Assembly: GCA_031283585.1 (NCBI GenBank)
Contig: JAITBP010000003.1
Coordinates: 1-32,000, forward strand
Source: Puniceicoccales bacterium
GTDB lineage: Bacteria > Verrucomicrobiota > Verrucomicrobiia > Opitutales > LL51
Length of the DNA stretch: 32,000 bases
Reading direction: 5' to 3'
The notes under the pieces were generated by a model that had not been told where the DNA came from, did no database searches, and saw nothing but the letters and a program-made list of their open reading frames with translations. Each line of letters starts with the position of its first letter. Position 1 is the first letter of the stretch. A program made the position numbers and the translations under genes. Below are positions 1-32,000 of the stretch, in pieces.

Positions 1-339
1 GAGGGAGAAGGTGCTGGTCTAGGGTTTGGCAAGTCGAATCGCAACATGTTGAGTGCGGTGATCGGTGGCCATGTGGAAAGCGACCTATCTTTCGGAAGAG
101 TCTTTGCTGAAGTGGGTTACAAGCGTGAGCTCTGGCGGAAAAACAAGATCGACGACTTCAGTTACGCGGGTCTAGAGTACGCTCCGACCATCGGGACGGC
201 TTCGAAAAACCTCTGTATCGTCCGACTCGGCTACGATTTTTCTCGGGACAAATGGGGCCTGGGAATCGGCTTAGAAGGCCAGTTTAGCAACAATTGGAAG
301 GATTATCTCGGCAACATCGTGGCCACCTATTCGTTCTGA
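1..339 (+). CDS. Autotransporter (type Va) beta-barrel protein, C-terminal fragment; 5' end lies outside the window
   Basis: Frame 1 is open from nt 1 (EGEGAGLGFGKSNRN precedes the track's Met at 46). The last 97 aa align position for position with the C-terminus of ORF 713..3673 (FAEVGYKRELW, RLGY, GLEGQFS.NWKDY, terminal ATYSF). The terminal aromatic residue is typical of outer-membrane beta-barrels. Confidence 0.75.
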   Translation, partial: EGEGAGLGFGKSNRNMLSAVIGGHVESDLSFGRVFAEVGYKRELWRKNKIDDFSYAGLEYAPTIGTASKNLCIVRLGYDFSRDKWGLGIGLEGQFSNNWKDYLGNIVATYSF

Positions 340-389
340 TTTTTCCAGTTTTTTTAGTTTTTTCACTTTTCATTTTAGTTACCTATTCG

Positions 390-422
390 GCGTCGGTTCA
401 CCTCTCGGACCGGCGCTTTTTT
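390..422 (+). terminator. Rho-independent terminator after the first autotransporter gene
   Basis: A 10-bp stem pairs 390-399 (GCGTCGGTTC) with 407-416 (GGACCGGCGC), including two G:U pairs. The loop is 7 nt and is followed by TTTTTT at 417-422. Confidence 0.6.
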
Positions 423-451
423 ATTGAACTTTCCAGGCCTCTTTAGCAGAA

Positions 452-516
452 TTTTCCCAGGTACCTGGATTTTTTTATAATTTTTTGGGATTTTTTGATC
501 CAGTAGGGATATTTTT
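452..516 (+). promoter_or_regulatory. Helically phased T-tracts plus a 12-bp perfect palindrome upstream of the autotransporter gene (possible curved DNA or operator)
   Basis: T-runs start at 470, 481, 491 and 512 (spacings 11, 10 and 21 nt), with a shorter run at 452-455. CCAGGTACCTGG at 457-468 is its own reverse complement. Confidence 0.35.
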
Positions 517-712
517 GGCAAAATAGGAATCATTCAGGAACTGAAAGTCACTGGGCCGAAGTATTACTGCAGGTTTTGTAATATTGTTCATATTTTTTAT
601 TTTTTTTCTTGCGCAGTGCTGTAGATATGAGAATATGTCAAAATGGTGTGTTGGTTAGATTTAGCCATAGCGCCAGATTATATTAGATAGAAGGAATATA
701 GAGAGGTTATAT

Positions 713-3673
713 ATGAATAATAAAAGAATTAAAGAAATGTTAGAACAGCGGCTGAAGCAGCTTGGATTGCTGGGTGTTTTAGGCCTAGGTTTTGGTGTCC
801 TAGGTACTGTAAGTTCCCAGGCGGCGTTGCCTGCTAGCGTTAATGATCAAGGCGTTACGTCCGCTGATCTTAATGCCACCACTGGTGCTGTGACCTATAA
901 TGCCAGCGCAGCTGATAAATTTGCGGTGTTGAATCTAAGTGCACCTGCTACTATAGCTGGCAATGACGTAACACTTAGTGGTCCGGGTACCATCGGTATG
1001 ACTTTCGCTGCCGCTGGCGAATACGGGCTTGGTGGTTCTGGTAAGGCTGTGAAGATTGCTGGCGATCCGAAGTTATTGTTTTTTAGCAATGTGGCCAATG
1101 GTGATGTGACGATTAAAGGTGATAATATCGATGATTCGGTTTCTAAGGCTATCCGGCCTTTGCTCCTCACAACCGGTGAAAATAAATTGATTTTCGGATC
1201 ATTGAGTCCTAATGGTGGCGATTCTCTGCGTATTATAAGCGGGAAAGCTGGTCTTATCCAGATGATAGCTCCAGAGGGTGTTAATGTTAAGGCATTGGTG
1301 CTTGGTGCGGCGGCCGAAGAAAAGGTGCCAGTGGTTAGGTATAAAGTCGGTGTGGCTGGAACTATTGAGATCACCGAACAGCCGGCTTCCGGTGGTAATC
1401 TGCTGGTTATATCTGGTGGAGCCAGCAAGAGTGTCCTGGCTTCGGAAGGTGGTGTGGTCTATGGTGAAAGCTCGCTGAAGATCGGTAATGCTAATGCAGT
1501 AAACAATGTGCTGAATCTGGGCAGAGACCTGGTGGTAACCGAGGGCGCAATCCTGACCCTGGCCGGTACGGATATGACTGGTAACACAGCTAGTTCAATT
1601 ACAATCAAGGCTTCGAAGACTTTGGACGGCAGTGCGTCGGCGGATAAAAGTGGCAATATAGTTATTTCCAAGGGTGCTACGGTAAGATTGCTTAGCAATG
1701 TGATTCTGAGCGATACGACTGGCAAAAAGCTGACCAGTGGCTTTGTGCTAAGCGGTGACGACGATGCGGAAAACAAAACCATCGCCAAGCTGTTGGCCGA
1801 CGGCGGAGCTCGCACGATTACCATTCAGAACGAATCCTCGGTGCCGGTGATCCAGGTGGCCGATGGCAGTGCCGGTTTGATCGGCGGCAATCAACCATTG
1901 ATACTGAGTAGCGTCGATGGTAAGGATGTGTTGGTACAAGTGGGTGCCGGTGGTATGCTGAAGATCGATGGCTTAGTTACATTGGATTCCAAGGCACGGA
2001 ACGAAGGCTCTTTTCAGGTTAAAGATAAGGCCACATTGGTGTTTATCAATGCGCCCAAATCACAATTAAATGTCGGTGCGAATGATAGGATAGTTTTTGC
2101 AGCTAAATCTGGAGGTATTTCCTTTGATGCTCCGGAAAAAGGTTCAGATGTCCCCCAGTTGATATTGGCAAGTGTTGATAGTCTTGTTAACGTTGGTGAT
2201 ACCAAAATCCCCATTGATCTAGAAGGTAAATCATTCATTGATTTAGGGTTGGAAAGCCCAGGTAAACATGATTACAAGGTCGTATTAATCGGTCTAGGTG
2301 ATGGTAAATTTGATGATTTGATGAATAAAATCGATTGTGAAAAATTTTCCAACAGTATAGTCGCCGATGTCAATATTGGTGTAATTGGTCAAAACCTGTA
2401 CGGCATCAATGGTTATGAATCCATTGCCTATGGTGATGCGTTGGCTGATAATGCTGAGTCTGTCTCAGGTATATCCGAAGATTTTGTTGATGTCATTGAA
2501 TCTATGCAGGGAGCTGGAAAGCCGACAACTAATCGTAAAAAACTTTTCGGTATGTTGACAGCGAGATACGATGAAGAAGAAGAAGGGTTCGATAATGGTG
2601 ACCTAGCGCGTTCAATATCACGCAGTACGGCTGCCGAGCGTAATCGTGTGACCATGGCAATTGCCAATATGGCTCGCGGTGCTGCCTATTCCCATATGTG
2701 CCGAGAAATTGGTGATAAGGAGCTATGGGCTGCTGGTATGGGCGATCTTCTTCGTCAAAAAGAAGTCAATGGCTACGGTATGCGTGCCGGATTATGGGGC
2801 CTGGCCATAGGCTACGACATGAACCTCTCGGATGAGTCGGTACTTGGTCTGTTAGCTGGTTATGGGCATGCTAAAATGAAATACAATGGGTCGACGTTAC
2901 TCGATGGCAATAATGGAAGTCAACGGTCATTCTTTGGTGGTGTCTATGGTGAATGGAATTCTCTGGAAAATGCCATACGTACCAAATTTTCCGCATTAAT
3001 GGGTCGTTCAAAATATAAAGAGTGGGGAAATAGACCTGTGCCTGGCACGAAACAGGAAGACTATTCGGCCGAAATAGCTAGATTCTCATCCTCTCACAGA
3101 GGCTATTGGGCATCTCTTAACGTAGATTGTGTTTATTTACCATGGGAATATAACAACATAAAGTTTGGTCCATGGGTTGCTTTGACCTATGATTATGTGA
3201 ACCAAAAGAATGGGTCAGAATCCGTGGATGCAGGGCTTGATGAATCTGATGATAACCCCACCGAGCCAACCGCAACCAGCCCAGGGGCAGAAACAGCAAA
3301 ATCTGATAATAATGTTGCCAAAGAAAGTGAAGACTGGGATCCGGCAGATGGGCTTATCTATAGCAAGTCCAAATGTCATATGTTGAGTCCTGTGATCGGT
3401 ATTCATGCCGAAACGGATCTTTCTTTAGGTAAAGTCTTTGCTGAAGTTGGCTATAAACGCGAGCTTTGGAAGAAAAATAAAGTCGGTACCGTGGAGTATT
3501 ACGATGAAGAATATTCTCCTGCCCTAGGAAATGTAGGAAAGAATTCCTGTGTAGTCAGGCTTGGCTATGGGTTAACAAAAAATAACTGGGGCTTCGATCT
3601 CGGCTTAGAAGGTCAATTTAGTAAAAACTGGAAAGATTATTCAGCCAACATAGCTGCGACCTATTCATTCTAA
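713..3673 (+). CDS. Autotransporter adhesin-like outer membrane protein (986 aa)
   Basis: N-terminal signal-like segment (LGLLGVLGLGFGVLGTVSSQA/A). Long Gly/Val/Ser/Thr/Asn-rich passenger with beta-helix-like composition. C-terminal beta-barrel region runs from about LWAAGMGDLL...GLWGLAIGYD...VLGLLAGYG to the terminal ATYSF. GAGAGG lies upstream of the ATG. Confidence 0.8.
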   Translation: MNNKRIKEMLEQRLKQLGLLGVLGLGFGVLGTVSSQAALPASVNDQGVTSADLNATTGAVTYNASAADKFAVLNLSAPATIAGNDVTLSGPGTIGMTFAAAGEYGLGGSGKAVKIAGDPKLLFFSNVANGDVTIKGDNIDDSVSKAIRPLLLTTGENKLIFGSLSPNGGDSLRIISGKAGLIQMIAPEGVNVKALVLGAAAEEKVPVVRYKVGVAGTIEITEQPASGGNLLVISGGASKSVLASEGGVVYGESSLKIGNANAVNNVLNLGRDLVVTEGAILTLAGTDMTGNTASSITIKASKTLDGSASADKSGNIVISKGATVRLLSNVILSDTTGKKLTSGFVLSGDDDAENKTIAKLLADGGARTITIQNESSVPVIQVADGSAGLIGGNQPLILSSVDGKDVLVQVGAGGMLKIDGLVTLDSKARNEGSFQVKDKATLVFINAPKSQLNVGANDRIVFAAKSGGISFDAPEKGSDVPQLILASVDSLVNVGDTKIPIDLEGKSFIDLGLESPGKHDYKVVLIGLGDGKFDDLMNKIDCEKFSNSIVADVNIGVIGQNLYGINGYESIAYGDALADNAESVSGISEDFVDVIESMQGAGKPTTNRKKLFGMLTARYDEEEEGFDNGDLARSISRSTAAERNRVTMAIANMARGAAYSHMCREIGDKELWAAGMGDLLRQKEVNGYGMRAGLWGLAIGYDMNLSDESVLGLLAGYGHAKMKYNGSTLLDGNNGSQRSFFGGVYGEWNSLENAIRTKFSALMGRSKYKEWGNRPVPGTKQEDYSAEIARFSSSHRGYWASLNVDCVYLPWEYNNIKFGPWVALTYDYVNQKNGSESVDAGLDESDDNPTEPTATSPGAETAKSDNNVAKESEDWDPADGLIYSKSKCHMLSPVIGIHAETDLSLGKVFAEVGYKRELWKKNKVGTVEYYDEEYSPALGNVGKNSCVVRLGYGLTKNNWGFDLGLEGQFSKNWKDYSANIAATYSF

Positions 3674-3704
3674 TGAATAGTTAGATTATATTAGTGTGTT
3701 TTGT

Positions 3705-3736
3705 AGCACCATCCATCAGCGGGTGGTGCTTTTTTT
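3705..3736 (+). terminator. Rho-independent terminator after the second autotransporter gene
   Basis: A 10-bp stem pairs 3705-3714 (AGCACCATCC) with 3721-3730 (GGGTGGTGCT), including one G:U pair. The loop is 6 nt, and the T-run spans 3730-3736. Confidence 0.65.
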
Positions 3737-3753
3737 GATGTGATGGCTTTTGA

Positions 3754-3783
3754 TTGACAATACCTGTGGTTTGGTTGTATATT
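3754..3783 (+). promoter_or_regulatory. Putative sigma70-type promoter of dnaN
   Basis: TTGACA at 3754-3759, an 18-nt spacer, then TATATT at 3778-3783 preceded by TG. The -10 element ends 12 nt before the dnaN ATG. Confidence 0.35.
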
Positions 3784-3795
3784 GTGCACCATTCT

Positions 3796-4926
3796 ATGAA
3801 GTTCGTAGCTAATAAGGAAGCCGTGTTAGCGGCATTGCAACAGGTATCTAATATTGTTGGAAATAGACCGGCCATGCCCATTTTATCAAATGTACTAATA
3901 GAAGCAGACCTGGATAAAGGTGTTGTTTTTTTTACAACTACAAATCTTGATATCGGGATTCACTGTGGCATAAAATCAGAAGTTTTGGCAATGGGTGGAA
4001 TTACATTGCCGGCAAAAAAGCTATCTATGATCGTCAAGTCATTGCCGGGTAATGAGTTGAGTGTTGAACTAGTAAATGATCTCAAGGTCAAGATTTCATC
4101 AAATGGTTCTGTTTTCATACTATCCGGCCTGGATCAATCTGAATTTCCTAGATTGTCAAAAATCGATGAAACTAATGGCATTACGATGAAGCAATACGAT
4201 TTTGTATCGATGCTTAAGAATGTTTCCTATGCCCAGTCAAAGGATGAAAATAGGTATGTTCTAAATGGGGTGTATTTTTCGACGGAAGATGATAGGGTCA
4301 ACCTTGTTGCTACCGACGGCCGGCGCTTGAGCCTTATTTCTAGAAAATTCGATGGGGCAATCAATTTCAAATCTGTTATAATTCCGGCGAAGACTGTGCT
4401 GGAATTGGAACGTATGCTTATCTTTGGTAGTGATGTAAACATCTATTCGGACGATAGGCAGATATGGTTTAGGATCCAGGTGGATAGGGAAGACAATTCC
4501 GGATTGACTGGAGACATCAGTGTTGTTTCGAAAATCGTTGAAGGCAAATACCCTAATTATAAGCAAGTGATACCAGTCACCACGGAACATCGAATAAGGT
4601 TGGATCGGGAAAGGTTTCTGGAAATGGTTCAAAGGGTTTCAATTGTTGCCGATGAGAGAAATTGTTCCATAAGATTTAAAATAGCTAATAATTCAATAGA
4701 AGCACGTTCGTTCAGCCAGTCCTGTGGTGAAGCCAATGAATCTTTGTCTATTGCCTATGAAGAAGTTCCAATAGAATTAGCCTTCAACCCGAAATTTGTG
4801 GCAGATCCACTCAGGGCTTTATTGAAGGACGAGGTGTATTTTGAGTTCAAAGATGAGCTTAGCCCCGGAGTGTTTAAAGATACCGACGGCCTGGTATGCG
4901 TTGTTATGCCATTGAGACTTAACTAG
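3796..4926 (+). CDS. dnaN: DNA polymerase III beta sliding clamp
   Basis: Starts MKFVANKEAVLAALQQVSNIV, a typical DnaN N-terminus, and contains LVATDGRRLS. At about 376 aa the length is typical. The track's TTG start at 3754 coincides with the predicted -35 box, so I prefer ATG 3796. Confidence 0.9.
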   Translation: MKFVANKEAVLAALQQVSNIVGNRPAMPILSNVLIEADLDKGVVFFTTTNLDIGIHCGIKSEVLAMGGITLPAKKLSMIVKSLPGNELSVELVNDLKVKISSNGSVFILSGLDQSEFPRLSKIDETNGITMKQYDFVSMLKNVSYAQSKDENRYVLNGVYFSTEDDRVNLVATDGRRLSLISRKFDGAINFKSVIIPAKTVLELERMLIFGSDVNIYSDDRQIWFRIQVDREDNSGLTGDISVVSKIVEGKYPNYKQVIPVTTEHRIRLDRERFLEMVQRVSIVADERNCSIRFKIANNSIEARSFSQSCGEANESLSIAYEEVPIELAFNPKFVADPLRALLKDEVYFEFKDELSPGVFKDTDGLVCVVMPLRLN

Positions 4927-4952
4927 TTATATGGTACGTAGATGGGTTAGCT

Positions 4953-5801
4953 ATGGCCGAAACGCTCATTGGTCTTGGTTATGTGTTATTGCTGATGACG
5001 GTTTTTTCCAATTTATTTAGGACACCGTTCGAGATTGGTAAAAATCGATGTCCATTGCCGGCTATTAGGATTAGCCAGGCCAGTGTTTTTATTGCTTTGA
5101 TATCTTTTGCCCTGTACACTTTTCTAGGACATTTATCTTTTAAGCTGCATGAAAGTGTATTTCATGTCGAAGTCGACGAGATGACGAAGCGCTTGGTTTG
5201 TGGAACCGTTACCTATATCTGTGTGTTGGCTTTAGTTATTTTTATAATAAAAAAAGAATCTCTTACAGAATTTCTGATCCAGGATTTTGACCATTTGACC
5301 AATAAAATCTTCTCGGCCATTGGCTGTGGTCTGGTTGGTTTTTTTGTGATGGCGCCTCTGGTTGTTATTAGTATGAAGTTGACGACGCTCTTGATAGAGT
5401 CTGTAACCCACCGGAGTATTGCCCAGGAGATTGGTTCGCAGTATCTTGTTCGTCACTATTCCGATATTAATTCGATTTTCAAAAAATGTCTATCCTGGAT
5501 AAATCTAATCCTATTGGCTCCAATGGTCGAAGAAATTGTTTTTAGGTTTTTGTTATATAGATTTCTTAGATGGCGAATGGTTCCCTGGGCGGCAATGCTC
5601 ATCAGCTCGATGGTATTTTCCTCCATGCATGATGGCCCACGAGCCCTGTTTCCTTTGTTTATAATGGGCCTATCATTGGTGTTTATTTATGATCGTTTTG
5701 GGAATATACTTGTGCCGATGGTAACCCATGCGCTCTTTAACGCGTTTAGCATAATTTTCCTAATCCCTAGTATAACCACAGATAATTTTAACGGTATTTA
5801 G
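4953..5801 (+). CDS. CPBP (CAAX) family intramembrane glutamic/metallo-protease
   Basis: Polytopic membrane protein carrying the three CPBP motifs: EEIVFR, FSSMH and HALFN. Confidence 0.8.
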   Translation: MAETLIGLGYVLLLMTVFSNLFRTPFEIGKNRCPLPAIRISQASVFIALISFALYTFLGHLSFKLHESVFHVEVDEMTKRLVCGTVTYICVLALVIFIIKKESLTEFLIQDFDHLTNKIFSAIGCGLVGFFVMAPLVVISMKLTTLLIESVTHRSIAQEIGSQYLVRHYSDINSIFKKCLSWINLILLAPMVEEIVFRFLLYRFLRWRMVPWAAMLISSMVFSSMHDGPRALFPLFIMGLSLVFIYDRFGNILVPMVTHALFNAFSIIFLIPSITTDNFNGI

Positions 5802-5803
5802 CT

Positions 5804-6265
5804 ATGGATGTTATTAATAGGTTTCTTTCTGGCTATGAATCCAATTCCATTGAGGAAACTATCGAAGCTGGCAGGATTTTTGGAAGTATTATTGCAGAGA
5901 ATTCGGTGGTTTCTATGCGTGGCGATCTCGGCGCAGGCAAGACCACATTTGTGAAAGGTATAGCTGAGTTTTTCGATATCAGTGATAATATTACCAGCCC
6001 AACTTTTAACATATTTTCACTTTATTCTGGGCGGATCAATCTATTACATGTGGATGCCTATCGACTGAATGATCCAAAAGAAGCCGAAGATATTGCTTTG
6101 GAAGATTTTTTAATACCTCCATTCCTGATGTTGGTTGAATGGCCAGAGAACCTTGGTCTATTGAATGATTGTGATTATCTGCTGAATTTTTCCCTAGGTC
6201 CTGATTGTCACAGGACAATAACCTTAGAAATTGACGAAACGTCATTACAATGTAGCATAAACTAA
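5804..6265 (+). CDS. tsaE: tRNA threonylcarbamoyladenosine (t6A) biosynthesis ATPase TsaE
   Basis: P-loop GDLGAGKTTFVKG, plus SPTFNI and HVDAYRL. Length is 153 aa. It starts 2 nt after the CPBP stop codon, and its stop overlaps the pgi start (TAATG). Confidence 0.85.
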   Translation: MDVINRFLSGYESNSIEETIEAGRIFGSIIAENSVVSMRGDLGAGKTTFVKGIAEFFDISDNITSPTFNIFSLYSGRINLLHVDAYRLNDPKEAEDIALEDFLIPPFLMLVEWPENLGLLNDCDYLLNFSLGPDCHRTITLEIDETSLQCSIN

Positions 6266-7830
6266 TGGATAGGGATTTTTTCAGAAAATATTTTTGGAAT
6301 GAACAACTCGGAATTGGTGTGGACCTAGGCCGTATTCGAAATTATTCAAGTACCTACACGGATCTAGAACAGAAGATAACCAAGGCTTTTAATGCCATGG
6401 CTGCACTGGAAAGCGGTGGTATTGCCAACCCGAGTGAGAACCGGATGGTTGGCCATTATTGGCTTAGGAATCCTGGGCTGGCTCCGACCGTGGAGATAAA
6501 ATCCGAAATAGAAAATAGCATTACCCAGATCGAAAGGTTTGCCCAGGCTGTGCATAAGGGTGATATTGTTGGCCAGGATGGTCGTTTTGAAAACATTTTA
6601 TGTCTTGGAATCGGCGGTTCTGCGCTTGGCCCAAGATTGATTTCCTCGGCCCTTACGGAGCCAATAAAGGATAAAATGAAGCTGTATTTCATTGATAATA
6701 CCGATCCGGATGGCATCGATTATGTGGCAAAGGTTTTAGATGGAAAACTGGGAAAAACCCTGGTGATTGTGATGTCAAAGTCTGGTGGTACTCAGGAGAC
6801 GAAAAATGCGATGCTTGAAGTCGAGCATCTGTATTACAATCATAAGATTACGTTTTCAAGACAGGCCGTTGCCGTGACCTGCAAGGATAGTAAATTGGAC
6901 AGGCAATCCAGGGCAGATGGCTGGCTAAGTCGCTTCCCCATGTGGGACTGGGTTGGTGGTCGGACCAGCGTTACGTCGGTGGTTGGTCTACTGCCGGCGG
7001 CGTTGCAAGGTCTCGATTTTAAGAAATTTTTGGCCGGTGCCCGGGATATGGATTCGCTTACCCGTCGGCCTGGTCCGGATAATCTGGCAATGGTTTTAGC
7101 CGTGGCCTGGTATTCGGCTTCCCAGGGCCAGGGTAAAAAAGACATGGTGGTGATTCCCTATAAGGACAGGCTATCATTGTTTACTTCCTATTTACAACAA
7201 TTGATAATGGAGTCACTTGGTAAGCGTAACGATATTAATGGACTGGAGGTACATCAAGGGATTTCCGTCTATGGAAATAAAGGATCAACGGATCAGCATG
7301 CCTATGTGCAACAGTTGAGAGACGGTCTGGATAATTTTTTCGTTACATTCATCGAGGTACTGAAAAGCAGGGTTGGCGAGTCCATCGATATTGAACCCGG
7401 CGTTAAGACCGGTGATTATCTCGAAGGATTTTTACTTGGCACACGGCTTGCTCTGTCCGAATCTGGCCGCGAATCGATTACGCTGACAATCCGCGAAGTG
7501 AATGCCTATTATATGGGTATTTTGATTGCTTTATATGAGCGTGCCGTAGGGTTTTATGCGTCGCTGATCGATGTAAATGCCTATGACCAACCAGGTGTCG
7601 AAGCCGGAAAGAAAGCGGCAAATGAGGTGTTACATACTCAACAATTGCTGTTGGAATCCCTGTCATCAAAACCTACTCCCATGACATCCGAGGAGATTGC
7701 AAAGGCCATTGATGCTGATAATGAATTGGTGTTTAAATTACTAGAATACTTGGCTGCCAATGACCGTGTGGTCCGTGAATCCACCGGCGATATCCGTAGC
7801 ATAAAATATATGGCAAAAGTTGGTAATTAG
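6265..7830 (+). CDS. pgi: Glucose-6-phosphate isomerase
   Basis: SIS/PGI motifs GIGGSALGP, SKSGGTQET, GSTDQHAYVQQL and DQPGVEAGK. Length is 521 aa. Confidence 0.9.
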   Translation: MDRDFFRKYFWNEQLGIGVDLGRIRNYSSTYTDLEQKITKAFNAMAALESGGIANPSENRMVGHYWLRNPGLAPTVEIKSEIENSITQIERFAQAVHKGDIVGQDGRFENILCLGIGGSALGPRLISSALTEPIKDKMKLYFIDNTDPDGIDYVAKVLDGKLGKTLVIVMSKSGGTQETKNAMLEVEHLYYNHKITFSRQAVAVTCKDSKLDRQSRADGWLSRFPMWDWVGGRTSVTSVVGLLPAALQGLDFKKFLAGARDMDSLTRRPGPDNLAMVLAVAWYSASQGQGKKDMVVIPYKDRLSLFTSYLQQLIMESLGKRNDINGLEVHQGISVYGNKGSTDQHAYVQQLRDGLDNFFVTFIEVLKSRVGESIDIEPGVKTGDYLEGFLLGTRLALSESGRESITLTIREVNAYYMGILIALYERAVGFYASLIDVNAYDQPGVEAGKKAANEVLHTQQLLLESLSSKPTPMTSEEIAKAIDADNELVFKLLEYLAANDRVVRESTGDIRSIKYMAKVGN

Positions 7831-7832
7831 CC

Positions 7833-7859
7833 TTGACATTATCGCTGGTGATCTAATCT
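7833..7859 (+). promoter_or_regulatory. Putative promoter of rpsU
   Basis: Perfect -35 TTGACA at 7833-7838, then TAATCT at 7854-7859. The 15-nt spacer is short, so confidence is low. GGAGG at 7872-7876 serves as the RBS for GTG 7885. Confidence 0.3.
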
Positions 7860-7884
7860 TAAAAGCGATTTGGAGGTTAAATAG

Positions 7885-8178
7885 GTGTCAGTTCGTATTA
7901 TTTTGCGTAAAGGTGAAACGGTGGTGAATGCACTGAGGCGTTTGAAAAGATGGCTCGATGTTGAAAATGTTTTCGCAGATGTGCGTGGAAGACGTTATTA
8001 TGTGAAGCCTTCGGAAAAAAATAGGAAGAAAAAGAAAGATGCCATATTCAACAACAAGGTGAGGATGCGTCGCGAGGACGGTTATGAAAGTCCCTATGGC
8101 AAGAATATCAAGAAGAAAAAAGTTGCCAGGTCTGGCAATACATTGCGGATGCGGCGTGAAAATACCTATGGCACTTGA
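7885..8178 (+). CDS. rpsU: 30S ribosomal protein S21 with an unusual C-terminal extension
   Basis: The N-terminal ~60 aa match the S21 pattern (VRIILRKGETVVNALRRLKR...RRYYVKPSEKNRKKKK). GTG start with a GGAGG RBS. At 97 aa it is longer than the usual ~60-70 aa. Confidence 0.85.
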   Translation: MSVRIILRKGETVVNALRRLKRWLDVENVFADVRGRRYYVKPSEKNRKKKKDAIFNNKVRMRREDGYESPYGKNIKKKKVARSGNTLRMRRENTYGT

Positions 8179-8212
8179 TGGCTGGTTCTTTAAGATCGAA
8201 CTTTTAAATTTG

Positions 8213-8240
8213 TTGTAATAGGCGCTGTAATCTGTATAAT
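8213..8240 (+). promoter_or_regulatory. Putative sigma70-type promoter of the galE-like gene
   Basis: TTGTAA at 8213-8218, a 16-nt spacer, then a perfect TATAAT at 8235-8240. The ATG at 8254 lies 13 nt after the -10 element. Confidence 0.35.
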
Positions 8241-8253
8241 CAGCATTGTTAGG

Positions 8254-9171
8254 ATGCGGATATTGGTGACAGGTGGCGCTGGATTTTTAGGAAGATGTTG
8301 TGCAAAAAGATTATCGTCCGTTGGCAATCAAGTCGTTGTTGTTGATAACTTTAGCAATTGCAATCGCGGTTTTATCGACGCCAATGTAAGGGTTTACGAA
8401 GGAGATTGCGGTAATATAGCGTTTATACGGTCGATTTTGAAAAATGATGGCATCGATTGCGTTATACATTTGGCTGATTATAACGATGTTAGTGAATCTA
8501 ACCAGTTGCCACTGAAGTACTATATGAACAACCTTGTGTGTACAATGTTTTTGCTTCAGGCCGTTGTGAATGAAAATGTAAAAAAATTTATCTTTGCTTC
8601 CTCGGCCCAGGTCTATGGAAACGCCAGTGATCACCTTATTACCGAAGATACTGCTGCGGAGCCAATCAGTGTATATGGTGAGACTAAGTTGTTTTGCGAG
8701 AAGATGTTACGCGCGATTGCCCAGCAAAATAATATCAATTACGCAATATTTCGGCATTTTGATGTGGCTGGATCCTATTGTACCCGTGACCTGGCTCCTG
8801 TTAAAAATGGCCAGGATTTTAAAATATTTGGGACGGACTACAATACAGTTGACGGCACCAAGGAACGGGATTATATCCATGTGGACGACGCCGTTGAGCC
8901 CTATGCATTGGTCCTGCCGCTTCTGTCAACTTATAGATTTGCAAGTATTTATAATCTGAGCACCGGTCGATCCACATCGATGAAAGATCTGGTAGACATT
9001 ACGACCAGAGCCGTTGGATTTGAGGTGAAGGTGCTTGAAAATGCCAAAAATGTTCTCGAGCCGGCCCGGTTGGTTTCTGAACCAAGAAAGGCCCAGAAAG
9101 AACTCGGTTGGCACTTGAACCACAACAACATAGACGCTATTGTCCGATCAGTGTTTGAGGCTGGAAAATAA
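8254..9171 (+). CDS. galE: NAD-dependent epimerase (UDP-glucose 4-epimerase-like), compact form
   Basis: Rossmann motif VTGGAGFLG, catalytic Ser (ASSAQVYG) and YGETK (YxxxK), and IFGTDYNTVDGTKERDYIHVDD as in GalE. At 305 aa it is short. The segment between 'FRHFDVAG' and 'IFG' is about 18 aa shorter than in E. coli GalE as I recall it. Confidence 0.65.
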   Translation: MRILVTGGAGFLGRCCAKRLSSVGNQVVVVDNFSNCNRGFIDANVRVYEGDCGNIAFIRSILKNDGIDCVIHLADYNDVSESNQLPLKYYMNNLVCTMFLLQAVVNENVKKFIFASSAQVYGNASDHLITEDTAAEPISVYGETKLFCEKMLRAIAQQNNINYAIFRHFDVAGSYCTRDLAPVKNGQDFKIFGTDYNTVDGTKERDYIHVDDAVEPYALVLPLLSTYRFASIYNLSTGRSTSMKDLVDITTRAVGFEVKVLENAKNVLEPARLVSEPRKAQKELGWHLNHNNIDAIVRSVFEAGK

Positions 9172-11359
9172 AATACATGGTACTGGTTGGTGCTAGGGTT
9201 AGTTCCACCGATTGCTTGTATTTATGTGAGCCGATGGCGACGGTTTCGCTGAAGCCAAGATTGCCCACGTTGGTTCCTCCAAAGATGGATGAGTCGGTGT
9301 TCAGTATCTCCAGCCATCGGCCATTTTTTGGTACGCCTATTCTGTAACCTGTTCGTGTAACAGGAGTTAGATTGCAGACAACCAGCATGAATTCGTCAAC
9401 GGTGCCCTTTCTTAGGAAACTCAGCACGCTGTTGTTGTGATCGTCAACCACGAGCCACTCGAAGCCATGGCAGCTGAAATCGCCTTTGGCCAGAAATGGA
9501 TAGTTTGTGTATATGGTATTTAGCGATTCTATCAATGCCTGAATTCCCGAATGGTCTTGGTATTGAAGCAAGTGCCAATCAAGGCTTTGGCGATAATTCC
9601 ATTCGCTGGATTGGCCAAATTCGCAGCCCATGAATAGGCATTTTTTCCCTGGCCAGGCGAACATCAAACCATACAAAGATCGAAGATGATTGGCCTTTTC
9701 AGTCATGTTGTATCCGGGCATCTTGTGTATCATAGCTTTTTTGCCATGAACGACTTCGTCATGCGAAAACGCCAGTATGAAGTTTTCCGAGTATTGGTAG
9801 AGTATGCCAAATGTGAGCTCGTTATGGTGGTGCTTCCTAAAAATCGGATCTTTCGAAAAATAATTTATCGTGTCATGCATCCAGCCCATGTTCCACTTGA
9901 GATCAAAGCCCAGGCCATGAAATTCTGTTGGTCTGGTGACTCCACCAAAGGACGTGGATTCCTCAGCGATGCTGATTACTCCGGGGAAGTTGTTGTGAAT
10001 CAAATTGTTAGTTTCCCGCAAAAATTCTATTGCGGCGATGTTTTCGTGGCCACCGTACCTGTTAGGGACCCATTCGCCAGGGTTACGTGAGTAGTCCAGG
10101 TATAGCATCGATGCCACGGCATCAACCCGTAGGCCATCTATGTGAAATTTATCCAGCCAGAATAACGCGCTGCCTGTCAAGAAGTTGCGAACTTCATGTC
10201 TTTCGTAATTGAAGATCAATGTGTCCCAATCCTGGTGGATTCCCTGCTTTGGGTCCGAGTGTTCATACAAACAGGTCCCGTCGAAATTTGCCAGCGCAAA
10301 GGAATCTTTTGGAAAATGGCCAGGCACCCAATCCATGATCACGCCAATGCCGTTTTGATGAAAATGGTCGACCAAAAACATAAAATCCTTCGGATTTCCA
10401 TACCTACAGGTTGGGGCGAAAAAGCCAGTAACCTGGTAGCCCCAGGATCCAAGATAGGGATATTCTGTAATGGGCATGAGTTCTATGTGTGAGAAGCCCA
10501 ATGACTTAACATAGGTGCATAGCTGTATGGCTATTTCACGATAGGTCAATGGCCTGTGGTTTTCCTCCAGAACCCGCTTCCAGGAATCCAGATGTACTTC
10601 ATAGATCGAGATCTTATTTTTTTTGAAATCCGTTGCTGCTCGCAGGAAAAGCCATTCGCTATCATTCCATTTATAATCATAGAGTTGGGTAACTATCGAA
10701 GCATTGTTCGGTGGTGGTTCAAAAAAGTTTCCGTAGGGATCAGTCTTAAGCACTAGCGATCCATCCCGGCATAGTATTTCGTATTTGTACCTAAAATTTT
10801 CCAGGTTTGTTGGCAGAAAAATTTCCCATATGCCAGATAACCCGATTGGTCGCATAGGGTTATATCTTCCGTCCCAGTTATTGAAATCACCAACAATCGA
10901 CACACGCCTGGCATTGGGAGCCCAGAGGGCGAAACTAGTACCAAGCACTCCCTGATGTGTAATCAGGTGAGCGCCAAGCTTTTCGTAAATTTTGTGGTGA
11001 TTGCCTTCGTTAAATAGATGGGTATCGAGATCTGACAGAGTCGGTAGAAATGTATATGGGTCGAAGCATTCGTAGTACCTACCTTCTTTGGTGGTGATTT
11101 GCAGTTTATATCTGAATGGATTTTTAGTATTTTTTATAAATACCTCAAAAAATCCAGTTTCGTGAATTTTTTCCAGCTCCTGGGATTGACCGGAGTCAAG
11201 ATTCAGCACTTGGCAACTTTGGGCGTTCTGTAAATAGGCACGAATTACCATGCCAGTGGACCCATCATTGCTGCTCACTTCATGGATGCCAAGCAGGTCG
11301 TGGGGTGCGGAATTTTTTGCAGCAACAAAAGACGCTAATTCATCCCTGCTTATGATCAT
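9137..11359 (-). CDS. glgB: 1,4-alpha-glucan branching enzyme
   Basis: GH13 branching-enzyme motifs are present: SWGYQVTGFFAP, DWVPGHFP, GLRVDAVASMLYLDY, FDLKWNMGWMHD and FSHDEVVHGK. I place the start at Met33 of the track ORF (MIISRDELASF...SAPHDLLGI). The 32 upstream codons lie in an AT-rich divergent intergenic region and do not look protein-like. Confidence 0.9.
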   Translation of the reverse strand: MIISRDELASFVAAKNSAPHDLLGIHEVSSNDGSTGMVIRAYLQNAQSCQVLNLDSGQSQELEKIHETGFFEVFIKNTKNPFRYKLQITTKEGRYYECFDPYTFLPTLSDLDTHLFNEGNHHKIYEKLGAHLITHQGVLGTSFALWAPNARRVSIVGDFNNWDGRYNPMRPIGLSGIWEIFLPTNLENFRYKYEILCRDGSLVLKTDPYGNFFEPPPNNASIVTQLYDYKWNDSEWLFLRAATDFKKNKISIYEVHLDSWKRVLEENHRPLTYREIAIQLCTYVKSLGFSHIELMPITEYPYLGSWGYQVTGFFAPTCRYGNPKDFMFLVDHFHQNGIGVIMDWVPGHFPKDSFALANFDGTCLYEHSDPKQGIHQDWDTLIFNYERHEVRNFLTGSALFWLDKFHIDGLRVDAVASMLYLDYSRNPGEWVPNRYGGHENIAAIEFLRETNNLIHNNFPGVISIAEESTSFGGVTRPTEFHGLGFDLKWNMGWMHDTINYFSKDPIFRKHHHNELTFGILYQYSENFILAFSHDEVVHGKKAMIHKMPGYNMTEKANHLRSLYGLMFAWPGKKCLFMGCEFGQSSEWNYRQSLDWHLLQYQDHSGIQALIESLNTIYTNYPFLAKGDFSCHGFEWLVVDDHNNSVLSFLRKGTVDEFMLVVCNLTPVTRTGYRIGVPKNGRWLEILNTDSSIFGGTNVGNLGFSETVAIGSHKYKQSVELTLAPTSTMYFIFQPQTLIGQ

Positions 11360-11475
11360 GTGTAACAGTAAATAAAAAAATAGAGTATTGACCAGATAGT
11401 TTTTTTGATCTGGAAATAAAATTATCTCAAAATTCTTCATGCTTGCGTTTGCCATAGGATTTTTAGAAGAAATCC

Positions 11476-12189
11476 GTGCAGGTTGGTGAAAAGATTTTTG
11501 TGCCGGAACATGTTGCCATAGTTATGGATGGCAATGGTCGCTGGGCAAAAGCTCGTGGATTTGAACGTATCTATGGCCATTATAATGGAGTCAAAGCTGT
11601 CAAGTCTGTCATAAGGTCAGCTAGGAAATTTGGTGTAAAATTCCTAACCTTGTATGCATTTTCTACGGAAAATTGGTTGCGGTCAGAGGACGAGATACGC
11701 GGCCTTATGTCATTGTATGGCAGGGTAATGTTGAAATATTCCAGGTCATTGGTTAAACAGAATATACGGTTCGGAACCATAGGCGATTTGCCAGGGCTAC
11801 CCCAGATACTTCGTGACAGGATAGATTGGCTGAAAAAATATACCGCCCATTGCAATGGCTTGCTATTAACGGTTGCGTTGAATTATGGAAGCCGTGACGA
11901 GCTGCTGAGGGCGATAAATAAAGCCAATCAGGCCGGTGTGAGAACTTTTTCAGACTGGAGTGAATTTGAGAAATATTTAGATACCAGCGGACTCCCGGAC
12001 GTCGATTTATTGATCCGGACATCCGGCGAGCAGAGAATTAGCAATTTTTTATTATTGCAGTCTGCCTATGCCGAACTATATTTTCCAAAAAAATATTGGC
12101 CTGATTTTTCGGATGAGGATTTTTTTGAAGCAATTAGTGAGTTCCAGCACAGACAACGTAGATTTGGAAGGGTAATAGATGCTGAGTAG
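11476..12189 (+). CDS. uppS: Undecaprenyl (isoprenyl) diphosphate synthase
   Basis: HVAIVMDGNGRWA, LYAFSTENW and IRTSGEQRISNFLL. GTG start; the 3' end overlaps cdsA by 11 nt. Confidence 0.9.
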   Translation: MQVGEKIFVPEHVAIVMDGNGRWAKARGFERIYGHYNGVKAVKSVIRSARKFGVKFLTLYAFSTENWLRSEDEIRGLMSLYGRVMLKYSRSLVKQNIRFGTIGDLPGLPQILRDRIDWLKKYTAHCNGLLLTVALNYGSRDELLRAINKANQAGVRTFSDWSEFEKYLDTSGLPDVDLLIRTSGEQRISNFLLLQSAYAELYFPKKYWPDFSDEDFFEAISEFQHRQRRFGRVIDAE

Positions 12190-13021
12190 GTTTTTAAGCA
12201 CCATAGGTTTGTGGTTTGTTGTTTTTGCAACTTTATATTTATTTGGAGTACAAGGTGGCTTTTTTCTGCTAATTTTGGCATCAATCCTGACCCAACTTGA
12301 ACTATATGCACTATTAAAAAAGATGGAATATAATTCCCTCGGCTGGGTTGGATTAATAATCGGAGTAGTAATGCTTATTGTTCCTATCTTCCTATCCAGT
12401 CCCTATGATTGTTTCGAAGTAATGGTTTCATGCTTTGTTATTTCGATTGTACTGATATTGTCATATATAGTTGTGGTAGGAACACCGTCATCGATACTGG
12501 AAGTTTTTGTTCCAACGGTACTTGGAATAGTTTACGTGCCGCTGATGTTTTCGTTGCCTGTGGCGTTCATTCGTTATATAGAGTTTATCCATGGAAGCGG
12601 CAATCCGGCTTTATATATGATAGTTTGGATGGTTGCCGTGGCAAAATCCAGCGATATTGGCGGATTGGTCATTGGCTCTCTGATAGGCGGAAAAAAGATG
12701 TCTCCCTATTTTAGTCCTAACAAGACCGTCGGAGGACTGGTCGGTGCAATTCTGTTTGCTGTAACAATTGGTGCCACAGCTCAACTGGTTATGATGCGTA
12801 ACCTTGGTGTGTTTTCGATGAAATGGGCGGTGATCATTTCCGCCGTGTTGTCCCTGGTTGCCGTGGTTGGTGATTTGATAGAATCTGCACTGAAAAGACT
12901 GGCCAATGTCAAGGATTCCGGGAAAATTATACCTGGTATAGGTGGAGTTTTCGATCTGACCGATAGTGTCGTTCTGTCATTGCCGGTTGGTATTATATTA
13001 GTTAAGTGGTTGGTATTGTGA
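12179..13021 (+). CDS. cdsA: Phosphatidate cytidylyltransferase (CDP-diglyceride synthase)
   Basis: Polytopic membrane protein with SDIGGLVIGSLIGGKKMSPYFSPNKTVGG and a C-terminal SALKRLANVKDSGKIIPGIGGVFDLTDS. The uppS-cdsA gene order is classic. Confidence 0.85.
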   Translation: MLSRFLSTIGLWFVVFATLYLFGVQGGFFLLILASILTQLELYALLKKMEYNSLGWVGLIIGVVMLIVPIFLSSPYDCFEVMVSCFVISIVLILSYIVVVGTPSSILEVFVPTVLGIVYVPLMFSLPVAFIRYIEFIHGSGNPALYMIVWMVAVAKSSDIGGLVIGSLIGGKKMSPYFSPNKTVGGLVGAILFAVTIGATAQLVMMRNLGVFSMKWAVIISAVLSLVAVVGDLIESALKRLANVKDSGKIIPGIGGVFDLTDSVVLSLPVGIILVKWLVL

Positions 13022-13707
13022 GAGATAGCGGAAAGCTATTTGTAATTTCCACACCCATTGGCAATCTGTCCGATATTACTCTACGAGCCATCGATACATT
13101 GAAATCCTGTGACCTGGTTGCCTGTGAAGATACCCGCAACACAAAGATTCTGCTAGATCATTTTAATATATGCACGAAGCTTCTGAGTTACCATGAACAC
13201 AATGAAATCACAAGAGCTGCCGAGATCGTTGCCAGGATCAAAACAGGTATGAGCATCGGCCTGGTCTGTGATGCCGGAACTCCAACCATTTCTGATCCGG
13301 GGTTCAGAGTGGTGCGTGAGTGCCGGAGAAATAGTATAGAAGTTATTCCAATTCCAGGAGTTAGCGCCTTCGTCGCCGCTTTATCCGTGGCCGGGTTGCC
13401 AACGAGTTCATTCCTATTTTCAGGGTTTCTTCCTACGAAAAGTGTCCAAAGGATCAAAGCCCTACATAAATACAAAGCCAGCGATATTACGATTATATTC
13501 TACGAATCTTGCCATAGAATTTCAAGGTCCCTGAATGATATGTTATGTGTCTATGGCCCCGGGAGAGTTATTTCTATCTCTAGGGAAATAACAAAATTAC
13601 ATGAATTTACATTTGTGGGCTGTATTTCTGAAGCGGTAGAACGATTTACTGGTGAACAGCGAGGTGAATTTGTTATTGTTGTTTCTTCGGAAGATTATAG
13701 CCTATAG
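13006..13707 (+). CDS. rsmI: 16S rRNA (cytidine1402-2'-O)-methyltransferase
   Basis: TPIGNLSDITLRA, ACEDTRNT and DAGTPTISDPG. The start is ambiguous: either GTG 13006, or GTG 13018, which overlaps the cdsA stop as GTGA. Confidence 0.85.
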   Translation: MVGIVRDSGKLFVISTPIGNLSDITLRAIDTLKSCDLVACEDTRNTKILLDHFNICTKLLSYHEHNEITRAAEIVARIKTGMSIGLVCDAGTPTISDPGFRVVRECRRNSIEVIPIPGVSAFVAALSVAGLPTSSFLFSGFLPTKSVQRIKALHKYKASDITIIFYESCHRISRSLNDMLCVYGPGRVISISREITKLHEFTFVGCISEAVERFTGEQRGEFVIVVSSEDYSL

Positions 13708-13713
13708 CTCATT

Positions 13714-14610
13714 GTGCTAGGGTTAGATTTTTCTGATTTTTTAAAATACATTGAGGTTCATAGAGGACTATCGATCAACACCATAAATACCTATAAAATT
13801 TCTCTGGAGCAGTTTGTGAAGTTCCTGGGTAGAAATGGTGTTGTAAAGAAATGGAGCGATGTGCGCAATTCTCACCTAAGATCGTTCATCATCTATCTTA
13901 TGGCTGAACATAGCCGTTCCTCGGTTCTCACACGTCTTTTCGCAGTGCGTGCCATGTTTAAATTTATGCAGACGAATGGTGTTATTCAGGACAACCCAAC
14001 GGATAACCTGGTCCTGCCAAAAAAAGAAAAGTCTCTTCCGAAATTTTTGTCAAAGAGCGATGTGCTGATTTTGTTAGAAAAACCCCTTGCTATGCTGGCA
14101 AGTAAGAAAATTACCGAATTTTTGGCCTACCGGGACAGTCTAATTCTGGAACTGCTATATGGTGGAGGACTGCGTGTTAGCGAACTGGTTAACCTGAAGT
14201 ACAATGACATAGATTTTGAACAAGGTGTGGCCCGGATCACCGGTAAGGGTAATAAGCAGAGGCTTTGTCCCCTGGGTCGCATGGCTATCAAAGCAATAGA
14301 ACGCTTCCTGGCCAAGTTCCAAATAAATACCGTAGGTAACATTGTCCGCTCTACAACTAGCAATAAATTAACAATCAGGCAGGTACAGAACCGTCTAAAG
14401 TTTTACCTAGCCGCCTGTGGGCTTCCGGCAGATATATCGCCACACAAGATCAGACATAGCTATGCCACCCATCTGCTAAATAATGGGGCCGATTTGCGTA
14501 TGGTGCAGGAACTGCTTGGTCATGAAAACCTTTCAACGACCCAGATCTATACCCATGTGGAGTTCGACAAGCTGAAGGATATCCATAAAAATGCCCATCC
14601 ACGAAGCTAG
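13714..14610 (+). CDS. xerC: Tyrosine site-specific recombinase, XerC/XerD family
   Basis: C-terminal catalytic region GGLRVSEL...HKIRHSYATHLLNNGADLRMVQELLGHENLSTTQIYTHV (R-H-R-Y residues). The N-terminal SAM-like domain contains TINTYK. I cannot reliably tell XerC from XerD by eye. Confidence 0.8.
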   Translation: MLGLDFSDFLKYIEVHRGLSINTINTYKISLEQFVKFLGRNGVVKKWSDVRNSHLRSFIIYLMAEHSRSSVLTRLFAVRAMFKFMQTNGVIQDNPTDNLVLPKKEKSLPKFLSKSDVLILLEKPLAMLASKKITEFLAYRDSLILELLYGGGLRVSELVNLKYNDIDFEQGVARITGKGNKQRLCPLGRMAIKAIERFLAKFQINTVGNIVRSTTSNKLTIRQVQNRLKFYLAACGLPADISPHKIRHSYATHLLNNGADLRMVQELLGHENLSTTQIYTHVEFDKLKDIHKNAHPRS

Positions 14611-14613
14611 GTC

Positions 14614-16086
14614 CTATTCATAGCGCTTCCAAAAGGTTGGAGCAAATATCAGTAGGGCTGCATATATTTCTACTCGGCCTATTATCATCACTGCACTGAG
14701 AAAAAATTTGCCCAGGTTGGAAATGGTCGCGTATCTGGCTGGCTGGCTTAGTTCTCCAAATTCGACGCCGGTATTAAAAAAATTTGACGTGATGATGGAA
14801 AATATGCCCTCCAGGCTGATTTGTCTCTCTAGGAATGAAAAGATGATCACCAAAATTGAAAGCAACGCAAAGCTTGTTACACAATAATTGAAAACGGAAA
14901 CCTGGTCCTCGGGCTGTATTATCTTACCGTTGATGTAGGTTTGCCGTACGACTCTTGGGCGAAATATTTTTTCCATATGCTCTGTTATGCCCTTTAGCAT
15001 TATCACCACCCTCGAAACCTTCAATCCGCCGGAAGTTGATCCAGCGCAACCGCCTATGAACATCGTTGTGATTAAAATTATCTGGGCTGCCGGCACCGAT
15101 ATGTGGTAGTCATGAGCCGAAAAACCGGTGGACGTCAACACCGAAGAGACTGTAAACAGGCTCTTCTGGATGGAATGGAAGCCATTGGCTGGGCCTCCAT
15201 TGCCTAGCTGCACCAGAGTTAGCGCCACGCTGGCAAATCCTATGATCCCCAAATAGGCCTTCAATTCTGAGTTTTCGCGAATTTTTTCATACTTTCCGGT
15301 AAAAAGATGTGTCATTAATACGAAATTTATCCCACCAAGTGTCATGAAAATAGTCAAAATAATCTCTATATATACGGAATTAAAATACCCAATGCTTTCG
15401 CTGTGGGTACTAAAGCCACCGGTGGCCAGTGTGGTTAGGGAATGACATAGGCTGTCAAACCAGTCCATGCCAAATAATCTGAGCATTAGGATACATAATC
15501 CGGTCAATATCAAGTAGATACGTATTATGGTCAATACATTGTCGCGCAGATGTCCAAACTCAAATTCCTCCACCAGTGACACCGCATCGTTGGAGTATAA
15601 AAATTTAGTTCCTGGTCCAGAAAATGGCACCAATGCTATGAAAAATACAACTATTCCCAGTCCGCCAATCCATTGACTTACCGATCGCCATAGTAGTATG
15701 CATTTGGATAGAGCCTCCGGGTGAGAAAATATGGTCGATCCGGTGGAAGTTAGTCCGGCGGTGGATTCGAAAAACGAGTCGGCCAGGCTGCAATCATTTA
15801 CAAATAGATAGGGTAGGGCACCGAAAAAGCAGGCTAGTAGCCAGGATAACCCTATGGTTGCCAAGGCTTCTCGGCGGAACATATGCTTCTTGTAGCCGAT
15901 GGATGCAGCATAAAATGCGCCCGAGGCAAGGGATGTTATAAAGATCGACTTTGCCCAGCCGATGGCGTTCTTGCATCCAGAAAACCCATAGAAGCCAAGT
16001 AAAAAACATAGTAGAAATGTTATGGCTAAAATCAGCAAAACGCTGGACAATGTCCTGGCGATTATTTTGAGGTTCATCGAGGCCAA
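14614..16086 (-). CDS. trkH: TrkH-family potassium uptake membrane protein
   Basis: 490-aa polytopic protein with repeated pore-loop motifs GLTSTGS, LATGGFS and LTSTGFS, plus GGCAGSTSGGLK. Confidence 0.85.
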   Translation of the reverse strand: MASMNLKIIARTLSSVLLILAITFLLCFLLGFYGFSGCKNAIGWAKSIFITSLASGAFYAASIGYKKHMFRREALATIGLSWLLACFFGALPYLFVNDCSLADSFFESTAGLTSTGSTIFSHPEALSKCILLWRSVSQWIGGLGIVVFFIALVPFSGPGTKFLYSNDAVSLVEEFEFGHLRDNVLTIIRIYLILTGLCILMLRLFGMDWFDSLCHSLTTLATGGFSTHSESIGYFNSVYIEIILTIFMTLGGINFVLMTHLFTGKYEKIRENSELKAYLGIIGFASVALTLVQLGNGGPANGFHSIQKSLFTVSSVLTSTGFSAHDYHISVPAAQIILITTMFIGGCAGSTSGGLKVSRVVIMLKGITEHMEKIFRPRVVRQTYINGKIIQPEDQVSVFNYCVTSFALLSILVIIFSFLERQISLEGIFSIITSNFFNTGVEFGELSQPARYATISNLGKFFLSAVMIIGRVEIYAALLIFAPTFWKRYE

Positions 16087-16132
16087 TCAAATGCGAACCG
16101 TTGGATTGTTCAAGTAATAAATTTGATAGAAA

Positions 16133-16161
16133 TTGCTTGAAAAATTATTCCATAGTGTAAT
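16133..16161 (+). promoter_or_regulatory. Putative sigma70-type promoter of rpsO
   Basis: TTGCTT at 16133-16138, a 17-nt spacer, then TGTAAT at 16156-16161, in the divergent trkH/rpsO intergenic region. Confidence 0.4.
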
Positions 16162-16207
16162 CTATCCAGCCAGTTGGTGATGATTGCATCGCCGAGTGTT
16201 TTATATC

Positions 16208-16480
16208 ATGTCAAAGGTAAGTTATTTAGATAAGAGTAGTGTGATTAGTGGCTATAAAACCCATGCGAGCGATACCGGTTCGAGTGAGGTCCAGGTTGCG
16301 TTGTTGACGGCTAGAATTAATCATCTGACAGAACATCTTAGAACCCATACCAAGGATTATCATACCCGTCGAGGTCTGATTGCAATGGCAAACCGTCGTA
16401 GAAAATTGCTTAATTACATAAAAAGGTCTAATTTTACCAAATATAACGAGATGCTTCAACGCCTTGGTCTACGTCATTAA
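16208..16480 (+). CDS. rpsO: 30S ribosomal protein S15
   Basis: Contains GSSEVQVALLTARINHLTEHLRTHTKDYHTRRGL...RRRKLLNYIKR. I start at ATG 16208 (MSKVS...), which gives the usual ~90 aa, rather than the track's upstream start. Confidence 0.9.
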   Translation: MSKVSYLDKSSVISGYKTHASDTGSSEVQVALLTARINHLTEHLRTHTKDYHTRRGLIAMANRRRKLLNYIKRSNFTKYNEMLQRLGLRH

Positions 16481-16530
16481 TTTACCGTTTACCGATCTCA
16501 TCGAAATGAGGTAGGACCTGGGGCTGTTCT

Positions 16531-18387
16531 GTGGAGAAGCATGAGCAGGATGTTATCGTCGTTGGAGCTGGCCATGCCGGCTGTGAGGCCGCTCTTGCTG
16601 CAGCTCGATGTGGGGCAAAGGTTCTGCTGCTCACAGGCAATATGGATAACATTGCCCAGATGAGTTGTAATCCGGCCATAGGTGGCCAGGCAAAAGGTCA
16701 AATAGTGCGAGAAATTGATGCCCTTGGCGGTGCGATGGCTATCAATGCTGATTTGACGGCCTTACAGTTTAAACTTTTGAACAGATCGAAGGGTTCTGCG
16801 GTGCAATCACCCAGGGCCCAGTGCGATAAAAAGGCCTATCAGCTTAGGATGAAACACATCCTGGAGGCCGAAGAAAACCTTGGGCTGTTCCAGGCTATAG
16901 TTACTGAGCTAATCATAGACACAGATAAAAATGTTGTCATCGGAGTGCGTACAAACCTCGGAGTTGATTTCCATGGCAAGACGGTGATTCTTACCACCGG
17001 CACATTCCTGAATGGCCTCATGCATGTTGGCCGAAGCAAAATAGAGGGAGGACGGTTGGGAGATTTTTCTTCCAAGTCTCTGGCCGATAGTTTGGCAAGA
17101 AGTGGTATCTCCATTGGCCGCATGAAAACTGGTACGCCTCCACGGATACTTGGACGTTCGATAGATTTCTCCAAATGCGAGGAGCAGCCAACGGACCAGG
17201 ACGCAGTCAGGTTCGGATTTTATGATACAAGAGATGGATCCTGGGACGATGAAGATCCAAGGTCCTGGGTCGATAAACAGGATCATTCCTGCTGGATAAC
17301 CTATACATCAAAAGAAACCAGGGAATTGATCCTTCATAATTTGGACAAATCGCCACTATATTCCGGGGAAATATCTGGCATCGGGCCGAGGTATTGCCCA
17401 AGCATAGAAGATAAGTGTAAAAAATTTGCCGATAGGGAAAGGCATCGATTATTCCTCGAACCGGAAGGGTGTCGGACCGATGAATGGTATATAAATGGGC
17501 TGTCGACAAGCCTGCCATTGGAGATTCAGCAGGAGATTTTGAAAACAATACCCGGTCTGGAAAACGCTATCATTGTCAGACCGGCCTATGCCGTGGAATA
17601 TGATTACCTGCCACCAACCCAGCTGATGCGTTCGTTGGAGTCGAAGATTGTGCAGAATTTGTTCTGCGCCGGCCAAATAAATGGCACATCGGGTTATGAA
17701 GAGGCTGCCTGTCAAGGACTTATCGCAGGTGTGAATGCGGTCGCTAGGATAAATGGTCAGCCGCCGATGGTTTTAGGCCGAGATCAGGCCTATATCGGTG
17801 TCCTGATAGATGATCTGGTCACCAAAGGTACCTTTGAGCCCTACCGGATGTTCACCAGTCGAGCGGAGTATCGGTTGCTGCTGAACCATGGTAGTGCCGA
17901 ATTGAGATTATTAAATGTGGCAAGGAACTATTCACTGCTGACCAGTCAGCGTATTTCTAGAATAGAAAAAAAATTAAAGTCAGTGGAGTTTTGGACCCAG
18001 GAGTTTTGCCATATCAGATCCGATGGCGAAAGGTTATTTGACATAGTGAAAAGACCAGATTCGGAGCCATCCTATCCGGGAGAATTTGTAGCGCTTACAA
18101 GAGAGATCAAAGACGAGGTATTGTACAGGGTGAAATTTTCTGGCTATCTCAGCCGAGAGCTTAAGCAGGTCCATAAAATGAAGGAGATGGACAGGGTCCC
18201 GATTCCGTTGAACTTTAACTATGATTCGGTGAAAAGCCTCCGGATTGAGAGTCGTCAAAAGTTTAGTAGCCTTAGGCCGGAAACCATCGGCCAGGCATCC
18301 AGGATCAGCGGCGTCAGCCCGGCCGACGTAAATTTGCTTTGGATGGCAATTGAACTGGCAAAAGCAAAAAGTCATGAAAAGTCATGA
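16531..18387 (+). CDS. mnmG: tRNA uridine 5-carboxymethylaminomethyl modification enzyme MnmG (GidA)
   Basis: [51 protein letters not shown] and SRAEYRLLL. Length is 618 aa, with a GTG start. Confidence 0.95.
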
Positions 18388-18401
18388 ACAATGAAACAAA
18401 A

Positions 18402-18429
18402 TTGACTGCAAAAATTTTTTTTACATAAT
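18402..18429 (+). promoter_or_regulatory. Putative promoter abutting the start codon of the 253-aa orphan ORF
   Basis: TTGACT at 18402-18407, a 16-nt spacer, then CATAAT at 18424-18429. The ATG at 18436 lies only 6 nt after the -10 element, and there is no Shine-Dalgarno sequence. Confidence 0.35.
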
Positions 18430-18435
18430 AAATCC

Positions 18436-19197
18436 ATGAGTCTGGATGGGTTGATTCCGTCAAAACGTGTCAGTGCCGAGGTGATGCGCGATTTCAGTGA
18501 AGATGGAAGCGCTGCCCGGGTATTTTTTGATAGTCTTAGGGCCAACGCACTGGATTGTTTTCGTAGTGGAGACAAGGTGGCATCCGATAACATATGGAAG
18601 CTCTATGATTACGTTGCTTCTTTAGACATAACAACCAGGGACTTGTTTATTGCCACCGATCCGGCCTGGCTATTATCAAAAATGATAGATAAATTGATGC
18701 CGGATTCCCAGGAAGCCCTGTGTGAAATGCCCGAGATGTTCTATAAGCATCAGAATACCAACGGCGATATCCAGGACAGATCAAAATCGATGCTATACAA
18801 TATTGCTGATAAATTAGGTGGAGTTACGTCCGATGAGGCTCAAAAGTTGTTTTTTAAGTCTGTCAATGGCCTGGGTCCACTAACCGATGAGGGCGGTTTT
18901 TTGGCAAATGTTGTAAAAAATATTGGAGATAACTTTGGAAAAGTCCCGGTGGTTAGCCAAAATTCCTGCATTTCCCTGATTGGTAACGGTGCAACCCAAT
19001 GCGCCCATATGCCCCAGATTGCACAGCAAAATTTTTCCAGAGGCGTGGCGGAGATGCTAAGATCCACCAGGTTTCCATATAAATTTGACAAAGATTCGCT
19101 GCGAGAGGCGTTGTTTCGTATGCCGGATTATTTGATGTCCAAGGAGCTAGACAGTGCCATAGAGGACTTTGATAGTAACGTTTCCGCCGATGTTTGA
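18436..19197 (+). CDS. Hypothetical soluble protein (253 aa), no recognisable family
   Basis: Clean 762-nt ORF filling the gap between mnmG and the methyltransferase. No signal peptide, TM segment or motif that I recognise. Confidence 0.55.
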   Translation: MSLDGLIPSKRVSAEVMRDFSEDGSAARVFFDSLRANALDCFRSGDKVASDNIWKLYDYVASLDITTRDLFIATDPAWLLSKMIDKLMPDSQEALCEMPEMFYKHQNTNGDIQDRSKSMLYNIADKLGGVTSDEAQKLFFKSVNGLGPLTDEGGFLANVVKNIGDNFGKVPVVSQNSCISLIGNGATQCAHMPQIAQQNFSRGVAEMLRSTRFPYKFDKDSLREALFRMPDYLMSKELDSAIEDFDSNVSADV

Positions 19198-19295
19198 TGC
19201 TGAATAGCCGGTTTTTTGGCTAGATAAAAAATCTGTATTATTTCTTGAAAATTGCAGTCAATGTAGTAAGTTCTGGTCGAAGAATTTCTATAATT

Positions 19296-20918
19296 ATGGT
19301 GAAAAAGGCTAGTGCAACTATTGCGGATCCAAGGGACACAAAAGCTAAAGATACTTCCACATCGTCACAAAATTCCTACGATGTGATTAAATATGAAAGT
19401 AGAGTATTCCATGAGTCCAGTCCACAGCATCTACGAATGATGGCCAGGTTGTTTGGTATGAATGCTCCGAAGGCGTCAAAGGCTAGGGTGTTAGAATTGG
19501 GTTGTGGTGTCGGTGGAAATATAATGCCATTGGCTGTCCTATTCCCCGAAGCGAAGTTCGTCGGTGTTGATCTGTCGGAGGTCCAGATAACCGAAGGGAA
19601 AAAGGATATCGATGCACTGGGATTGAAGAACATAGAACTGACGCATATGTCCATATCGGATATCGATATCGATTTTGGTGAATTTGATTACATAATTTGC
19701 CACGGCGTTTTTTCCTGGGTACCGAAACAGGTACAATGGGATATAATCCGGGTGTGTAAAGAAAACCTGTCGAAACATGGCGTGGCCTATGTCAGCTATA
19801 ACACATTGCCCGGCTGGGGAGTGGTGAGTACTATCCGGGACATGATGGTCTATCACACCAAGGATTTTTCCGATCCCAAGGAAAAGGTTTCCCAGGCCAT
19901 AACTATGCTAAAGTTTGCTTTGGAAAACCAGACAGGTGAAACCAATCATTGGAAGGTTGCACTGGAAAAGGAGCTGAAGATATTGACGAATACTACAGCT
20001 GATTATGTTTTTCATGAACATCTGGAGGAAAACAACAATCCGATGTATTTTTACCAGTTTATTGAGATGGCTAATAAGGCAGGATTAAAGTATTTGGGAG
20101 ATTCTTCATTGGCTTCGATGTATGTGGGCAATATGACGGCCAAGGCGGCTGATACCTTGAAAGGTCTAACGAACCAGGTGCATCAGGAGCAGTATATGGA
20201 TTTTGTCAGAAATAGACGGTTTCGAAGTACATTGCTGTGCCATGATTCAAATAATCTAAACTTTAACCTGTCCGCGGAAAAAGCGTTTGAGTTTTATCTG
20301 TCGTTAAATTCAAGTGTTAAGCCGGATTTCGATCCGACTTTGGAGGACTGGACCAAGGAAGGTCCACGTTCATTTAACAATGGTGACATGGTGGCAAATG
20401 ATAGGATCATAGCCCTGGCTATGATAGTGTTGATGGAAAAGAATGGTCATAGGATCTCGGCGAATGAATTGGTTACCGAAACCACCAAAAGACTTGGCTG
20501 GAACAATGAATTGGCCGTGCATGCGATGCTAGGCAACTGTGTTATGGAGTTGGCCATGCGAGGAGGAATTTTTCTGTATGATGGCCCGGAACACTGCGTG
20601 CGAACAATTTCAGAAAAGCCCGAGGTTTGGCGCTATGCCTGGCATAGGGCTGAAGCCGGCAATATTTTGGTCAATGTGGATTTGAAATCCGCTAGAGTAG
20701 ATTTTTTTTATGCGGAATTTGCAAAGCTCTTGGATGGTAACCGGACGAAGAACGAAGCCATCGACGAACTTAAAAAAAATTTAAAAAAACTAAAAGTCGC
20801 TGTCAAAGCTAATGATGGCAGTAAGATTACCGATGAGGCCACCATCGATGGTGAGATAGAAGCATTTGCCCTGAAGGCACTTGATTATTTTTTAGCAGAA
20901 TCATTTCTTGTTGCCTAG
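19296..20918 (+). CDS. Class I SAM-dependent methyltransferase with a long C-terminal regulatory domain (rickettsial PKMT1/PKMT2 OmpB lysine methyltransferase-like)
   Basis: SAM motif ARVLELGCGVGGN...FVGVDLS.VQI. The family-specific strings FDYIICHGVFSWVP, SYNTLPGWGVVSTIRDMMVYH and EQYMDFVRNRRFRSTLLCH match my memory of the PKMT / MethyTransf_Reg (PF10119) architecture. The ~540-aa length also fits. I prefer ATG 19296 to the track's TTG 19245. Confidence 0.7.
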   Translation: MVKKASATIADPRDTKAKDTSTSSQNSYDVIKYESRVFHESSPQHLRMMARLFGMNAPKASKARVLELGCGVGGNIMPLAVLFPEAKFVGVDLSEVQITEGKKDIDALGLKNIELTHMSISDIDIDFGEFDYIICHGVFSWVPKQVQWDIIRVCKENLSKHGVAYVSYNTLPGWGVVSTIRDMMVYHTKDFSDPKEKVSQAITMLKFALENQTGETNHWKVALEKELKILTNTTADYVFHEHLEENNNPMYFYQFIEMANKAGLKYLGDSSLASMYVGNMTAKAADTLKGLTNQVHQEQYMDFVRNRRFRSTLLCHDSNNLNFNLSAEKAFEFYLSLNSSVKPDFDPTLEDWTKEGPRSFNNGDMVANDRIIALAMIVLMEKNGHRISANELVTETTKRLGWNNELAVHAMLGNCVMELAMRGGIFLYDGPEHCVRTISEKPEVWRYAWHRAEAGNILVNVDLKSARVDFFYAEFAKLLDGNRTKNEAIDELKKNLKKLKVAVKANDGSKITDEATIDGEIEAFALKALDYFLAESFLVA

Positions 20919-20919
20919 C

Positions 20920-22338
20920 ATGGAAATTTTGTCCATTTATAATACATTAGCGAGGAGTAACCAGGAATTGGTGGCCGCCGAAGGGCGGCCATTTGGTGTA
21001 TATTGCTGTGGACCAACGGTTTATAACTACGCTCACCTGGGAAACTTTCGTACATTTATTCTCCAGGATATTCTGGTTCGAGTATTGAAAGTCGCAGGCT
21101 ACGATGTGAAGTTCGTCAGAAACCTGACCGATGTGGATGACAAAACCATAAAAAATTCCCTGGCCCTGGGGATGAAGTTGAAGGAATTCACAGGGGAATG
21201 GGAGAACGTGTTTCGGGATGATTGTCAGCGGTTGAATTTGCTGCGACCTGATGTGGAACCGCGTGCCACAGAACATATTAAGGAGCAGATAGCGCTGATA
21301 GAAAAACTGATTGCCGGTGGTCATGCCTATGTTACCCAGGATGGTTCGGTTTATTACGACGTATCCAGTTTTAAAGATTATGGAAAGCTTTCTGGCGTAA
21401 ATGTTTCCGATTTGAAAACCCAGTCTTCCAATAGTGCCGGTGAGAGAAATGAGGCCGATGAATATGTCCGGGAAAATGCCTGTGACTTTGCCCTATGGAA
21501 AGCAAGAAAAGCCTCCGATGGTGAGAATTTTTGGCCAAGTCCCTGGGGTGATGGCCGCCCGGGTTGGCATATAGAGTGCAGCGCCATGTCGATGCTATAC
21601 CTTGGCAATACCATCGATTTACACTGCGGTGGGGTTGATCTATGTTTCCCTCACCATGAGAACGAGATAGCACAATCTGAAGCCGCCACCGGTGAGATCT
21701 TTTCCAGGTACTGGTTTCATACGGCCCATCTTCTTATGGATGGCGAAAAAATGTCAAAGAGCCTGGGCAACATATTTGCGCTCAATGACATAATGGCGAA
21801 GGGCTTTTCCCCCATAGTGATTAGATATGTCCTGGCCTCCTGCCACTATCGCCAGCAGCTAAATTTTACAGTCGATGGGCTACGTTCAGCCACCGGTGCA
21901 ATCCACAGAATCATCTCGACCCTCTCCAGGCTGAAAACGATGGCCGGGTGTGCCGACATAACCAGCGTGCCCTTTGTTGGCTGGAAATATTTTAAGGAAG
22001 CCTGGGAGGCTCTGAAAACTGACCTAAATATACCCCAATGCCTGGGCAATATTTTTTCCGTTCTAAATGAACTGGATCTGGAGTCCCTGGCCGTCGACCA
22101 GAGTAAGTATTGCCTGGCAGAAATATACAGGTTGCTCTATGCTCTGGGGTTGGATAATCTGTCGGACTTTGTCGATGCCAATGTTCCCGATGACCTGCGA
22201 ATCATGGCAGAAGAACGTTGGACCGCAAAATTGGGTAAAAATTTCGCCCTGGCAGATACGCTAAGGTTGAAAATTAACGAATCAGGTTGGGAAATAAACG
22301 ATTCCAAGACCTATTATACCGTCTTTAAGTCTCTCTAG
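20920..22338 (+). CDS. cysS: Cysteinyl-tRNA synthetase
   Basis: YCCGPTVYNYAHLGNFRTF (HIGH-type motif), GWHIECSAMS and KMSKSLGN. ATG 20920 lies 1 nt after the methyltransferase stop codon. Confidence 0.9.
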   Translation: MEILSIYNTLARSNQELVAAEGRPFGVYCCGPTVYNYAHLGNFRTFILQDILVRVLKVAGYDVKFVRNLTDVDDKTIKNSLALGMKLKEFTGEWENVFRDDCQRLNLLRPDVEPRATEHIKEQIALIEKLIAGGHAYVTQDGSVYYDVSSFKDYGKLSGVNVSDLKTQSSNSAGERNEADEYVRENACDFALWKARKASDGENFWPSPWGDGRPGWHIECSAMSMLYLGNTIDLHCGGVDLCFPHHENEIAQSEAATGEIFSRYWFHTAHLLMDGEKMSKSLGNIFALNDIMAKGFSPIVIRYVLASCHYRQQLNFTVDGLRSATGAIHRIISTLSRLKTMAGCADITSVPFVGWKYFKEAWEALKTDLNIPQCLGNIFSVLNELDLESLAVDQSKYCLAEIYRLLYALGLDNLSDFVDANVPDDLRIMAEERWTAKLGKNFALADTLRLKINESGWEINDSKTYYTVFKSL

Positions 22339-22435
22339 CTGAACGCTCCTCTATTTATTAAAGAGGCTAAGTCAATAAATAATTGTAACTAGCGATATAA
22401 TTATTAAACTTTCGTAACGCTGGCTTAGGCTTTGG

Positions 22436-22810
22436 ATGGATAATAGTCAGAAAGAATTCTTGATGGTTTTGGCGTACTTGTACATACGATATAGCAAGTA
22501 CGATGAGGCATTTTTGTTGCTCAAAGGGTTAAAGGAATTTTTTCCTGATGATATCGATTTAGGGTTAAGTTATGCCAATGCCTGTTTCGCAACTCAGAGA
22601 CCGAAAGATGCTTTTGCGGAACTGGAGGCTTTGGATGGCAAGGAATTAGATAATCAGCAAAAGAAGTTATTTTATATATTGCGTAGCAAAACCATGTGGG
22701 CCCTTGGGCATGATAGCGAAGCAAGATCTGCTCTGGTTCATTTCCTTGGAATTGAAGAACGAGAGGCGCGATTGGCCGAGGTAACAAGAAAAAAAAGTAG
22801 GGAAAAGTGA
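22436..22810 (+). CDS. sctY: Small TPR-like type III secretion chaperone, YscY/Pcr4 (SctY)-like
   Basis: 124 aa and helical/TPR-like (YDEAFLLLKGLKEFFPDD). The N-terminal SQKEFLMVLAYLYI resembles YscY's QQEFLLLNGWLQL as I remember it. It lies directly upstream of sctV with a 4-nt GTGA overlap, the position YscY occupies in Ysc-type loci. Confidence 0.55.
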   Translation: MDNSQKEFLMVLAYLYIRYSKYDEAFLLLKGLKEFFPDDIDLGLSYANACFATQRPKDAFAELEALDGKELDNQQKKLFYILRSKTMWALGHDSEARSALVHFLGIEEREARLAEVTRKKSREK

Positions 22811-24912
22811 AATTAACAACAAGAATAAGTGGAGCTATAAGTACTGTAACTAATTGCAGTGACGTACTCTTAGCATTGCTGGTAGTGGCGGTTATCATGT
22901 TGATGGTGGTGCCAATACCCACCGCATTTTTGGACCTGCTATTGGCTGTAAACCTGTCTATCAGCATCACGTTGTTGATGATATCGTTGTACATTCCAAG
23001 GGTTTTGTCCATATCCACGTTCCCCAGCATACTGCTATTCACTACCCTGTTTCGATTAGCCCTAAGTATAACAACAACAAGGCTTATATTGATAGATGCC
23101 GATGCGGGTGAAATTATAGAAACCTTTGGTAATTTTGTCGTGGCCGGCAATTTCGTTGTCGGTGCTGTCATATTTTTAATCCTATTGATTGTTCAGTTTG
23201 TGGTTATAACCAAGGGTGCCGAGCGTGTATCCGAGGTCACCGCAAGGTTCACATTGGACGCGATGCCCGGTAAACAAATGAGTATTGATGCCGATCTGCG
23301 AGCCGGAAGTATAGATACCGACCAGGCAAAACTCAAGCGTACAGAGCTGGAGCAGGAGAATCAACTCTATGGGTCGCTGGACGGAGCAATGAAATTTGTC
23401 AAAGGTGATGCCATCGCTGGCCTTATAATAACATTCATCGACATAGTTGCCGGTCTCATAATCGGTGTTTTCCAGAAGGGAATGGAGCCGGGCAAAGCTA
23501 TAGAGGTGTATTCGATTCTAACCATAGGTGATGGCCTTGTTTCACAAATACCTGCACTGCTGATATCTATTACCGCCGGCGTAATCGTGACCAGGGTATC
23601 ATCCGATGCGGCAAATCCACTGGGCCGAGACATAGGTAAGCAGTTGCTGTCAAGACCCAAAGCGCTGGTTATCGGCGGTTGTTTGATCGTTGGATTTATG
23701 TTAATACCTGGGTTCCCCAAGATACCATTTGTGATTATCGGTATTATTTCGTTCATTACTGGTCGTTCGCTTATGAAATCGGAGGATGAACAGAAGGGAG
23801 GCGGAACCAAGGCGGCGAAGCTTGCCAAGGCCACGGGTATGCCATCCGATGTGGCACCAAATATACCTACATTTAAAGAGGAAAAAGAGGAATTTTCTGT
23901 TACGGTGCCATTGCTGATTGATGTGGCAACATCCATAGAGGAATCTGTGGATCCCGGCGCGTTGAATGATCAGCTAATCCAGGTCAGGAAAGCCCTATAC
24001 TACGATCTAGGTGTACCGTTCCCTGGCATACATCTTAGGTTCAATGAAAACCTGAGCGATGGCATATATCAGATTCTATTGCAGGAGGTACCGATTTCTC
24101 AAGGTAAGATTCTTAAGGATCATGTGCTTGTCCGTGAATCCAAGGAAAGCCTAGGAATTCTGAATATTCAATATCAGGAAGAGAAGGCATTTTTACCAAA
24201 TATACCGTCCCTATGGGTACACAAGGGCCTCAGGCCACAGATGGACAAGGCCAGCATTAGCTATATGACTACACCTCAAATATTTACTTATCATCTATCA
24301 TTTATATTAAAGAAATATTCCGGTGAATTTATTGGGTTGCAGGAAACGAGATTTATACTGGAAAATATGGAGAAAAATTTCCCGGAACTGGTCAAGGAAG
24401 TCCAAAGGGTGTTGCCGGTACAGAAGATAGGAGAGGTGCTGCAACGCCTGGTTCAAGAAGACATTTCTATAAGAAATTTGAGGCTCATCATCCAATGCCT
24501 AATAGACTGGGGTCAGAAGGAAAAAGAGCCGGTATTATTAGCCGATTATGTCAGATCTAGCCTAAAAAGATATATCAGTTATAAATACAGTGGTGGCCAA
24601 AATATCCTGGCCGTATATCTGCTGGATCCATCGGTCGAGGATGTGGTGAGAAAAGCCATAAGGCAAACCTCTGCAGGGAGTTATTTGGCACTCGAACCGG
24701 ACACGGCTAAGAAAATTGTTCATAAGGTTAAGGAAGAAGTTGGCGACTTTTCACGGGAATCAAACCGTCCTGTGTTGCTAACATCAATGGACATAAGACG
24801 TTACCTGCGTAAGTTGATAGAGCTGGAGCTTTACGAACTGCCAGTGCTATCCCACCAGGAACTGACCGAGGAGATAACAATTCAACCACTGGGGAGAATT
24901 TCACTTGTGTAA
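22807..24912 (+). CDS. sctV: Type III secretion export gate protein SctV (YscV/LcrD family, FHIPEP)
   Basis: FPSILLFTTLFRLALSITTTRLIL, FGNFVV, RFTLDAMPGKQMSIDADLRAG, MKFVKGDAIAGLII and GDGLVSQIPALLISITAG. The cytoplasmic domain contains VPLLIDV, LGVPFPGIHLRFNE, EFIGLQETR, LVKEVQR, QRLVQEDISIRN, WGQKEKE, RSSLKRYISYKY, RQTSAGSYLALEP and SMDIRRYLRKLIE..LPVLSHQELT..I.IQPLGRI. These cytoplasmic strings match YscV closely as I recall it, and less well FlhA or chlamydial CdsV. Confidence 0.9.
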   Translation: MKLTTRISGAISTVTNCSDVLLALLVVAVIMLMVVPIPTAFLDLLLAVNLSISITLLMISLYIPRVLSISTFPSILLFTTLFRLALSITTTRLILIDADAGEIIETFGNFVVAGNFVVGAVIFLILLIVQFVVITKGAERVSEVTARFTLDAMPGKQMSIDADLRAGSIDTDQAKLKRTELEQENQLYGSLDGAMKFVKGDAIAGLIITFIDIVAGLIIGVFQKGMEPGKAIEVYSILTIGDGLVSQIPALLISITAGVIVTRVSSDAANPLGRDIGKQLLSRPKALVIGGCLIVGFMLIPGFPKIPFVIIGIISFITGRSLMKSEDEQKGGGTKAAKLAKATGMPSDVAPNIPTFKEEKEEFSVTVPLLIDVATSIEESVDPGALNDQLIQVRKALYYDLGVPFPGIHLRFNENLSDGIYQILLQEVPISQGKILKDHVLVRESKESLGILNIQYQEEKAFLPNIPSLWVHKGLRPQMDKASISYMTTPQIFTYHLSFILKKYSGEFIGLQETRFILENMEKNFPELVKEVQRVLPVQKIGEVLQRLVQEDISIRNLRLIIQCLIDWGQKEKEPVLLADYVRSSLKRYISYKYSGGQNILAVYLLDPSVEDVVRKAIRQTSAGSYLALEPDTAKKIVHKVKEEVGDFSRESNRPVLLTSMDIRRYLRKLIELELYELPVLSHQELTEEITIQPLGRISLV

Positions 24913-24936
24913 TTTGTAATTGGAGAGGGTTATGCT

Positions 24937-25983
24937 ATGGCAAATGGGTTCGAAGATTCAATGGATGAAAAAAACAGCAGCAGCACACGGGTTTCTGAGG
25001 CCAGAAATCTTTTAGTGATTGCTGATAAGATGTTTAATGAGTACGGCCTGGGTAACGATACCATCGATAAGCTTTTTGAACTTGAGTTTGTGAAACCGTA
25101 TAAGTCTGACGTGATTGAAGCCATAAAGGATGAGCGCAATCGCTTTGAAATGATGGGCTTGGTTCCGGAAGGTGGCTGGGAGAAATTGCCCCTAGAGGTC
25201 GATGAGCAAAATGACGAAAAGTCCCAGGAAATGCTCAAGCGTAGGGCTAAAACGCCAGGGAAAGATAAACCGGAAATCGCTGTTAATAAAGAAGATAAGC
25301 GTAGCTCTTTGCAGCAAATGGCTGTTGTAAAGAACAAATTGGAAGAGTTTATCGAAAACGTAAAGGCTTCCGAAGCAGAACTGAAAGACGCGATGGCCGA
25401 ACCACAAAAACTGGCATTGCAAAAGAAGTCCGAGCCGGTTTCGGATAGTAGTCTGCCACTGGCCTATGACGGCAAGGCTGATAAAGCTAAAATAGCTGAG
25501 TCAGTCAGGTCCGATGAATATAAAGAGGTTTCGATTTCCGAGTATTCTGAAAAAATCGAGCAGACTGACGATTACCAGAAAATTTCTACTAGTCAGGCGA
25601 TAAAGAAGGTTGCCGATGAACTGGAAAAAGCCGGTGTTATGGTTCCAGAATGTCGTTGTGATGCTTTAAAGAAAGATCCGGAAGATGTTGAAGTAGATAA
25701 TATTACGGAATCTGCACCAAAATCACCTGCCCAGGGCAATAAAGCCTATCGTTCCAGTCGCACTAGGGGTACCGTAATATCGGCCCTGAGGTCCAGCATA
25801 AATCGTTATAGATCAATCGAACCAGGTTTAGTGAAAGAAAAAAATGAAGGTCTGCAACAAGTTAGAGAACCAAGCAACTTGTCAGATGTGCCAACACAGC
25901 CAATTGCTATCGAAGGAAGCACTGATAGCAAAAATGCCGATGTCAGCAAGAAGGTGAAAATTAGGAGAAGGCTGAAATTGTAG
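24937..25983 (+). CDS. Hypothetical highly charged (Glu/Lys/Asp/Ser-rich) protein, 348 aa
   Basis: ORF starts 24 nt after sctV, with GGAGAGGG upstream. No TM segment or signal peptide. Composition suggests coiled-coil or disorder, with a basic tail KKVKIRRRLKL. No family recognised. Confidence 0.6.
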   Translation: MANGFEDSMDEKNSSSTRVSEARNLLVIADKMFNEYGLGNDTIDKLFELEFVKPYKSDVIEAIKDERNRFEMMGLVPEGGWEKLPLEVDEQNDEKSQEMLKRRAKTPGKDKPEIAVNKEDKRSSLQQMAVVKNKLEEFIENVKASEAELKDAMAEPQKLALQKKSEPVSDSSLPLAYDGKADKAKIAESVRSDEYKEVSISEYSEKIEQTDDYQKISTSQAIKKVADELEKAGVMVPECRCDALKKDPEDVEVDNITESAPKSPAQGNKAYRSSRTRGTVISALRSSINRYRSIEPGLVKEKNEGLQQVREPSNLSDVPTQPIAIEGSTDSKNADVSKKVKIRRRLKL

Positions 25984-25990
25984 TTAATAA

Positions 25991-25996
25991 AGGAGG
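25991..25996 (+). promoter_or_regulatory. Strong Shine-Dalgarno site for the giant ORF
   Basis: AGGAGG (within AAGGAGGAA) lies 11 nt upstream of ATG 26008. Confidence 0.6.
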
Positions 25997-26007
25997 AATT
26001 TAGGTAT

Positions 26008-32000: not shown

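Follow-up and report, generated by a model that had tools for sequence, protein, structure and literature searches.

[quoted passage not shown] The window, i.e. the whole stretch of DNA analysed, comprises 32 kb read out of a 141-kb contig of a metagenome-assembled genome (MAG; proteins MDR2735315-17); the MAGs dealt with here are incomplete assemblies. According to the model, an ancestor would have possessed the operon sctW-tyeA-sycN-sctX-sctY-sctV, behind which came the genes for a 147-aa protein and a large variable protein, then those for an lcrH-like chaperone and for translocators. This operon would have been broken in one sub-lineage, exactly between sctX and sctY, leaving cysS followed by sctY-sctV-p348-giant, with p348 and giant denoting the two reading frames downstream of sctV.

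All genes of the unit are encoded on the forward strand. The cysteine-tRNA ligase gene cysS (20908-22338; Pfam tRNA-synt_1e, 376.7 bits) forms its upstream edge, at the position occupied by sctW-tyeA-sycN-sctX in sister lineages. An intergenic spacer of 97 nt (22339-22435) separates it from sctY (22436-22810; 124 aa, ATG at 22436 to TGA), the stop codon of which overlaps the GTG start codon of sctV at 22807 by 4 nt in the sequence GTGA (sctV, 22807-24912; 701 aa). The gene p348 (24937-25983; 348 aa, acidic and largely disordered) begins 24 nt past sctV, and a further 24 nt past p348 begins the giant ORF, the 5' part of which (26008-32000; more than 1,997 codons) lies within the window before the frame exits it. 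A preliminary description of this DNA had reported a GTGA-coupled Ysc-type pair with cysS 97 nt upstream and no space for sctX in between. The pair proves to be real, with exact coordinates and curated models passed, and the distance from the end of cysS at 22338 to the start of sctY at 22436 leaves no room for sctX.

The cysS-sctY junction is real and no assembly artefact, because it is repeated in three further assemblies, L087, L002 and L097, and in a 24.6-kb Logan contig assembled independently from SRR14710909. The spacer closely resembles that of the sister MAG L087, and within its 97 nt no sigma-70 consensus site, no scored intrinsic terminator and no match to an Rfam family was found. 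Probably sctY-sctV are transcribed from a promoter within the spacer; transcriptional read-through from cysS is also possible, since it shows neither promoter nor terminator, and sctY-sctV-p348-giant would be transcribed as a single transcript. Throughout the window the ORFs are tightly spaced and nearly all encoded on one strand, and with this compact gene spacing the bacterium looks host-associated. Its habitat is probably the termite gut; the source of the sister MAG JAITIW (Pcl387_bin136) is the gut of Procryptotermes leewardensis, a lower termite. The locus tags are LBB20_ for the MAG of the window (MDR2735316.1), LBI37_ (MDR1458548.1) and LBD40_ (MDR2419988.1, JAITIW01).

Profile and predicted fold identify the ORF 22436-22810 as the chaperone SctY. 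It scores 79.0 bits against NF052415 (cut-off 70) with positions 1-104 of the 106 model positions aligned, and its AF2 model (pLDDT 93.7) consists of six helices arranged in a three-TPR fold like that of YscY. The best Foldseek PDB matches of this model are the YscY chains of 7QIJ/7QIH/8ARA and the SctY chain of 8ARC (E 6e-4 to 3e-3, TM 0.74-0.87, rmsd about 2 A), ranking narrowly above generic TPR proteins and LcrH/PcrH/IpgC; the best match is to YscY as seen in the YscV:YscX:YscY crystal structure. Pfam recognises the generic repeats TPR_14 and TPR_19 only, and single-sequence and thin-profile searches against the PDB return generic TPR matches, with SctY 8ARC appearing only at E=0.38. NCBI annotates the protein as a hypothetical protein (LBB20_00515). 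Its orthology to sctX-linked SctY is clear because it is 49-54% identical to the SctY proteins encoded after a Pfam YscX (PF09474) gene in the related loci L083, L084 and L085. The location of sctY directly 5' of sctV is the same in Yersinia and in every related locus. The resemblance to YscY previously attributed to the 124-aa protein is thereby borne out in profile as well as in fold.

Judged by its sequence, the ORF 22807-24912 encodes an SctV of the Ysc family in full length and clearly not FlhA. It reaches 903.7 bits with TIGR01399 (cut-off 692.25) over residues 18-698 and 762 bits with the FHIPEP domain (PF00771), whereas the FlhA model TIGR01398 yields 632.1 bits, which is under its cut-off of 772.1. 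All hydrophobic windows fall within residues 9-318 and the remainder is soluble, i.e. a polytopic N-terminal domain is followed by a large cytoplasmic domain. In tblastn comparisons the identity amounts to 52-57% with Yersinia/Photobacterium, 41% with Hrp2 and Mxi and 28-34% with FlhA. A JGI start variant of SctV comprises 671 aa. In a distance-based neighbour-joining (NJ) tree with 200 bootstraps, the window sequence falls into a broad Ysc clade (support 0.835) together with Lentisphaeria/Kiritimatiellota loci, Yersinia, Achromobacter and Desulfovibrionaceae, with the FlhA, Hrp and Myxo sequences placed outside. Inside this clade it belongs to a Verrucomicrobiota clade (bootstrap 1.0), and the SctV proteins of the window, L087 and L002, the three in the NJ tree that come from loci with the window-type gene order, group together (bootstrap 0.815). 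Clustering with flagellar FlhA, which the preliminary description had put up as the observation that would speak against a Ysc-type gate, is thus not what model and NJ tree show. A chlamydial origin, as suggested by the compact housekeeping context, is ruled out by the SctV matches and the tree.

The arginines in SD3/SD4 matching YscV R551, R669 and R701 are present in the SctV of the window. We considered the YscX-contacting YscV arginines as a proxy for the presence of SctX and rejected them, as they are conserved in all injectisome SctV; they are not diagnostic because chlamydial SctV keeps them without SctX.

Beyond the pair, we detected no component of an injectisome in the window. Of 34 Y. 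pestis Ysc/Lcr/Yop proteins used in phmmer searches against the six-frame translation, SctV gave the sole match, and clade-specific HMMs for SctW, TyeA, SycN, SctX, SctS/T/U, LcrH and translocators gave none. Besides sctY-sctV, the 32 kb contain no sctC, J, N, Q, R, S, T or U and no SctX-like ORF in any frame, and homologues of lcrR, lcrG, lcrV, lcrH, yopB and yopD were not detected by phmmer, HMM or hhalign, confirming what had been stated earlier about the missing neighbours and the missing sct genes. The remaining ORFs of at least 110 aa encode housekeeping proteins, carry an autotransporter or methyltransferase domain or belong to no family. Over the 22 kb 5' and the 7 kb 3' of the pair there is neither a canonical locus nor any further sct gene.

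The related Puniceicoccales loci reveal what appears to have been lost from this place. Sister lineages with an SctV about 75% identical to that of the window (74-75% in L083, L084 and L085) show the order sctW-tyeA-sycN-sctX-sctY-sctV. The gene for SctX (PF09474/TIGR02502) is found directly 5' of sctY in L083, L084, L085, L089, L090 and L091-94, and tyeA and sycN are found as well wherever the contig extends far enough upstream. In L083 (GCA_052847535.1), L084 and L091, sctS-T-U are located a few kb upstream, without adjacent sctR or sctQ and with a comM-like gene between them and the gatekeeper operon. Downstream of sctV, these canonical relatives encode the 147-aa protein followed by lcrH-like and translocon-like genes. 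L085 and the window have the uppS-cdsA and pgi neighbourhood in common, and in L090 the junction of sctX and sctY is loosened by an AT-rich spacer of about 820 nt. The window-type order, i.e. cysS and then sctY-sctV, a gene for a protein of about 350 aa and the giant ORF, recurs in L087, L002 and L097 in addition to the window and its Logan copy, five loci in all. While the adjacency of sctY and sctV is shared with the canonical loci L083, L084, L085 and L091, the window-type locus lacks their upstream sctW-tyeA-sycN-sctX, the nearby sctSTU and the downstream lcrH and translocon-like genes, and possesses the giant ORF instead.

The empty surroundings of the pair and the compact unit it forms with two lineage-specific proteins would also fit a detached export-gate module, in which sctY-sctV exist without an injectisome and export or handle the novel proteins encoded next to them. 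We regard this as very unlikely. To our knowledge, no T3SS-independent function of SctV has been described, and the export gate requires SctRSTU and the ATPase complex. Moreover, SctV has retained its full length, its transmembrane region and the arginine residues of the SD4 cleft, which also bind the stalk protein SctO, and in the sisters, where SctV is 75% identical, sctSTU and the gatekeeper operon lie beside sctV. Puniceicoccales SctU genes are furthermore present in the same metagenomes, although the fragments concerned (L088, L095 and L096, from the same metagenome series) are tied neither to this MAG nor to its sub-lineage; they adjoin unrelated non-T3SS genes, in L088 lysS-bamA-dnaB. 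GC and GC3 gave no discrimination in assigning SctU fragments to the LBB20 MAG, a query with the SctU C-terminal domain returned only fragments below 275 aa, and a concatenated SctS+SctT+SctU query, in a search apparently favouring candidates of query length, returned only fused FliR/FlhB of similar length. Of the two options left by the preliminary description, a scattered injectisome or a detached gate, the former, with the injectisome genes rearranged or scattered, is favoured by the sister operons with sctSTU close by and by purifying selection on SctV, and the latter finds no support.

Comparison of the window with L087 reveals how strongly the pair is conserved. SctV is 93.7% and SctY 83% identical, compared to 63% for the CysS C-terminus, 59% for p348 and 64% for the N-terminus of the giant; the corresponding dN/dS values are 0.03, 0.08, 0.10, 0.13 and 0.14, all of them approximate because dS (1.0-2.2) is near saturation. 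SctV, with a dN/dS of about 0.03, is the slowest-evolving gene of the locus, and purifying selection acts on it more strongly than on cysS, which indicates that the export gate is in use. This bears on the possibility of a decaying T3SS remnant in a shrinking symbiont genome with sctY-sctV becoming pseudogenes, a reading suggested by the loss of the upstream operon half from the locus and by an organism that looks host-associated and compact with nearly all genes on one strand. It is strongly disfavoured and hardly credible, as the ORFs of both sctY and sctV are intact in all window-type assemblies and SctV has diverged far less than the CysS C-terminus.

In the preferred reading, that of an operon break in a scattered injectisome, SctV would make up the export gate as a nonamer, with the other parts of the injectisome encoded elsewhere in the genome. 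SctY would dock as a TPR chaperone on the cytoplasmic ring of SctV and would presumably still deliver an SctX encoded elsewhere, and p348 and the giant would be expressed together with the gate, acting as regulators or substrates associated with the T3SS.

The two proteins encoded downstream had been described as being of unknown family. This holds in so far as neither p348 nor the giant ORF matches a Pfam or NCBIfam family; p348, however, resembles the 147-aa protein of the relatives. By hhalign both share an N-terminal domain (P=0.0009, 76 columns), and their basic C-terminal tails are alike, reading SKKVKIRRRLKL in p348 and SKRLVRRVRI in the 147-aa family. We suggest that p348 is probably an expanded homologue of the 147-aa protein following sctV in canonical relatives, and part of the gene order that the ancestor had 3' of sctV thus seems to survive, as p348 resembles this protein in N-terminal domain and basic tail. 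L087, L002 and L097 each encode a homologue of p348 at this place. The protein evolves fast and shows no signal peptide, transmembrane or hydrophobic segment, and its AF2 model (pLDDT 50), with helices mostly within the first ~160 residues, is too poor for a fold search. In hhalign comparisons, p348 has no similarity to LcrR, LcrG, LcrV, YopN, TyeA, YscX or the SctX and SctW of the clade, and the 147-aa protein has none to LcrR or LcrG. As for its role, p348 may act as a T3SS-associated regulator or substrate. The N-terminal 180 aa or so of the giant ORF are Pro-rich and conserved, and it shows no signal peptide or transmembrane segment. It is found at the same place 3' of sctV in L087, L002 and L097, the ORF there spanning at least 4,424 aa, and has only 17 homologues among 1.84 billion representatives, the longest with 7,571 aa. 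Its N-terminus shows no similarity to the 734/1091-aa proteins of canonical relatives. We regard the giant as a candidate secreted protein.

The close linkage of these proteins to the gate raises the question whether SctX has been lost from an otherwise complete injectisome, with SctY being retargeted to a new partner, which would be p348 or else the Pro-rich part at the N-terminus of the giant. SctX was not found at the screened loci L002 and L087 nor, by jackhmmer, in L097, i.e. sctX is missing at all window-type loci. Elsewhere, loci with SctY right before SctV have SctX detected directly 5' of sctY (weakly in L011), the sole exception being Bilophila L010, where SctX was not detected and a 134-aa ORF occupies its position; the non-canonical context without adjacent sctX, as noted in the preliminary description, is therefore exceptional among the SctY-SctV loci examined. 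Residues 40-75 of SctY have diverged, with 32% identity between window-type and canonical-type proteins compared to 59% within the canonical type. Furthermore, p348 and the giant, the latter carrying its conserved N-terminal region, are tightly linked to sctV at a conserved position and have no Sec signals or transmembrane segments. Against this stands that the first TPR of SctY, which binds YscX helices alpha2 and alpha3, is the best-conserved part between window-type and canonical-type SctY (67%). In Yersinia, moreover, YscX is essential for the assembly of a machine capable of secretion, its C-terminal helix being the main contact to YscV (PMC9163089), and the basic tail of p348 is unlike this hydrophobic helix of SctX, with hhalign detecting no similarity between p348 and SctX. 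The search covers the window and related loci, and the genome beyond the window-type loci may hold sctX; a metagenome scan with an SctX alignment (pattern EEKLKKVL, which is very common) gave at least two SctX loci among the matches listed. Altogether we judge the loss of SctX to be unlikely. A more far-reaching version, in which SctX is lost, the SctY-SctV gate is rewired to proteins of the same operon and the giants, with the Pro-rich extended N-terminus as targeting region, are T3SS substrates of a symbiont of termite-gut protists, appears more doubtful still. If the giants were T3SS substrates, they would be far larger than any we know of.

Besides the canonical Puniceicoccales loci, two kinds of known system stand closest to the window, the Ysc-family operons and the scattered injectisome loci. 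In Yersinia, the order is yopN-tyeA-sycN-yscX-yscY-yscV(lcrD)-lcrR-lcrG-lcrV-lcrH-yopB-yopD, and Psc (Pseudomonas), Asc (Aeromonas) and Bsc (Bordetella/Achromobacter) are further Ysc-family injectisomes. The window shares with Yersinia an SctV at 52-57% identity to Ysc-family SctV, the translational coupling of sctY and sctV as on pCD1 and an SctY with the YscY fold. Agreement with the Yersinia order as far as sctV, along with lcrH-like and translocon-like genes further down, is seen in the sister lineages and not in the window. In contrast, the window has cysS instead of sctW, tyeA, sycN and sctX upstream and the 348-aa disordered protein and the giant ORF downstream, and its host is a member of the Verrucomicrobiota from a termite-gut data set and not a proteobacterial pathogen. 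Puniceicoccales are suspected of living as endosymbionts in gut flagellates (PMC11257099). Scattered non-flagellar T3SS loci are established in Chlamydiales and Hamiltonella with the T3SS being functional (PMC3459982). As in Chlamydiae, where cdsU-cdsV-copN-scc1 lie apart from the other cds clusters, and in Hamiltonella defensa, the sct genes of the window are located amid housekeeping genes, in a compact genome of a host-associated PVC bacterium, and the scattering would be of the same kind. In the chlamydial loci L012, L014 and L026, sctV is flanked by just two or three sct genes. The chlamydial systems constitute a separate family that has neither SctX nor SctY (PMC9163089), and the SctV of the window groups with Ysc and not with the chlamydial clade.

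Our literature search found no paper naming both Puniceicoccales and type III secretion, and the loci presented here document that uncultured Puniceicoccales, including some from termite guts, possess an injectisome of the Ysc type. SctX and SctY define the Ysc family and are thought to act jointly at the SctV ring, with their exact role being unclear (PMC9163089). The window represents a natural lineage in which sctY-sctV are uncoupled from sctX and placed in an operon with other proteins, under strong purifying selection throughout, thereby offering a comparative handle on the role of SctY itself and on the degree to which the operon can be dismantled. A very small family of giant proteins is genetically tied to the export gate, and its members are candidates for factors of host interaction. 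Should the other sct genes turn out to be scattered, T3SS dispersal would be known from one more host-associated PVC bacterium in addition to the Chlamydiae, probably as an independent case.

We read the sctY-sctV locus of the window, with a probability of about 0.72, as a rearranged piece of a scattered but functional Ysc-type injectisome. The pair consists of a 124-aa ORF (22436-22810, + strand) and a 701-aa ORF (22807-24912, + strand), the GTG start of the latter and the TGA stop of the former overlapping as GTGA, exactly as the preliminary description had stated for a YscY-like gene coupled to sctV. Pfam FHIPEP covers the 701-aa protein end to end (762 bits), and the protein passes the NCBIfam SctV equivalog TIGR01399 with 903.7 bits (cut-off 692); its score with the flagellar FlhA model, 632, falls short of that model's cut-off of 772. 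The 124-aa protein reaches 79.0 bits with the SctY equivalog NF052415, above the cut-off of 70 and aligned over positions 1-104 of the 106 in the model, with Pfam finding only TPR_14/TPR_19. Sequence-only PDB searches with SctY were too weak to reveal the likeness to YscY. For its AlphaFold2 model, computed from a six-sequence alignment (mean pLDDT 93.7, six helices), Foldseek against the PDB placed the YscY chains 7QIJ (YscV:YscX:YscY complex), 7QIH and 8ARA and the SctY chain 8ARC at the top (TM-scores 0.74-0.87, rmsd about 2 Å), designed TPRs and LcrH/PcrH/IpgC class-II chaperones ranking just below.

In tblastn comparisons the identity of the window SctV is 57% with its Photobacterium counterpart, 52% with Yersinia LcrD and 48% with SctV of a Desulfovibrio megaplasmid. 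It falls to 41% for both Ralstonia HrcV and Shigella MxiA, to 37% for SctV of rhizobia and to 28-34% for FlhA. In a neighbour-joining tree computed from 81 SctV/FlhA sequences it belongs to a Verrucomicrobiota clade with bootstrap 1.0. Lentisphaeria/Kiritimatiellota sequences form the sister group (0.945), and both lie within a wider clade also containing Yersinia, Achromobacter and Desulfovibrionaceae (0.835); chlamydial SctV is the next group out, with Hrp, Myxo and flagellar sequences further away. Clustering of SctV with FlhA and a 124-aa protein lacking YscY profile likeness had been named beforehand as outcomes speaking against the pair, and we found neither. A complete canonical Ysc locus nearby, the third such outcome, was likewise not seen in the 22 kb upstream and 7 kb downstream that the window covers. 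The SctV and SctY assignments are sound, and the observation is real and beyond chance.

The cysS gene (20908-22338, + strand; tRNA-synt_1e) ends 97 nt 5' of the SctY start, as described before. Searching 34 Y. pestis pCD1 proteins against the six frames of the window with phmmer returned SctV as the sole match, and clade-specific HMMs for SctW, TyeA, SycN, SctX, SctS/T/U, LcrH and the translocon proteins gave no match, bearing out the earlier statement that the 32 kb hold no further sct gene. The remaining genes are housekeeping genes (dnaN, tsaE, pgi, rpsU, glgB, uppS, cdsA, xerC/D, trkH, rpsO, mnmG), together with two autotransporters, a TP_methylase-family methyltransferase, a 253-aa protein and a PKMT-like methyltransferase. 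The acidic 253-aa ORF (18436-19197, + strand) lies between mnmG and the PKMT-like gene. It belongs to no Pfam/NCBIfam family, and its only homologue among the fetched loci is in an independent Logan assembly of the window. The 557-aa methyltransferase (19245-20918, + strand) carries PKMT-type regulatory and C-terminal winged-helix domains (PF10119, PF21782), an architecture best known in rickettsial enzymes methylating the autotransporter OmpB; with the two autotransporter beta-domain genes (713-3673 and 1-339, both + strand) it possibly forms a surface-protein methylation system of a host-associated verrucomicrobium. An autotransporter gene, not dnaA, lies on the 5' side of dnaN (3754-4926, + strand). 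GC skew is positive over the whole 32 kb and nearly every gene lies on the + strand, so that the window probably lies on a leading strand, not far from where replication of a compact genome starts.

Searching 5.8 billion proteins for SctY homologues yielded only seven clusters, each 49-83% identical; the protein homologue search returned near-query lengths (~610-aa fusions for a 712-aa query, fragments <275 aa for a 158-aa query) and missed the query's own full-length source protein, making an absent match weak evidence. The contigs of these clusters fall into two kinds. Canonical loci (L083 from GCA_052847535.1, L084, L085, L091-L094 and the short contigs L089 and L090) encode a gatekeeper-like protein of ~360-400 aa, TyeA (PF09059), a SycN-like chaperone, SctX (PF09474; TIGR02502 61 bits, cut-off 30), SctY and SctV, an order exactly matching yopN-tyeA-sycN-yscX-yscY-yscV of Yersinia. 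In L083, L084 and L091 a divergent sctS-T-U lies a few kb upstream with a comM-like gene between, and in L083 and L084 sctV is followed by a 147-aa protein, a variable 734-1,091-aa protein and, further 3', an LcrH/SycD-like chaperone and SseD/SctB-like translocon proteins. Window-type loci (the window, L087 from MAG LBI37 and JGI 3300042636, L002 from MAG LBD40 = JAITIW, and L097 from JGI 3300042618) have the order cysS, SctY, SctV, a 341-373-aa protein and a giant ORF. The window SctV is 74-77% identical to both kinds alike, L087 standing at 93.7%; the three window-type sequences placed in the tree (window, L087, L002) cluster together (bootstrap 0.815), sister to the canonical clade (1.0). 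L085 and the window share the neighbours uppS-cdsA and pgi. The simplest history is that the ancestral operon broke once, between sctX and sctY, and that sctY-sctV kept its chromosomal neighbourhood. L090, a metagenomic relative, carries an AT-rich non-coding spacer of ~820 nt between sctX and sctY (1487-2303), an independent loosening of the junction that is broken in the window. The canonical L085 and the window-type L087 both derive from JGI metagenome 3300042636; accession arithmetic (MDR1457508 vs. MDR1458547, LBI37_03440) suggests separate MAGs, so that two related populations differing in T3SS gene order seem to coexist in one sample.

An iterative search of all fetched loci found SctX directly 5' of sctY-sctV in Yersinia, Achromobacter, Oxalobacteraceae, alpha- and gammaproteobacterial MAGs, Lentisphaeria, Kiritimatiellota and canonical Puniceicoccales, and as a weak match at the same place in Desulfovibrionaceae (L011). 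It found none at the window-type loci, none in Bilophila (L010), where a 134-aa ORF of no assigned identity takes its place, and, as expected, none in the chlamydial and myxobacterial systems. Because SctX occurs at nearly all other sctY-sctV loci examined, the absence of this neighbour at the window-type loci is a real exception and not a common variant. That SctX was lost altogether and SctY retargeted is unlikely: YscX is essential in Yersinia, its C-terminal helix being the main YscV contact, and its helices alpha2 and alpha3 are bound by the first of the SctY TPRs, which also touches YscV SD4 (PMC9163089). This first TPR is the best-conserved part of SctY between window-type and canonical proteins (67% identity, middle region 32%), which fits retention of SctX without proving it.

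Identities between the window and L087 are 93.7% for SctV, 83% for SctY, 63% for the C-terminal part of CysS, 59% for the 348-aa protein encoded 3' of sctV (p348) and 64% for the N-terminus of the giant protein; the corresponding values with L002 are 77, 47, 52, 24 and 24%. With L087 as the partner, the Nei-Gojobori method gives a dN/dS of 0.03 for SctV, 0.08 for SctY, 0.10 for cysS, 0.13 for p348 and 0.14 for the giant N-terminus, these ratios being approximate because dS is 1.0-2.2. SctV is thus under stronger constraint than any of its neighbours compared here, so that a decaying remnant is extremely improbable. We also consider a free-standing gate module very unlikely, as SctV is not known to work outside a complete type III export apparatus; for the same reason the genes for the remaining parts most probably lie at other places in the genome, in keeping with a scattered, functional injectisome. 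Scattered yet functional NF-T3SS loci occur in all Chlamydiales and in Hamiltonella (PMC3459982). Two further findings speak indirectly for scattering: in the canonical relatives sctSTU is already set apart from sctR/Q/N, and Puniceicoccales SctU genes in metagenomes of the same series adjoin lysS-bamA-dnaB (L088) or marC (L095, L096), with no link of these three to the window's own LBB20 MAG found. In SctU, NPEH replaces the NPTH autocleavage motif of other SctU/FlhB proteins in L083 (3695-4780, - strand), L084 (401-1486, - strand) and the proteins P0024-P0031, P0033, P0038, P0144 and P0145 (canonical-type and several JGI fragments); the fragments P0032 and P0034 keep NPTH.

Each separated by a 24-nt gap, p348 (24937-25983, + strand) follows sctV and the giant ORF (26008-32000, + strand; still open at base 32000, >1,997 codons) follows p348. 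Both are acidic, without N-terminal hydrophobic signal or TM segment, and neither has a family in Pfam or NCBIfam, in agreement with the preliminary description. The AlphaFold2 model of p348 is poor (pLDDT 50), with helices mostly in the first ~160 residues and the rest largely disordered. Using hhalign, residues 5-80 of p348 match residues 27-110 of the canonical 147-aa post-sctV protein (P=0.0009; positive control, clade SctX vs. YscX, weaker at P=0.0044), and the families have similar basic C-terminal tails (...SKKVKIRRRLKL vs. ...SKRLVRRVRI). This suggestive match leads us to read p348 as a putative expanded positional homologue of the 147-aa protein; hhalign gave no similarity to LcrR, LcrG, LcrV, YopN, TyeA or SctX. 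Among 1.84 billion representatives the giant family counts only 17 members, of which several are 3,815-7,571 aa long; the L097 member comprises at least 4,424 aa, still truncated, and again follows cysS-sctY-sctV and a 373-aa protein. Common to the family is an N-terminal stretch of about 180 aa that is rich in Pro and has invariant P, G, E and N residues. Near the window end the giant ORF starts an internal repeat whose copies are spaced about 223 aa apart (~31174-31383 and ~31843-31998; …INSSTIFTDVEKASLIIKVGGKVPWTPTTSS… and …INDSTIFTYTEKVALITELGGKVPGTSTTS). The linkage to the export gate, the lack of a Sec signal and the fast evolution would fit a candidate secreted host-interaction protein.

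The encoded proteins correspond to NCBI MDR2735315-17 ('MAG: Puniceicoccales bacterium', LBB20_00515-00525, 141,162-bp contig), SctY being labelled hypothetical, and the Logan assembly of SRR14710909 contains the identical sequence. The nearest GTDB representative is the Puniceicoccales MAG JAITIW01, Pcl387_bin136 (SctV 76%), whose accession falls inside the JAIRJQ-JAITXW range of the termite-gut MAGs of Mies et al. 2024, Pcl387 being the lower termite Procryptotermes leewardensis; termite-gut Opitutales, including the endonuclear 'Ca. Nucleococcus', are putative endosymbionts of gut flagellates (PMC11257099). A full-text literature search returned no paper naming Puniceicoccales together with type III secretion. 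The locus shows a known system in a form specific to one lineage, within a group of bacteria that has been little studied and probably lives in symbiosis with protists; it is unusual in that sctY is parted from sctX and the gate is operonically linked to a giant protein family.
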